Shown: positions 1-50,561 of the stretch, one piece after another | Layout of the letters: each line of letters begins with the position of its first letter | Position numbering within the stretch: the stretch's first letter is position 1 | NCBI GenBank assembly: GCA_038245255.1 | Contig: JBBRSQ010000003.1 | Location: forward strand, 1 to 50,561 | Length of the DNA stretch: 50,561 nucleotides | Direction: 5' to 3' | DNA from: Patescibacteria group bacterium | GTDB taxonomy: Bacteria > Patescibacteriota > Patescibacteriia > Patescibacteriales > UBA12465 | Made by a program: the position numbers and the translations under genes | The notes under the pieces: model-generated | Told to the model about the DNA's origin: nothing | The model's database searches: none | Seen by the model: the letters and a program-made list of their open reading frames with translations, nothing else

Positions 1-163
1 AAATTAAACCAATTGTAAGTAGTATAAATCCTATTGGTATTAATCCAAAGGGTTCAATAAGTGTGCCGTCAGCAGATATTTTTGATCCGATTGCGGCATA
101 AGAAAGAAAACAAATAACCCCAAGGGCGAATGAAGTTAAGGAGAAATAGTAAATTTTTTTCAT
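1..163 (-). CDS. Small membrane protein, DUF3955-like; 3' end runs off the window
   Basis: Hand translation from ATG at 163 (alternative ATG at 169): MKKIYYFSLTSFALGVICFLSYAAIGSKISADGTLIEPFGLIPIGFILLTIGLI...; two TM segments around a GS-x4-G-x-L-x-EPF-x-LIP motif. Not in the ORF track. Confidence 0.65.
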   Translation of the reverse strand, partial: MKKIYYFSLTSFALGVICFLSYAAIGSKISADGTLIEPFGLIPIGFILLTIGLI

Positions 164-268
164 ATTCATTATTAGCTTATTAATCTATACTTACTATATT
201 ACACCACCCCGGTATGATAAACTACCCGTACTCGACGATTTTAAAATCCTTATGTTACAATTTAAATT

Positions 269-517
269 ATGAAATTAACAAATGAAAGCTACATAATATC
301 AATCGGCACTAAAAATTTCACTGAAAAATATTTTCGTGACCAGGACGCTTGGGTTAAGGTTTCCGCAAAAGGTACTAAATTTCGGATGACAGCTGAACAA
401 GTTCTTAATCATCTATTGCCCGTAATATCTGGTATAAAACCAAATCTCACCCTGGAAGTTAAATATAAAGAAAAAATAGTTTCAAAAAGAAAAAAAGTAA
501 ACAAAAAAAGTCCATAA
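269..517 (+). CDS. Hypothetical protein (82 aa)
   Basis: ORF track; ends in a terminator hairpin; no motif recognised. Confidence 0.6.
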   Translation: MKLTNESYIISIGTKNFTEKYFRDQDAWVKVSAKGTKFRMTAEQVLNHLLPVISGIKPNLTLEVKYKEKIVSKRKKVNKKSP

Positions 518-531
518 ATAAAGGACTTTTT
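505..531. terminator. Bidirectional intrinsic terminator
   Basis: AAAAAGTCC-N9-GGACTTTTT between convergent ORFs. Confidence 0.6.
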
Positions 532-532
532 C

Positions 533-700
533 TTACAAAAAAGAATCAACTAAAATTTCCTGTTTATTTTTTTCTAAGTCCTCGCTGTTATCACTAAAAA
601 TAATTACTTGGCTATTTTCTTTTTTTAAAAATGTGGCTAGTGAGAGGCCGAATCCTTTGCTGCCGCCAGTAATTACTACGACTTTATTATTTAAATCCAT
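533..700 (-). pseudogene. Truncated short-chain dehydrogenase/reductase (N-terminal 55 aa only)
   Basis: Hand translation MDLNNKVVVITGGSKGFGLSLATFLKKENSQVIIFSDNSEDLEKNKQEILVDSFL*; TGxxxGxG Rossmann motif present, catalytic YxxxK region absent. Confidence 0.75.
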
Positions 701-709
701 ACTATTTTA

Positions 710-1207
710 TTAATTTATTAATGACTCTCTAAGAAAAAGACTGTCTCTAATTTGAATAAAGCCACCCTCATATCCCTCTGGCGCATCACCCTCTAATAAT
801 TTAATGGCTTCGTCTAGGGACACCCACTTTATCTCAAAACCATTACTAATTTCCTCTTTAGTAAAATCTGGCGATCCTTTTTCGCCAACTACATTAGCCA
901 CATAACAATACGAATTCTGTTTCAATGACCACTTATCTCTATATTCAATGATTTCTCCTAATTCACGGACTACCTCAACATTACAACCAATTTCTTCCAA
1001 ACATTCTCTTTTAAGAGCTTCTTCAATATTTTCGTCGCCTTCTAAGCCTCCGCCTGGTAATTTATGGTAGTTCAATTTGCTAACAAAAAGAATTCCAATG
1101 TTTTTATCTTTATCAAAAACAACTGCCCTGGCCGCTCTACGAATTTGAAATTTACTAATTTCCTCATCTGTAAAATTATTAGCCTGTATTATTTTAATGA
1201 TTTTCAT
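710..1207 (-). CDS. NUDIX hydrolase
   Basis: Nudix box GGLEGDENIEEALKRECLEEIG. Confidence 0.9.
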   Translation of the reverse strand: MKIIKIIQANNFTDEEISKFQIRRAARAVVFDKDKNIGILFVSKLNYHKLPGGGLEGDENIEEALKRECLEEIGCNVEVVRELGEIIEYRDKWSLKQNSYCYVANVVGEKGSPDFTKEEISNGFEIKWVSLDEAIKLLEGDAPEGYEGGFIQIRDSLFLRESLIN

Positions 1208-1355
1208 ATAATATGATTATATTACAAATATTCTAAATTAGTAAATACAAACTTATTAAGGATAAAATTAATTTTTCTCTAAAACAAAAATGACTCTAAT
1301 ATTAGGCTGGCCATAAAAAAATTGCTTACGAACCACTTTCTCCCCTTATATAACA

Positions 1356-1385
1356 GAAAAAACGAGCTTTTAAACTCGTCTTTTC
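1356..1385 (-). terminator. Intrinsic terminator downstream of the displaced tRNA-His 3' end
   Basis: Minus strand GAAAAGACGAG-N8-CTCGTTTTTTC, immediately after the CCA-bearing duplicate at 1390-1407. Confidence 0.6.
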
Positions 1386-1391
1386 CAAATG

Positions 1392-1619
1392 GGGTGCCTA
1401 AAGGGAAAGCGCGCTCGCTTTCTTATCAGAAAGCTCACTTGTCCAGACCGGCCGCTAAGCGCTACGCTCGCTCGCGCTTATCGTCGCTCGTCTAATAGTC
1501 GTCGCTACACGCTCCTCCTATTGTCTCGCTCGCCGCTTGTCCGATTCCCTGGCTGTTCCAGCCATAATAAAAACATCCCAAAATTTGGGATGTTTTTATT
1601 ATAGGGTGCCTAAAGGGAA
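1392..1619 (-). mobile_element. 212-bp non-autonomous element inserted in the tRNA-His 3' end (att-like 16-bp direct repeats)
   Basis: GGGTGCCTAAAGGGAA at 1392-1407 and 1604-1619; GC-rich interior; 19-bp perfect inverted repeat 1564-1602; inverted T-arm copy 1539-1550. Confidence 0.65.
1564..1602. terminator. Long perfect hairpin / terminator directly after tRNA-His
   Basis: ATAATAAAAACATCCCAAA-A-TTTGGGATGTTTTTATTAT (19-bp inverted repeat). Confidence 0.75.
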
Positions 1620-1676
1620 TCGGACCCTTGATAACAGGACCACAACCTGCTGTGTTACCATTACACCATAGGCACC
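1605..1676 (-). tRNA. tRNA-His(GTG)
   Basis: Cloverleaf with G-1:C73; anticodon arm GCAGG-TTGTGGT-CCTGT; T-loop TCCGATT; CCA not encoded (CTA). Confidence 0.95.
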
Positions 1677-1699
1677 ATAAATTTGTTTTTTGTAAAACG

Positions 1700-1771
1700 T
1701 ACGCCCGGGGGGAGTCGAACCCTCGTCTAAAGCTTAGAAGGCTTCCGTTCTATCCGCTGAACTACGGGCGC
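1700..1771 (-). tRNA. tRNA-Arg(TCT)
   Basis: Acceptor GCGCCCG/CGGGCGT; anticodon arm GAAGC-CTTCTAA-GCTTT; GTTCGA T-loop. Confidence 0.95.
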
Positions 1772-1800
1772 AAAAAGTGAATTTATTTAATTCTTGTCTT

Positions 1801-1829
1801 ATATTAATAGAAATAAGCTGTCTTGTCAA
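1801..1829 (-). promoter_or_regulatory. Sigma70-type promoter for tRNA-Arg/tRNA-His
   Basis: TTGACA-17 bp-TAATAT on the minus strand, about 30 nt upstream of tRNA-Arg. Confidence 0.6.
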
Positions 1830-1858
1830 ATATTACTTGTTCCTTATATTCTTTAGTC

Positions 1859-2644
1859 TTACTCTCCTCTTTGGCGTCTTGCCTCATAAATAAGTAAGGC
1901 GGCCGAGACAGAAACATTAAGGGAGTCAATTCCCTTTTCCATGGGTATCTTAACTAATTTATCAGCTTTTTTTAACCATTTTTCACTTAATCCATTAGCC
2001 TCTGATCCTAAGACTACGGCCAAAGGGCCATCCATTTTCTCCTTTGTGTAGCTATTTTTAACTCCAGTCGCCGCCGCATAGCTCAAAATTTTATTATCCG
2101 ATAACCATTTTAATGTTTCCTCAGTTGTCGTAATCACAATCGTTTTGTTAAATACAAAACCCTCACTTGCGCGAATAACATTTGGGTTATAAATATCTGT
2201 TTGACCGTCATTAATAATTATCAAATCTACTCCGGCCGCATAAGCGGTTCTAATAATTGCGCCAAGATTACCTGGCTTTTCAACTGCTTCTAAAACAACG
2301 ATTAATGGATTTTTTGATAATTTTATGTTTTTCAACTTTTGTTTTTCAACTTTCGCAACGGCCAAATAACCACCCGGACTATCCTTATAACATATTTTAT
2401 TAAATACTGATTCTGAAACCTCGGTAATAATGTCTGTTTTTAAACCAAAAAAAGTGTTGGCTGGTTTTTTTATTAAATTAGGGCAATAATACAACTCTAA
2501 AATCTCTATTCCCGCCTTTTTTGCTAATTCAATTTCACGTGTACCATCAATAATAATAAGCCCCTTTTTCTTTCTTTCTCCAGACTTTTTCAAATTCACC
2601 AAGTCTTTTATTTTTTGATTATTTGTGCTAGTTATTATATTCAT
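1859..2644 (-). CDS. TrmH/SpoU family RNA 2'-O-methyltransferase
   Basis: Motifs LEAVEKPGNLGAIIRTA, VLGSEANGLS, IPM..IDSLNVSVSA; start placed at MNIITS (ORF track starts at 2665). Confidence 0.92.
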   Translation of the reverse strand: MNIITSTNNQKIKDLVNLKKSGERKKKGLIIIDGTREIELAKKAGIEILELYYCPNLIKKPANTFFGLKTDIITEVSESVFNKICYKDSPGGYLAVAKVEKQKLKNIKLSKNPLIVVLEAVEKPGNLGAIIRTAYAAGVDLIIINDGQTDIYNPNVIRASEGFVFNKTIVITTTEETLKWLSDNKILSYAAATGVKNSYTKEKMDGPLAVVLGSEANGLSEKWLKKADKLVKIPMEKGIDSLNVSVSAALLIYEARRQRGE

Positions 2645-2752
2645 AGTATTTACATTATAAATCAATTAATTTCAAATACCTAGGCTGTATTTTATCTAAT
2701 TCTAAAAAGTTCAAATTTCTGCTATAATAAGCTTATCTTAATAATATATTTT

Positions 2753-5593
2753 ATGCCAATTCCACAATTACATACACACAAAACTGTCGCCTGGAGAGAC
2801 GCCAGCGCTAAAAATAGTTCAAAAAAGAACCATAAAAAAAGCTTTAAGCATCGTTTGCTTATGATTGCCTTGAGTCTTTTTGGGCTTGGAGTTGTTTCTT
2901 TATTAATATTATTTGCTTGGCTATCTTATGATTTACCTAATCCTAACCAATTAATTAATCGCGAAGTAGCTCAAAGTACTAAAATATACGACCGCACCGG
3001 AGAAAACGTTCTTTACGAAATTAGTGGTGACGAGCGGCGCACCCTTGTTCCCTTAACTGAAATCCCTGACTACGTAAAACAGGCAACGATTGCAATTGAA
3101 GATAAAAACTTTTATAAGCATGGTGGCTTTAGTGTTTGGGCAATGGCCCGAACTGCCATTACTAATGTTTTATATAGTCGCAGCGCCGGTGGATCGACTT
3201 TAACTCAGCAATTTATAAAAAATGCTGTTTTATCTAATGAAAAAACTTTAACCAGAAAAGCTAAAGAATTAATAATGTCATATCAACTAGAAAAAAGGTT
3301 TTCAAAGAACGAAATTCTACAAATGTATTTAAACGAAATCCCTTACGGCTCTAATGCTTATGGCGTTGAAGCCGCTAGTCAAAAATATTTTGGTAAAAGT
3401 GTTCGCGATCTAAGTTTAGCTGAGTCCGCTATTTTAGCTGCTCTGCCGCAATCACCGAGCCGTTATTCACCTTATGGAGCTAATAAAGATTTACTTCTGG
3501 GGCGTAAAGATTACATTTTAAATTTAATGACTGAACAGGGATATATAACAAAAACCGAGGCAGAAACTGCTAAAGCTCAAGAAATTGTTTTTAAAGGAAG
3601 AGACAATAATATTACCGCTCCCCATTTTGTAATGTACATAAAAGATATACTCTCGGAAAAATATGGAGAAAAAATGATTGAACAGGAAGGCTTAAAAATA
3701 TATACGACTCTTGATTTATATAAACAAAAAATTGCCGAAGAGGTTATTACTGAAAAAACCAAGGATTACCCTACTAAATATGGCGCTAATAATGCTGCGC
3801 TCGTTTCAATTGATCCTAAAACCGGACAGATATTAGCCATGGTTGGCTCCCGTGATTATTTTGATGATTCAATAGATGGCCAAGTTAATGTTACAACTCG
3901 CCCGCGCCAACCAGGATCTTCTATAAAACCAATTGTTTATGCCTCTTTATTTGAAAAAGGATATACGCCAGACACAATCTTATATGATGTTGTAACTAAT
4001 TTTTCAACAAATTCTAGTGATCCATATATTCCCCATGACTACGATCTTCATGAACGTGGCCCAGTTTCAATTCGAAAAGCTTTAGCTGGTTCATTAAATA
4101 TTCCGGCTGTTAAAGCAATTTACTTAGCTGGTATTAATAACGTTATTGATTTAGCCGAAAATCTTGGCTATACAACTTTTGCTGACCGTAGTCGTTTTGG
4201 TTTATCGTTAGTTTTAGGTGGCGGCGAAGTTAAATTACTTGAACACGTTAATGCTTTCAGTGCCTTCGCTCGCGATGGTCAGCTCAGTCCAATTGTTAGT
4301 ATTTTAAAAGTTGAAGATAAGAATGGTAAAATCATTGAAGAATATAAACCGACCGAGAAAAAGGTTTTAGATTCACAAATAGTACGAATGATTAATAGTA
4401 TTTTAAGTGATAACGCCGCTCGAACTTATGTGTTCGGCGCTAAAAATAATCTTACACTGAGTGATCGTCCCGTAGCTGCAAAAACGGGAACGACCAATGA
4501 TTACTATGATGCTTGGACAATTGGCTACACTCCGTCCCTAGTTACTGGCGTCTGGGTTGGCAATAGTAATAATGACCAAATGAAAGGTAAGCCTGATGGT
4601 AGTGTTGTCGCCGCACCAATTTGGCATGATTATATGAATAAAGTTTTAGCGGGAACACCAGTTGAAAACTTTAAGGAGCCCGATGATTACAAGACCGGGA
4701 AACCGATTCTAGACGGTCAAATTCCGACGCAACTCGTAAAGGTGGATGTGAGTTCAAATACTTTAGCCACGGACGCTACGCCGCCAGAATTTATCGAAGA
4801 AAAAAACGTGACACTTCATCATAATATTTTATTTTATGTTGACCGCAGCGATCCACGGGGTCCCTCTCCTAAAGATCCAACCAGTGACCCTCAATATTTA
4901 CTTTGGGAAGTGCCGGTCCAAAAATGGGCGACCAAAAATGCTAGCTCTTCAGACTTTGTTTTGCCAGAAAATTATAATGAACTTCATAAGCCAGAAAATA
5001 AGCCGACCCTTGAGGTGATTTCGCCATCAAACAACGAAACAATCAACGTCGCGAGTCTTGAGGTTAAAATTAAAACCTCATCACCACGTGGCGTTAAACG
5101 TATTAATTATTATATTAATAACAACCTGTGGCACACAAAAACAGGAAATCTAGATGCTTTAGTAATCCCTCTTAATAATCTCGGTAATGGTTATCAAAAT
5201 CTAAAAGTCCAAGCTTGTGATGATATTGGAAATTGTAGTGATGAAACAGTAAACTTCAATTTATTAATTAAAGATAATCCAGTTTCAATTTCTAAAAATA
5301 GTATATCTTTAATTTCGCCAAGTTCGAGTTTGGCTCTTAATTTAATCGACTTCCCCTTGCCGATAGTTTTCCAAGTCGCCAATCCCGTAAGACTTTCTCA
5401 ACTAAATTTGGTTTTACGAGATGCTGAAGGAAAAATAACAGTCCCAAATATAATTAAATCTTTTTCCTCAAATCCTATAAATATTTCCTTAGAGTCGGCC
5501 CCAAAATCAGGTGTTTATTCTATTTTCGGAGAACTACATGATTTAAATGGCGATATTATAAAAAGTAATGAAATAATACTAACGGTTAAATAA
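2753..5593 (+). CDS. Class A bifunctional penicillin-binding protein (PBP1A family) with C-terminal Ig-like extension
   Basis: N-terminal TM; GT51 motifs EDKNFYKHGG and GGSTLTQQ; transpeptidase motifs SSIK, SLN and KTGT; extended -10 TGCTATAAT at 2720-2728. Confidence 0.95.
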   Translation: MPIPQLHTHKTVAWRDASAKNSSKKNHKKSFKHRLLMIALSLFGLGVVSLLILFAWLSYDLPNPNQLINREVAQSTKIYDRTGENVLYEISGDERRTLVPLTEIPDYVKQATIAIEDKNFYKHGGFSVWAMARTAITNVLYSRSAGGSTLTQQFIKNAVLSNEKTLTRKAKELIMSYQLEKRFSKNEILQMYLNEIPYGSNAYGVEAASQKYFGKSVRDLSLAESAILAALPQSPSRYSPYGANKDLLLGRKDYILNLMTEQGYITKTEAETAKAQEIVFKGRDNNITAPHFVMYIKDILSEKYGEKMIEQEGLKIYTTLDLYKQKIAEEVITEKTKDYPTKYGANNAALVSIDPKTGQILAMVGSRDYFDDSIDGQVNVTTRPRQPGSSIKPIVYASLFEKGYTPDTILYDVVTNFSTNSSDPYIPHDYDLHERGPVSIRKALAGSLNIPAVKAIYLAGINNVIDLAENLGYTTFADRSRFGLSLVLGGGEVKLLEHVNAFSAFARDGQLSPIVSILKVEDKNGKIIEEYKPTEKKVLDSQIVRMINSILSDNAARTYVFGAKNNLTLSDRPVAAKTGTTNDYYDAWTIGYTPSLVTGVWVGNSNNDQMKGKPDGSVVAAPIWHDYMNKVLAGTPVENFKEPDDYKTGKPILDGQIPTQLVKVDVSSNTLATDATPPEFIEEKNVTLHHNILFYVDRSDPRGPSPKDPTSDPQYLLWEVPVQKWATKNASSSDFVLPENYNELHKPENKPTLEVISPSNNETINVASLEVKIKTSSPRGVKRINYYINNNLWHTKTGNLDALVIPLNNLGNGYQNLKVQACDDIGNCSDETVNFNLLIKDNPVSISKNSISLISPSSSLALNLIDFPLPIVFQVANPVRLSQLNLVLRDAEGKITVPNIIKSFSSNPINISLESAPKSGVYSIFGELHDLNGDIIKSNEIILTVK

Positions 5594-5606
5594 ACCAAAA
5601 ACTTAT

Positions 5607-5637
5607 AAAAAAATCATCCTTCCTGGGTGATTTTTTT
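5607..5637. terminator. Bidirectional terminator between the PBP gene and dnaN
   Basis: AAAAAATCATCC-TTCCT-GGGTGATTTTTT. Confidence 0.65.
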
Positions 5638-5672
5638 AATTTATTTATGTGTTTCTTCTTAATGTTTTTTTC

Positions 5673-6797
5673 TTACTGACGAATAGGCATGACAATATAT
5701 AAATACGTTTCATCTTTCTCAGGTTTTAAAACACAAGGAGTAGTGTTGTTTAAGACATTAATTCTGACCACATCGCCTTCAATATTGTTTAAACCATCTA
5801 GTAAATAACGATAGTTTATTGTAACTTCATTATCCCCACCCCTAACATCAGCCTCAAGTTCAATTTGGCTCTCACCACTGGTTCCTGAAAACGCTGAGAC
5901 GACAATTTTTCCTTTAAAAAATAATAGGGTTATATCATTTATTCCTGTTTTGGAAAATAAGGCCGCTGCCTTAACCGCCCTAATCATTTCCGCTCTTTCA
6001 ATAAGAACATTAGTTTGACTTGATGCCGGAATAATTTGTTTATAGTCAGGATAGTGACCATTAATTAAGCGGGAGATTATTTCAACCGAATCAACTGTAA
6101 ATAAAATTTGATTATCTGACAAATATATTTTTACTTCCTGATCACCATCAACTTCTGACCCCTCAATATTATTTAAAATTCTTAATACCTCTTGAACTGT
6201 TTTAGCGGGCACAATTATTTTTTGTTCGCCTTCAATATCACTTACTTTAACCTCTAATTCACTTTCCGCTAGCCGATAACTGTCAGTGGCCGCTAAGTTC
6301 AATTTAGTTTTATTGAAGTCAAATAAGACGCCGGTTAATTCAATTCTATTTTCACTACTTGAAACTGCAAAAACAACACTATTTAAAGCTTTTTTTAATT
6401 CATTACACTTACATGAATAAAAACCTTGTCTCGGTAGAGTTGGAATTAAGGGAAACTCTTTTGCCTCTTCGCCTTTAATTTTTGTTTTATAATTTCCACA
6501 TTCTACTTTAAGTTCATTTCCCGCCATTTCCAATTTAACCTTTTCCCCACTATTTAAAAGATTAACATATTCACTTATTAATTTAGAGTCGACTGTAAAT
6601 TGACCCTCAGTTTCAATCTTTCCTCGAAGTTGATGAGTTATTCCAATTTCAAGATTAGTGCTAATAAATTCTATATTACCTTTTTCGGCTCTAATTAAAA
6701 TATTACTAAGAATTGGTAAATTTATATTTCTGGTTGTGATGTGCCCAGTAATATTTAAGCCTCTTTTTAAATTTTCTTGTAAGCTTATAAATTGCAT
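5673..6797 (-). CDS. dnaN: DNA polymerase III beta clamp
   Basis: PILSNILI, STNLEIGI, ATDSYRLA, SRLINGHYPDY and C-terminal YIVMPIR; directly downstream of dnaA. Confidence 0.98.
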   Translation of the reverse strand: MQFISLQENLKRGLNITGHITTRNINLPILSNILIRAEKGNIEFISTNLEIGITHQLRGKIETEGQFTVDSKLISEYVNLLNSGEKVKLEMAGNELKVECGNYKTKIKGEEAKEFPLIPTLPRQGFYSCKCNELKKALNSVVFAVSSSENRIELTGVLFDFNKTKLNLAATDSYRLAESELEVKVSDIEGEQKIIVPAKTVQEVLRILNNIEGSEVDGDQEVKIYLSDNQILFTVDSVEIISRLINGHYPDYKQIIPASSQTNVLIERAEMIRAVKAAALFSKTGINDITLLFFKGKIVVSAFSGTSGESQIELEADVRGGDNEVTINYRYLLDGLNNIEGDVVRINVLNNTTPCVLKPEKDETYLYIVMPIRQ

Positions 6798-7079
6798 ATG
6801 TTTATTTATCTGTATTATATATTAATTTATATATAAATATATAATAACAATAATAAGGGACGGGATAACTTTTTAATTTTGCTATTTTTAAACTTTTCGT
6901 TGGGAAAAATGTAGATTTTCTTGTTGATATAGCAGTTAGTAGTTAGGGTAAAGAAAATTGTGCTTTGTGAGTAAGTCCGCTTAATGGTTTTTTGTGCACT
7001 TTTTATAAATCTTTATTAAGACCTTAAGGACAGGATATCAACAGAGTAATTAACAGAATTTTTCAAAAACTGTTAATAA
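6798..7079. promoter_or_regulatory. Predicted oriC unwinding region (dnaA-dnaN intergenic)
   Basis: AT-only tract 6813-6841; trio-like TAA-TAA-CAA-TAA-TAA 6842-6856; GGG; degenerate DnaA boxes at 6860, 6922, 7035, 7047 and 7071. Confidence 0.65.
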
Positions 7080-8512
7080 GTGTGACCAAATAATTGACGA
7101 ATTGATTCTATTTCTTGTTTAACTTTTTCATTACCTTTTTCTTTTACCTCTTGATATATTTTATTATAAGCATGCATCGCGGTTGTATGATCGCGGCCGC
7201 CTAGTTCATTTCCAATAGTTGGATAGGAGGTATTTAACTCTTCTCTTATTAGATAAATTGCAATTTGGCGAGGCCAAACAAGTTCTTTTTTTCGACCGGC
7301 ACTAATAATATCTTTATAACTAATATTATAAAATTTCGCCACTGCTTCAATAATTTCTTTAGGGGTCAATGATTTTGTCTGAATATTAGAAATATAATCA
7401 CCTAAAACCTCTTTTACTGTTTTAAGGGACGGGGTAAGGCCTTTAAATTGATGAGAAGCAATAACTTTAATTAAAGCGCCTTCAAGTTCACGAATATTAT
7501 TTTGAACATGTTCAGCAATATATAAAAGCATTTCTCTATCAAGCGCGCCCCCTTTTTCGATACATTTCTTTTCTAGAATAGCTATTTTTGTTTCAATGTC
7601 AGGTTTCCCAACATCGGCCACCATACCCGCTTCAAACCGTGAGACTAACCTTTTTTCAATTGCGGGGATTGATTTTGGCGCCCGATCAGATGTTAAAACA
7701 ATTTGTTTGTCATTTTGAAGAAGTTCATTAAAGGTGTGAAAAAATTCTTCCTGAGTTCCATCTTTACCACCCATAAACTGAACATCATCAACTAAAAGAA
7801 GATCAACATTACGATATAAATTCTTAAATTCTTTAGCTTTTCCGGTTGTAACCGCCTGAATATAGTTATTGGTAAATTTTTCACTAGTTGTATAAAGAAT
7901 TTTGTCATTCTTTTTTGCAACTTCATTACCAATAGCTTGGAGAAGGTGAGTTTTTCCTAAGCCAACACCACCATAAATAAAAAGAGGGTTATAAGATTTC
8001 CCTAAATTATTAACAACTGCTAAACAAGCGGCGTGCGCAAGTTCATTTCCCTTGCCGACTATAAAATTTTCAAAAACATAACGTGAATTAAGTCCGTGCT
8101 TACCGACGTTATTTCCATTACCACTAACAATATTGCTATGTACAGAAGATCCTGGTCCTTGGTTTACCGAAATTAACTGATCAATACTCTTTATTTCGTT
8201 ATTACTTTGTGATTCAGTCTTTGATTCAGGGTTATTAATTTGAAAAGTGGCAGTATTTCCGCGCTTGAGATCGATTTTATAAATAATTTCCTTTATTTTC
8301 TGCTTACTAACATTTTCAAGGGCGCTGAGAGTGTTTTTATGATATTTTTCTTCAAGCCATTTTTTAACAAAAGCATTAGGGACACAAACAACAACTCTTT
8401 CATTTTCAAAAGATGAAATAAATGTATCTTTAAACCAAGTAATAAAATTAGCTCGGGATAAACTAACTTCAATCTCCCCTAAAACGGCCTGCCAAACTTG
8501 TTCATTCGTCAT
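7073..8512 (-). CDS. dnaA: Chromosomal replication initiator DnaA
   Basis: YNPLFIYGGVGLGKTHL, LLVDDVQF, QEEFFHTFN and GGRDHTT; start placed at MTNEQVW (alternatives 8518, 8533). Confidence 0.99.
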   Translation of the reverse strand: MTNEQVWQAVLGEIEVSLSRANFITWFKDTFISSFENERVVVCVPNAFVKKWLEEKYHKNTLSALENVSKQKIKEIIYKIDLKRGNTATFQINNPESKTESQSNNEIKSIDQLISVNQGPGSSVHSNIVSGNGNNVGKHGLNSRYVFENFIVGKGNELAHAACLAVVNNLGKSYNPLFIYGGVGLGKTHLLQAIGNEVAKKNDKILYTTSEKFTNNYIQAVTTGKAKEFKNLYRNVDLLLVDDVQFMGGKDGTQEEFFHTFNELLQNDKQIVLTSDRAPKSIPAIEKRLVSRFEAGMVADVGKPDIETKIAILEKKCIEKGGALDREMLLYIAEHVQNNIRELEGALIKVIASHQFKGLTPSLKTVKEVLGDYISNIQTKSLTPKEIIEAVAKFYNISYKDIISAGRKKELVWPRQIAIYLIREELNTSYPTIGNELGGRDHTTAMHAYNKIYQEVKEKGNEKVKQEIESIRQLFGHTY

Positions 8513-8589
8513 AAGCATGAGGTTTAAAATCATTTAAAAGAAATAATGATTTTGAGTTTTTATAATAATTTAATTATATTAGATAAAGC

Positions 8590-8642
8590 TGTTAATAACA
8601 AGATTGAGCCTTGTTTATGATATGTTGATAATATGTGTATAA
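8590..8642. promoter_or_regulatory. Cluster of four co-oriented DnaA-box-like 9-mers upstream of dnaA
   Basis: TGTTAATAA 8590, TGTTTATGA 8612, TGTTGATAA 8623, TGTGTATAA 8634 (spacing 22/11/11). Confidence 0.7.
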
Positions 8643-8668
8643 GTCGTTTTAGCGCAAATAAGACCGGA

Positions 8669-8697
8669 TTGACTTTAGTAAATAAAGATGTTATCTT
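8669..8697 (+). promoter_or_regulatory. Promoter of the rpmH operon
   Basis: TTGACT-17 bp-TATCTT with a TG extension. Confidence 0.55.
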
Positions 8698-8734
8698 ATA
8701 GAAACAAATCAATTATTTACGTTAAATTGTAATT

Positions 8735-8872
8735 ATGCCGAAAAGAACCTACCAACCGAATAAACGTCGGGCTAGTAAAAAACATGGATTTTTAAAGAGA
8801 ATGTTGACTGCGGCTGGACGCGTTGTATTAAAGAGACGCCGTGATAAAGGTCGTAAAAGACTCTCAAAATAG
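8735..8872 (+). CDS. rpmH: 50S ribosomal protein L34
   Basis: Hand translation [45 protein letters not shown]; below the ORF-track length cutoff; canonical position. Confidence 0.98.
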
Positions 8873-8887
8873 TGTTAAGCGGCTCAA

Positions 8888-9238
8888 ATGCTAGAGAAAA
8901 AAAATAGAATATGTTTAGACAAAGAGTTTGACCGCGCATTTAAAACCGGCCAATCTTTTTATGCTGGCATATTAGGCATAAAAGCAGCGAATAATAACTT
9001 ATCTGAGACAAGACTTGGTCTCTTGGTGGGGCTTAAAGTAAGTAAGAAAGCAATTATACGCAACAAACTAAAAAGACAAATCAGGGCTATTATTGGGCAA
9101 GAAATACCTAAATTGAAAGAAGGTAAGGATATTGTGGTTATTGTCTTGCCTCCTATTATTGAGAAAAACTTCAGCGAAATAAAAGAGGCCTTGTTAAAAG
9201 GCTTAAAAAAGCTAAATCTGTATAAAAAAGTTAGTTAA
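8888..9238 (+). CDS. rnpA: RNase P protein component
   Basis: RLGLLVGLKVSKKAIIRNKLKRQIR (RNR-motif region); synteny with rpmH. Confidence 0.95.
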   Translation: MLEKKNRICLDKEFDRAFKTGQSFYAGILGIKAANNNLSETRLGLLVGLKVSKKAIIRNKLKRQIRAIIGQEIPKLKEGKDIVVIVLPPIIEKNFSEIKEALLKGLKKLNLYKKVS

Positions 9239-9243
9239 AAGAT

Positions 9244-9501
9244 ATGTTAAATTTCTTTTATCAATTACCGCGACGAATATTGGTCGGGTTTATAAAGATA
9301 TATCAAAAAACCATCTCCTTTGATCATGGTATTTTAAAAATATTCTATCCCCATGGTTTTTGTCGGTTTTACCCAAGCTGTTCTGAGTATGGAGTCCAGG
9401 CAATTACTAAATATGGTATCATAAAAGGAGGTTTAATGACTTCTTGGCGTGTTCTACGTTGTAACCCTTGGAATAAAGGCGGGAATGATCCAGTAAAATA
9501 A
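9244..9501 (+). CDS. yidD: Membrane protein insertion efficiency factor
   Basis: CRFYPSCSEY and RVLRCNPWNKGGNDP. Confidence 0.96.
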   Translation: MLNFFYQLPRRILVGFIKIYQKTISFDHGILKIFYPHGFCRFYPSCSEYGVQAITKYGIIKGGLMTSWRVLRCNPWNKGGNDPVK

Positions 9502-9521
9502 TTTATTAATTAATTTTTAAT

Positions 9522-10277
9522 ATGGCAAACATTTTTACAATCGTTTTTTATCAACCAATTTTAAATTTATTGGTACTTTTATATAATACAATTGCTTTTC
9601 AGGATTTGGGAATTTCAATAATTCTCTTAACAGTTATTTTAAAACTTGTGCTTTGGCCTTTAGGGCAGCAATCAATTAAATCGCAAAAATCTTTACAAGA
9701 TTTACAGCCAAAAATAGAAGAGCTAAAGAAGAAACATGCTGACAATAAAACTGAACTTAGTCGCGCCACCATGGAAATGTATAAAGAAAATAAAGTTAAT
9801 CCTTTTTCTTCTTGTTTACCTCTCTTAATTCAACTTCCTTTCTTGTTTGCTGTTTACCGAGTCTTTAGAGATGGATTAAATAATAAATTAGATTTGGTTT
9901 ATTCTTTTATAAATCGCCCAGAAGTAATTCATAGTATTTCATTTGGATTTTTAGATTTAAATAAGCCTAATGTTTATTTAGCCATTCTTGCTGGTCTCGC
10001 TCAGTTTTGGCAGGCAAAAATGATGATGACAAAACAACCGGCTATAAAAAGTGCTGGCTCAAAAGATGAAAGCATGACAGCAATTATGAATAAGCAAATG
10101 CTTTATTTTATGCCCGCGATTACAATTTTCATCGGAATATCTTTACCAGGTGGGCTTACTTTATATTGGTTTGTTATTACGGTTTTAACCGCCGCCCAAC
10201 AATTATTTGTTTTTAAAAAAAAGAAAAAAAACGACGACAGTAATAATAAAATGATTGAAGGAGAAATAGTAAAATAA
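9522..10277 (+). CDS. yidC: YidC/Oxa1 membrane insertase (short form)
   Basis: LQPKIEELKKK, NPFSSCLPLLIQLP and GLTLYW; no large periplasmic domain. Confidence 0.96.
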   Translation: MANIFTIVFYQPILNLLVLLYNTIAFQDLGISIILLTVILKLVLWPLGQQSIKSQKSLQDLQPKIEELKKKHADNKTELSRATMEMYKENKVNPFSSCLPLLIQLPFLFAVYRVFRDGLNNKLDLVYSFINRPEVIHSISFGFLDLNKPNVYLAILAGLAQFWQAKMMMTKQPAIKSAGSKDESMTAIMNKQMLYFMPAITIFIGISLPGGLTLYWFVITVLTAAQQLFVFKKKKKNDDSNNKMIEGEIVK

Positions 10278-10294
10278 TATAAACAAATAAAATA

Positions 10295-10325
10295 AAAAAC
10301 ACTCGTATTTATTACGAGTGTTTTT
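10295..10325. terminator. Bidirectional terminator
   Basis: AAAAACACTCGTA-TTTAT-TACGAGTGTTTTT. Confidence 0.75.
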
Positions 10326-10345
10326 AAATTGGAAAAACTAATTAA

Positions 10346-12226
10346 CTAAGGATTGGTACTAGTGCTGGTAACCGGGCTAGAACTCGCTTTAATTTCTGTA
10401 GGCGCTGTTGAACTTGCGCTTTTAGCACTAACACCGACTAAACATACTTCTTGCCAAGGAACATAGTGTGATGAAAAGCGTTTTTCTAGAATCGGAGTAC
10501 TGGTCGCACCCTCAGGATAGATTACTTTATAGTCGAAATAAGTATCGGCGCCATTATGAGCTTTTTCAGTACATTTTTTTTGACCAGGCAATAAGTCAGT
10601 TGTTTCAATAATTTTTGCTGGAGCTGGTTTAACGATATTATAAATAACTGGAGTGGTGGTTGTAGCAACCCGGCCATCTTTTGTTCCCCAAAAATCGAAG
10701 TAAGCCATATTACCACTGATTCTTGATTGGATAAGAACGTAATTAGCAGAATCATTTATAAATTTTACATCAGGGTTGGGAATGTAAACAGCTGCGTCAG
10801 TTCCGGCCGGTTCATAATAAGAAACGCGATATGAATGGTTTCTCCTTTCGGTTATCGGTAGCCCGGAAGCAAGCGCCGCTCTGAAGACGGTAGTAGCGAT
10901 TTGGCAAAGACCACCGCCATATTCGGGAACCGTCTTATTACCTTTGATAACTAATTCCGGTAAATAACCAGTTTTTTGACTAACATCACCCAAAGTTTTA
11001 ACTAAGGAAAACTCTTCGCCTGGCGCCAAAAGAACTCCATTAACTGCAGCCGCTCCAACTTGGATATTTTTACGACGATTTGAAGTTGATCCTGAAAAAT
11101 CTGATTGCCCAGTCCCAATAATCTCTTTAATATTTAAAGTGGCGTCAGAATTTAGTTTTTCAACACTTAAGTCATTAACTACTATCGGCACTACTCTTTG
11201 TCCGCTTAAAAAAGCCTTAGTAATTTTTTCAGCTGATAAATCGAGATTAACTTGTCGACCATCAGTGCCGGCCTGCCAGTTATCTACTTTTCCATTATTA
11301 ATTATAAAGCGTGGACGCACTACTTCGAGATCAATTTCAGGAGAAACATTTATTTTTAAATATTCTTTTATTTTTTCTTGATCAAGAGAGAGACTAATAA
11401 CACCGTTAAGTTCCTTGATACTTATCCAAGAAAGTAATTTAGCTGGTTTAATCGACCAAGTTTTAGTCGTCGAACTAGCGCTGGTAGGTTCACTATAAGT
11501 AAGATCTAGTTTTTCTTGCCCAACCATTTGTTTAGCTTCACTGGCGAGAGCACTTAAATCAGATGCCTTGACGCTTGGGTATCTTGTTCGTGTCTTAATC
11601 GTTATCGGGTTGGTATTTAAGGAGTCTAAATTTGTTTTTAATTCGGAAAATAATAAATCATAATTTATTTCCTTGCCTAATTTTTCGGATAAGGTTACAA
11701 GTTCACCGCCATTAGTTGAAACTGAAAAAGAAGCGTTAGTTGAAGGAATGTTTAATTCACTAAATGTTTCGTTAAGAAGAATTTTAAATTCCTCTTCATC
11801 AATAGTGTAGTGGGGTAAAAGACTTTTATTAACTGCGAACTTTAATCTAAAAATAAGGTAATGCCAAAAAGTGTCAGGATGACTAAAGGCTAGAGCTTCG
11901 TTAACAGAATCAGTATTATTAAAAATGAGAGCTGGATAAGATAAATCAGAGTCAAAAGAAGAGCTAGTTGGATCAATATTTATTGATTTAGAGCCATAGC
12001 GGAAATCTAGACCGTCGGCAAGGATAGCGTCTGTTTTTTTATTTAAAATTGCAAAAGCGCCTTCAAAGTTTTCTCCGGAAAGGTTTATTGAGGCAACGCT
12101 TATATTTGGATAGATTCGTTCCCGATAATTATTTTTCCAAGAAATATAAGTAAGTGAAAAAACGCAGATTATTAAAAAAGGCACTAAAAATAAAAGTGAC
12201 TTCAAAATCCATTTTTTTGTTTTCAT
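10346..12226 (-). CDS. VanW family protein with putative peptidoglycan-binding repeats
   Basis: NRRKNI, GGGLCQIATTVFRAAL, ERRNHSY and GTDAAVY; N-terminal TM; start moved to MKTKKW (12226) because the longer frame overlaps the Hsp20 gene. Confidence 0.9.
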   Translation of the reverse strand: MKTKKWILKSLLFLVPFLIICVFSLTYISWKNNYRERIYPNISVASINLSGENFEGAFAILNKKTDAILADGLDFRYGSKSINIDPTSSSFDSDLSYPALIFNNTDSVNEALAFSHPDTFWHYLIFRLKFAVNKSLLPHYTIDEEEFKILLNETFSELNIPSTNASFSVSTNGGELVTLSEKLGKEINYDLLFSELKTNLDSLNTNPITIKTRTRYPSVKASDLSALASEAKQMVGQEKLDLTYSEPTSASSTTKTWSIKPAKLLSWISIKELNGVISLSLDQEKIKEYLKINVSPEIDLEVVRPRFIINNGKVDNWQAGTDGRQVNLDLSAEKITKAFLSGQRVVPIVVNDLSVEKLNSDATLNIKEIIGTGQSDFSGSTSNRRKNIQVGAAAVNGVLLAPGEEFSLVKTLGDVSQKTGYLPELVIKGNKTVPEYGGGLCQIATTVFRAALASGLPITERRNHSYRVSYYEPAGTDAAVYIPNPDVKFINDSANYVLIQSRISGNMAYFDFWGTKDGRVATTTTPVIYNIVKPAPAKIIETTDLLPGQKKCTEKAHNGADTYFDYKVIYPEGATSTPILEKRFSSHYVPWQEVCLVGVSAKSASSTAPTEIKASSSPVTSTSTNP

Positions 12227-12242
12227 AGGTCGAACGGCCGCT

Positions 12243-12662
12243 TTAGTCTTTTTCTTTGACCTCAATCTGGCCGGGAATGTTTTTGTATAAACTAATTGTG
12301 AGAACACCGCTTTCAAGTTCGGCTTCAACATGACGATTGTCGACTTCAGCGGGAAGAATAATTGAACGAGAAAATGAACCCCAATAACATTCGCGATATA
12401 GATAATCTTCATCTCTAACTGTTTCTGTAACAGAACGAGTGCCCTTTATCGTTAAAAGGTCATGATGAAGTGATATTTTTAAATCAGCGGGCTTAACCCC
12501 AGCGATTGTAGATTTGATTATTATCTTTTTCTCTGTCTGGAAGACATCTATTGCCAGTTGTCCTTCTGATTCATTATCTTCATAATTCAACCATTCATTT
12601 ATTGAGGGCTCGGGATTTTCTTGAACCAAAGTATTTGTGGCCACTTTCTTATTGAAAATCAT
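12243..12662 (-). CDS. Hsp20/alpha-crystallin small heat-shock protein
   Basis: IDVFQT, LTIKGTR, ECYWGSFSRSIILP and A-x-LESGVLTI. Confidence 0.94.
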   Translation of the reverse strand: MIFNKKVATNTLVQENPEPSINEWLNYEDNESEGQLAIDVFQTEKKIIIKSTIAGVKPADLKISLHHDLLTIKGTRSVTETVRDEDYLYRECYWGSFSRSIILPAEVDNRHVEAELESGVLTISLYKNIPGQIEVKEKD

Positions 12663-12758
12663 ATGTTTATATTCTTTCTCTTAATTTACCAATTTTTTGA
12701 AGAAATGTAAATGATAAAAACAAAAAATCTTCGTTAAAAACGAAGAAATTTTAATCTG

Positions 12759-12832
<74 letters not shown>

Positions 12833-12844
12833 AAAATGTTTCTG

Positions 12845-12918
12845 TGGGCATAGATGGACTTGAACCATCGACCCCCGCTTTATAAGAGCGGTGCTCTAAC
12901 CAACTGAGCTATATGCCC
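12845..12918 (-). tRNA. tRNA-Ile(TAT)
   Basis: Acceptor GGGCATA/TATGCCC plus A73; anticodon arm CCGCT-CTTATAA-AGCGG. Confidence 0.92.
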
Positions 12919-12984
12919 ATTATAATGACCGCCAATAAAGATTGCAAGTATGGCCTAATAATAGTTTTGTTTTATTTTATACCA

Positions 12985-14127
12985 TTAAGCGCTTAATTTT
13001 TCAAGTTTATTTTTTATTTCAGGAATTATATCAGAGCTAAGGGTTTCAATGTCTTTTTTGATTATTGCGGAAGCCGTTTTTATTGTTCCCTGGACTTCAT
13101 AATCTTTTATAAGCTCTAGCGCGTTAATATTTTTGAGAGAATATATTATAATTCTTGTTGAGGCTAAATCATTTTCACAAAAAATAATAGCTAATTTAGC
13201 ATTTGGAATATTCATTATTAATTCATCAATAATATCAGTTAAACTTTCAGGCGCCGAATCTGTTTCCTGAAAATCTTTTAAATATATTTTAGACCAAATC
13301 AATTCTTCATTATTTTCTGAGCGAAGATTATTAAGGACTCGACCCCATAATTTAAGAGTATTTAAATCAAGCGACCGAAATAAATGGGTTACAATCTCTT
13401 CTCGATCGGCTCCAAGCGATATTAGCTGCGAGGTTGTTAGAAGCGTGCGCGGGGTAAGGTTTGAAGTTTTAAAATTTCTTGTTTTTTGGATAATACCAGC
13501 TAGAAGGCAAGTAGCAATATTCTCATTAATTAAATCGGATTTGTAATCTTTGAAAAGATAAAAAAGAATTTCAGAAATTGCTACCGCATTTAAGTCAACT
13601 AAATTTATTTGCCCAAAACCCTCATTGGTTGCCTTATGATCTATATTTATAATAGTCGTTTTATAGAAGAATTCGACATTATTATCATAAAGCTTGCCTA
13701 GCGACTCAAGATCGCTCGCGCCAATAACAATAATTAAATCATGTTTAAATTCGCCTACTTTAGAACTTACATCTTCTGGTTTAAACCAGCCCTCAGATGG
13801 TGAAATAATGAAATTAAGAGTATTGTTTTCAACCAAGTATTTAATTTGATGAACTTTAGCCTGGCTAATATCAACTGAGACAATAAAGCGGCGAAGGTTA
13901 TTTAAGTTTGTCTGGATTAGGCTATAATTAGGTAAAAAAGAGAATAAATGCTTTTTATCTTCAGGTTCTTGAGCAGCAACAGATACCTCGAAACCGGCGA
14001 GCTTTAAAAATGAATAAAGCGCTAAAGCCGAAGAAATAGCATCGCCATCGCGGTCGGTCGGAAAAATAATCAAAATATTCTTTGAAGATTCTATTTGTTT
14101 AATAATTTGTTGTTCTAAATTGAGCAT
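12985..14127 (-). CDS. DHH/NrnA-like phosphoesterase-fold protein with degenerate catalytic motifs
   Basis: PTDRDGDAISS, INIDHKATNEGFG, ATCLLAGIIQKTRNF and LKLWGRVL resemble NrnA, but DHH is DHK and the conserved DT is KT. Confidence 0.8.
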   Translation of the reverse strand: MLNLEQQIIKQIESSKNILIIFPTDRDGDAISSALALYSFLKLAGFEVSVAAQEPEDKKHLFSFLPNYSLIQTNLNNLRRFIVSVDISQAKVHQIKYLVENNTLNFIISPSEGWFKPEDVSSKVGEFKHDLIIVIGASDLESLGKLYDNNVEFFYKTTIINIDHKATNEGFGQINLVDLNAVAISEILFYLFKDYKSDLINENIATCLLAGIIQKTRNFKTSNLTPRTLLTTSQLISLGADREEIVTHLFRSLDLNTLKLWGRVLNNLRSENNEELIWSKIYLKDFQETDSAPESLTDIIDELIMNIPNAKLAIIFCENDLASTRIIIYSLKNINALELIKDYEVQGTIKTASAIIKKDIETLSSDIIPEIKNKLEKLSA

Positions 14128-14248
14128 TTTTTAACATTAAAAATCTGTCTAAGCGCACTTAGACGACCCTTTAATATATAATGAATATCACTCAAAGTCA
14201 AGGATGGCAATAGTTGACTTAAGGCCGTTTTTTTGGTAATTTTAAGTT

Positions 14249-16876
14249 ATGAAAATTGACTTAGAAAAGGCTTATAATCCAAGTGAAAATGAGGATAAAA
14301 TCTATGAAAAATGGGAAGAGTCAGGTTATTTTAATCCCGATAATTTAGATTTAGCTCCTGACGCAAAAGGCTATACAATTATTCTTCCGCCGCCAAATAT
14401 CACTGACAAGCTTCACATTGGTCACGCCACCATGCTCGCCATTGAAGATCTATTAGTTCGCTATCATCGTCTACTGGGTGAGCGAACATTATGGTTACCA
14501 GGGACAGATCATGCCGCGATTGCCACTCAAAACGTGGTTGAAAAGCGAATTTTTAAAGAAAAGGGGCTAACGCGTCATGATTTAGGCAAAGAAAATTTTT
14601 TAGAAGAGGTTTGGGCATTTTTAAAAACAACTCAAGGAACAATATTACATCAAACAATAAAATTAGGGGCTTCAATGGATTGGTCGCGCTTAGCTTTTAC
14701 GCTTGATGAGCAAAGAAAAGTCGCGGTTAGGACAATGTTTAAAGAAATGTACGACGAGGGCATAATTTATCGCGGCGAGAGGATAGTTAATTGGTGTCCA
14801 CGCTGTAAATCGACTTTAGCGGATGATGAGGTTGAATATAAAGAACAAATAGCGAAAATTTACACCTTTAAATATGACAAAGATTTCCCAATTGCTATTT
14901 CAACTACTCGTCCGGAAACTAAATTAGGAGATTCGGCGGTGGCTGTAAATCCTAAAGATGAACGTTATAAAAAATATATTGGCAAAGAATATAAAGTTAA
15001 CTTTTGCGAGCAAGAATTAAATATAAAAATTATTGCCGACCGAAATGTAGAGTCAGACTTTGGAACGGGTGCTCTTGGCGTTACGCCTGCTCATTCAATG
15101 GTTGATTGGCAAATGGCACAATCGAATAATTTAGCAATCATTAAAGTTATTAGCGAGGATGCTAAAATTTTGCCAGGATTTGGAAAATTTTCTGGCTTGA
15201 ATGTCGCTGAGGCGAGAACCGCTATTATTGAAGAATTAAAAACTCAAGGTTTATTAGAAAAAGAAGAAGAGTTAACAAATAATTTATCGGTTTGTTATCG
15301 CTGTGGCACCGCCATTGAACCGCTAGCTTCTAAACAGTGGTTTGTTTCAGTTGATAAGAAATTAGAAAGATTGGGCGGTCTATCACTAAAAGAAAAATCA
15401 ATCGCGGTTGCCGAGACCGGAGAAATTGAATTCATCCCTGAGAGATTTAATAAAAGATATCTTGATTGGATGAATAATTTACACGATTGGTGTATATCGC
15501 GACAAATTTGGTTTGGTCACGATATTCCGGTTTGGTATAAAGGAGATGAAATACAAGTTTGTATTAATTCGCCTAAAGAAGACGGCTGGATTCAAGATCC
15601 AGATACACTCGATACTTGGTTTTCTTCAGGGATGTGGACATTTTCAACTCTTGGTTGGCCAGAAAATTTTAAAGACGGGAAAAAGCTTAATGATTTGGCT
15701 AGATTTTATCCGACGCAGGTGCTTGAAACCGGCTATGAGATACTTACTCTTTGGGTTTCAAGGATGGTCATGATGTCTCTTTTTGCTTTAGGAGAAATTC
15801 CTTTTGAAAAAGTTTACCTTCATGGCATGGTCCAGGATAAAAATGGCAAAAAAATGTCTAAATCGAAAGGTAATGGTATTGATCCACTTGATATGATCGA
15901 AAGATATGGAGCGGACGCAACCCGCCTATCTCTTTTAATGGGATCTACTCCGGGAAATGATTTACGCTATAGCGAAGAAAAAAGTGAGGCCAAGAGAAAT
16001 TTTATAAATAAACTCTGGAATATCTCCCGGTTTATTCTTAGTGCGACTGATGAGAAATTTTTTGATGTTTCATATATAAACGCACCGCAAGCGAAAACAG
16101 AAAATGATAAATGGATATTAAGCGAGTTAATGAGTACTATTTATTCGGTTAATAATTACTTAACAAGTTTTAATTTTTCTCTCGCCGCCGAAGAGTTAAG
16201 CGATTTTACTTACTCTAGGCTAGCTGATTGGTATTTAGAAATAGCCAAGGTTGAAAAAGATAAAGAAGAAATACTAATTTATATTTTAAAGAATTTATTA
16301 ATTCTTTGGCACCCCTTCATCCCCTTTGTTACAGAAACGATTTGGGATAGTTTTAATAAGACCTTGTTGATGGTTGAAAAATGGCCTAAAGATATTTCTG
16401 TAAAAACGGAGGAGCGCGAAATCTCATCGGAAAAGGTAAGTTTTAATTTACTTCAAGAAATTGTTATCGCTATTCGTAATGCGCGGAGTGAAAATAAAAT
16501 TGATGCTTCAAGAAAATTAGAGGCTATTATTTATGGACACAAGAAAACTGAACTTGTAAGCGCTCAAAAAGAGTTAATAAAGAATTTAAAAACTGGTCTT
16601 GCGAGCATAGAGGTTAAAGAAGATGGGCCTAAAATAGAAGGAGCGATTATGGTTGTAACTAGTGAGCTAGAAATTTATCTTCTGGGAGCAATCGACGAAG
16701 TTAAAGAAAAGGCTCGCTTAAGTAAAGAAATAATAAATCTCCAGAAATTAATTAACTTGCAAGAACAAAAATTGAAAAATGATGATTTTGTTTCAAGAGC
16801 TCCTGAAAAAATAGTATTAGCTGAAAAAGAAAAATTAAATAATTATAAGCAAGAATTAAATAAAATCAGCGATTAA
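14249..16876 (+). CDS. valS: Valyl-tRNA synthetase
   Basis: PPPN, LHIGHA, GTDHAAIATQ, DWCISRQIWFGH, DTLDTWFSS, KMSKS and C-terminal coiled coil. Confidence 0.99.
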   Translation: MKIDLEKAYNPSENEDKIYEKWEESGYFNPDNLDLAPDAKGYTIILPPPNITDKLHIGHATMLAIEDLLVRYHRLLGERTLWLPGTDHAAIATQNVVEKRIFKEKGLTRHDLGKENFLEEVWAFLKTTQGTILHQTIKLGASMDWSRLAFTLDEQRKVAVRTMFKEMYDEGIIYRGERIVNWCPRCKSTLADDEVEYKEQIAKIYTFKYDKDFPIAISTTRPETKLGDSAVAVNPKDERYKKYIGKEYKVNFCEQELNIKIIADRNVESDFGTGALGVTPAHSMVDWQMAQSNNLAIIKVISEDAKILPGFGKFSGLNVAEARTAIIEELKTQGLLEKEEELTNNLSVCYRCGTAIEPLASKQWFVSVDKKLERLGGLSLKEKSIAVAETGEIEFIPERFNKRYLDWMNNLHDWCISRQIWFGHDIPVWYKGDEIQVCINSPKEDGWIQDPDTLDTWFSSGMWTFSTLGWPENFKDGKKLNDLARFYPTQVLETGYEILTLWVSRMVMMSLFALGEIPFEKVYLHGMVQDKNGKKMSKSKGNGIDPLDMIERYGADATRLSLLMGSTPGNDLRYSEEKSEAKRNFINKLWNISRFILSATDEKFFDVSYINAPQAKTENDKWILSELMSTIYSVNNYLTSFNFSLAAEELSDFTYSRLADWYLEIAKVEKDKEEILIYILKNLLILWHPFIPFVTETIWDSFNKTLLMVEKWPKDISVKTEEREISSEKVSFNLLQEIVIAIRNARSENKIDASRKLEAIIYGHKKTELVSAQKELIKNLKTGLASIEVKEDGPKIEGAIMVVTSELEIYLLGAIDEVKEKARLSKEIINLQKLINLQEQKLKNDDFVSRAPEKIVLAEKEKLNNYKQELNKISD

Positions 16877-16886
16877 TAAAAAACCT

Positions 16887-17267
16887 ATGACTTTAAAAAA
16901 CTATTTGTTTGTAATGTCGGTTCTAACAGCAATCTGCTGGGGTATTTTTATTTTTGTGGCTAGTTTAGTTGATCCCACGGCGACAAATTGGCTAGGCTAT
17001 GGCCTTTTTTATCTAGCTCTATTTTTGTCTTTGAGCGGAACGACGGCGTTAATCGGTTTTATTTTTAGATTTGTCGCTTTAAAAAAAGAGTTGGCCTTTA
17101 ATCTAGTTAAACTGGCTTTTCGCCAATCATTTTTATTCTCATTATTTATAGTATTTCTTTTAATTTTAAAATCTTTACAGCTTTTTAACTGGGTGAATTT
17201 ATTATTACTTGTTATTATCTTTGCAATTTTAGAATTATTTTTAATAAGCTACAAAAAAAGCCGATAA
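16887..17267 (+). CDS. Hypothetical 4-TM membrane protein
   Basis: Hydrophobic ORF tightly coupled between valS and pheS. Confidence 0.8.
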   Translation: MTLKNYLFVMSVLTAICWGIFIFVASLVDPTATNWLGYGLFYLALFLSLSGTTALIGFIFRFVALKKELAFNLVKLAFRQSFLFSLFIVFLLILKSLQLFNWVNLLLLVIIFAILELFLISYKKSR

Positions 17268-17300
17268 ATAAAAAAAAGCCGAGTTATATAAGAAATAAAT

Positions 17301-18329
17301 ATGAAAAATAAAATACAGAAAATACGAGCTGAATTCCTTGAGCAACTGGCACTAGTTAAAAATAGTGAAGGCTTGCGTGATTTAGAGTTAAAGTATTTAT
17401 CACGTAAGGGAAACTTTAGTGAAATTATGCATAGCTTGAAAGATTTAGAAGAAAATCTACGTCGTGAGCTTGGTGAACTAGCTAACTCAGTTAAACAGGA
17501 GATGCAAATAAAGTTTGAAGAAGTACGAAGCTCATTAGAGACTTATGCTAAAAAAAGTGAATTTGTTGATGTTAGTTTGCCAGGCGAAAAATTTCCTAAT
17601 GGGCACCTTCATCCAATAACTCTCGTTCAAAATGAATTAGAAGATTTATTTACTTCTTTAGGTTTTATGATTGGGGATGGTCCCGAACTTGAAAGTGATT
17701 ATTATAATTTCACGGCTTTAAATGTGCCACCACTTCATCCCGCGCGCGACATGCAGGATACTTTTTATATTGATTCAAAAAATAAAGAAGGCCAATATGA
17801 TTTAGTGATGCGCACCCAGACTTCCCCGGTTCAGATTCGTTTAATGCAGAAATATGGGGCGCCGCTTAAGGCTCTAATACCTGGGCGTTGTTTTCGAAAT
17901 GAGGCTACGGACTCTCGCCATGAACATACTTTTTATCAAGTCGAGGGAATAATGGTTGGGCGAGATATCAATTTTGCTAATTTAAAAAGTTTATTAGAAA
18001 TAGTTGGTAAAAAATTATTTGGGCAAAACACCGAATTTCGTATGCGTCCAAAATTTTTCCCTTTTGTTGAACCCGGGAACAATGGTGAATACACTTGTTT
18101 TTTGTGCGGTGGAAAGGGTTGTCGAGTTTGTAAATATACTGGTTGGTTAGAAATAGTTGGCGCGGGTCTAATTCATCCCGATGTTTTAAGAGCCGGCGGA
18201 ATTGATCCGGAAGTATATTCTGGTCTCGCTTTTGGTTTTGGCTTAAATCGTCTCGCTATGCTTAAGTATAATATTGGTGACGTTCGCTTGTTTAATAGTG
18301 GCGATCTTAAATTTTTGGAACAATTTTAA
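17301..18329 (+). CDS. pheS: Phenylalanyl-tRNA synthetase alpha subunit
   Basis: GHLHP, HPARDMQDTFY, RTQTSPVQ, FPFVEP and GLAFGFGLNR. Confidence 0.99.
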   Translation: MKNKIQKIRAEFLEQLALVKNSEGLRDLELKYLSRKGNFSEIMHSLKDLEENLRRELGELANSVKQEMQIKFEEVRSSLETYAKKSEFVDVSLPGEKFPNGHLHPITLVQNELEDLFTSLGFMIGDGPELESDYYNFTALNVPPLHPARDMQDTFYIDSKNKEGQYDLVMRTQTSPVQIRLMQKYGAPLKALIPGRCFRNEATDSRHEHTFYQVEGIMVGRDINFANLKSLLEIVGKKLFGQNTEFRMRPKFFPFVEPGNNGEYTCFLCGGKGCRVCKYTGWLEIVGAGLIHPDVLRAGGIDPEVYSGLAFGFGLNRLAMLKYNIGDVRLFNSGDLKFLEQF

Positions 18330-18333
18330 TTTT

Positions 18334-20763
18334 ATGTATATTTCTCTTAATTGGTTAAAAGACTTTATTAAACTATCTTCAAAAATTGATGCCGCGACTA
18401 TTTCCCAGGAACTTACTAGTCATACGGTTGAAGTTGAAGGTTTTATAAATCAAGCGAAACAGTTTGATAAAATTGTTATTGCTAAAGTTTTAGAAGTAAA
18501 AAAACATCCAAATGCGGATCGTTTACGTTTGGCGCTAGTCGATATAAAAACTAAGAAACTTAATATTGTTTGTGGAGCGCCTAATCTTGCCGAGGGTCAG
18601 TTAGTCCCCGTAGCGTTAATTGGTGCAATTTTACCAGGCGGCCTTGAAATAAAAGAATCGGAAATTAGAGGTGAAAAATCTTCCGGAATGATTTGCGCCG
18701 AAGATGAGCTTGGTATCGGAAAAAATCATGAAGGAATAATTGTTTTGCCAGAAACTGCAAAGATAGGAGAAAGTTTTGCTAAATATTTAAAGGCTAACGA
18801 TGTTATTTTAGAAGTTGATAATAAATCTCTTTCTAATCGGCCAGATTTATTAAATCATTATGGCATTGCACGAGAACTAGGTGTAATTTTTAATACAACG
18901 ATCAAGCCATATGAAAAATTTTTAGATAAGAAAATCAAGTTTTTAGATGCAAAACAAAATGAGCTGGAAGTAAAAGTTGAGGATAAAGAAGCCTGTCCTA
19001 GGTATATGGCAGTTAAAATAGACGGGCTTGAAGTTAAGGAGTCTCCGGCCTGGTTAAAAGAAAGATTAATTGCGGTTAATCAAAAGCCGATTAATAATTT
19101 AGTTGATTTAACTAATTATGTAATGCTTGAGTGCGGCCAACCGCTGCATGCCTTTTCGGCTGATAAAATAGAAAAAATTATTGTGCGTCGAGGATATAAA
19201 AATGAAACAATCGAAACATTGGACGAAAAAGAAAGAAGTTTGAATGAAGAAGATTTGCTAATTTGTGATAATAAAAATGTATTAGCTATTGCCGGAGTAA
19301 TGGGAGGACTTAATAGTGGTATAAATAAAGAAACAACTAGTATTATTCTCGAAGCAGCTAATTTCAAAGCTGGAGTTATTCGTAAAACTTCACAGAGACT
19401 GGGATTGCGAACGGAAGCGTCCACTCGTTTTGAAAAATCATTAGATGCAAATTTATGTGAAGTTGCCCTGCTGAGATTCCTAATGCTTTTAAAGAGCCTT
19501 TGCCCCTTAATGAAAATAAGTAGCTCTTTAATTGATATTAAAAATAAAAATGAGGAAATCAAGCCAATAGTAATGGACTTAAACTGGTTGAATAAAAAAA
19601 TTGGTCAGGAGATTCCAAAAACAGAAGTAATTAAAACTTTGAAAAACCTTGGCTTTAAAATTGCCGATGAAAAAGAGGATATATTTTCTATTAGTGTTCC
19701 CTCTTGGCGGGCGACAAAAGATATATCGAGCAAGGAAGATATTGCTGAGGAAGTCTTGCGAATATATGGTTATGATAATATTAAGTCAGAGCTACCACTA
19801 GAAACACTTAGATTACCGGAGGTAAATGAGGAAAGATTACTGGAAAGAAAAATAAAAAATATTCTTGCTCTTAAGTTTGGATTGAGCGAAGTTTATAATT
19901 ATTCTTTTTATGGGGAAGATCAATTAAAAAAATTAGAAATTGATTTTACAAAAAACCTTAAACTGGCTAACCCCTTATCTGATTTGCAGACGCTATTACG
20001 ACAATCTTTGGTACCGGGATTAGTGGCTAATATAAAAAATAATCAGTCAAAAGCTACAGATCTAAGTTTTTTTGAAATGGGAAGTGTTTTCTTTAACGCT
20101 GTCGGTGATATTAAAAAAGAACAATCAGGAGATGAAACCTTGCCCTACCAGGAAAAGCATCTTGGGCTAATTTTAGCTGGCGATAGTGATGAAATTTTCT
20201 CGAAACTGAAAGGAATTATTAATAACTTATTGCAATTGTTAATTGATTTTAACGTTGAAACGGAATTCTCTTTAACTGAAGAGCTCCCGGGATGGGCAGA
20301 TAAGAATAGTTCAGCTCAAGTAAGCGTTCTAAATAAAAACATTGGCTTTATTACCCTGCTTAACAAAGAAGTCATAAATAACGTTAATTTAAAGAAGATA
20401 GTCGCAGTCGCTGAAATTAATTTTAACGCTTTAGCGGAAATACTCTTGAGTTTAGCTTCAACTATATATCAGGAACCGAGAAAATATCCGACCGTCGTTC
20501 GTGATCTAGCTTTTGTTATAAATGAAAAAATATTGTATAATGAATTTAAGAAAGAATTAATTGAGTTTAACCCTTTAATAAGATCAGCGGAACTATTCGA
20601 TGTTTATAGTGGCAATAATTTAGCCAGTGATGAGAAAAGTTTAGCGTTTCATCTTAACTTTCAATCTGAAGAAAAGACACTAACAACAGAAGAAGTTGAT
20701 TCGGTAGTAACAGCTTTAATTCAAAGGTTAAATGAGAAATTTGAAGCCAAATTAAGAAATTAA
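18334..20763 (+). CDS. pheT: Phenylalanyl-tRNA synthetase beta subunit
   Basis: Start at MYISLNWL; HPNADRL, IVCGAPN, NRPDLL, GQPLHAF and RDLAFV. Confidence 0.99.
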   Translation: MYISLNWLKDFIKLSSKIDAATISQELTSHTVEVEGFINQAKQFDKIVIAKVLEVKKHPNADRLRLALVDIKTKKLNIVCGAPNLAEGQLVPVALIGAILPGGLEIKESEIRGEKSSGMICAEDELGIGKNHEGIIVLPETAKIGESFAKYLKANDVILEVDNKSLSNRPDLLNHYGIARELGVIFNTTIKPYEKFLDKKIKFLDAKQNELEVKVEDKEACPRYMAVKIDGLEVKESPAWLKERLIAVNQKPINNLVDLTNYVMLECGQPLHAFSADKIEKIIVRRGYKNETIETLDEKERSLNEEDLLICDNKNVLAIAGVMGGLNSGINKETTSIILEAANFKAGVIRKTSQRLGLRTEASTRFEKSLDANLCEVALLRFLMLLKSLCPLMKISSSLIDIKNKNEEIKPIVMDLNWLNKKIGQEIPKTEVIKTLKNLGFKIADEKEDIFSISVPSWRATKDISSKEDIAEEVLRIYGYDNIKSELPLETLRLPEVNEERLLERKIKNILALKFGLSEVYNYSFYGEDQLKKLEIDFTKNLKLANPLSDLQTLLRQSLVPGLVANIKNNQSKATDLSFFEMGSVFFNAVGDIKKEQSGDETLPYQEKHLGLILAGDSDEIFSKLKGIINNLLQLLIDFNVETEFSLTEELPGWADKNSSAQVSVLNKNIGFITLLNKEVINNVNLKKIVAVAEINFNALAEILLSLASTIYQEPRKYPTVVRDLAFVINEKILYNEFKKELIEFNPLIRSAELFDVYSGNNLASDEKSLAFHLNFQSEEKTLTTEEVDSVVTALIQRLNEKFEAKLRN

Positions 20764-20786
20764 GTTTTAATATAATTACAAATAAT

Positions 20787-21092
20787 ATGATTTTAACATC
20801 GAATGATATTTTAAATGTGGTGTTAGCAATCTGTATCGCCGTCTTAACCTTTTTTCTTTGCTTAGCGATATATTATTTTGTTGATAGTGTTAAAAGAATA
20901 AATAAAATTACTAAGAAAGTTGAAGGAACGGTGACTAAGGCAGAGGAGGTAGTAATCATGGCTAAGGATAAACTTAAAAACAGCCCGGCTTATTTTATGA
21001 TTTTAGCTGAGTTAGCTAAAAAGGCGGTGGCGTTTGTTCAAGAAAAAAAAACACGTAGTAAAGAAAAGGCTAATAAGAGTAATAAGAAATAA
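20787..21092 (+). CDS. Hypothetical single-TM coiled-coil protein
   Basis: N-terminal TM followed by an amphipathic helix; last gene before a terminator. Confidence 0.75.
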   Translation: MILTSNDILNVVLAICIAVLTFFLCLAIYYFVDSVKRINKITKKVEGTVTKAEEVVIMAKDKLKNSPAYFMILAELAKKAVAFVQEKKTRSKEKANKSNKK

Positions 21093-21124
21093 ATAAATTA
21101 ACACATTTATACATATACCGATAG

Positions 21125-21163
21125 TAATAAAAAAGTCCGGCGCACTGCCGGGCTTTTTTATTA
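21125..21163. terminator. Bidirectional terminator
   Basis: TAATAAAAAAGTCCGGC-GCACT-GCCGGGCTTTTTTATTA. Confidence 0.8.
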
Positions 21164-21180
21164 ATTAAATTTTTTTCTTT

Positions 21181-23454
21181 TTAACTCTCTTCCGCAGTAT
21201 CTTTCTTAATCTTTTTTTCTTTTTCGATATAACCACATTCTTTATTACTACATCTTATTTTATTTGTTTTAGTATCTTTTATAACGAGACCGCCACAGTC
21301 AGGACAATCACGACCAACTGGTTCGCCCCAATAGGCATTTTTACAATTAGGATAATTATTACAAGCCCAAAAAGCACCACGCTTACTAAATTTTTTAACA
21401 ATTTTACCTTCATGACATACTGGACAAGCAACTTCTTTCCCGCCCTCGCTCGCTTCAGAAATATTTTTTATATTTTTACATTTAGGGTAAGCGCTGCAGG
21501 CTAAAAATGGACCAAATTTACCCACACGAACTTTCATTGCTGAACCGCACTTTTCACAAACTTCGCCGTCGTATTTCTTTTGCATTTCTGCAATTTTTGG
21601 GTCAACTTCTTTTTTTTCATAAGTATTTCCCTCGCCGGTGAACTTTTTAATGTTTTTGCAATCAGGGTAGCCACTACAAGCTAGGAATTTACCGAAGCGT
21701 CCGATTTTAATAATCATTGGTGCTTTGCATTTTTCACAAATCTCTGTTGATTTTTCTTCTGGCATAATGTCTGTTTTTTTAATTTCTTCTTCTTTCTTTT
21801 TTAAATTTTCGTGAAAGTCACTATAGAACTCACTTATAACTGGCTGCCATTCTTTCTTGCCGTTAGCAATTGAGTCGAGATCATCTTCCATTTTAGCTGT
21901 AAAAGCATAATCTACTATTTTTGGAAAATGGTTTATCAGTAAATCTATAACTACGAAAGCAATGCTGGTTGGTTTTAATTTTTTATTATCATCGCGTTCG
22001 ACATAATTACGGGTAATAATAGTGTTTATCGTCGGCGCATAAGTAGACGGCCGGCCAATATCATGTTTTTCTAATTCTTTTACCAATCCGGCATCGGAAT
22101 AGCGAGCGGGTGGGTTTGTTGTATGTCCGTCAGCTCTTAATTCTAACAAGGAAAGAATATCTTTTTCTTTTAAGATTGGTAATTCTTGCTCTTTAGTTTT
22201 CTCAGGCCAAATTTTTAAGTAACCAGGGAAAACTAGCGTTTGTCCATTGGCTCTAAAAGTATATTCATCCTTTTTATCACTTGCCTTAACATCAATTATT
22301 GTCGCGGCTAGAGTAGCTGGCGTCATTTGACTGGAAACGGCTCTTTGCCAAATTAGTCGATAAAGACGTTCTTGATTTTTATCAAGTTTGCTGGCTAATA
22401 TTTCTGGTGTGATATTTGCTTCCGTTGGGCGAACAGCTTCGTGCGCCTCTTGAGCATTTTTACTTTTTCCTTTATAAACCTGACCCCCTTTAATAGCATA
22501 CTCCTCACCAAGATTTTTTTTAATCCACTCATAAGCATCGCCAAGGAACTTTGGAGAGAGGTTTAATGAGTCGGTTCTCATGTAGGTGATATAGCCCTCT
22601 TCGTATAATTTTTGCGCAATCATCATTGTTTGCTTAGCACTAAAGCCAAGTTGACGATTGGCTGCTTGCTGGAGGGTCGAAGTTGTAAACGGAGCTGCAG
22701 CGTTCTTTTTTACTTGTTTCTTTTCAATTTTTTCAACAATATATTCAGAGGATTGTAAATTTAATTTTATTTTTTCGGCCTCTTCTTTTTTAAGGCTTAA
22801 TTTATTAAAAGTTTTGTTTTTAATCTTATACAAATCGGCTGTAAATTGATTTTTTTTATCATCAAGGCTTAAATCAGCCGAAAGGCTCCAATATTCTTCG
22901 GTCTTAAACGCTAAAATTTCTCTTTCTCTTTCAACGATTAGTCTCGTAGCGACGCTCTGAACACGCCCAGCTGATAATCCTTTAGCAACCTTCTTCCAAA
23001 GAAAAGGCGAGAGTTCATAACCAACCAAACGATCAAGAATGCGACGGGCTTGCTGAGCGTCAACCATATCTTGATCAATTTGGCGTGGATGTTCTAGGGC
23101 TTCTAAAATAGCGCTTTTAGTAATCTCGTGAAAAGCAATTCTTTTAGTTTTTTTAATATCTAGGCCGAGTGCCTGAACTAAGTGCCAAGCAATAGCCTCT
23201 CCTTCGCGATCTTCATCGGAGGCGAGGATAACTTCTACTGATTTTTTAGCCGCTGATTTTAAAGTGCTTACTGTTTTTCTTGCTTTATCCGGAATAACAT
23301 ATTCAGGCACAAAATTATTTTTTAAATCGATTCCCATTTTGCTTTGCGGTAAATCCCGAATATGGCCGAATGAAGATTCGACCTGATAATTTTTATCTAG
23401 GAATTTTGCGATAGTCTTGGCTTTAGTAGGAGACTCAACGATAATTAAATTCAT
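21181..23454 (-). CDS. topA: DNA topoisomerase I with C-terminal C4 zinc fingers
   Basis: LIIVESPTKAKTI, ASDEDREGEAI, SAGRVQS, ITYMRTDS and several C-x2-C ... FLACS-x-YP-x-C repeats. Confidence 0.99.
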   Translation of the reverse strand: MNLIIVESPTKAKTIAKFLDKNYQVESSFGHIRDLPQSKMGIDLKNNFVPEYVIPDKARKTVSTLKSAAKKSVEVILASDEDREGEAIAWHLVQALGLDIKKTKRIAFHEITKSAILEALEHPRQIDQDMVDAQQARRILDRLVGYELSPFLWKKVAKGLSAGRVQSVATRLIVEREREILAFKTEEYWSLSADLSLDDKKNQFTADLYKIKNKTFNKLSLKKEEAEKIKLNLQSSEYIVEKIEKKQVKKNAAAPFTTSTLQQAANRQLGFSAKQTMMIAQKLYEEGYITYMRTDSLNLSPKFLGDAYEWIKKNLGEEYAIKGGQVYKGKSKNAQEAHEAVRPTEANITPEILASKLDKNQERLYRLIWQRAVSSQMTPATLAATIIDVKASDKKDEYTFRANGQTLVFPGYLKIWPEKTKEQELPILKEKDILSLLELRADGHTTNPPARYSDAGLVKELEKHDIGRPSTYAPTINTIITRNYVERDDNKKLKPTSIAFVVIDLLINHFPKIVDYAFTAKMEDDLDSIANGKKEWQPVISEFYSDFHENLKKKEEEIKKTDIMPEEKSTEICEKCKAPMIIKIGRFGKFLACSGYPDCKNIKKFTGEGNTYEKKEVDPKIAEMQKKYDGEVCEKCGSAMKVRVGKFGPFLACSAYPKCKNIKNISEASEGGKEVACPVCHEGKIVKKFSKRGAFWACNNYPNCKNAYWGEPVGRDCPDCGGLVIKDTKTNKIRCSNKECGYIEKEKKIKKDTAEES

Positions 23455-23466
23455 ATATAAAATAAT

Positions 23467-24597
23467 TTAATTAATATCATAGCCGATATCCGTGCATTTA
23501 GCAACGCCCCGGATTTCTAATATACTTAGTGTACTATTTATCAGCGCAGTGTCAAGTTTGGTTTTTTTTATAATTTCATCGACACTAATTGTCTCCGCGC
23601 AATCGTGCGCTTGTTTAATTAAGTCATAGATTAGCTTTTCGGTCTCAGTATTTAAAGTAATATGTGGTGATAATTTTTTAGTTGTTAGCTCGTCAATTGA
23701 CTCGTTTATATCATATGTTTCGAGGATATTTGACGCTCGGAGAACACTTATCGCGCCGGCTTTAATTAAAGTATTTGGACCTTTTGAAAATTCGGAAAAA
23801 ATATTACCCGGGACTGCTAATACTTCTCGATTTTGATCTAATGCGTGGGCGGCCGTGATTAATGCTCCTGACGGTTCTTTGGCTTCGATTACTAAGCAGG
23901 CTCGAGCTAGACCAGAAATAATTCGGTTTCGTTGCGGGAAGTTTTGTTTGAGAGCTGGAGTTCCTAAAGGAAATTCGGATATGATTAGTCCTCCATTTTT
24001 TAGTATATCTTTAGCGAGATTACTATTTGCGGGTGGGTAAAAATTTTTTGAATCAAGGCCTGTTCCTAAAACTGCGATTGTTAGGCCATTGTTTAATAAG
24101 GTAATTTTATGCGCTAAGGCGTCTATGCCTAGGGCTAACCCACTTACTATAATCAGTCCGGCATTAATAATTGGTGGCAATAGTTCGCTGAGTATTTTTT
24201 CGCCGTAGGCGCTGTGATTTCTTGAGCCAACGACCGATAAATAATTATTGCAGTTTCTTTGAAAAATGCTTAGTGAGCCTTTGTAATATAAAAGAAAAGG
24301 CGGGTCAGAAATCTCTTTTAAAATAGCCGGATAATTATCATCGTTCCAGGTTATAAAGTTAATGCCCTCTTCTTTTAAGTCGGTAATCATTTTACTTAAA
24401 TCGAAGGTTTTGCGCCAGCTAGTAAATTCACTTACAAGTTTTTCGCTTAAGCCAGCTCGATTAAGTTCAACCGCCGATGCGCAATATGCTTCCACTGAGG
24501 AACAAAAATATTTTTCTAAGGCCGTCATTCTTACTGGGCCGATTTTAGTGAAACAATTAAAGGCGAGTAGCGCCTCTCGGTTATTAATTTTTTCCAT
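23467..24597 (-). CDS. dprA: DNA-processing protein DprA
   Basis: DPPFLLYYKG, VVGSR, IVSGLALGIDA, NFPQRNRIISG and SGALITA. Confidence 0.97.
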   Translation of the reverse strand: MEKINNREALLAFNCFTKIGPVRMTALEKYFCSSVEAYCASAVELNRAGLSEKLVSEFTSWRKTFDLSKMITDLKEEGINFITWNDDNYPAILKEISDPPFLLYYKGSLSIFQRNCNNYLSVVGSRNHSAYGEKILSELLPPIINAGLIIVSGLALGIDALAHKITLLNNGLTIAVLGTGLDSKNFYPPANSNLAKDILKNGGLIISEFPLGTPALKQNFPQRNRIISGLARACLVIEAKEPSGALITAAHALDQNREVLAVPGNIFSEFSKGPNTLIKAGAISVLRASNILETYDINESIDELTTKKLSPHITLNTETEKLIYDLIKQAHDCAETISVDEIIKKTKLDTALINSTLSILEIRGVAKCTDIGYDIN

Positions 24598-24605
24598 AAG
24601 ATTAA

Positions 24606-24640
24606 ATAAAATCCCTCTAAGTTTTTTAGAGGGATTTTAT
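24606..24640 (-). terminator. Terminator-like 15-bp hairpin between pth and dprA
   Basis: ATAAAATCCCTCTAA-GTTTT-TTAGAGGGATTTTAT, U-rich after the stem on the minus strand. Confidence 0.65.
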
Positions 24641-24642
24641 AT

Positions 24643-25191
24643 TTATTTTAGATTGTCTTTATTTATTTTTGCAAATACTTCTTTTAATTTTTCTTTTTCT
24701 TCGTGGCTAAAAGGGGTAGTAACAAATTTTATTGGCGGAATATGAACGCGTAGCAATTCATTTTTAATTCCGAGACGGATCCGAGTAAATTTCTTTGTTT
24801 TGAGATAATCGATAATTGACTGAATACCGCGATGGCCGGCACTTCCTGAATCAGTCGCAAGTTTTAATTCCCCAAAATCAATATCTAGATCATCTTGAAT
24901 CACTGTCAGAACGTCTGTAAGGTCGGCGTCCTTTTTATTTATAAGACCAAAACTTTTCGGTAATAATTTATAGTAATTTAATATTTTTTGAACTGCCTGG
25001 CCGGAGTTGTTCATGAAGGTGAGTGGTTTAACGTATAAAACATCTCCTGCTTCATAGATTAAAGCTTGAAATTTTTTGCTTTCAAGCCATTTAACATCAC
25101 CTAAAAGATTATCTAGCGTTAGCCAGCCAATATTATGTCGTGTATTTTTGTATTGTTCCCCAGGATTACCTAGGCCGACAATAATTTTCAT
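24643..25191 (-). CDS. pth: Peptidyl-tRNA hydrolase
   Basis: IVGLGNPG, TRHNIG, KPLTFMNNSG and GSAGHRG. Confidence 0.97.
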   Translation of the reverse strand: MKIIVGLGNPGEQYKNTRHNIGWLTLDNLLGDVKWLESKKFQALIYEAGDVLYVKPLTFMNNSGQAVQKILNYYKLLPKSFGLINKKDADLTDVLTVIQDDLDIDFGELKLATDSGSAGHRGIQSIIDYLKTKKFTRIRLGIKNELLRVHIPPIKFVTTPFSHEEKEKLKEVFAKINKDNLK

Positions 25192-25195
25192 ATGA

Positions 25196-26596
25196 TTACT
25201 CGTTATAAGTTGTGTGTGATTTTCTTTCTTTGGTTACTGAAGTATGAATCGGAGTTCCCGTAAATCCGTACTTTTCTCGCAGACGATTTTCAATAAAGCG
25301 AACATAAGAAAAATGAAGATCATCGTTTGGACCGATACGAACAACGAAAGATGGCGGATTATGCTTTGTTTGTTTAAATTCGTAAATATGAGGTGCTTTT
25401 AAACCTTTGCCTTTAGCGGGGCGATGAAGTTTAACAACATGACTTAGGAATTTTGAACATTGCGAGTCACTAAGTTCAAGGGCACGGTCGCTAGCAATAG
25501 TTAAAATTAAATCAAGAATTTTATTAACCTTTTCACCAGTTTTGGCTGAAATAAATTGTAGTGGTGCCCAAGTTGCAAAAGGAAGTTTATCGTAAATTAT
25601 CTCTGTCCATTTTTTTGTATCGCGTGGGTCTATTAAATCCCATTTATTGGCGATAAAAATTAAACTCTTTTGGCGATCAACAATTTCTTGAATAATTTTA
25701 GCATCTTGGCGAGTAATTGGCTCACTAATATCCATTACTAAAATAGCGATATCGGCCTTATCTAAAGATTTAAGTGATTTTAAAATTCCCGGTTTTTCTA
25801 AACCCTTTCCTTTTGTTCCCTGTTTAGAAATTCCGGCCGTATCAACAAGGGTAATTTTTTTATTTTTATAAAAAACCTCTGTGTTTTGTGGTTCGCGGGT
25901 TGTGTGGGCGATAGGACTGACAATTACTCTTTCATAACCGAGAATTGAATTTAAGAGCGAGGATTTTCCGACGTTTGGTTTACCAATAATACAAGCGTTA
26001 ATTGGTCGGTCGTCTGGATTTTCAATAGCCTTCTTATTTTTCTTCTTTTTATCTATTCGATTTATAATAATGTCTAAAAGATCGCCCGTACCCATACTGC
26101 TAGCTGCGGAAACCGTAACCGGTTCGCCGAGTCCTAGTTTATTAAACTGAGCCGCTTCCGAAGCAGCGCGAAAATTATCAACCTTATTAGCTATTAACAT
26201 TATTTTTTTACTATAACTTGGGCTTTTCTTTAGCGCCTTAGCTAGCTCCCCGTCTTCAGGTAATAGTCCCGCTTTAGTATCAACGACAAACAAAATTAAA
26301 TCAGCACGATCTAAATAAGTGCGTGCTTGTCTTTGTGTTTGTGTATCAATATCATTATCGGCCAATTTTTTTGTTAACAAATATCTCCAGTCAAGAATTC
26401 CGGCGGTGTCGACTAATTCAAAAGCGCTGTTATCCCATTCTACTATTCCTAAATTACTGTCACGCGTTGTGCCGGCAATATCAGAAACAAGTGCTTGCCT
26501 TTTTTCAATCAGGCAATTAAAAAGCGTTGACTTCCCCACATTGGTTCGTCCGCACATAACCACTAAAGGCAGTTTGTTTTTTACGGGGTTTGTCAT
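25196..26596 (-). CDS. der: Ribosome biogenesis GTPase Der (EngA)
   Basis: Two GTPase domains (GRTNVGKS/DTAG/NKVD and GKPNVGKS/DTAG/NKWD) plus a KH-like C-terminus. Confidence 0.98.
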   Translation of the reverse strand: MTNPVKNKLPLVVMCGRTNVGKSTLFNCLIEKRQALVSDIAGTTRDSNLGIVEWDNSAFELVDTAGILDWRYLLTKKLADNDIDTQTQRQARTYLDRADLILFVVDTKAGLLPEDGELAKALKKSPSYSKKIMLIANKVDNFRAASEAAQFNKLGLGEPVTVSAASSMGTGDLLDIIINRIDKKKKNKKAIENPDDRPINACIIGKPNVGKSSLLNSILGYERVIVSPIAHTTREPQNTEVFYKNKKITLVDTAGISKQGTKGKGLEKPGILKSLKSLDKADIAILVMDISEPITRQDAKIIQEIVDRQKSLIFIANKWDLIDPRDTKKWTEIIYDKLPFATWAPLQFISAKTGEKVNKILDLILTIASDRALELSDSQCSKFLSHVVKLHRPAKGKGLKAPHIYEFKQTKHNPPSFVVRIGPNDDLHFSYVRFIENRLREKYGFTGTPIHTSVTKERKSHTTYNE

Positions 26597-26608
26597 AAAA
26601 TTATTTTT

Positions 26609-28066
26609 TTAATTATTCTTATTGGCGTTAGTCCCAAGTATAAGTAAAAAGTCAGATTCATTGGCGCCTGTTTTATAAGGTTCAAGCCAGTCCGGAGAAT
26701 TAAAAGCCTGAGTAGCGCCAGTTAGTTTTTTAAGAGCTATTAAGGAATCATTTTTTTGTCCGGCACTTAAATCATAAATAACCGAGCGCTCATAGTTTCT
26801 TTCAACAGCGTTGCCGGTACCAACTACCTTGAACTTATATGTTTCTAAAGTGGTGGACATTTTCCCAGCTAATCCAGCTACCCAGGTTCCATTAGCGATA
26901 AAGACTTTGGCATTATCAGTTATTGGGTCGACCGTTTTTGTGCTTATATTTGTATTGGTAGCGTTAAAAATATTTTGAACCATGCTTCTTATTTCTGAGT
27001 AATTACCGGAACGGGGAGTTAAAATATAAGCTCCGTCCTGGCCAGAGCCAGCAACTAGGTAGCCGTCGGGCGCGTCACTTAATACTTTATTTATAATCTG
27101 ATCTTTCTTTACATCTTTAAAAAGATCCCAGAGACGAATAATTTCCCAAGTACTAATATTTGTAGAAACGTCTTGGTTAAATTCACTGATTAATTTCGTC
27201 AGAACAACTGGATTTAATAAAGTTTGACGGGATAGAAGCTTTTCTTTAACCGCCTCAAGTAGTAATTGCTGACGTCGGGCACGAGCAAAATCAGAGCCCT
27301 CTACGCCTAAAGCATGACGACTACGTGCATATTTTAAAGCTAAGGTACCATTCATTTTTGTGGGCCCAGCGGTAAAACGGAGATGCTCAAAACGAGCGTA
27401 GTAATTTGGGTTGTCTTCTTGACCGTATGCTGGGTATGTATAATCATCAAAAGAATTTTCGACATTAATTTCTACGCCGCCAATTTCGTCGATTACTCTC
27501 TTAAAGCCTTCAAAATCTATTCGAACATAATAGTTTATCGGTTCTTGAAGAACTTCACTTATGGCCTTGCTGGTTTCTGTTCCACCAGATCCGGCTAGTT
27601 TCTGTTCGGCGTAAGCATTGACGCTATTTATTTTTCGCCACCCACTAACAGCCGCCGTCAAATCTCTAGGTATTGAAATAAGAGAAACTTGCTTAGTGGT
27701 CGGCTTTAGACTCGCGAGCATTATCGTGTCTGTTAAATTACCGCCATCATGGTTGCCACCGCCAATACCAAGTAACAGAATGTTTATACGATCATTTTCT
27801 TCGCCGGCTAATTGTTTATCGGCAGCCGGTACTAATTGTCTGATTTTAGAAAAAAAATCTAGTCCGGGAATCCAATTAGTCGCATTTTGGCTAGACATTA
27901 AAACTTCCCCTGAAAAAACCAAAGCGATTACTACAATTGCAATAATATAAAGAGTTATTCTCTTTCTTTTTTTATTTTTAATTATTAGTTCCGCGTCGGG
28001 CAAATAACCTTGGGTCTTTCGTTCCATTTCTTCTGCTTCTTGCATTTTTTGCTTAAAATCTATCAT
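26609..28066 (-). CDS. LCP (LytR-CpsA-Psr) family protein with LytR C-terminal domain
   Basis: INILLLG, TDTIML, SIPRD, YARSRH and SDFARARRQQ; C-terminal NGT..GLA motif; N-terminal TM. Confidence 0.94.
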   Translation of the reverse strand: MIDFKQKMQEAEEMERKTQGYLPDAELIIKNKKRKRITLYIIAIVVIALVFSGEVLMSSQNATNWIPGLDFFSKIRQLVPAADKQLAGEENDRINILLLGIGGGNHDGGNLTDTIMLASLKPTTKQVSLISIPRDLTAAVSGWRKINSVNAYAEQKLAGSGGTETSKAISEVLQEPINYYVRIDFEGFKRVIDEIGGVEINVENSFDDYTYPAYGQEDNPNYYARFEHLRFTAGPTKMNGTLALKYARSRHALGVEGSDFARARRQQLLLEAVKEKLLSRQTLLNPVVLTKLISEFNQDVSTNISTWEIIRLWDLFKDVKKDQIINKVLSDAPDGYLVAGSGQDGAYILTPRSGNYSEIRSMVQNIFNATNTNISTKTVDPITDNAKVFIANGTWVAGLAGKMSTTLETYKFKVVGTGNAVERNYERSVIYDLSAGQKNDSLIALKKLTGATQAFNSPDWLEPYKTGANESDFLLILGTNANKNN

Positions 28067-28123
28067 AAATAATAAAAAATTCTGTCTAATGAAGAATTAT
28101 TCTTAGGTATATTTCTATGTTGT

Positions 28124-28152
28124 ATTATAAGCGTCGGAAGGCCTTTTGTCAA
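28124..28152 (-). promoter_or_regulatory. Consensus sigma70 promoter of the LCP-der-pth operon
   Basis: TTGACA-17 bp-TATAAT. Confidence 0.8.
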
Positions 28153-28224
28153 AGACGAAAAAGATAAGAAATACTTCTTTAATTCATAGTTTAACTAGTC
28201 TTATTCCTTTTATGTTTATGTTAA

Positions 28225-28278
28225 TTGACGGTATTTGCTTATTCTGATATATTTGATACACTTACCGACCGGTAAGTG
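28225..28278 (+). promoter_or_regulatory. Promoter and putative TetR operator
   Basis: TTGACG-17 bp-TATATT with TG extension; palindrome CACTTACCG-AC-CGGTAAGTG (28259-28278) over the predicted start site. Confidence 0.7.
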
Positions 28279-28300
28279 AGAAGTTAATAATTTAAAATAT

Positions 28301-28897
28301 ATGAAAACTATTTTAAAAGATTGTCAAAAAAATGCTCAAGGAACTAAAGAGGATATTATCGATACGGCACGAAAGTATTTTTCCGAATATAACTATTTGA
28401 GCGTTTCCATGGAGGATATAGCCAAAAAACTTAAAATTACTAAAGCCGCCTTATATTACCACTATACCGGTAAATCAGAAATATACAGAAAAGTATTAGA
28501 CGGAGTAACATTTGATTTAAACATAATGATGAATCGAGCCTTAAATCAAAAAACTTCCGAAAAAAAATTATACAAATTAATTAAGAGCTACTTAGATTTC
28601 GGTATTAAAGAAAAAAACCTTATTAAATTCTTAATGGTTAAATTACCCCAAACCAAATCTGACGAATCTGAAATAAATAAACACTTTGCTAAATTTAGAG
28701 AGCAAGTAGTTGAAATCATTAGTCCAGTAATAAAAGAAGTTTTCGCAAGCAAGAAGATAAGGAAAAAATTCGATAACCGATTAGTAACTTCCCTACTGAC
28801 GAACATGATGGACGGATTACTATTAGAACATTCATTTCTTAATAAAAGAATTAATTCGGATAAAATATCAAGACAAATAATCGACTTAATTTTTTAG
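28301..28897 (+). CDS. TetR/AcrR family transcriptional regulator
   Basis: N-terminal HTH: IIDTARKYFSEYNYLSVSMEDIAKKLKITKAALYYHYTGK. Confidence 0.95.
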   Translation: MKTILKDCQKNAQGTKEDIIDTARKYFSEYNYLSVSMEDIAKKLKITKAALYYHYTGKSEIYRKVLDGVTFDLNIMMNRALNQKTSEKKLYKLIKSYLDFGIKEKNLIKFLMVKLPQTKSDESEINKHFAKFREQVVEIISPVIKEVFASKKIRKKFDNRLVTSLLTNMMDGLLLEHSFLNKRINSDKISRQIIDLIF

Positions 28898-28898
28898 T

Positions 28899-30134
28899 AT
28901 GAAAAAAAAATTTAAATTAGCCCTATTTTTAGGGTATAAATCAATTGTTAATGGGAATAAGCGGATTATTGTTTTAATGATATTTATTCTTTCTTTGGCT
29001 TTTGTAAATTTAATTTTTGTTGCCTCTATTTTAAACGGCGTGACGACAACGCAAAATAATCAGATTATCAATAATTCTGTGGCGAATATTGTTATTGATC
29101 CACAAGAAAAACCAACTAGAGAAAATTATGTTACACATACTAGAGAATTGAGAAAACAAATTGAAGATTTGCCCGGCGTGATTGCAACAGCGGCGCATTA
29201 TAATCTTATAGCTACTTTCGCGTATGATAAAAATAAGGATGGCCAATATAAATACGGTTCTTGGCCAGTTATCGGTGTTGACCCTGAAGAAGAATCACGA
29301 GTAACAGAAATACCGCAACATATCATTGCTGGTCGTTATTTGGAGGGTGTGGGGAGCGGAGATGTTGTCTTGGGGGCAGATATCACCGGTGGATATAACG
29401 ATGCAGACGGAGAAATTAATAGCCTTGGTGGAGCAAAAGTAGGTGAAAATATCAATATAAGTTTTGGAAATGGCGTAAATAGGAAATATACAATTAAGGG
29501 CATTTCTAAAGTTAAATTTATTTTAGCCGACGCGACTGCCTATATTACAGCTAGAGAAGCGAGATCTATTCTACAACTTTCAGATGATAGAGTTTCGCAG
29601 ATTCTGGTCAAGATTAAAAATTCGGGCGAGGAGAGTCAGTATATTAAACAGATTAAAGAAATGGCGCCTAATTTAGAAGTTAGAGAATGGTCAGAATATG
29701 CCGGTGTTATTAACGGAAGCACAAAAAGCTTTGGCTTAATAGTTAATATAGTTAGTGGAATTGGTTTGGTGGTGGCCGCTACGACTATTTTTATTTTAAT
29801 TTATGTTAATACGGTAAATAAAAGAAGACAAATCGGTATTTTAAAAGCAATTGGAATTGAAGAAAATATTATTATTCTCTCTTATATTTTACAGTCATTA
29901 TTTTACGCAATTTTTGGTATTATTTTTGGTTCAATCATCATGTTTTTTGCTATTGAACCATATTTTATTAGCCACCCTATTTTTCTTCAGATCGGCGATG
30001 TATCTTTAACCATTAAAAAAATTCAAGTATTACAAAGCATACTTAGTCTTTTAGGGGCAGCCTTGATTGCTGGTTTTTTTCCGGCCTGGCGCGCGGTTAG
30101 AGAAAATATCTTAAAAGCAATTTGGGGAACATAA
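28899..30134 (+). CDS. ABC transporter permease, MacB/FtsX/LolCE-like
   Basis: TM, large extracellular domain, then 3 TM; RRQIGILKAIG and PAWRA motifs. Confidence 0.92.
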   Translation: MKKKFKLALFLGYKSIVNGNKRIIVLMIFILSLAFVNLIFVASILNGVTTTQNNQIINNSVANIVIDPQEKPTRENYVTHTRELRKQIEDLPGVIATAAHYNLIATFAYDKNKDGQYKYGSWPVIGVDPEEESRVTEIPQHIIAGRYLEGVGSGDVVLGADITGGYNDADGEINSLGGAKVGENINISFGNGVNRKYTIKGISKVKFILADATAYITAREARSILQLSDDRVSQILVKIKNSGEESQYIKQIKEMAPNLEVREWSEYAGVINGSTKSFGLIVNIVSGIGLVVAATTIFILIYVNTVNKRRQIGILKAIGIEENIIILSYILQSLFYAIFGIIFGSIIMFFAIEPYFISHPIFLQIGDVSLTIKKIQVLQSILSLLGAALIAGFFPAWRAVRENILKAIWGT

Positions 30135-30142
30135 ATAAAAAT

Positions 30143-30826
30143 ATGAATATTGATATTAATGTAAAAAATTTAGAAAAAACATATACCGGAAAAGTGCCGA
30201 CTCACGCTCTTAGAGGTGTTAGTTTTGAAATTATGAAGGGCGAGTTTGTCGCCATTATGGGTAAAAGCGGTAGTGGAAAATCAACCTTACTCCACCAATT
30301 AGGATTATTGGACACACCCACAGCAGGAAACATATTAATTGATGGAATTGATGTTTTAAAATTGAGTGAACGCGAAAAAACAGTATTCAGGCTTCAACGC
30401 TTAGGTTATGTTTTTCAAGAATATGCACTAATTTTAGAATTAACCGCTTTAGAAAATGTACTTTTACCAGCTTTTGCTTTAGACGGTTTTAGGCGTAAAC
30501 ATAATGACAGGGCTATTGAAATTTTAACAAAAGTCGGTTTGAAAGATCGCATTCATCATCGTCCGAGTGAATTATCTGGAGGCGAACAACAACGAGTCGC
30601 AATTGCAAGAGCTTTAATTAATAATCCGAAAATTTTATTTGCGGATGAACCAACTGCAAATTTGGACACTAATTCTTCAAGAGAAATTTTAGAATTATTT
30701 AAAAAATTAAATAAAGAATTAGGGCAAACAATTATCTTAGTTACTCATGAACCCGATAATCAAAAATATGTTGATCGAGTTATTTGGATGAAAGATGGCC
30801 TAATCGAAAAAGAAGAAAAATTTTAA
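30143..30826 (+). CDS. ABC transporter ATP-binding protein, LolD/MacB-like
   Basis: GKSGSGKST, LSGGEQQRVAIARAL, ADEPTANLD and VTHE; ATG start at 30143. Confidence 0.96.
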   Translation: MNIDINVKNLEKTYTGKVPTHALRGVSFEIMKGEFVAIMGKSGSGKSTLLHQLGLLDTPTAGNILIDGIDVLKLSEREKTVFRLQRLGYVFQEYALILELTALENVLLPAFALDGFRRKHNDRAIEILTKVGLKDRIHHRPSELSGGEQQRVAIARALINNPKILFADEPTANLDTNSSREILELFKKLNKELGQTIILVTHEPDNQKYVDRVIWMKDGLIEKEEKF

Positions 30827-30831
30827 ATTTG

Positions 30832-30902
30832 TCGGGCTGCCGAGAGTCGAACTCGGATTATACACTCCCGAAGCGCACGTAATACCGTTATACCACAGCC
30901 CG
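30832..30902 (-). tRNA. tRNA-Pro(CGG)
   Basis: Acceptor CGGGCTG/CAGCCCG; anticodon arm TGCGC-TTCGGGA-GTGTA. Confidence 0.93.
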
Positions 30903-30913
30903 TGGTTTATTAG

Positions 30914-30986
30914 TGGACTTGAGGGGACTCGGACCCCTTACCTCTGCAATGCGAATGCAGCGCTCTACCAGATGAGCTACAAGCCC
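30914..30986 (-). tRNA. tRNA-Ala(CGC)
   Basis: G3-U70; anticodon arm CTGCA-TTCGCAT-TGCAG; T-loop TCCGAGT. Confidence 0.93.
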
Positions 30987-31125
30987 TAAACAGGTTTAAC
31001 AAACCTCGTCCCCATCTTAACACACCCATCCTTAAATATTCAAGTCTGAGTGATTTGCTAAAAACACCATATTAAATTACAATATTAATAGTAAAATATA
31101 AGCATTATTTATTAAATTAGCGCGT

Positions 31126-31377
31126 ATGGGACTTGATAATATCGAAAATTATTTTAATAATCTCGTAAAAGAAAGCAAAAAAGAAAACGCTGGGAGTGAA
31201 GCAAAAGACTCTGAGAACCGTTTTTTTACACCAGAAGAATATTTTCAAAATAAAGAAACGGATAAAGTAAATTTACCGGAAAACATTTTTAAAAACATCA
31301 GCCCTGAAGAAATTAAAGACTTACGTGATAAATATATTCCTAAAAAAAATAATGAAATCGAACCGGAGCTATTCTAA
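31126..31377 (+). CDS. Hypothetical charged protein (83 aa)
   Basis: ORF 9 nt upstream of trpS; no motif recognised. Confidence 0.65.
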   Translation: MGLDNIENYFNNLVKESKKENAGSEAKDSENRFFTPEEYFQNKETDKVNLPENIFKNISPEEIKDLRDKYIPKKNNEIEPELF

Positions 31378-31386
31378 AATAAATTT

Positions 31387-32394
31387 ATGATAAAGGAAAT
31401 TAAAGAAGGAAAAAAACAATTAATTTTTTCAGGTATTAAACCTAGCGGCGATTTACATATCGGTCATTATGTTGGCGCGATTTCGCAATGGGTGGAAATG
31501 CAGAAAAGATATGAGTGTATTTTTTCAGTTGTTGATTATCATGCAATTACCGTTAAGCAAGACCCGGAAGTGCTTAGGAAAAGAATCATTGAGGTAACGA
31601 AAATCTATTTAGCGGCCGGAATTGATCCGGAAAAATCTATTATTTTTCAGCAATCATCTATTTCTGCACATACGGAACTCGCCTGGATTTTTAATTGTTA
31701 TGGTGCCCGCATTGCTGATTTAAATAAAATGACGCAGTTTAAAGATAAGGCCGGAAAAAATCAGGAATCAGTTAGTGTTGGTTTATATGATTATCCGGTT
31801 TTAATGGCGGCTGATATATTATTATATGATACTGATGTTGTCCCCGTTGGCGAAGATCAGGTACAGCATGTCGAATTAACGCGTGATATCGCTAAACGTT
31901 TTAATAGCCAATTTGGAAACATATTTAAAATTCCCCAAGCCTCTATTAAAAAAGAAGGTGCTCGTATTATGTCTCTTCAAGATGCCAGTAAGAAAATGAG
32001 CAAAAGTGATGCTAATCAAAATAATTGTATAGCGTTATTAGATGATATTGAAGTGGCTAAGAAAAAAATTATGCGCGCGGTAACTGATTCTGGATCTGAT
32101 ATAGAATATAATATGCTTGAAAAACCAGCCCTGTCTAATCTTTTAACAATTTACGCCATGCTCGGTAATCGCGAAGTTAAGCGTTTAGTGAAAGATTATA
32201 GTGGCAAGGGCTATGGTGATTTTAAAAAAGACTTAGCCGAAGTAGTTGCTAAATTTTTAACAGATTTTCAAGCTAAGTTTAATAGCATTTCTGATGAAGA
32301 GGTTTTAAAAATATTAGAAACTGGCCGCGAAAAAGTAAATAAATTAGCCGAAGAAAAAATGTTAGTGGTTAGAAAGGCGATCGGAGTCCGCTAA
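31387..32394 (+). CDS. trpS: Tryptophanyl-tRNA synthetase
   Basis: SGIKPSGDLHIGHY, YPVLMAADIL, VPVGEDQ-x-QH-x-ELTRD and KMSKS. Confidence 0.99.
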   Translation: MIKEIKEGKKQLIFSGIKPSGDLHIGHYVGAISQWVEMQKRYECIFSVVDYHAITVKQDPEVLRKRIIEVTKIYLAAGIDPEKSIIFQQSSISAHTELAWIFNCYGARIADLNKMTQFKDKAGKNQESVSVGLYDYPVLMAADILLYDTDVVPVGEDQVQHVELTRDIAKRFNSQFGNIFKIPQASIKKEGARIMSLQDASKKMSKSDANQNNCIALLDDIEVAKKKIMRAVTDSGSDIEYNMLEKPALSNLLTIYAMLGNREVKRLVKDYSGKGYGDFKKDLAEVVAKFLTDFQAKFNSISDEEVLKILETGREKVNKLAEEKMLVVRKAIGVR

Positions 32395-32429
32395 ATTTAA
32401 TCTAAAAGATAGAATAAAATAACTTAAAC

Positions 32430-32457
32430 AAAAAACCACTAATAATAGTGGTTTTTT
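32430..32457. terminator. Bidirectional terminator between trpS and the 16S transcript
   Basis: AAAAAACCACTA-ATAA-TAGTGGTTTTTT. Confidence 0.75.
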
Positions 32458-32489
32458 TATTTGCAATCATTTAATGATGAATTTTAAGT

Positions 32490-34158
<1,669 letters not shown>

Positions 34159-34288
34159 CATCAAAATTTAACCATCACCATGATTGTTTGATATAAAATT
34201 TTTAACGTTCGAAATAGACAGAAAAAAACAGAGATATAAAAAATATCTTGCTTTAATTTGATATTCTATTTTGATTTTTAATAACCTT

Positions 34289-34317
34289 ATTTTATATTAA
34301 TAAAAAACATATGTCAA
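34289..34317 (-). promoter_or_regulatory. 16S rRNA promoter
   Basis: TTGACA-17 bp-TAAAAT on the minus strand. Confidence 0.7.
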
Positions 34318-34420
34318 GTGCTCTTGATATTCCCTCTTTAAAGCCAATCTTAGAGCTAATATTTAATTGACTTTTGCCATTATTTACGTTATAAATAGAG
34401 TATTAATATAATATAATTAT

Positions 34421-35278
34421 ATGGGATTAAGAAATGAATCTAATTTTTCCGATATTAAATACGATGGTAAAAAAGCCGAATTGATTGCTGAGAAGCAGGA
34501 AAAAAGAGAGCTTGGCATTAAGCCAGAAAGTAATTCTGATTATAATTCTATCCGCAGTATCGAGCAACGAGGGCCAGTTGATAGAGAAAATAAGTATAAT
34601 AGTACTGAAGAGGAAGAAAGTTTTTATAAACACGAAAGTAAGCATGTTAATATAGAGGACGTCGCAGATGAAGATGAGGAAAGTATTATAGCCATGATAG
34701 ATAAAAAAATTAATAAAGATAAGGGCATTATTGAGGATGATAATTCGATAGATGATTATATTGCCTATATTCAAGCAGATCTAGATATTATTGATTCATA
34801 TGGATATGCTGCAATATTTGAAAAATTAATTGAATCAGCTAGAGCTAGTAAGGATTATAAAGAAATTGACACCATTCTTGATCGGACATCTTTATTTATA
34901 AAAGAATATCAGAAAATTCTTAAAGAGCATCTTCCTGAAAATGAAGAAAAAGCTGCTGTTGATCATATTTTTAAAAGAACTGTGGGGGATGTTGTATATA
35001 TGAAAGATGGTGAAATTGGAGAAAAAACTGAGCTTTTGCATGATTATAAGCAAGCGCGCGATGCCCGTCCAGGAGCTAACCATGGTCAAAGAATTTATTA
35101 TTCAGAAGGTAAAATAGCCCGAGGTTTTCTGAGTCAGAAAGAGGCCGATGTTTCGACTAAAAATCAAGTTCAGGGAAATCAACCGAGCAAAGAAAAAAAA
35201 CCACAATCTGTTTTTAAAAAATTTAAAGAAGAATTAACGGCTTATAACCCTTTGACTCGAAAGAAAGAAAAAATATAA
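34421..35278 (+). CDS. Hypothetical acidic/charged protein (285 aa)
   Basis: Long ORF divergent from 16S with an upstream TTGACT..TATAAA promoter; no motif recognised. Confidence 0.8.
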   Translation: MGLRNESNFSDIKYDGKKAELIAEKQEKRELGIKPESNSDYNSIRSIEQRGPVDRENKYNSTEEEESFYKHESKHVNIEDVADEDEESIIAMIDKKINKDKGIIEDDNSIDDYIAYIQADLDIIDSYGYAAIFEKLIESARASKDYKEIDTILDRTSLFIKEYQKILKEHLPENEEKAAVDHIFKRTVGDVVYMKDGEIGEKTELLHDYKQARDARPGANHGQRIYYSEGKIARGFLSQKEADVSTKNQVQGNQPSKEKKPQSVFKKFKEELTAYNPLTRKKEKI

Positions 35279-35339
35279 TATTAAGAATCTATTTCTGGGT
35301 TCACTATAAATAATAAAATAATTAAATTTTTAAAATACA

Positions 35340-35894
35340 ATGCGCATTAAATTTCATCGAGTTGAAAAAAAGGTAGAACCGACTTTTAGATCTAATAATC
35401 AGATAAAAGTTCCGGAAGTTTTTGTTATTGATGAAGCTAATGAGGCTTTAGGAGTAATGACAATTGAAGAGGCGATTGCAAAAGCCCAGGAAGCCGATCT
35501 TGATTTAGTCGAAGTAAACCCAAAAGCTAATCCGCCAGTTGTTAAAATAGTAAACTTGGGACAATTGAAATACGAAAGAGAAAAATTGGCCCATAAACAA
35601 AAAATGCAACAAAAGAAGGTTGAAACTAAAAATATTCGTTTAACCTTTCGTATTAGTGAACACGATCAAGATATGCGCCTTATTCAAGCCGGAAAATTTT
35701 TAGCCAAAGATAATAAAATTAAAGTTGAATTGATATTGCGCGGTCGCGAAAGACAATATCCCGCTAAAGCGGCTGAAATAGTTAGAAACTTTGCGACTAA
35801 GCTACAAGCAAACCCGGATTTAACAATTGAAATAGAGCAACCCTTGACAAGTCAGGGAGGAAGATTTACTATTATATTGATAAATAAAAAATAA
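35340..35894 (+). CDS. infC: Translation initiation factor IF-3
   Basis: NNQIKVPEV, DLDLVEVNP, PPVVKI and KVELILRGRE. Confidence 0.97.
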   Translation: MRIKFHRVEKKVEPTFRSNNQIKVPEVFVIDEANEALGVMTIEEAIAKAQEADLDLVEVNPKANPPVVKIVNLGQLKYEREKLAHKQKMQQKKVETKNIRLTFRISEHDQDMRLIQAGKFLAKDNKIKVELILRGRERQYPAKAAEIVRNFATKLQANPDLTIEIEQPLTSQGGRFTIILINKK

Positions 35895-35941
35895 AAACCC
35901 ATAAATTCAGGTGTTTGCCTGTTTTTTTAATCTGGAAATAT

Positions 35942-36139
35942 ATGCCAAAAGTAAAAACACATAAAGCGACCGTTAAGCGTTTTAAAAAAACTGCTACTAA
36001 TAAGTTACTTCAACGAAAAGGTGGACAGGATCATTTTAATTCTCGCGATACTGGCAATGCTACTCGTAAAAAACGTTTAGATATTTCCACAACCAAAACT
36101 TTAGCCAAGACGATTCACATGTTAACCCCATATAATTAA
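35942..36139 (+). CDS. rpmI: 50S ribosomal protein L35
   Basis: MPKVKTHKATVKRFK; start corrected to ATG 35942; lies between infC and rplT. Confidence 0.95.
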   Translation: MPKVKTHKATVKRFKKTATNKLLQRKGGQDHFNSRDTGNATRKKRLDISTTKTLAKTIHMLTPYN

Positions 36140-36160
36140 TCATTATTTGTAATTGAACAT

Positions 36161-36508
36161 ATGCCTAGAGTAAAAAGAGGAATGACCCATGTTAAGAAAA
36201 GACGGAAACTATTAAAAGCCGTTAAAGGTTTTAAATGGGGTCGCAAAAAATTAATAAAATTGGCTAAAACTGCTCAGACTAAAGCGGGCGCTCATGCTTA
36301 TACTGATCGGCGCAAAAAGAAGAGAGTAATGCGTGGCTTATGGTTAATTAAAATTAACGCCTTTGTTCGTGAACACGACCTGTCTTATTCCCGATTCATC
36401 AATTTGCTAAAAATAAATAAAATAGAAGTCGATCGGAAGATTCTAGCTGATTTAGCCGTATCTAATAAGGAGGCTTTGGTTGCTTTAATTAATAGAATCA
36501 AGAAATAA
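36161..36508 (+). CDS. rplT: 50S ribosomal protein L20
   Basis: MPRVKRG, AYTDRRKKKR, LWLIKINA and DRKILADLA. Confidence 0.98.
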   Translation: MPRVKRGMTHVKKRRKLLKAVKGFKWGRKKLIKLAKTAQTKAGAHAYTDRRKKKRVMRGLWLIKINAFVREHDLSYSRFINLLKINKIEVDRKILADLAVSNKEALVALINRIKK

Positions 36509-36509
36509 T

Positions 36510-36725
36510 ATGTTTTGGATTAAAGTTGCCCAACTTATTATAGCAGTCCTCTTAATGGTCGCGATTCTAATGCAGAATCGTGGTGCTGGTTTAGGCGGTG
36601 TCTTCGGTGGTTCGGGCGGCGTTTATTTAACAAAACGCGGTTTAGAAAAGAAACTTTTTACTGCGACTATCGTTTTAGCCGCAATATTCATTCTTTTATC
36701 ACTAGCCGTTTTCTTCAAATCTTAA
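36510..36725 (+). CDS. secG: Preprotein translocase subunit SecG
   Basis: ILMQNRGAGLGGVFGG..TKRGLEKKL; two TMs. Confidence 0.94.
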   Translation: MFWIKVAQLIIAVLLMVAILMQNRGAGLGGVFGGSGGVYLTKRGLEKKLFTATIVLAAIFILLSLAVFFKS

Positions 36726-36760
36726 ACAAAACGTTTGTTTTGTTAGAAATTATAAGATAA

Positions 36761-38536
36761 GTGAACTCACTAAAAACTAAAACTATTTCATTCAAAAAAA
36801 GGGCGAGTCAGGCCCTGTCTTTTTTTGGAATTCTTAAGAAGAGAAATCTAAATCAAGCTGATATTGATAAAAAACTGGTTTACGGTTTGTCGCTTCGAAA
36901 AATTCCAAGTGGCGGACAATTAAAACATCTTTATAAATTTTTAAACCCGAGAGAAAATTTAGTTATTAAAGTTTGTGCGCTCCTGATTTTAATTAATGTT
37001 GTTTATTTAGGTGTTAGTTTTATAAAGAAACATCTTAATTATACACCAGCTTACGGCGGTGAATATATTGAAGGTGTCGTTGGTTTTCCAAAAACTATTA
37101 ATCCGCTTTATGCGGTTAATCGTGATATTGATAGCGATATAAGTGAGCTCGTTTATTCTAGTTTGTTTAAATATAACGAGAATGGTCTTTTGGTTAATGA
37201 TTTAGCCGATACTGTAACTATTAATAATAATCGTGAATACATAATTAAAATTAAAGATGGCGCTACTTGGCATAATGGCGCTAAAGTTAGTTCTGATGAT
37301 GTAATATTTACAATTAACGCCATAAAAAACAGCGATTATCGCTCTCCCCTGCGCTCCTCTTTAAGTAGTGTTGAAACTGAAAAGATAGATGACTCGACTC
37401 TGAAGCTCACTTTAAGCGCACCTTACGCGCCTTTTCTTGAGGTTCTAAGTTTTGGTATTTTACCAAAGAGCATTTGGGAAAATGTTAGTCCGAGTTCAGC
37501 CGCATCTTCAGAATTAAATTTAAAGCCAATTGGTTCTGGTCCTTATAAGTTTAAATCACTCGTCAAAAATAAAGACGGTGATTTGAGAGAATACAATCTT
37601 ATTGCTAATGAAAACTATTACCAAGCGCACCCGTTTATTAAAAACTTAAAATTTAAATTTTTCGTAGATTATACCGAGGCTATTAAATCTTTAAATGATA
37701 ATCAAATTGATGGCTTAGGATACCTTCCCTTTGACGAAAGAAAAGAAATTTTAGCGAAAGACTCTCTAAATTTATATGAGCTTGTTCGCCCACAAATAGT
37801 TTCGCTATTTTTTAACAGTAATAAAGACAAGGCCCTGAGCGATAAAGTCGTGCGCGTATCTTTAGCGCAGGCTATAGATAAAAATCAAATTATTAAAGAT
37901 GTTTTTGATGGCGTATATCAAGTAGCCGATGGACCAATTTTAAAAAATAATTTTGCTTACTCAGATCAAATTACTAAATACGAATATAATCCGCTTGAAG
38001 CAGCCGCCAATATTAAAAATAAATTAGCTTCAACTACACTGACTGTAATCGATTCCGGAAATAATGTCGCAGTCGCAAATAAGATTAAAACTTATTGGCA
38101 ACAAATTGGAGTTGAAGTCGAGCTTAATATTGTTCCTGGCGAAAGAGCGGCTGATACAATTAAAAATCGTGATTTTGAAGTTCTCTTATATGGAGAGTCG
38201 GTTGGAGGCGATCCCGATGTGTATGCATTTTGGCATTCGAGTCAACTTGGCGCTAAGGGACTAAATTTAGCTGGCTATAATAATCCCGAAGTCGATAAAC
38301 TATTAATTTCCGCACGACAGACAACTAATTCAGACGAAAGAATGACTTTATATAAAAAATTTCAAGAAATTTTAACAGCCGAAATTCCCGCAATTTTCTT
38401 ATATTCGCCGACCTATACTTATGTTCAAAGTAATAAAGTAAAAGGTTTTAGCGGGACAATGATAATTGAGCCGGCTGATCGATTTGCCAGTGTGGCAAAT
38501 TGGTATTTAAAAACTAATAAAAAAATAACGTGGTAA
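36761..38536 (+). CDS. Family 5 (peptide/nickel) ABC solute-binding protein, membrane-anchored; start uncertain
   Basis: GGEYIEG, INPLYA, WHNGAKVSSDDVIFT, PIGSGPYKF, VRVSLAQAIDK and NLAGYNNPEVDKLL. Confidence 0.9.
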   Translation: MNSLKTKTISFKKRASQALSFFGILKKRNLNQADIDKKLVYGLSLRKIPSGGQLKHLYKFLNPRENLVIKVCALLILINVVYLGVSFIKKHLNYTPAYGGEYIEGVVGFPKTINPLYAVNRDIDSDISELVYSSLFKYNENGLLVNDLADTVTINNNREYIIKIKDGATWHNGAKVSSDDVIFTINAIKNSDYRSPLRSSLSSVETEKIDDSTLKLTLSAPYAPFLEVLSFGILPKSIWENVSPSSAASSELNLKPIGSGPYKFKSLVKNKDGDLREYNLIANENYYQAHPFIKNLKFKFFVDYTEAIKSLNDNQIDGLGYLPFDERKEILAKDSLNLYELVRPQIVSLFFNSNKDKALSDKVVRVSLAQAIDKNQIIKDVFDGVYQVADGPILKNNFAYSDQITKYEYNPLEAAANIKNKLASTTLTVIDSGNNVAVANKIKTYWQQIGVEVELNIVPGERAADTIKNRDFEVLLYGESVGGDPDVYAFWHSSQLGAKGLNLAGYNNPEVDKLLISARQTTNSDERMTLYKKFQEILTAEIPAIFLYSPTYTYVQSNKVKGFSGTMIIEPADRFASVANWYLKTNKKITW

Positions 38537-38605
38537 TGATTAGCGTCTAAATAACGCCTAATCCAAATCATGTTTTTATAACTCATAAAATTTAATATTA
38601 AAAAA

Positions 38606-40456
38606 ATGTTAGTCAAACAACAAAACACTCCGACGACTCCGTCTCGGAAAAACTTTTATGGCTCAGCGCAACGAAAGGTAACAGCAGATCCTTTCGTAAA
38701 AACTCCCGCCCTTGAAGTAAATAAACAACAAACACAAATCCGATCAAATCGACTAGCTGTCCAAGTGCCAGTTAAAAACTTATCTAGTGGGCCAAGCCTA
38801 AAAATTATTCCGCTCGGTGGGCAAGAAGAAGTTGGTCGAAATTGTACAATTTTTGAATACGATAATGACATCGTAATTCTTGACATGGGCTTGCAGTTTT
38901 CTGATGAAGACACTCCCGGTATCGATTATATTATTCCAAACGTTGCTTATCTGCGTGGTAAAGAAAGAAATATTCGTGGAGTTATATTTAGTCATGGTCA
39001 TCTTGATCATATCGGCGCAGCGCCAATTATGCTTGAGCAGTTAGGCAATCCTCCAATTATTGGGCGTAAACTTACTCTCGCGATGATTAAGCATCGAGTT
39101 GAAGATTATAAAAAAGGCACCACTAAAAGTTTAAAAATAATTACAATTGATTCAATTAACCAAAAGTTAAGCTTAGGAAAATTTAAAATAAGTTTTTTTC
39201 AAGTTGAGCATTCAATCATTGATGCCGTGGGTGTTATTATTGAGACACCTCACGGAACAGTAATCCATCCCGGCGATTGGATGATTGAAGATGATCCAAT
39301 TAATGGACCAGCTGTTGATTATAAACATTTATCTCTATTACCTTCCCCGAGAATATTAATGCTTGAGAGTCTTGGCGTCGCTTATACAAAAGAACGCATC
39401 CCCGCTAAAACTACCTTAGCTAATTTAGAGATGATAATCAGAGAAGCTAAGGGTCGCGTTATTATTGGTACTTTTGCGTCTCAGCTAGAACGTATTACTA
39501 GTCTCCTGGCTTACTCTGAAAAAATTGGTAAGAAAGTTGCGCTTGATGGTTACGGCATGAAGATGAATGTTAAAATCGCTCAAGAGCTTGGTTATATTCC
39601 TGCCCATAAAAATATATTAATTCCAATTGAAGATATTCATAAATATCCGGAAGATAAAATTGTTATTATTTGTACGGGCGCACAAGGAGAATCAAATGCA
39701 GTCTTTTCTCGAATTGTTAATAATAATCATCGCTACGTTACGATTAAGAAATCAGATGTAATTGTTTTTTCATCTTCAGTAATTCCTGGTAATGAAAGAT
39801 CAATTCAAAAAGTAAAAGATCAATTATATCGCGTAAGTGATAATGTTATTCATAGTAGTCTTATGGATGTTCATTCCGGTGGACACGCTAATGCTGAAGA
39901 TATTAAAAAAATTCTTTTGCAGATTAAGCCTGATTATTTTTTACCAGTTTATGCCAATCACTACATGCTAGTAGAAGCAAAGAAGCTTGCAATGCGTAAT
40001 GGTTTTAGAGAGGATCAAATTTTCGTTCTTGATAATGGCCAGATACTTAAATTTCAAAAAGACAGGAAACCAATTCTTCTAAAAGAGAAAGCGAATACAG
40101 ACTACGTTATGGTTGATGGGCTCGGCGTCGGTGATGTTTCGGAAATTGTTCTTCGAGATCGAAGACTAATGTCCGATGACGGTATGATTGTTATCATTGC
40201 GACTATTGATGCTAAGACTGGCACAATCATCGGCAACCCAGATTTAATTTCGCGCGGTTTCGTGCACATGAAAGAAAATCGGGACTTAATTGAAAAAACA
40301 CGAATGAGAGTTAAAAAAATCGTTAAAGACAAGAATCCGATGACTGCCGCTGATGACGATTACTTGAAGAATAAAATTAGAAATGATATCGGACAGTTCT
40401 TGTTTCAAGTAACGAAACGACGTCCAATGGTTCTTCCGGTTGTTATAAAGGTATAA
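38606..40456 (+). CDS. rnj: Ribonuclease J
   Basis: IIPLGGQEEVGRN, SHGHLDHIG, TGAQGE, IPGNE, HSGGHA and RRPMVLPV. Confidence 0.97.
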   Translation: MLVKQQNTPTTPSRKNFYGSAQRKVTADPFVKTPALEVNKQQTQIRSNRLAVQVPVKNLSSGPSLKIIPLGGQEEVGRNCTIFEYDNDIVILDMGLQFSDEDTPGIDYIIPNVAYLRGKERNIRGVIFSHGHLDHIGAAPIMLEQLGNPPIIGRKLTLAMIKHRVEDYKKGTTKSLKIITIDSINQKLSLGKFKISFFQVEHSIIDAVGVIIETPHGTVIHPGDWMIEDDPINGPAVDYKHLSLLPSPRILMLESLGVAYTKERIPAKTTLANLEMIIREAKGRVIIGTFASQLERITSLLAYSEKIGKKVALDGYGMKMNVKIAQELGYIPAHKNILIPIEDIHKYPEDKIVIICTGAQGESNAVFSRIVNNNHRYVTIKKSDVIVFSSSVIPGNERSIQKVKDQLYRVSDNVIHSSLMDVHSGGHANAEDIKKILLQIKPDYFLPVYANHYMLVEAKKLAMRNGFREDQIFVLDNGQILKFQKDRKPILLKEKANTDYVMVDGLGVGDVSEIVLRDRRLMSDDGMIVIIATIDAKTGTIIGNPDLISRGFVHMKENRDLIEKTRMRVKKIVKDKNPMTAADDDYLKNKIRNDIGQFLFQVTKRRPMVLPVVIKV

Positions 40457-40480
40457 ACAGTATATTGTCTTAGGAGATAA

Positions 40481-40507
40481 AAAAATCCCCTAATAATGGG
40501 GATTTTT
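40481..40507 (+). terminator. rnj terminator
   Basis: AAAAATCCCC-TAATAAT-GGGGATTTTT. Confidence 0.75.
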
Positions 40508-40510
40508 GAT

Positions 40511-40564
40511 TGTTCATAAGATGTGGATAAAAGGCTTGACAAGTACATATACTTATGATATATT
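40511..40564 (+). promoter_or_regulatory. Two DnaA boxes followed by a near-consensus sigma70 promoter
   Basis: TGTTCATAA 40511 and TGTGGATAA 40522 (perfect box); TTGACA 40536-17 bp-TATATT 40559 with TG extension. Confidence 0.7.
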
Positions 40565-40570
40565 ACATAG

Positions 40571-40726
40571 TCAGCGTAAAAGTAATTTTAGTTGATATAA
40601 AAGACCGCTTTAAACGGGTCAGGCACGACAAGCATGGGGATTTTCTTGCTAGGGTTTTTCCGGCATCGCGCTCGAAAGTGCCTAGAAGAAATTTTCTTGC
40701 CTACCCGTTTAAGTCGGTCTTTTTTT
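40571..40726 (+). ncRNA. Candidate structured small RNA (about 155 nt), family unassigned
   Basis: Own promoter; 5' hairpin with GUAA tetraloop; long imperfect rod 40599-40723; G-U pairs favour the + strand; terminal U-tract. Confidence 0.6.
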
Positions 40727-40740
40727 GTATTTAGGGGTAA

Positions 40741-41478
40741 TTATTCAAATAGTCTATCTTTTCCAACAATAACATTTACCTTATCACGCATAATTCCGAT
40801 TTCGACTGGAGTATTAATTTCCAAAACACCATCAACAATTAATTTTTCTTGAGGATTGCTTATTTTTAATTTTTTTACAGTTATTATTGATTCGTCGTGT
40901 CGTCGAGCCTTGATTAAGATATCAAGTTTTCCATCGTGAGGATTTGATTTAACAGTTTCTTTTTGATCACTTAGAAGATTTATTATTTGCACTTCCCCTT
41001 TCTCGGTCATTTCTAAAGTGTAATCATCAATTTCTATTGTGGTGCCCTGGCTTTGGATTGAGGCTTGGTTAAGAAAATAATAACTACCAGCTAAACCCAA
41101 GTCTATTTTTTCAACTCGACGGGCTAGTAAAATATTACAAGCATCATCAATGTTTTTTATACCAAAAGTTGTGGCAATAGAGTTATCATCACCGATAGGA
41201 ATTAGACCAAGCAAAGTGTTTTTCTGGAAATCGCCATATATTTCGGTATCAATAATCGCTCCAATGATTTTATTAACTGTTTGATTATTGCCGACAGCGA
41301 TTATAGTTTTTGCGCCAAGTTTAATTTCGTTTTGAATTGTTCCTTTTATATTTTTAATTCCACCCAATCGTATAATTTTTCCATTCAGGCCCAGATCGGT
41401 AAGGCGAATTTCTAAACGATTAATTGCTCGGCTATGCTTAGTTTTGTTTAAATATTCATCGTAGATATAAACATGCAT
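40741..41478 (-). CDS. Diacylglycerol-kinase (YegS/DgkB)-fold protein with degenerate ATP motif
   Basis: IIAVGNNQTVNKI (cf. GGDGT), LGLIPIGDDNSIA, IDLG..YFLN, PHDGKLDI and IVDG. Confidence 0.8.
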   Translation of the reverse strand: MHVYIYDEYLNKTKHSRAINRLEIRLTDLGLNGKIIRLGGIKNIKGTIQNEIKLGAKTIIAVGNNQTVNKIIGAIIDTEIYGDFQKNTLLGLIPIGDDNSIATTFGIKNIDDACNILLARRVEKIDLGLAGSYYFLNQASIQSQGTTIEIDDYTLEMTEKGEVQIINLLSDQKETVKSNPHDGKLDILIKARRHDESIITVKKLKISNPQEKLIVDGVLEINTPVEIGIMRDKVNVIVGKDRLFE

Positions 41479-41503
41479 AGATTGATTTGCTGAATATGCA
41501 AAA

Positions 41504-41914
41504 TTATTTTTCCGTCTCGCTTATTTTTTCGTCAGACTTTCTAGTTTCTCGATGTCGATCACTTTCAGATAAGATTAATAATTGGCCGTTAATACTAGCG
41601 CCTTTTTCAACGGACAGTTCTTTATACTGTGTATCACCAAAAATTTTGGCTGTTCCCCCTAGAGCCAGATAGCCGTGAATTTTTAAGTTTCCGCGAACCT
41701 CGCCGTTAATATATGCGTCTTTTGATTCGATATTTGCCACTACCCTGGCACTTTCGCCGATAAAAAGATCAGCCTCAGTTTTAAGTGAGCCTTCAAGCAT
41801 CCCTTCAATTATAATATTCCCCTGTCCTTGAAAATTTCCCTTAACTTTAATTGAAGCACCGATTATAGTTTCGGCATCTTTAAATTTTTCTAGTTTATTT
41901 TCCTTATTAAACAT
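41504..41914 (-). CDS. Bactofilin (polymer-forming cytoskeletal protein)
   Basis: ETIIGASIKVKGNF..IEG-x-LEG..INGEVRGNL..LSVEKGASING beta-helix repeats. Confidence 0.94.
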   Translation of the reverse strand: MFNKENKLEKFKDAETIIGASIKVKGNFQGQGNIIIEGMLEGSLKTEADLFIGESARVVANIESKDAYINGEVRGNLKIHGYLALGGTAKIFGDTQYKELSVEKGASINGQLLILSESDRHRETRKSDEKISETEK

Positions 41915-41957
41915 AATTTTTAATAATAAGTAATTAAAGAGACATCATTATAGTTTT

Positions 41958-41986
41958 ATTTTAGGCTAATCTAGGCCACTTGTCAA
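41958..41986 (-). promoter_or_regulatory. Promoter of the bactofilin and DAGK-like genes
   Basis: TTGACA-17 bp-TAAAAT on the minus strand. Confidence 0.65.
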
Positions 41987-42063
41987 AGGATTTTTATTGA
42001 ATAATTTATCTGCTTAAGGTAGAATAAAATAGTCATAGCGGCGTCGTCTTTATCTAAATTTAC

Positions 42064-42135
42064 GTCTTCGTAGTTCAACGGATAGAACAAGAGCCTCCTA
42101 AGTTCTAGATCCAGGTTCAATTCCTGGCGAGGACA
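42064..42135 (+). tRNA. tRNA-Arg(CCT)
   Basis: Acceptor GTCTTCG/CGAGGAC; anticodon arm AGAGC-CTCCTAA-GTTCT. Confidence 0.94.
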
Positions 42136-42208
42136 CAATATTAGCTAATATTAAGTAATATTTTTAGTATATTGACAAATATGTAATATTATTGTGTTAT
42201 TAATACTA

Positions 42209-42236
42209 TTGACAGAGGCACGTATTTTGATATAAT
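42209..42236 (+). promoter_or_regulatory. Promoter for tRNA-Ala(GGC)
   Basis: TTGACA-16 bp-TATAAT with TG extension. Confidence 0.7.
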
Positions 42237-42264
42237 CTTAGGGTAGATTTTTCACTCAAAATAA

Positions 42265-42339
42265 TGTTCCTTGAGGAACATTTCGTTACAGCAGCAGTAT
42301 CAGTTATTAATAATTCATTCAATTGTTCTTCAAGGAACA
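42265..42339. repeat. Two 16-bp parS-like palindromes
   Basis: TGTTCCTTGAGGAACA (42265-42280) and TGTTCTTCAAGGAACA (42324-42339); the parS function is inferred only. Confidence 0.6.
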
Positions 42340-42345
42340 ATTTAT

Positions 42346-42419
42346 GGGCCATTAGCTCAGTTGGCTAGAGCGCTTCCATGGCATGGAAGAGGTCAAGGGT
42401 TCAAGTCCCTTATGGTCCA
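42346..42419 (+). tRNA. tRNA-Ala(GGC)
   Basis: G3-U70; anticodon arm CTTCC-ATGGCAT-GGAAG (A32-U38). Confidence 0.95.
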
Positions 42420-42542
42420 CAAATTAAAAGACCTTCTCTGCGAAGATCTTTTTTTATTGCTCAAAATATTTAATGCTATTCCAGTCATATTAAAAGATAT
42501 GTTATTAATGAGCGGAAAATAAAAAAGCCCAGATCTAATTAA

Positions 42543-43223
42543 TTAGAATCTGGGCTTAGGCTTAGATGCAATTTTTTTGACAACGACTAAGATAATGATT
42601 GCACTAACAACGGTTGCGCCGCTTGAAATCATAATGCCAAAATTGTTTATCCGTATGCCATAAATAAACCAGACAAGGGAACTCAGCATAACTGAATAAA
42701 TGAATTTTGGCTCAATATTGTTAATTTTCAAAGATTGTTTCAATTCTTTGAGCAAATTCCAATAAACTAGCAGGGCAATGATGAAAATAACGATCAACGA
42801 CCATTTAGCATCAATTAAAAGTACGCAGGGAATAATCAAAAGTAAAAGTGGCATAATTAAAAGTTCTCTTTTAAATTTGTTGCGGCTACTTGGCATAAAT
42901 TTAATTAATCCGACAATAACTGGAATAAACATAAAGAAAACTAGATTACTAACTATTAAGGCGCCGCTTTTAATTTTAATCCCGTAAATTAAGTAGGAAA
43001 TGAAGTAAATAAATTGAAAAAGAAAAAAGCTAAGCGGTAGCGCCTCGCCAGATTTATTTTTCCAAATTTTTTTATTTTGAGTTTGAATTCCCCAAATCTG
43101 GATTCCGGCCGAAAGACTCGCAATTAGAATGATAGCGGTTGTGACTGTCCAATGTCCGTGCTCTTGATAATCTAAATACTCAATCGTATTTTTAATGAAA
43201 TGCAATAAATTTTTAATGTACAT
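42543..43223 (-). CDS. Membrane protein with two PQ-loop/MtN3 (SemiSWEET-like) repeats
   Basis: Repeat 1 QNKKIWKNKSGEALP..YLIYG..SN; repeat 2 LKELKQS..IEP..WFIYG; AGGAGG ribosome-binding site. Confidence 0.65.
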   Translation of the reverse strand: MYIKNLLHFIKNTIEYLDYQEHGHWTVTTAIILIASLSAGIQIWGIQTQNKKIWKNKSGEALPLSFFLFQFIYFISYLIYGIKIKSGALIVSNLVFFMFIPVIVGLIKFMPSSRNKFKRELLIMPLLLLIIPCVLLIDAKWSLIVIFIIALLVYWNLLKELKQSLKINNIEPKFIYSVMLSSLVWFIYGIRINNFGIMISSGATVVSAIIILVVVKKIASKPKPRF

Positions 43224-43555
43224 TTTGCCTCCTTTTTTATATCTTAATTCTCTTCCAATAAGGATTAGAAGTCAAATGAAGCCAATAGGTAAATAGCCAC
43301 AGAAACTTTCTCAACAGTCAGGAAACAATAGTCTAGATTAATGTAGACTAAAACTAATAAATTGGCTAATATTAAATAAAATAATTAGCTTAGCAAACTG
43401 TGTACAAACTGTTAAAACAATACATTTTTATAGCTAATATTTAAATAATATCACGCACAATTTTTAAAAAATGTCACTGCAATATATTTGCTTTTAGGCA
43501 CTAAAAACTTTATAATTAATTCATATAATCTTAAGAATTCTAAAATAAATATTTT

Positions 43556-44494
43556 ATGTATGATCTAATTATTGTCGGCTCCGGACCAGCTGGAATGACG
43601 GCTGGTATTTATGCGGTCAGGCGAGAAATGAAAACCTTAATTATCGGAAAAGAAGTTGGCGGTCAACTTATTTGGGCTAGTGAAATTATCAATTATCCCG
43701 GATTTGAATCTATATCTAGCTCGGAACTAATCGATAGGTTTAAACAACAGACCCTAAAACTAGGCGTGGAAATGAAAGATGATGAGGTACAACATATTGA
43801 AAAGACTGACGAGGGTTCTTTTCGCGTGTTTACTAATCGCGAAACTTTTGAAGCTCGGGCTGTTATAACAGCTATTGGCTTATCTCCGCGCCGCCTTGCG
43901 GTTGAGGGGGAAATCGAATTCGGTGGTAAGGGCGTTTCTTATTGCGCAAACTGCGACGGACCATTCTTTAGAAATAAAAAAGTAGCGGTTATAGGCGGAG
44001 GTAATTCCGCGCTTGATGCGGCTGAAGTTTTATCAAAAATAGCTAGCCAAGTCTATTTAATCCACCGTAATGACAGCTTTAAGGGCTTTAACGCTTTAGT
44101 TACGGAAGTAGAGGAAAGGCCAAATATTGAAATTATTTACGACTCGCAGGTTAAAAGCATTAAGGGAAGTCAAAAAGTAGAAAGAATAATAGTTCTAAAT
44201 TCTCAGACAAACGTTGAGCGAGAAATAGAGCTCGATGGAGTTTTTATTGAAATTGGCAGACTAGCCAGCACAGATTTAGTGGGTGATTTAGTTGAACGAA
44301 ATGAAAAAAAACAGATTATAGTATCAAGTAAATGTGAAACAAAAACCCCAGGATTATATGCGGCCGGAGACGTGACTGAGGGCGAGTTTAAACAAGTCAC
44401 TATTGCTATTGGTCAGGCAACAACCGCCGCTTTAAGCGCTTATCAATATCTTCAAACGAAAGCCGGCAAAAAAATTGTAGTAAGGTACGACTAG
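43556..44494 (+). CDS. trxB: Thioredoxin-disulfide reductase
   Basis: IIVGSGPAGMTAGIY, GVSYCANCDG, VIGGGNSA and GLYAAGD. Confidence 0.95.
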   Translation: MYDLIIVGSGPAGMTAGIYAVRREMKTLIIGKEVGGQLIWASEIINYPGFESISSSELIDRFKQQTLKLGVEMKDDEVQHIEKTDEGSFRVFTNRETFEARAVITAIGLSPRRLAVEGEIEFGGKGVSYCANCDGPFFRNKKVAVIGGGNSALDAAEVLSKIASQVYLIHRNDSFKGFNALVTEVEERPNIEIIYDSQVKSIKGSQKVERIIVLNSQTNVEREIELDGVFIEIGRLASTDLVGDLVERNEKKQIIVSSKCETKTPGLYAAGDVTEGEFKQVTIAIGQATTAALSAYQYLQTKAGKKIVVRYD

Positions 44495-44545
44495 TTTCTG
44501 CTATAATATATATAGTTAGTAAGGAGTTTTTTGATACTATAATTT

Positions 44546-45823
44546 ATGCCAAATAAAAAAATTAATTTAGTAGCGGCCGACATGGGCTACGGTCATCAAC
44601 GAGCAGCGCAACCGCTACTTGATATCGCTGCCGATGGTATACTGACTATTAATAATTATTCTGGAATTCCTGAATGGGAAAAAAAATACTGGATTAATAG
44701 TTTACGTTCTTATGAGCGTATTTCGCGTTTTAAAAAAGTGCCGGTTATTGGCTCTTTTATTTTTCGGGTTATGGATAGCTTTCAAAAAATTAGTGACTTT
44801 TATCCCAGTCGAGATTTATCTAAACAATCTACTCAGCAAAAATTTTTTTATCGTTCAATTAAAGCCGGGCTCGGAAATCATTTAATTCAAAAATTAAATC
44901 CAAGTGGCTTGCCATATTTAACAACTTTTTTTGTAGCGGCTTATATCGCTGAATATCATAAATATAATGGCGATATCTATTGCTTGGTTTGCGATACTGA
45001 TGCTTCGCGCGCCTGGGCGCCCCTGGATCCGAAAAATAGTCGCACTAAATTTTTATTACCAAACGAAAAGGTTCGAGAGAGATTTTTAATGTACGGCGTC
45101 AAGCCGGAAAATATAATTGTAACTGGCTTTCCGTTACCAAAAGAAAATATCGGTGAAGAAAAAGAAATTCTTGAGAATGATTTAGCCCGGCGCGTAAAGA
45201 CACTTGACCCAAATGGCAAATATTATGAGCGCTATTCTTCTCTCTTAGAAAAAGTACTTCCGGTTTTACCAAAAGGCGAAAAGCAGGCTGTTACTCTAAC
45301 TTTTGCAGTTGGCGGCGCTGGAGCGCAAAAAGAGATTGGTGGCATAATTATAAAAAAATTATTAAAAACTTTAAAGGCAGGTGAAATTAAAATAAATTTA
45401 GTGGCTGGTAATAGATTAGATGTTAAAAATTATTTTACAAAACAACTAGAGTTAAATAATTTAGTTGAGGGAAGAGAAGTAAGCGTTATTTATGCACCGG
45501 AAAAACTAGATTATTTTAAAAAATTTAATTTGTGTTTAAAAGAGACTGATATTCTTTGGACGAAACCTTCGGAATTATCTTTTTTTTGTGCCTTAGGACT
45601 ACCAATTATTATGTCTGCGCCAGTTGGTTCGCAAGAGGATTTTAATCGTCAATGGTTGATGTCAGTCGGAGCTGGTGTTGATAGTCTTGATCCTGAATAT
45701 GTAGACGAATGGTTGCCGGATTTGCTTGAGTCGGGACGATTAGCTCGAGCCGCGATGGATGGATTTTTAAATGCCGAACAAATGGGCACCTATAATATTG
45801 AAAAAATTATTAACGATAATTAA
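44546..45823 (+). CDS. GT-B glycosyltransferase resembling UgtP/MGDG-synthase (GT28-like)
   Basis: MGYGHQRAA, VTGFPL, DILWTKPSEL and PVGSQEDFN; extended -10 TGCTATAAT at 44499-44507. Confidence 0.7.
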   Translation: MPNKKINLVAADMGYGHQRAAQPLLDIAADGILTINNYSGIPEWEKKYWINSLRSYERISRFKKVPVIGSFIFRVMDSFQKISDFYPSRDLSKQSTQQKFFYRSIKAGLGNHLIQKLNPSGLPYLTTFFVAAYIAEYHKYNGDIYCLVCDTDASRAWAPLDPKNSRTKFLLPNEKVRERFLMYGVKPENIIVTGFPLPKENIGEEKEILENDLARRVKTLDPNGKYYERYSSLLEKVLPVLPKGEKQAVTLTFAVGGAGAQKEIGGIIIKKLLKTLKAGEIKINLVAGNRLDVKNYFTKQLELNNLVEGREVSVIYAPEKLDYFKKFNLCLKETDILWTKPSELSFFCALGLPIIMSAPVGSQEDFNRQWLMSVGAGVDSLDPEYVDEWLPDLLESGRLARAAMDGFLNAEQMGTYNIEKIINDN

Positions 45824-45841
45824 GAGTTTATTTGATAAATT

Positions 45842-46780
45842 ATGTCTTGGATCGCAGTCGCATTGTTGGCTTATTTTTTTCTGGCTATAGCCAATCTTTT
45901 TGATAAATTTTTAGTGGACAATATAATTACAAATAGTAAGGCCTACGCTTTTATAGCTTGTTTGCTAGGTGGTCTTGCATTTTTAGCTGCGCCCTGGTTT
46001 TTAGAGTGGCCTGGTTATTATTGGTTCTTTTTTAATCTACTTAGTGGGGCGATATTTGCGATTGCTCTGTGGCTCCTTTATGAAGCTTTGCGCCGGGGTG
46101 AAGCGGCACAGACATTGGTATTTATCGGCGGCTTAACACCAGTTTTTTCAATTACTTTCTCGATTTTGTTTTTTAAGGAACGTTATTCACTAACAGAATG
46201 GATTGGAATCGTTGCCTTACTTTTAGGGATATTAATTGTCGCTCTTTTACCGCGACAGCGTCGTTTTTTAGCACGGGTAATAGCTAAATTAAAAATAAGA
46301 CAAGAAGTGCGCACTGGCTCTTTAATATTTGCCATTTTTTCTGCCCTTGCCTACGCAATTCATTTTGTGGCGACTAAACATGCTTATTCAGCACAGGCAT
46401 TTGGAAGTGTTTTTATGTGGAATCGCCTCGGGGCAGCCCTTTTCGTATTATTATTTCTAATAAGAAAAACTGATCGAAGAAAAATTCTTGATATATTTAA
46501 AAAACCGAAAAAAGGAAATAAAAATAAATATCTAGTAGTATTTAATCAGATATTAGGCTCACTAGGTTTTGTTTTACAAAACTATGCCATTTTTTTAGGA
46601 TCAGTTGCGCTTGTAAACGCTTTCCAGGGCATTCAATACGCATTTATTTTAATAGTTAGCTCGGTTCTAGCTGTTTTATCGCCAAAATTATTAAAAGAAA
46701 CATTTTCTGCGAAAGTTTTCTTACAGAAACTTGCAGCCATATTAATAATTGGCATTGGTTTATATTTTATTATGATTTAA
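45842..46780 (+). CDS. EamA/DMT family transporter
   Basis: About 10 TM segments; YEALRRGEAA..LTPVF..FFKER duplicated DMT pattern. Confidence 0.88.
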   Translation: MSWIAVALLAYFFLAIANLFDKFLVDNIITNSKAYAFIACLLGGLAFLAAPWFLEWPGYYWFFFNLLSGAIFAIALWLLYEALRRGEAAQTLVFIGGLTPVFSITFSILFFKERYSLTEWIGIVALLLGILIVALLPRQRRFLARVIAKLKIRQEVRTGSLIFAIFSALAYAIHFVATKHAYSAQAFGSVFMWNRLGAALFVLLFLIRKTDRRKILDIFKKPKKGNKNKYLVVFNQILGSLGFVLQNYAIFLGSVALVNAFQGIQYAFILIVSSVLAVLSPKLLKETFSAKVFLQKLAAILIIGIGLYFIMI

Positions 46781-46781
46781 T

Positions 46782-47825
46782 ATGTTGAAAAAAAATATCC
46801 AAAAAATTAAAGAAACAATTAGAAAGCTGAACATAAAAGTTTGGCCTCTTATTTTAATTTTGTTTATTTTTTTGATGATATATTCATTCAAGATGGCAAA
46901 TAATTTTCCAATTAAAAAGACTTTGGAATATAAACCAGATTTTTTTGGTGTAACCTTTTCGACTAAATTCTGCTCTGAACTTGGTCTTGACTGGAAAGAA
47001 GTTTATTTAGCAACCCTTGATGATTTGCAAGTTAAGGAAATCAGACTCCCGGTTTATTGGGATGAAATAGAAAAGACTCCTGGGGATTTTGATTTTTCTG
47101 ATTACGATTATATAATTTCAGAAGGCGCTAAAAGAGATGTAAAATTTATTGTAAATATTGGCTGGCGCTTACCACGTTGGCCAGAATGTCACGCGCCCGA
47201 GTGGGCAGGAAAAAAGAGTTTAGCGTCAACTCAAGCTCAGGCTTTAAAAATGCTTGGCGTGGTTGTTAATCATTATAAAAATGAGCCCGCGATTATTGCC
47301 TGGCAACTTGAAAATGAACCATTTTTTGATGCCTTCGGAGTCTGCCCGCCGAGCGATGAAAATTTCTTTAAAAAAGAATTAACGACTGTAAAAAATAATG
47401 ATAATCGCCCAGTGATGGTTTCAGCTACGGGAGAGTTAAGCGGCTGGCGTAAAGAGGCGAAGTATGGAGATTTGTTTGGTAGCACGCTTTACCGCGTCGT
47501 TTGGGGCAAATACACGGGATATTTTCGATACCCACTGCCGCCCTTCTTTTACCGTTTGAAAGCATTTTTAGCTGGTATTAAGCCTGAAAATCGCTATATA
47601 GTTGAACTGCAAGCTGAACCCTGGGTGCCTAATGGAAAAATGATATATTTAACAAAAAAAGAAGCCAACAAATCATTTAATCTTGATCAATTTAAGGCTA
47701 ATCTGCAGTATGCAATAAATGTAGATTTCAATAAAACATATCTTTGGGGAGTCGAGTGGTGGTATTATCAATATAAGACGGATGATAAAAGTTATTGGGA
47801 ATTAGCCCGAACATTATTTAAATAA
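46782..47825 (+). CDS. Membrane-anchored clan GH-A glycoside hydrolase (GH5/GH42-like)
   Basis: N-terminal TM; IRLPVYWDEIE..GDFDFSDYD; acid/base motif WQLENEP; second Glu in IVELQAEPW. Confidence 0.8.
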   Translation: MLKKNIQKIKETIRKLNIKVWPLILILFIFLMIYSFKMANNFPIKKTLEYKPDFFGVTFSTKFCSELGLDWKEVYLATLDDLQVKEIRLPVYWDEIEKTPGDFDFSDYDYIISEGAKRDVKFIVNIGWRLPRWPECHAPEWAGKKSLASTQAQALKMLGVVVNHYKNEPAIIAWQLENEPFFDAFGVCPPSDENFFKKELTTVKNNDNRPVMVSATGELSGWRKEAKYGDLFGSTLYRVVWGKYTGYFRYPLPPFFYRLKAFLAGIKPENRYIVELQAEPWVPNGKMIYLTKKEANKSFNLDQFKANLQYAINVDFNKTYLWGVEWWYYQYKTDDKSYWELARTLFK

Positions 47826-47827
47826 AT

Positions 47828-48532
47828 ATGGTTTCGATAATTATACCAACTCTTAATGAGGAGAAATATTTGCCTCAATTAATAAGCTCGATTAAAAAAC
47901 AAGCTTATTCGGATTATGAAATAATTATATCCGACGGCGGATCATCTGATAGCACAAAAAAAATAGCTCTTGAAAATAATTGTAAATTTATTTGCGACAC
48001 CAAGCATCGCCATCCCTCATGGCAGAGAAATAACGGTGCTAGTATCGCGAGTGGGGATATCTTTATTTTTTTTGATGCCGATACAATTTTACAGAATGAT
48101 TTTTTAGAAAAAATAATAAAAGAGTTTGAAAGCAGGCAGTTATGTGGGGCTGGCTTTTATATAAAGTTTAACCCTAATAAACCGAGCTATAACATTTATT
48201 CTTTTTTATATAACTTTTTCTGTTTCTTTAGACAGTATTTCGCTCCGGCTTCTATTGGTGCCGGCATTATTGCTCGCGCTGAGGAGCACAATCTTATAAA
48301 AGGATTTGATACGAGTTTATATTTTGCTGAAGATTACGATTACTGTTATCGGATTTCGCACCACGGTAAATTTAGAATGATAAAGTCATTTAAGTTATTA
48401 TATTCATCTCGCCGTTTAGAAAAAGAGGGAGGTATTAGCGTTGGTTTAAAATGGGGCTTTATGGCTCTCTATACGCTATTTAATTTCAGGATAAAAAAGA
48501 AAATTATAAAATATGATTTTGGAAAATATTAA
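47828..48532 (+). CDS. Glycosyltransferase family 2
   Basis: SIIIPTLNEE, DGGSSD, RNNGA, FFDAD, GFD..AEDYD and SSRR. Confidence 0.93.
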   Translation: MVSIIIPTLNEEKYLPQLISSIKKQAYSDYEIIISDGGSSDSTKKIALENNCKFICDTKHRHPSWQRNNGASIASGDIFIFFDADTILQNDFLEKIIKEFESRQLCGAGFYIKFNPNKPSYNIYSFLYNFFCFFRQYFAPASIGAGIIARAEEHNLIKGFDTSLYFAEDYDYCYRISHHGKFRMIKSFKLLYSSRRLEKEGGISVGLKWGFMALYTLFNFRIKKKIIKYDFGKY

Positions 48533-48923
48533 ATTTAAAAAAATAATTCAAGAGCCAGCAGAAATGTTGCGTATATTTTTAGCTTTAACCTTTCTTTCCG
48601 CAGGATTTTATAGAATCATTTTTCCTGACTTAGCAATTCTTGAATACGGTCAACTAAGTTTACCGCTTTTTTTATTACCAGTTATGGTAATTTTTGAAAT
48701 TGGTGTTGGCCTTGCCTTGCTGTTTAAGAAATTTACTAAATATATTTATTGGCTTCTAATTATATTTTTAATTGTCACATTATCCTGGGCACTAATACTT
48801 GATGGCTCAAACTTAGTGAAAGCAGCGGGAGAATTATTTGTTTTTAATTTAAATCCGACAGATTTTTTTCTTCATTTTGTTTTTTTATTTCTAGTTATTC
48901 TTTTAGTGATTAAAAAGAAGTAG
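48513..48923 (+). CDS. DoxX/MauE-like membrane protein
   Basis: LRIFLALTFLSAG and FEIGVGLALL; 4 TM; start could be 48564. Confidence 0.75.
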   Translation: MILENIKFKKIIQEPAEMLRIFLALTFLSAGFYRIIFPDLAILEYGQLSLPLFLLPVMVIFEIGVGLALLFKKFTKYIYWLLIIFLIVTLSWALILDGSNLVKAAGELFVFNLNPTDFFLHFVFLFLVILLVIKKK

Positions 48924-48949
48924 AGGGTAGTGAAAGTAAGATGTAAATA

Positions 48950-48977
48950 AAAAGGACAGATTAAAATCTGTCCTTTT
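48950..48977. terminator. Bidirectional terminator
   Basis: AAAAGGACAGATT-AA-AATCTGTCCTTTT. Confidence 0.75.
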
Positions 48978-48985
48978 ATTTATAG

Positions 48986-49057
48986 AGCGAGTAAGGGGAA
49001 TCGGACCCCTCTCATAAGGTTGGAAACCTTAGGTAATAACCACTATACGATACTCGC
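48986..49057 (-). tRNA. tRNA-Gly(TCC)
   Basis: Acceptor GCGAGTA/TACTCGC plus U73; anticodon arm TAAGG-TTTCCAA-CCTTA; T-loop TCCGATT. Confidence 0.94.
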
Positions 49058-49096
49058 AGTCGAATATATATTATAAAATTATGGACGCAAAGTCAA

Positions 49097-50278
49097 TTAT
49101 TTCGTATCTTTTATTGATGACACAAAAGCAAACCCGGAAAGAGTGAGAATGGCGACAATTAAAAAAAGATATTGTAAGGGGAAAACCGACAAAGTAATAA
49201 CCGCTAAAAGTGGCCCTAAAACATAACCTAGCGGCGCCGTTGTTCGAAAAATATTTATGTTATCAATATCGGTTGATTTTATAATTTGAAAAAAATAAGT
49301 CTCACGCATCGCTTCAACTAAAGCCGCCCCAGTACGGCTCATAAATAAAACTAAAGCCCAGATCCAGAAGCTGACAACGCTTAAGTAAAAGAATAGAAAA
49401 AGGGAGACGGTCAGGATAGTAAAGCCCAAAAATAGTAATTCTTTTTCGCCGATATATTTATCGGCTATTATTCCGGCCGGGATTTCAAAAATTAAGAAAG
49501 GGACTAACATTATCGAGAACATTAAACCTAATGATTCCCAAGCTATACCGAGGCTTTGGTGAAGGTAAAGAGGTAAATAGACGACAGCCGTACTGTAAAA
49601 TAACTGTAGGAGCAGAGAAATAAAAAATATACCCCGGAGATCTTTGTTCTTCCAGGTTTTTTTGATTACGCTGATAATTCTTTCTTTGCGATAAATAACT
49701 TTATCCTTGAGACGTCTGCCTTGATATAGAAAAACAAAAAAAACAGGGATGGTTAAGAAGGCGGCGATTAAATAAGGCAATTGATAATCGCCGAGTTGAA
49801 TTAAATAACCAGACAGTGAAGGGGCGAGTATCCAGCCAAGATTTATAAAAGTAAAATAGGTAGTTCTGGTTCTGCCAGTCGAGCCCGCCTTAGAAAATGA
49901 CGCAATTAGAACATCCATGTTTATCCAGAGCAAATTTGTTGAAACTGTAAAAAGGACAATAGAGATGAGCGCTGATGCCGGTCCTTTAGTAACGACAAAG
50001 CCTAATAAGGAAACGCCTTGAATAACTAAAACTATTTTTGTTAGAAAAAAATTACTTAAGGTTTTAATTAGTTTAGGAAATCCGATAATACAAAAAACCG
50101 TTAAAGTATTAGCAATGATAAAGAAGATACTTAAAGTGTCTAAACTAACAAATTCATTCAAAAAGTTTGACTGTATATAGGCTGGTAGAGCGGATGAAAC
50201 TGCGAGCACTAAGCCTAAAAAATATAAAATCACTAAACTTAATCGTCTTTTAAGATCAGATTTTTTTTGTTTTGGCAT
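49097..50278 (-). CDS. MFS transporter
   Basis: 12 hydrophobic segments; GIIADKYIGEK (motif A-like) and NLGWILAPSLSG. Confidence 0.92.
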   Translation of the reverse strand: MPKQKKSDLKRRLSLVILYFLGLVLAVSSALPAYIQSNFLNEFVSLDTLSIFFIIANTLTVFCIIGFPKLIKTLSNFFLTKIVLVIQGVSLLGFVVTKGPASALISIVLFTVSTNLLWINMDVLIASFSKAGSTGRTRTTYFTFINLGWILAPSLSGYLIQLGDYQLPYLIAAFLTIPVFFVFLYQGRRLKDKVIYRKERIISVIKKTWKNKDLRGIFFISLLLQLFYSTAVVYLPLYLHQSLGIAWESLGLMFSIMLVPFLIFEIPAGIIADKYIGEKELLFLGFTILTVSLFLFFYLSVVSFWIWALVLFMSRTGAALVEAMRETYFFQIIKSTDIDNINIFRTTAPLGYVLGPLLAVITLSVFPLQYLFLIVAILTLSGFAFVSSIKDTK

Positions 50279-50561
50279 TCGAATTGAAAATTAAGATAAA
50301 AACAGAAGAAAAAATAATTAAAATACTCATAAATTGCGGCCAGCGAAGGCCGAGAAGCATCGGCGCTTCGTCGATACGAATAAACTCAAGACTAAAGCGC
50401 AATATAGAATATGATATCATATAATAGGCTATGCTCCAAACAAAAAAAGTTTTGTTTAATCTTTTTTTTCTAATAAAGTAAACATTAAATATAACTAGTA
50501 AAATAAATATTAATAAAGAACCGATACTTTCGTATAAAAAAGTCGGATGGAAATAAGGGTT
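50256..50561 (-). CDS. lgt: Prolipoprotein diacylglyceryl transferase, C-terminal 101 aa (5' end outside the window)
   Basis: Hand translation NPYFHPTFLYESIG...YSILRFSLEFIRID...RWPQFMS...KKI*; HPxxLYE and RFxxEFxR signatures. Not in the ORF track. Confidence 0.92.
   Translation of the reverse strand, partial: NPYFHPTFLYESIGSLLIFILLVIFNVYFIRKKRLNKTFFVWSIAYYMISYSILRFSLEFIRIDEAPMLLGLRWPQFMSILIIFSSVFILIFNSNAKTKKI

Follow-up and report, generated by a model that had tools for sequence, protein, structure and literature searches.

How does a tRNA gene come by a second 3' end, and what is the DNA that separates it from the first? The window considered here, the whole 50,561-nucleotide stretch of DNA from a Patescibacteria group bacterium whose assembly (G000 among those compared) is of 0.82 Mb, 36% GC and 93.7% completeness, raises the question close to its start. 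There a tRNA-Arg/tRNA-His operon is followed by a hairpin, an inverted piece of T-arm, a G/A-rich stretch and then, once more, the end of tRNA-His (Table 1). The direct repeat is of 16 identical nt (19 nt at 95%), its two copies lie 212 nt apart and the working gene ends C73-C74-T-A, with CCA present after the distal copy only (1390-1392). Neither the 16-mer of the direct repeat nor the 12-mer of the inverted one occurs in 100 dinucleotide shuffles of the window. All of the parts that the sequence-only reading had described (tRNA-His, hairpin, inverted T-arm, core, second 3' end and terminator) are present in the places claimed for them. The answer reached below is that the 212-bp insert belongs to a numerous family of small tRNA-linked elements that fold and have no genes.

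Table 1. Features of the tRNA-Arg/tRNA-His locus, in tRNA sense; positions are counted from the first letter of the window
Feature	Position	Strand	Basis or detail
Sigma-70-like promoter of the tRNA-Arg/tRNA-His operon	1801..1829	-	TTGACA, 17 nt, TAATAT
tRNA-Arg(tct), upstream gene of the operon	1699..1771	-	ARAGORN, Rfam
tRNA-His(gtg), complete; T-loop TCCGATT (C55); CCA not encoded	1604..1675	-	ARAGORN; Rfam tRNA, 60.3 bits
DR1, proximal 16-nt repeat (tRNA positions 59-74), within the working tRNA	1604..1619	-	repeat search, shuffles
T1, perfect 19-bp hairpin with A and T runs on its flanks	1564..1602 (arms 1564-1582 and 1584-1602)	.	repeat search
Spacer of 13 nt with a 5-bp mini-hairpin, peculiar to the subfamily of the tRNA-His copy	1551..1563	-	sequence, copy comparison
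IR, exact reverse complement of tRNA positions 53-64 (12/12 against 1614-1625)	1539..1550	-	repeat search, shuffles
G/A-rich conserved core, about 130 nt: helices Pa, P2, P3 and P4 with GA/GA internal loops between	1408..1538	-	alignment, fold
DR2, distal copy of tRNA positions 59-74 (1392-1407), continuing into C75-A76	1390..1407	-	contiguous with original flank
T2, hairpin and T-run, original tRNA-His terminator	about 1357..1380	-	same sequence in the empty alleles of 6 sister species
IR-core-DR2 unit, full match to R1 (model positions 1-169, 145.4 bits)	1389..1553	-	covariance model

Two halves of the inverted segment (IR) need to be distinguished. The closing helix P1 is made by the 5' half (1545-1550) together with the 6 nt at which DR2 begins (1402-1407), and the 3' half is complementary to T-loop positions 53-58. 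T1 has the shape of a two-way terminator and belongs to the inserted cassette; related T1 modules accompany the element at other loci. The unit proper, of the type that in E. coli goes by the name of tRNA-linked repeat (TLR), begins 50 nt past tRNA-His and on the same strand.

Which of the two ends is the original one? Parsing of 30 tRNA-Arg/His loci of the genus found six to be occupied (those of G000, G069, G004, G011, G020 and G015), and a seventh occupied tRNA-His locus, in G029, lies outside that count. In six empty alleles (G071, G002, G009, G014, G081 and G033) tRNA-His with CCA is followed at once by the T2 sequence. Since T2 directly follows tRNA-His there, DR2 and T2 are, to judge by the alleles compared, the original gene end, and 212 bp have been added. 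The claim that these 212 bp are an integrated element is in this respect borne out, as they are an insertion relative to the empty alleles of sister species. Recombination between the repeats with precise loss would leave the same empty form, so that for any single event either polarity would serve. In G011 the distal copy retains an older version of the T-stem than does the working tRNA, and it looks like a fossil of the displaced end.

Does the insert encode anything? The description ‘ORF-less’ is not literally correct, for mechanical translation gives ORFs of 57 and 71 aa on the plus strand over the element, but it holds in substance: because the indels between copies have lengths that three does not divide, the coding reading of the 71-aa ORF was discarded and we read the element, on this comparison of sequences, as probably non-coding. 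A search for promoter-like sites inside 1380-1600 found none. An Rfam scan of window positions 1-5000 at E<=1 returned nothing beyond the two tRNAs, and a known RNA family for 1370-1610 was sought at E<=10 with only chance hairpin matches to show for it.

The locus is far from solitary. In its own genome nhmmer finds 4 strong copies and 1 weak one. Copies of the core follow tRNA-Glu(ttc), tRNA-Ala(tgc) and a tRNA-Ser(tga) 3' fragment, with more diverged ones at tRNA-Glu(ctc), tRNA-Ser(gct) and a tRNA-Gln-like fragment; R1, a covariance model built from 30 copies with a structure drawn by hand, has 7 matches there. When the 40 ARAGORN rows of this genome, minus one tRNA cut by a contig edge, were scanned directly, six had a copy of their own 3' end of at least 15 nt downstream and four an inverted T-arm copy of at least 11 nt. 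The same genome has tRNA-end duplications to which R1 has no match (C7:12348-12544, C11:2072-2170, C5:3100-3250 and C1:56340-56480). In these, tRNA-Leu(taa) is followed by a GC-rich 135-nt insert with a 53-nt repeat extending beyond the tRNA end, tRNA-Val(tac) by an 80-nt mini version with a 16-nt repeat, tRNA-Gln(ctg) by an AT-rich insert of 134 nt, again with a 16-nt repeat, and tRNA-Leu(cag) by a GC-rich island.

Among relatives, here sampled genomes of the order and of the phylum, BLAST with the core matched 17 of 36 genomes of the same genus and 0 of 24 genomes of other families. R1 reaches further: 43 of 151 genomes of the order are positive (18 of 82 genera, with up to 14 copies per genome), as are 3 of 150 other genomes sampled across the phylum, and the R1 matches listed are all full length with E-values from 1e-15 to 1e-42. 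The family thus amounts to more than 200 copies in 46 genomes at a constant size of about 200 bp. Tandem copies, for which a search had been advised, are common, the period being 199 in G004 and 208 in a four-unit array of G152, and in G033 two different elements stand in series behind one tRNA-Glu. A literature search, which was not exhaustive, surfaced no report of such elements outside enterobacteria.

These numbers bear on one way to account for a gene-less insert between duplicated tRNA ends, namely that a large tyrosine-integrase island once resided here, that its attL and attR were fused by internal deletion and that the core was once its arm-type binding DNA. Integrases that target tRNA genes usually have for their att core a repeat of 16-18 nt from the T-loop to the tRNA 3' end, which the 16-nt repeat resembles, and elsewhere in the genome an IS3-family element and other genes do lie between tRNA-Ser(tga) and its 3' fragment. 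An origin as the fused ends of a deleted prophage or island is nevertheless disfavoured, because the elements keep to one size, have a structured and conserved core and number more than 200; what is conserved, moreover, is base pairing with a strand bias. No integrase lies in or beside the element at the loci inspected, and the only tyrosine recombinase of the genome is on another contig. We consider a relic of this sort exceedingly improbable. The tRNA-Ser(tga) locus itself (C9:6191-8800, L038) has an IS3-family element with ORFs of 117 and 223 aa together with a 311-aa lipoprotein-like ORF, and its 3' fragment precedes another copy of the element.

The layout shared by the copies is tRNA, hairpin terminator, spacer of 6-15 nt, IR, core, DR and second terminator. 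Thirty-eight distinct copies sit 43-61 nt past an identified tRNA, behind a hairpin terminator, and the hosts are Gln, Glu(ttc), Glu(ctc), Ala(cgc), Ala(tgc), Leu(caa), His, Ser(gct), Ser(tga), Gly(gcc), Gly(tcc), Val, Trp, Arg(tct) and Tyr. The search advised for the architecture at other tRNAs and in other genomes is answered by its recurrence behind at least 15 tRNA species. Comparison of the distal repeat with the host tRNA, position by position, gives an identity of 0-5% at 54-57, 86-97% at 58-74 and about 50% beyond 74, and the repeat is perfect over 59-74 in 27 of the 38 copies. From this profile it follows that the repeat spans from just after A58 to the end of the gene-encoded tRNA.

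Some features of the tRNA genes are worth recording in their own right. Those of the genome to which the window belongs mostly end in the discriminator and one C before A/T-rich sequence, with a CCA end in 3 of the 40 rows only. Eight of the 40 have C and not T at T-loop 55 (TCCGA), which is the nearly universal pseudouridine-55 site; in the window these are tRNA-His (1604-1675), tRNA-Ala(cgc) (30913-30986) and tRNA-Gly(tcc) (48985-49057). There are also solo copies, and five of them, L021 (G010), L024 (G018), L084 (G132), L083 (G152) and L097 (G096), apparently occupy one orthologous non-tRNA locus beside a conserved gene end. On their left side there is no more than the final 5-6 nt of the tail of a tRNA-Glu or tRNA-Ala, and the distal repeat at this locus is of Glu type in one species and of Ala type in another.

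The inverted segment also follows its host. Where the host loop is TCCG (five hosts: His in three genomes, Trp and Gly(tcc)) the IR always has CGGA to match, and where it is TTCA (two hosts) the IR has TGAA in both cases. Among the remaining hosts one of 33 deviates, its IR having opposite U55 a G, with which pairing in RNA would still be possible; these loci are mutually related and so are not independent events, the counts drawing on three element subfamilies and three tRNA types. Both IR and DR track the host tRNA, and the anticipated co-variation of the inverted segment with each host, C55 included, is what was found. How would a segment that is read backwards be kept in step with the tRNA? 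Its derivation by fold-back at the T1 palindrome was considered and, as a simple explanation, set aside, for no mirror of tRNA 65-74 is to be seen in the 11-13 nt that separate T1 from IR.

The copies also share a fold. RNAalifold with 30 copies recovered two helices, with compensatory changes in 18 of 20 pairs. When 61 distinct copies were aligned to R1, an alignment fitted to the model and hence favourable to it, with the slid controls on the same alignment, paired cells came to 88.1%, against 64.8% for column shuffles and 34-42% when partners were slid by 1-3 columns. Changes on both sides are seen in 42 of 46 pairs, and none of 500 shuffles attained any of the structure measures. The core and the closing helix together make five helices. 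P1, in which IR joins the leading 6-10 nt of DR2, is paired to 78%, and 6 of its 10 pairs covary; the acceptor 3' strand stays as a free tail. Which strand is folded is also clear: outside P1 there are 77 G·U against 20 A·C, despite a composition that favours A·C, and because of this excess the folded strand is shown to be the tRNA-sense one. That strand is more stable than its complement in 29 of 30 copies, and the GA/GA internal loops between helices exist on it alone. Single-sequence folding is in itself too weak a guide (z of -1.64 for sense and +1.28 for antisense). Conservation in the element is thus one of base pairs rather than of sequence, and is strand-biased. A 20-nt GC-rich palindrome occurs at the same core position in L012, L028 (G013) and L036 (G020), and also elsewhere nearby; it resembles a second, nested miniature palindromic repeat.

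The inverted copy had been envisaged as a partner for an att core. The geometry would suit that, but a simpler first role for it is the covariation-supported closing helix with the distal copy of the tRNA end, as in RtT/TLR. P1 nevertheless leaves unexplained the complementarity of IR to T-loop positions 53-57, which are absent from DR2. The tracking of these positions may be due to selection for pairing with the tRNA or its gene, or possibly to template-switch correction between inverted arms that are 50-60 nt apart. If it were the former, an RNA acting in trans might be at work, with the free 3' half of IR and P1 pairing with 12-15 nt of the host T-arm, or with a spare 59-76 end presented beside a splint over 58|59, and regulation, repair or the decoy of tRNA-directed enzymes or toxins can be imagined as the purpose. 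That IR tracks T-loop positions missing from DR2 speaks for such an anti-tRNA or tRNA mimic. So does the unpaired acceptor tail of DR2, which is as host-identical as its paired part (86-94% at 66-74, species-specific variants included). Against it, the covariation could equally stem from template-switch correction of the inverted arms or from recent copying, and the loop part of IR is not inviolate: there are one or two mismatches in three Glu copies and in the Ala(tgc) subfamily, and two fixed ones in the E. coli Tyr, Pro and Ser copies. We regard a trans-acting RNA of this kind as very unlikely.

While the ends keep to their hosts, the cores do not. In a tree of 59 cores from which the IR and DR columns had been removed, the seven tRNA-His copies are spread over six places or more. 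The tRNA-His core of the window is grouped (support 98/98) with three tRNA-Ser and three solo copies, being 89-93% identical to the tRNA-Ser-linked copies as against 77% to the tRNA-His copy of G020, and yet the 3' junction and flank of the same element match those of the tRNA-His copy of G011. We read this comparison as pointing to a resident tRNA-His element whose core was probably overwritten from another copy; true retargeting is a possible alternative.

That the element is mobile DNA, as the sequence-only reading proposed, is one possibility. It is conceivable that a non-autonomous element integrates as a folded single strand at 58|59 by means of a host recombinase, such as the single Xer-like enzyme; the P1 stem would rebuild a duplex identical to tRNA gene positions 59-65, and one strand exchange followed by replication would fix the insertion in the manner of CTXphi attP and integron attC. 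Much is in keeping with this. The boundaries are sharp (57/58|59 on the left, 74|75 on the right) with IR spanning the junction (6+6 nt at tRNA-His), the proximal copy is without CCA and the distal one keeps CCA and the original flank, there are empty alleles and tandem arrays, including two different elements in series, and a given lineage of cores does not keep to one host tRNA. With each cassette comes a terminator by which the operon is repaired, as befits a selfish element, and G·T wobble and GA/GA loops are tolerated in folded DNA also.

An enzyme for the purpose is harder to point to. The expected co-occurring recombinase or HUH protein did not materialize: in the genome of the window there is one match to tyrosine recombinases (PF00589), at C13:14431-14967 in a protein of 324 aa and so not on the contig of the element, and no match to serine recombinases, Y1 HUH proteins or IS110-type proteins (PF01548, 0 matches). 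A conserved Xer-like tyrosine recombinase is present in 147 of 151 genomes of the order and so is not specific to those with the element, and it is the only tyrosine recombinase in 19 of the 43 positive genomes, some with 10-14 copies. No integrase was found inside or beside the element at the loci inspected. Circle junctions were looked for in all contigs of four sequencing runs and none was seen, nor was a tandem junction or an empty allele in the contigs of runs X1 (the best), X2 and X3; contigs of X1 end within the element. In X19, an RNA-library run, there is a 161-nt contig (depth 4.6) in which 1385 is linked to 1604 across 6 other letters; we read it as the empty site of a relative and not as excision.

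There is a further difficulty. Insertion of an element carrying the 3' end of one tRNA would wreck a different tRNA, and because of this a folded single strand does not on its own explain retargeting to at least 15 tRNA species. The E. coli look-alikes, besides, are known as transcripts. Recombinase-mediated integration of a folded strand strikes us as unlikely, even though the boundaries agree with it exactly. As for a retroelement, which a repeat starting after A58 brings to mind (an RT stop or an 18-nt primer site), the idea was dropped as the distal repeat continues unbroken into the original flank. The genome has a single RT-like match (26.5 bits, below cut-off), and this is the RT of a diversity-generating retroelement on C64 (L069 1-1738). 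That retroelement comprises the end of a target gene with its variable repeat, an Avd-like ORF of 124 aa, a template repeat rich in adenine at about 890-1050 and a reverse transcriptase gene that runs off the contig.

The reading that we hold, with modest confidence, to be probable is a less adventurous one, and is drawn by analogy: the insert would be a TLR/RtT-type cassette lodged between tRNA-His and the original terminator, giving a little RNA by T1 read-through that is trimmed at its tRNA end, and spreading as a passenger. The cassette consists of its own terminator T1, the spacer and a unit of about 165 nt that folds on the tRNA-sense strand, with P1 (IR and the 5' part of DR2) closing the unit and the acceptor 3' strand left over as a single-stranded tRNA-like 3' tail. 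By the precedent of rtT and rrA/B/F, the unit would be made as RNA when transcription from the tRNA promoter reads through T1, and the tRNA 3'-end machinery would then trim this RNA at the duplicated tRNA end, leaving a clamped, stable RNA. Expression, if any, would be low, because in the copies inspected a strong terminator stands ahead of the core and no internal promoter-like site was found. Related cores do appear in one RNA-library run, a metatranscriptome, as contigs of depth 2-7 that may be DNA. Copies would persist as near-neutral or selfish passengers of tRNA operons, and would probably spread through the homology at 59-74, by tandem duplication, recombination and exchange of cores, with no enzyme of their own. 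It has to be conceded that the analogy carries little mechanism, because the function of the E. coli TLRs is itself unknown.

A bolder reading is also conceivable. One could suppose that TLR-type elements at large are target-matched insertion elements, in which IR pairs with the sense strand at 53-64 and DR with the antisense strand at 59-74, the two sharing a core of 6-7 nt, so that the folded strand is inserted at 58|59 by host enzymes and retargeting comes about by re-copying both guides from a new host. We rate this as decidedly unlikely. Were it true, such elements would be the counterpart, with no recombinase of their own (or with a borrowed Xer), of guide-programmed recombination, and a puzzle open since 1978 would have its explanation. 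Whatever its fate, what could have passed for a curiosity of a single species has become a comparative dataset, with more than 200 copies behind 15 or more species of tRNA, alleles both empty and occupied, tandem arrays and a covarying fold, in which the two end segments keep to the tRNA of the host and the cores are exchanged from host to host. Whether these are RNAs processed by the tRNA machinery or single-stranded mobile DNA, and how the match to each tRNA arises, are questions made directly testable by it.

It remains to place the element among systems already familiar. CTXphi attP(+) and integron attC are recombination sites folded from a single strand, in which a stem of two inverted segments of one strand mimics a duplex target, as P1 here may do, and exchange of a single strand would yield just the arrangement observed; in the present case no link to a recombinase was found, and the target is the T-arm of a tRNA and not dif or attI. 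Cis-mobilizable or miniature integrative elements (CIMEs) and island remnants are gene-less deletion derivatives of integrase elements, with tRNA-end repeats and no conserved fold. They too present gene-less DNA between duplicated tRNA 3' ends, but here the interior has a fold that is conserved and covaries, and no parent element came to light. Of what characterizes a tyrosine-integrase att site, the direct repeat of the tRNA 3' end and the empty alleles are seen, whereas an integrase of its own, or one dedicated to it, is not.

The nearer relatives in design are enterobacterial. The account in PMC8144298 has 22 TLR copies at 10 loci in E. coli, the last 18-19 bp of each being the 3' end of the upstream tRNA or rRNA, and says of these repeats, known since 1978, that they ‘have no known function’. 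The same source describes rrA, rrB and rrF, which are TLRs between the dual terminators T1 and T2 of rRNA operons, made by T1 read-through and processed, and mentions reported binding of their RNAs by Hfq and CsrA; rttR is treated in PMC3318445 and bioRxiv 10.1101/2024.07.17.603846. Like rrA/rrB/rrF, with their 18-bp copy, our unit lies between T1 and T2 and ends in a copy of the 3' end of the upstream stable RNA, the host there being 5S rRNA. By the characteristics given in PMC8144298 after Rudd 1999 the element is of TLR type: it is downstream of a tRNA, has 16 identical nt at its 3' end and is found at several loci of its genome.

In E. coli K-12 the family RF00391 (RtT) has 18 matches, 13 of them above the gathering threshold (45 bits). 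The tyrT locus, with its 178-bp repeats and rtT RNA, has four units, and RtT units end in the last 18-19 nt of the tRNA. Their inverted T-arm is matched to its own host at Tyr, Pro, Ser and Lys, and at Arg the duplicated 3' end matches; pairing of IR with DR closes the unit, and several stand behind a terminator. Searched in the other direction, RF00391 has no match at E<=10 to the tRNA-His element or to its genome, and nhmmer with a profile of the family (A2) finds nothing in the tyrT locus. R1 does rank the four tyrT units as the top 4 of that locus (E 0.003-0.012), and does so through P1 and the tail only. The gathering threshold of RF00391 is thus not reached by the element, whereas the RtT layout of closing helix and free acceptor tail is present: as far as sequence comparison can tell, the element has TLR architecture without detectable sequence homology, and is not an RF00391 member.

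The differences are readily listed. The unit in the Patescibacteria order is of about 165 nt where that of E. coli is of 130, has five helices and is without the sense copy of the 5' half of the T-arm that E. coli units carry. Its repeat stops at C74, and so is shorter than that of E. coli, since the host genes lack CCA. Those copies that were inspected carry a terminator of their own, and the unit is present in far greater numbers and in a distant phylum. The likenesses are as follows. In both, the unit is directly behind a tRNA and in the same orientation, its 3' 16-19 nt are the tRNA end from 58/59, a 5' inverted T-arm closes it around a G/A-rich interior with hairpins, and it recurs at several tRNAs with host-matched ends, in tandem arrays and often behind a terminator. 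An inverted T-arm, a structured core and a copy of the tRNA end are thus a recurring design, met again in a distant order of bacteria with small genomes.

Follow-up and report, generated by a model that had tools for sequence, protein, structure and literature searches.

Is the short intergenic region behind the RNase J gene of a Patescibacteria group bacterium an RNA gene in its own right, and if so, what might the RNA do? Patescibacteria account for a large part of the diversity of bacteria, with tiny genomes and very few non-coding RNAs. A preliminary description of the window, i.e., of the whole stretch of 50,561 nucleotides that was analyzed, had placed here a structured RNA gene of about 155 nt with its own promoter. 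It had interpreted this gene as either a divergent 6S-like mimic of a promoter or a new class of Patescibacteria sRNAs, and had named covariation, covariance searches of Rfam and the number of dispersed genomic copies as points to check. The assembly to which the window belongs is 93.7% complete. The locus is framed by the following features:

38606..40456, + strand: RNase J gene, the upstream neighbor, with RNase_J_b_CASP and RNase_J_C domains
40536..40541, + strand: −35 hexamer TTGACA, a perfect −35 match
40556..40564, + strand: extended −10 element TG-A-TATATT (TG 40556-40557; TATATT 40559-40564), with a 17-nt spacer ending in TG
40741..41478, − strand: DAGK_cat-domain gene, convergent and downstream, ending beside the rod-shaped RNA (the rod)

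The promoter hexamers (window 40536-40564) match the consensus at 11 of 12 positions and carry the TG, i.e., the TTGACA-17-TATATT promoter with TG extension noted initially was found as a near-consensus extended −10 promoter. From its position an RNA start near 40571 is predicted. Promoters with at least 10 of 12 matches, a perfect TTGACA and the TG were present at 22 of 34 class loci compared with 14 of 720 shuffles, and a TGnTAnnnT box upstream of the rod was kept in relatives. The RNase J gene has its own terminator at 40481-40507, and the stop codon of the DAGK_cat gene lies 14 nt from the rod end. On the + strand, 3′ of the rod and up to the tRNAs at 42064, we found no ORF of at least 60 aa and no known RNA, in agreement with the earlier remark that no protein gene comes next on this strand. 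A coding role was rejected; overlapping ORFs of 59 aa and 72 aa were judged not credible because length changes among relatives are not multiples of three. The region had also been called GC-rich, and the GC content of the rod is indeed 0.46 compared with 0.358 for the genome.

Folding of the + strand gave −61.1 kcal/mol (z −6.51), which none of 200 shuffles equaled; the − strand gave −51.5 kcal/mol (z −5.31). The parts of the structure are as follows:

40571..40595, + strand: 5′ leader hairpin UCAGC-G-UAAAA-GUAA-UUUUA-GUUGA, from the predicted fold
40599..40723 (40599-40726 with U7), + strand: rod of about 128 nt, unbranched, from fold and covariation
40599-40607/40715-40723, + strand: rod helix P1
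40609-40619/40703-40713, + strand: rod helix P2
40621-40625/40698-40702, + strand: rod helix P3, AGGCA/UGCCU
40626..40636, + strand: one-sided 11-nt bulge CGACAAGCAUG, unpaired in both fold and consensus, proposed recognition site
40636-40640/40693-40697, + strand: rod helix P4, GGGGA/UUUCU, G-U-rich, GGGGA being the 5′ strand
40642-40647/40686-40691, + strand: rod helix P5
40649-40653/40681-40685, + strand: rod helix P6
40656-40660/40674-40678, + strand: rod helix P7
40662..40672, + strand: apical hairpin GGC-loop-GCU, often GGC(UUCG)GCU among relatives
40694..40699, + strand: UUCUUG, conserved 3′ strand facing the bulge and P4
40720..40726, + strand: U7 tract, the 3′ end, an intrinsic terminator together with P1

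The unit of about 155 nt that the preliminary description had drawn, a 5′ hairpin followed by a rod ending in U7, does fold in this way, but only the rod of about 128 nt is conserved. The sequence of the leader hairpin differed even inside the genus, and the leader between −10 box and rod measured 9 to 50 nt among loci; the hairpin is probably dispensable or trimmed. Within the rod, the pairing of AGGCACGACAA with UUUUCUUGCCU around a GCAUGGGG bulge had been proposed for the middle, and had to be replaced by AGGCA/UGCCU, the CGACAAGCAUG bulge and GGGGA/UUUCU on comparative data. The GCGCU/AGUGC apex drawn initially likewise gave way to UUUUC/GAAAG plus GGC/GCU, which was paired in 80.8% of cells, compared with 63.7%, and showed compensatory changes in 6 of 8 pairs. 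Four loci (L034, L035, L038, L170) carried insertions of 30-75 nt in the apical hairpin. At the base, U7 and the 5′ A-tract (40599-40602) have the shape of a bidirectional terminator; a 3′-end run of at least four T was found in 22 of 36 class hits.

Compensatory changes were found for 18 of 36 pairs within the order, and across the class 31 of 36 pairs showed changes on both sides. Class-wide, 92.7% of cells were paired compared with 69.1% in shuffles, none of 500 reaching the observed value; with partners slid, 44–60% of cells were paired. The covariation asked for initially is thus present. The invariant core consists of the 11-nt 5′ bulge CGACAAGCAUG, the G-U-rich helix and the facing UUCUUG. 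In our alignment A1 the bulge is invariant, and its exceptions among class loci were a fifth-base A-to-G change in three loci and, in L041, the loss of 1 nt. P3, which flanks the invariant bulge and UUCUUG, varied as AGGCA/UGCCU, AGACA/UGUCU, AGUCA/UGACU, ACUCA/UGAGU and AUCCA/UGGAU. In P4, the successive pairs among 48 sequences were G-U in 44, G-C in 43, G-U in 41, G-U in 33 and A-U in 38; because its G-U pairs were almost never swapped for G-C, the sequence must be constrained besides pairing. An invariant single-stranded loop of this kind would fit a nucleic-acid target equally well as a protein.

The strand that had been favored on account of its wobble pairs was borne out. Many G-U pairs of the rod turn into C-A if read on the − strand, and the covariance model scored 143.5 bits on the + strand compared with 43.8 bits on the − strand.

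The window's genome holds one full copy of the rod. A dispersed repeat or MITE, for which many dispersed copies had been named as the mark, is therefore ruled out. In the relatives draw all 41 genomes carried the RNA, and in the class draw 127 of 151 did; strict filters and incomplete assemblies bear on the 24 class genomes without a match. In the phylum draw it was present in all six same-class genomes and in one of 144 others. A scan of named genomes gave the full RNA in 71 of 80 listed loci, with matches in MAGs that bear the labels Falkowbacteria, Uhrbacteria, Buchananbacteria and Kerfeldbacteria. Of the 127 class genomes with the RNA, nearly all have one site, with occasional tandem pairs; tandem second copies with the core kept were seen at six named loci and in G084 and G102, and lend the RNA a regulatory rather than a catalytic flavor. 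In a genus outside the class (G316) the syntenic rod is kept, with CC where the 11-nt bulge would be; either the bulge can be dispensed with, or the function has changed in this lineage. Carriage by phages was rejected as well, as two exact 18-mer matches in viral contigs were both something other than the rod RNA. The rod model, which recovers these class genomes, is ready for annotation pipelines.

Metatranscriptome assemblies of four RNA runs from four studies contained short contigs of relatives over the rod, one per run, spanning 40599-40724, 40550-40725, 40661-40724 and 40618-40782, respectively; the contig ends differ from the predicted RNA ends, some run past them, and DNA carry-over is possible.

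Among known RNAs, no family of Rfam 15 matched the locus even at E ≤ 10, which answers the Rfam check proposed initially. A tmRNA was found elsewhere by ARAGORN, RNase P RNA lies on contig 5 (178.8 bits), and a 5S or rRNA fragment was rejected, 23S and 5S being intact on contig 14. Mimicry of rRNA was rejected because the core compared with the genome's own rRNAs stayed at chance level (best case 9 of 200 shuffles equal, in four comparisons). A Y RNA was likewise discarded, as PF05731 (TROVE/Ro60) gave no matches in the genome. Full-text searches of the openly accessible literature brought up nothing on the rod RNA, on structured Patescibacteria RNAs or on 6S RNA of the candidate phyla radiation; passages in PMC10768705 dealt with host genes only, and those in PMC8321541 were irrelevant to the rod RNA.

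We conclude that the locus is an RNA gene in its own right, and that its family, spread across one class of Patescibacteria, had not been catalogued before. The structured RNA gene with its own promoter is hence confirmed by promoter, fold and conservation. Of the two interpretations offered at the outset, the new sRNA class has held, being single-copy, class-wide, covarying, promoted at most loci and unmatched in Rfam; the 6S-like mimic, understood as orthology, has not (see below). Importance of the RNA to the cells is very likely, given a single-copy gene with a near-perfect promoter and an invariant 11-nt loop in more than 100 genera.

What the RNA does must be read from its conserved parts. 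Transcription would start at a near-consensus sigma-70 extended −10 promoter and run through a short unconserved leader and the unbranched rod into the U-tract, giving a presumably abundant, stable and trans-acting RNA. Its internal loop, i.e., the CGACAAGCAUG bulge, the GGGGA/UUUCU helix and UUCUUG opposite, may be where a conserved protein of the cell docks; judged from sequence, the RNA probably does dock a protein there. It could then serve as a scaffold or as a decoy that sequesters the protein. The base, where A-tract and U-tract pair, may shield both ends, and would terminate both the rod RNA and the convergent gene. As a whole, this explanation, a new class-wide small RNA with a protein docked at its internal loop and a base terminating both ways, is the one we tentatively favor, at somewhat less than even confidence. 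Against it, no partner protein is encoded in conserved proximity; the conserved neighbor, VanW with PG_binding_4, is an envelope protein.

A more far-reaching version would make the rod the RNA component of a class-wide ribonucleoprotein not yet described, one more housekeeping RNA in addition to RNase P RNA, tmRNA and 6S in an SRP-less lineage, with the bulge bound by a conserved protein and possibly tied to envelope biogenesis through an old linkage to VanW. We regard this version as possible though unlikely. The rod RNA in any case offers a handle toward a new RNA-protein partnership in organisms that discarded SRP.

Alternatively, the rod could be a trans-acting base-pairing RNA whose invariant bulge is the seed for an invariant mRNA start or a stable RNA such as 16S rRNA. 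The bulge has the properties of a seed, being single-stranded, 11 nt long and invariant, and it is complementary at 10 of 11 positions to the universally conserved 5′ strand of helix 34 in the genome's own 16S gene (gene at window 32578-34059, match at about 33027). Regulatory sRNAs often have tandem gene copies, and those of the rod fit this picture. The 16S match, however, has a central G-G mismatch, and local similarity between core and rRNA is at chance. The genome contains no exact complement of the bulge, and none of its five one-mismatch complements lies at a credible gene start. Moreover, a simple seed would have no need of the constrained UUCUUG and G-U pairs. We therefore think a seed function improbable.

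The rod might also act in cis, as a long bidirectional terminator whose + strand transcript is antisense to the 3′ end of a convergent envelope gene, for most of the class VanW and in the window a DAGK-type gene, and tunes the stability of its mRNA. The base of the rod has what an intrinsic bidirectional terminator requires, with U7 on the + strand and the complement of the A-tract, UUUUAUAU, on the − strand around a G+C-rich stem, although this description covers the rod base only and not the whole element. Apart from the close convergent stop in the window and the good fold of the − strand, synteny speaks for such a role. A convergent VanW gene has its stop within 80 nt of the RNA end at 16 of 28 class loci, VanW lies within about 600 nt of the rod at 20 of 28, and VanW is convergent to the rod also in G316; VanW loci in 12 genomes from other classes are without the rod. 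A terminator, however, could do without a length of 128 nt, an invariant 11-nt bulge and a near-consensus promoter of its own, and the selected molecule is the + strand RNA according to its G-U pairs and model scores. The RNA is unchanged although the partner gene is DAGK_cat in the window's genus and also differs at 7 of 28 class loci. The leader also lacks a conserved alternative structure that could switch termination. A role in cis thus appears equally improbable to us. A riboswitch or cis leader was excluded, since the rod runs into a U-tract with a convergent gene behind it and the leader is unconserved.

The 6S-like reading, in which the rod mimics promoter DNA with its bulged 5′ strand as template, binds RNA polymerase holoenzyme and may template product RNAs, had been put forward at the outset. 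In its favor, the central 5′ strand is unpaired between basal and apical stems of about 25 and 24 bp, apical insertions are tolerated, and the weak G-U-rich P4 could open to give a 16-by-6 loop. As the fold and covariation stand, 11 nt are unpaired on the 5′ strand and 0-1 nt opposite, i.e., the loop is one-sided instead of a two-sided bubble, with the proviso that the G-U helix next to it is weak and may open. Rfam 6S (RF00013) matched neither the locus nor the genome at E ≤ 10. When 17 Patescibacteria 6S RNAs were used to build a model, the rod (40599-40724) scored only 6.8 bits (E 7.8).

This lineage-specific model detected canonical 6S RNAs in 18 of the 151 class genomes, at sites other than the rod locus, and 16 of these 18 also carry the rod RNA. 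Eight of the ten best class matches had the GGGA...ACCCA signature. The gene in front of canonical 6S is Peptidase_M50 in 8 of 10 loci, whereas the rod RNA pairs with VanW. The Rfam model gave 0 of 151 in the class compared with 22 of 144 genomes outside it, i.e., the standard model misses the canonical 6S RNAs of this class, and their seeming absence from these genomes must therefore be read differently. In the window's genome neither model found canonical 6S over the whole assembly, which, like the 0 of 151 by the Rfam model, counts in favor of the 6S-like reading. The only match of the 6S model there, at window 14880-15020 (18.6 bits), was a false positive because it lies antisense inside an 875-aa ORF and its fold z is +0.76, and at the Peptidase_M50 locus the 170-nt spacer before rpsL is without 6S. 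We rejected the rod RNA as a 6S orthologue because of its co-occurrence with canonical 6S and its structure; the rod of G316, which lacks the bulge, adds to this. A 6S-like function without orthology we hold to be highly doubtful.

Finally, a divergent SRP (4.5S) RNA could be suspected from a single-copy hairpin of 4.5S-like size and shape in genomes without a detected SRP RNA, given that RF00169 and RF01854 matched neither the locus nor the genome and RF00169 none of 41 relatives. The partner proteins Ffh and FtsY, however, were not found either. PF02978 (Ffh M domain) had no match in 41 relatives and 151 class genomes, PF00448 none in the genome and one weak P-loop match in 151 genomes of the phylum, TIGR00959 nothing and TIGR00064 weak P-loop matches only; neither a DT[AS]GR motif nor an SRP-type P-loop context occurred in six frames. 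SRP domain IV is an apical GNRA tetraloop with symmetric and asymmetric loops, and where it would sit the rod has its most variable part, the apex that tolerates large insertions. A scan for helix-8-like motifs gave nothing at the locus; as had been stated initially, signatures of SRP helix 8, tRNA, tmRNA and RNase P are lacking. Loss of ffh and ffs in Parcubacteria, as stated in PMC4508563, agrees with the absence of Ffh and FtsY here. The SRP reading is effectively refuted.

Compared with known systems, the rod resembles 4.5S RNA (RF00169) as a single-copy hairpin of about 110-130 nt with internal loops and a housekeeping-like distribution. It differs in lacking an RF00169 match and in genomes where Ffh and FtsY were not found, and its conserved element is a mid-rod bulge, whereas that of 4.5S is the apical GNRA-capped domain IV. 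Y RNAs and YrlA share with it ends paired in a long stem, a conserved bulged region, a 3′ U-tail and a length of about 100-130 nt; the rod, in contrast, comes without a Ro60 gene, a tRNA-like module or an Rfam match. Like 6S RNA (SsrS; RF00013), it is a stand-alone, strongly promoted and mostly double-stranded RNA whose length falls in the range 130-200 nt and whose central 5′ strand is unpaired between long stems, and both occur once per genome with two copies in some lineages. The two-sided bubble and the 3′-strand hairpin of 6S are missing from the rod, as is the GGGAG...CACCCACCUGG signature of Patescibacteria 6S RNAs. Bidirectional intrinsic terminators have the same A-tract, G+C-rich stem and U-tract between convergent genes, with a stop abutting the stem; the rod is 5-10 times longer, and has its own promoter, an invariant internal loop and strand-specific G-U pairs. 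From CsrB/RsmZ-type RNAs it differs in having one site per molecule, the motif CGACAAGCAUG, instead of many GGA repeats. With these and with orphan structured RNAs it would share an abundant, trans-acting nature, and it has in common with them a conserved unpaired motif as the presumed protein site and tandem or duplicated genes.

The spacer examined lies between the RNase J gene and a convergent DAGK_cat gene and holds, by direct reading, promoter scan and fold prediction, the following features.

38606-40456, + strand: RNase J gene
40481-40507: RNase J terminator, a clean intrinsic terminator with a 10-bp stem and a T-run
40536-40564, + strand: promoter TTGACA-17-TATATT, 11/12 matches in the promoter scan, TG two bases ahead of the −10 box
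40571-40726, + strand: 156 nt predicted to fold into a small 5' hairpin and a single long rod (the rod RNA) ending in U7
40741-41478, − strand: DAGK_cat gene

Promoter, 5' hairpin, long rod and U7, as listed in the preliminary description, are all present. The + strand of 40571-40726 folds at −61.1 kcal/mol (z −6.51), a value equaled by 0/200 shuffles, and the − strand fold is weaker (−51.5 kcal/mol, z −5.31). Two tRNA genes (42064-42135 and 42346-42419, + strand) lie about 1.3 kb downstream, with two − strand ORFs in between.

The rod RNA is a structured RNA gene of the + strand, present class-wide in single copy, that has a strong promoter and a terminator of its own. It has no match among Rfam 15 families, and in our view it represents a new RNA class. 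At gathering thresholds, the whole window yielded only 16S rRNA and nine tRNAs. The locus alone at E ≤ 10 gave 18 matches, all sub-threshold and with no 6S, SRP or other plausible family among them, i.e., the proposed Rfam comparison returned no confident known family. Matches touching the rod were plant microRNA precursors and a Listeria sRNA, far under the cut-offs, and those to enterobacterial sRNAs and leaders originate from the RNase J terminator and are artefacts of its shape. RNase P RNA, tmRNA, 23S rRNA and 5S rRNA were rejected as identities since the genome has each of them at another site; a search for Ro60 in the same genome was negative. The assembly (818,562 bases, 66 contigs, 93.66% complete) contains one full copy and three further matches of just 15-19 nt, and hence no dispersed MITE-like family. 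Full-text searches, with subscription journals and supplements outside their scope, returned nothing on this RNA. The 16S rRNA gene (window 32578-34059, − strand; match of 1482 nt to a 1533-position model) is unlinked to the 23S-5S pair (contig 14, L263 14428-17624).

DNA searches placed the rod RNA in 41/41 genomes of the order, as a rule at one strong place each; these comprised the window's own genome, 24 congeneric ones and one from each of 16 other families. Past close kin only the rod (window ~40597-40729) was alignable, and the 5' hairpin was not. RNAalifold on alignment A1, i.e., 36 of 40 extracted sequences (omitting L026, truncated at the edge of its contig, as well as L034, L035 and L038 with apical insertions of 35-75 nt), gave 36 pairs with compensatory changes in 18. 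The covariance model R1 matched in 127/151 genomes of the class (117/137 genera), in 6/6 same-class genomes of the phylum draw and in 1/144 others. In the class-wide alignment A3 (48 sequences), 92.7% of cells held standard pairs compared with 69.1% in shuffles (0/500 reaching that value) and 44-60% in slid-partner controls, and 31/36 pairs had changed on both sides; A3 is fitted to the model and thus favours the model's own structure, and the MAFFT-based A1 result agrees with it in direction. The covariation expected in relatives is therefore found, and the class-wide spread, single copy and missing Rfam match bear out the earlier alternative of a new Patescibacteria sRNA class. The covariance model scored 143.5 bits on the + strand vs 43.8 bits on the − strand; many rod pairs are G-U on the + strand and C-A on the opposite one.

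We scanned a named genome collection (596 billion bases) for exact matches to an 18-mer holding two degenerate positions and found at least 120 stretches, about 70 matches being expected by chance according to our arithmetic. Among the 80 loci listed, 71 had a full R1 match. Labels of these 71 included Candidatus Falkowbacteria, Uhrbacteria, Buchananbacteria, Kerfeldbacteria, Parcubacteria or Patescibacteria group, and many read merely 'bacterium' or carried a doubtful placeholder. The nine listed loci without the rod RNA were one Parcubacteria-labelled record and eight labelled as other lineages, two of these being chromosomes of 5.8 and 6.5 Mb. Four RNA sequencing runs each gave one short contig from relatives, whose ends define no transcript and which hence are not evidence of expression.

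Across the class, the rod is built around an invariant 5' strand, 5'-CA-CGACAAGCAUG-GG(G/A)-3', and an invariant 3' strand, UUCUUG. The helix directly under the bulge covaries (AGGCA/UGCCU, AGACA/UGUCU, AGUCA/UGACU, ACUCA/UGAGU, AUCCA/UGGAU), so CGACAAGCAUG is a true one-sided bulge and does not belong to the helix originally drawn. In the GGGGA/UUUCU helix above the bulge, G-U pairs were retained as G-U in 44, 41 and 33 of 48 sequences and almost never became G-C, which points to a constraint on sequence beyond pairing. A UUUUC/GAAAG helix carries the apex, a small hairpin that frequently reads GGC(UUCG)GCU and has covarying forms, e.g., GGUC(UUCG)GACU; this arrangement was paired in 80.8% (6/8 pairs compensatory), compared with 63.7% for the apical pairing proposed earlier, and is the better description. 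Apical insertions of about 35-75 nt lengthen the terminal hairpin in some families (L034, L035, L038, L170).

A promoter with at least 10/12 matches within 80 nt upstream was found at 22/34 class loci vs 14/720 shuffled controls, all 22 with a perfect TTGACA and the TG extension. The −10 box ends 9-50 nt ahead of the rod; the leader is hence variable. A run of at least four T at the 3' end was present in 22/36 hits. The gene is in places duplicated in tandem; the copies of a pair lie 220-245 nt apart and have diverged, the core being retained in both. Such pairs were found at no fewer than six named loci and in two further genomes:

L046, L049, L065, L067, L099, L108: tandem pairs at named loci
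G084:C2:276462-276803: tandem pair
G102:C3:71876-72127: tandem pair

In L190, a promoter can be recognised for the first copy alone.

We surveyed the gene neighbourhood at 28 class loci besides the window's, omitting L171, L185, L187 and L191 (short contigs), L177 (near-identical to L176), L195 (apical insertion) and L204 (partial match). A convergent VanW/PG_binding_4 gene had its stop within 80 nt of the RNA 3' end in 16/28, with a gap of 7 nt or less in eight. VanW was convergent at 515-610 nt in two loci and upstream on the same strand in two; one had a PG_binding_4 ORF and seven had other neighbours. In one class genome, an AbiEii-type nucleotidyltransferase toxin gene (L198, 833-1468) replaces VanW as the convergent neighbour. 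The upstream neighbour is variable (RuvB, NIF3, ClpP, trigger factor, others). In the window's genome, VanW lies 30 kb off (window 10688-11080), with DAGK_cat in the convergent position. The sole positive outside the class in the phylum draw, genome G316, has the same RNA-VanW arrangement, with CC at the bulge position as in 3/3 of its genus:

L206 (G316:C11:79267-79382), − strand: bulge-less syntenic rod with its own TTGACA promoter, convergent to VanW; also L241 and L242

The rod of this genus represents either the ancestral form or a relative that lacks the bulge. No such rod was seen at 14 VanW loci read in 12 other genomes of other classes. A 5' A-tract and a 3' U-tract around the G+C-rich base give the rod the shape of a bidirectional terminator, and the convergent gene's transcript would most likely end on the antisense rod. 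That the rod is essentially an antisense or terminator module is improbable in our judgement.

We consider a seed-pairing RNA, acting through the bulge, similarly unlikely: no exact complement of the bulge exists in the genome, and no one-mismatch complement lies at a credible start. Against 16S helix 34 (window ~33027), the bulge (40626-40636) is complementary to the conserved 5' strand in 10/11 positions, with a central G-G mismatch; statistically, this match does not stand out from chance, and similarity of the core to the genome's own rRNAs is at chance level.

The preliminary description had suggested a divergent 6S-like promoter mimic. RF00013 had no match in the window's genome and was found in 0/151 class genomes vs 22/144 of other classes (seven over threshold, lengths 100-197 nt). 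This distribution is complementary to that of the rod between classes and, taken alone, suggested a divergent 6S. However, the Patescibacteria-specific model R2, built from 17 of these 22 sequences (omitting L215 with 197 nt, together with four matches that were weaker or longer), was positive in 18/151 class genomes and never at the rod's place. 6S hallmarks are present in eight of the top ten R2 loci, i.e., a closing stem, GGGA(G/A) into and (C/U)ACCCA out of the apical stem, and a −10 box directly upstream; Rfam at E ≤ 0.01 misses the R2 loci. Canonical 6S thus co-exists with the rod RNA in 16/18 of these genomes (exceptions G051, G130), and the rod RNA is therefore a different gene. The rod itself scores 6.8 bits with R2. 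Its synteny is also unlike that of 6S in other classes, which follows a ~200-270-aa Peptidase_M50 gene in 8/10 loci; in the window's genome, the equivalent spacer held no such RNA. As orthology, the 6S idea hence fails, and a 6S-like polymerase binder appears rather remote. R2 over the window's genome gave nothing but a false 18.6-bit match within an ORF, so this genome seems to be without recognisable 6S, which leaves a slim chance of functional take-over by the rod without turning the rod into a 6S.

Canonical 6S of Patescibacteria (L208-L217 and L243-L252 from other classes, L253-L262 from the same class) is short, about 130-197 nt, and many are under the Rfam threshold; same-class 6S has an NDK gene upstream in 3/8 loci. 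The spacer from a 205-aa Peptidase_M50 gene to rpsL in the window's genome (L221, contig 6, 1264-1434, − strand) has a promoter-like site, TTGACT-17-TAAATT, together with a short hairpin that has a T-run (ATCCTGAAAAGTCAGGAT TATTTTT). These may represent an attenuator preceding rpsL or, alternatively, a transcript of very small size.

An SRP RNA can practically be dismissed, as neither SRP model matches nor partner proteins were found. There was no model match in the window's genome (both models) or the 41 relatives (RF00169), no Ffh M domain (0/41 relatives, 0/151 class genomes), and no SRP GTPase domain in the window's genome. In the phylum draw, 1/151 had a weak 54-residue P-loop match to this domain, and ffh and ftsY family models gave nothing or weak P-loop matches alone. 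DT[AS]GR and the SRP-type P-loop context are motifs by which SRP GTPases are recognised; a six-frame scan found neither. Positive-control genomes gave matches in every SRP search. The models lack a match because the SRP pathway (Ffh, FtsY, 4.5S RNA) appears to be gone. SRP loss is already described for Parcubacteria (PMC4508563); in our draws, non-detection was phylum-wide barring the one weak P-loop match.

We tentatively favour an RNA that would be abundant, act in trans and dock a protein at its invariant asymmetric loop. Specific macromolecular contacts usually leave an invariant loop within covarying helices, and wobble pairs refusing Watson-Crick replacement, with a constrained pyrimidine strand opposite, belong to the same signature. 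Such an RNA might act as a scaffold or decoy, a role that would suit the lack of a target complement and the duplicate genes more readily than catalysis or antisense action.
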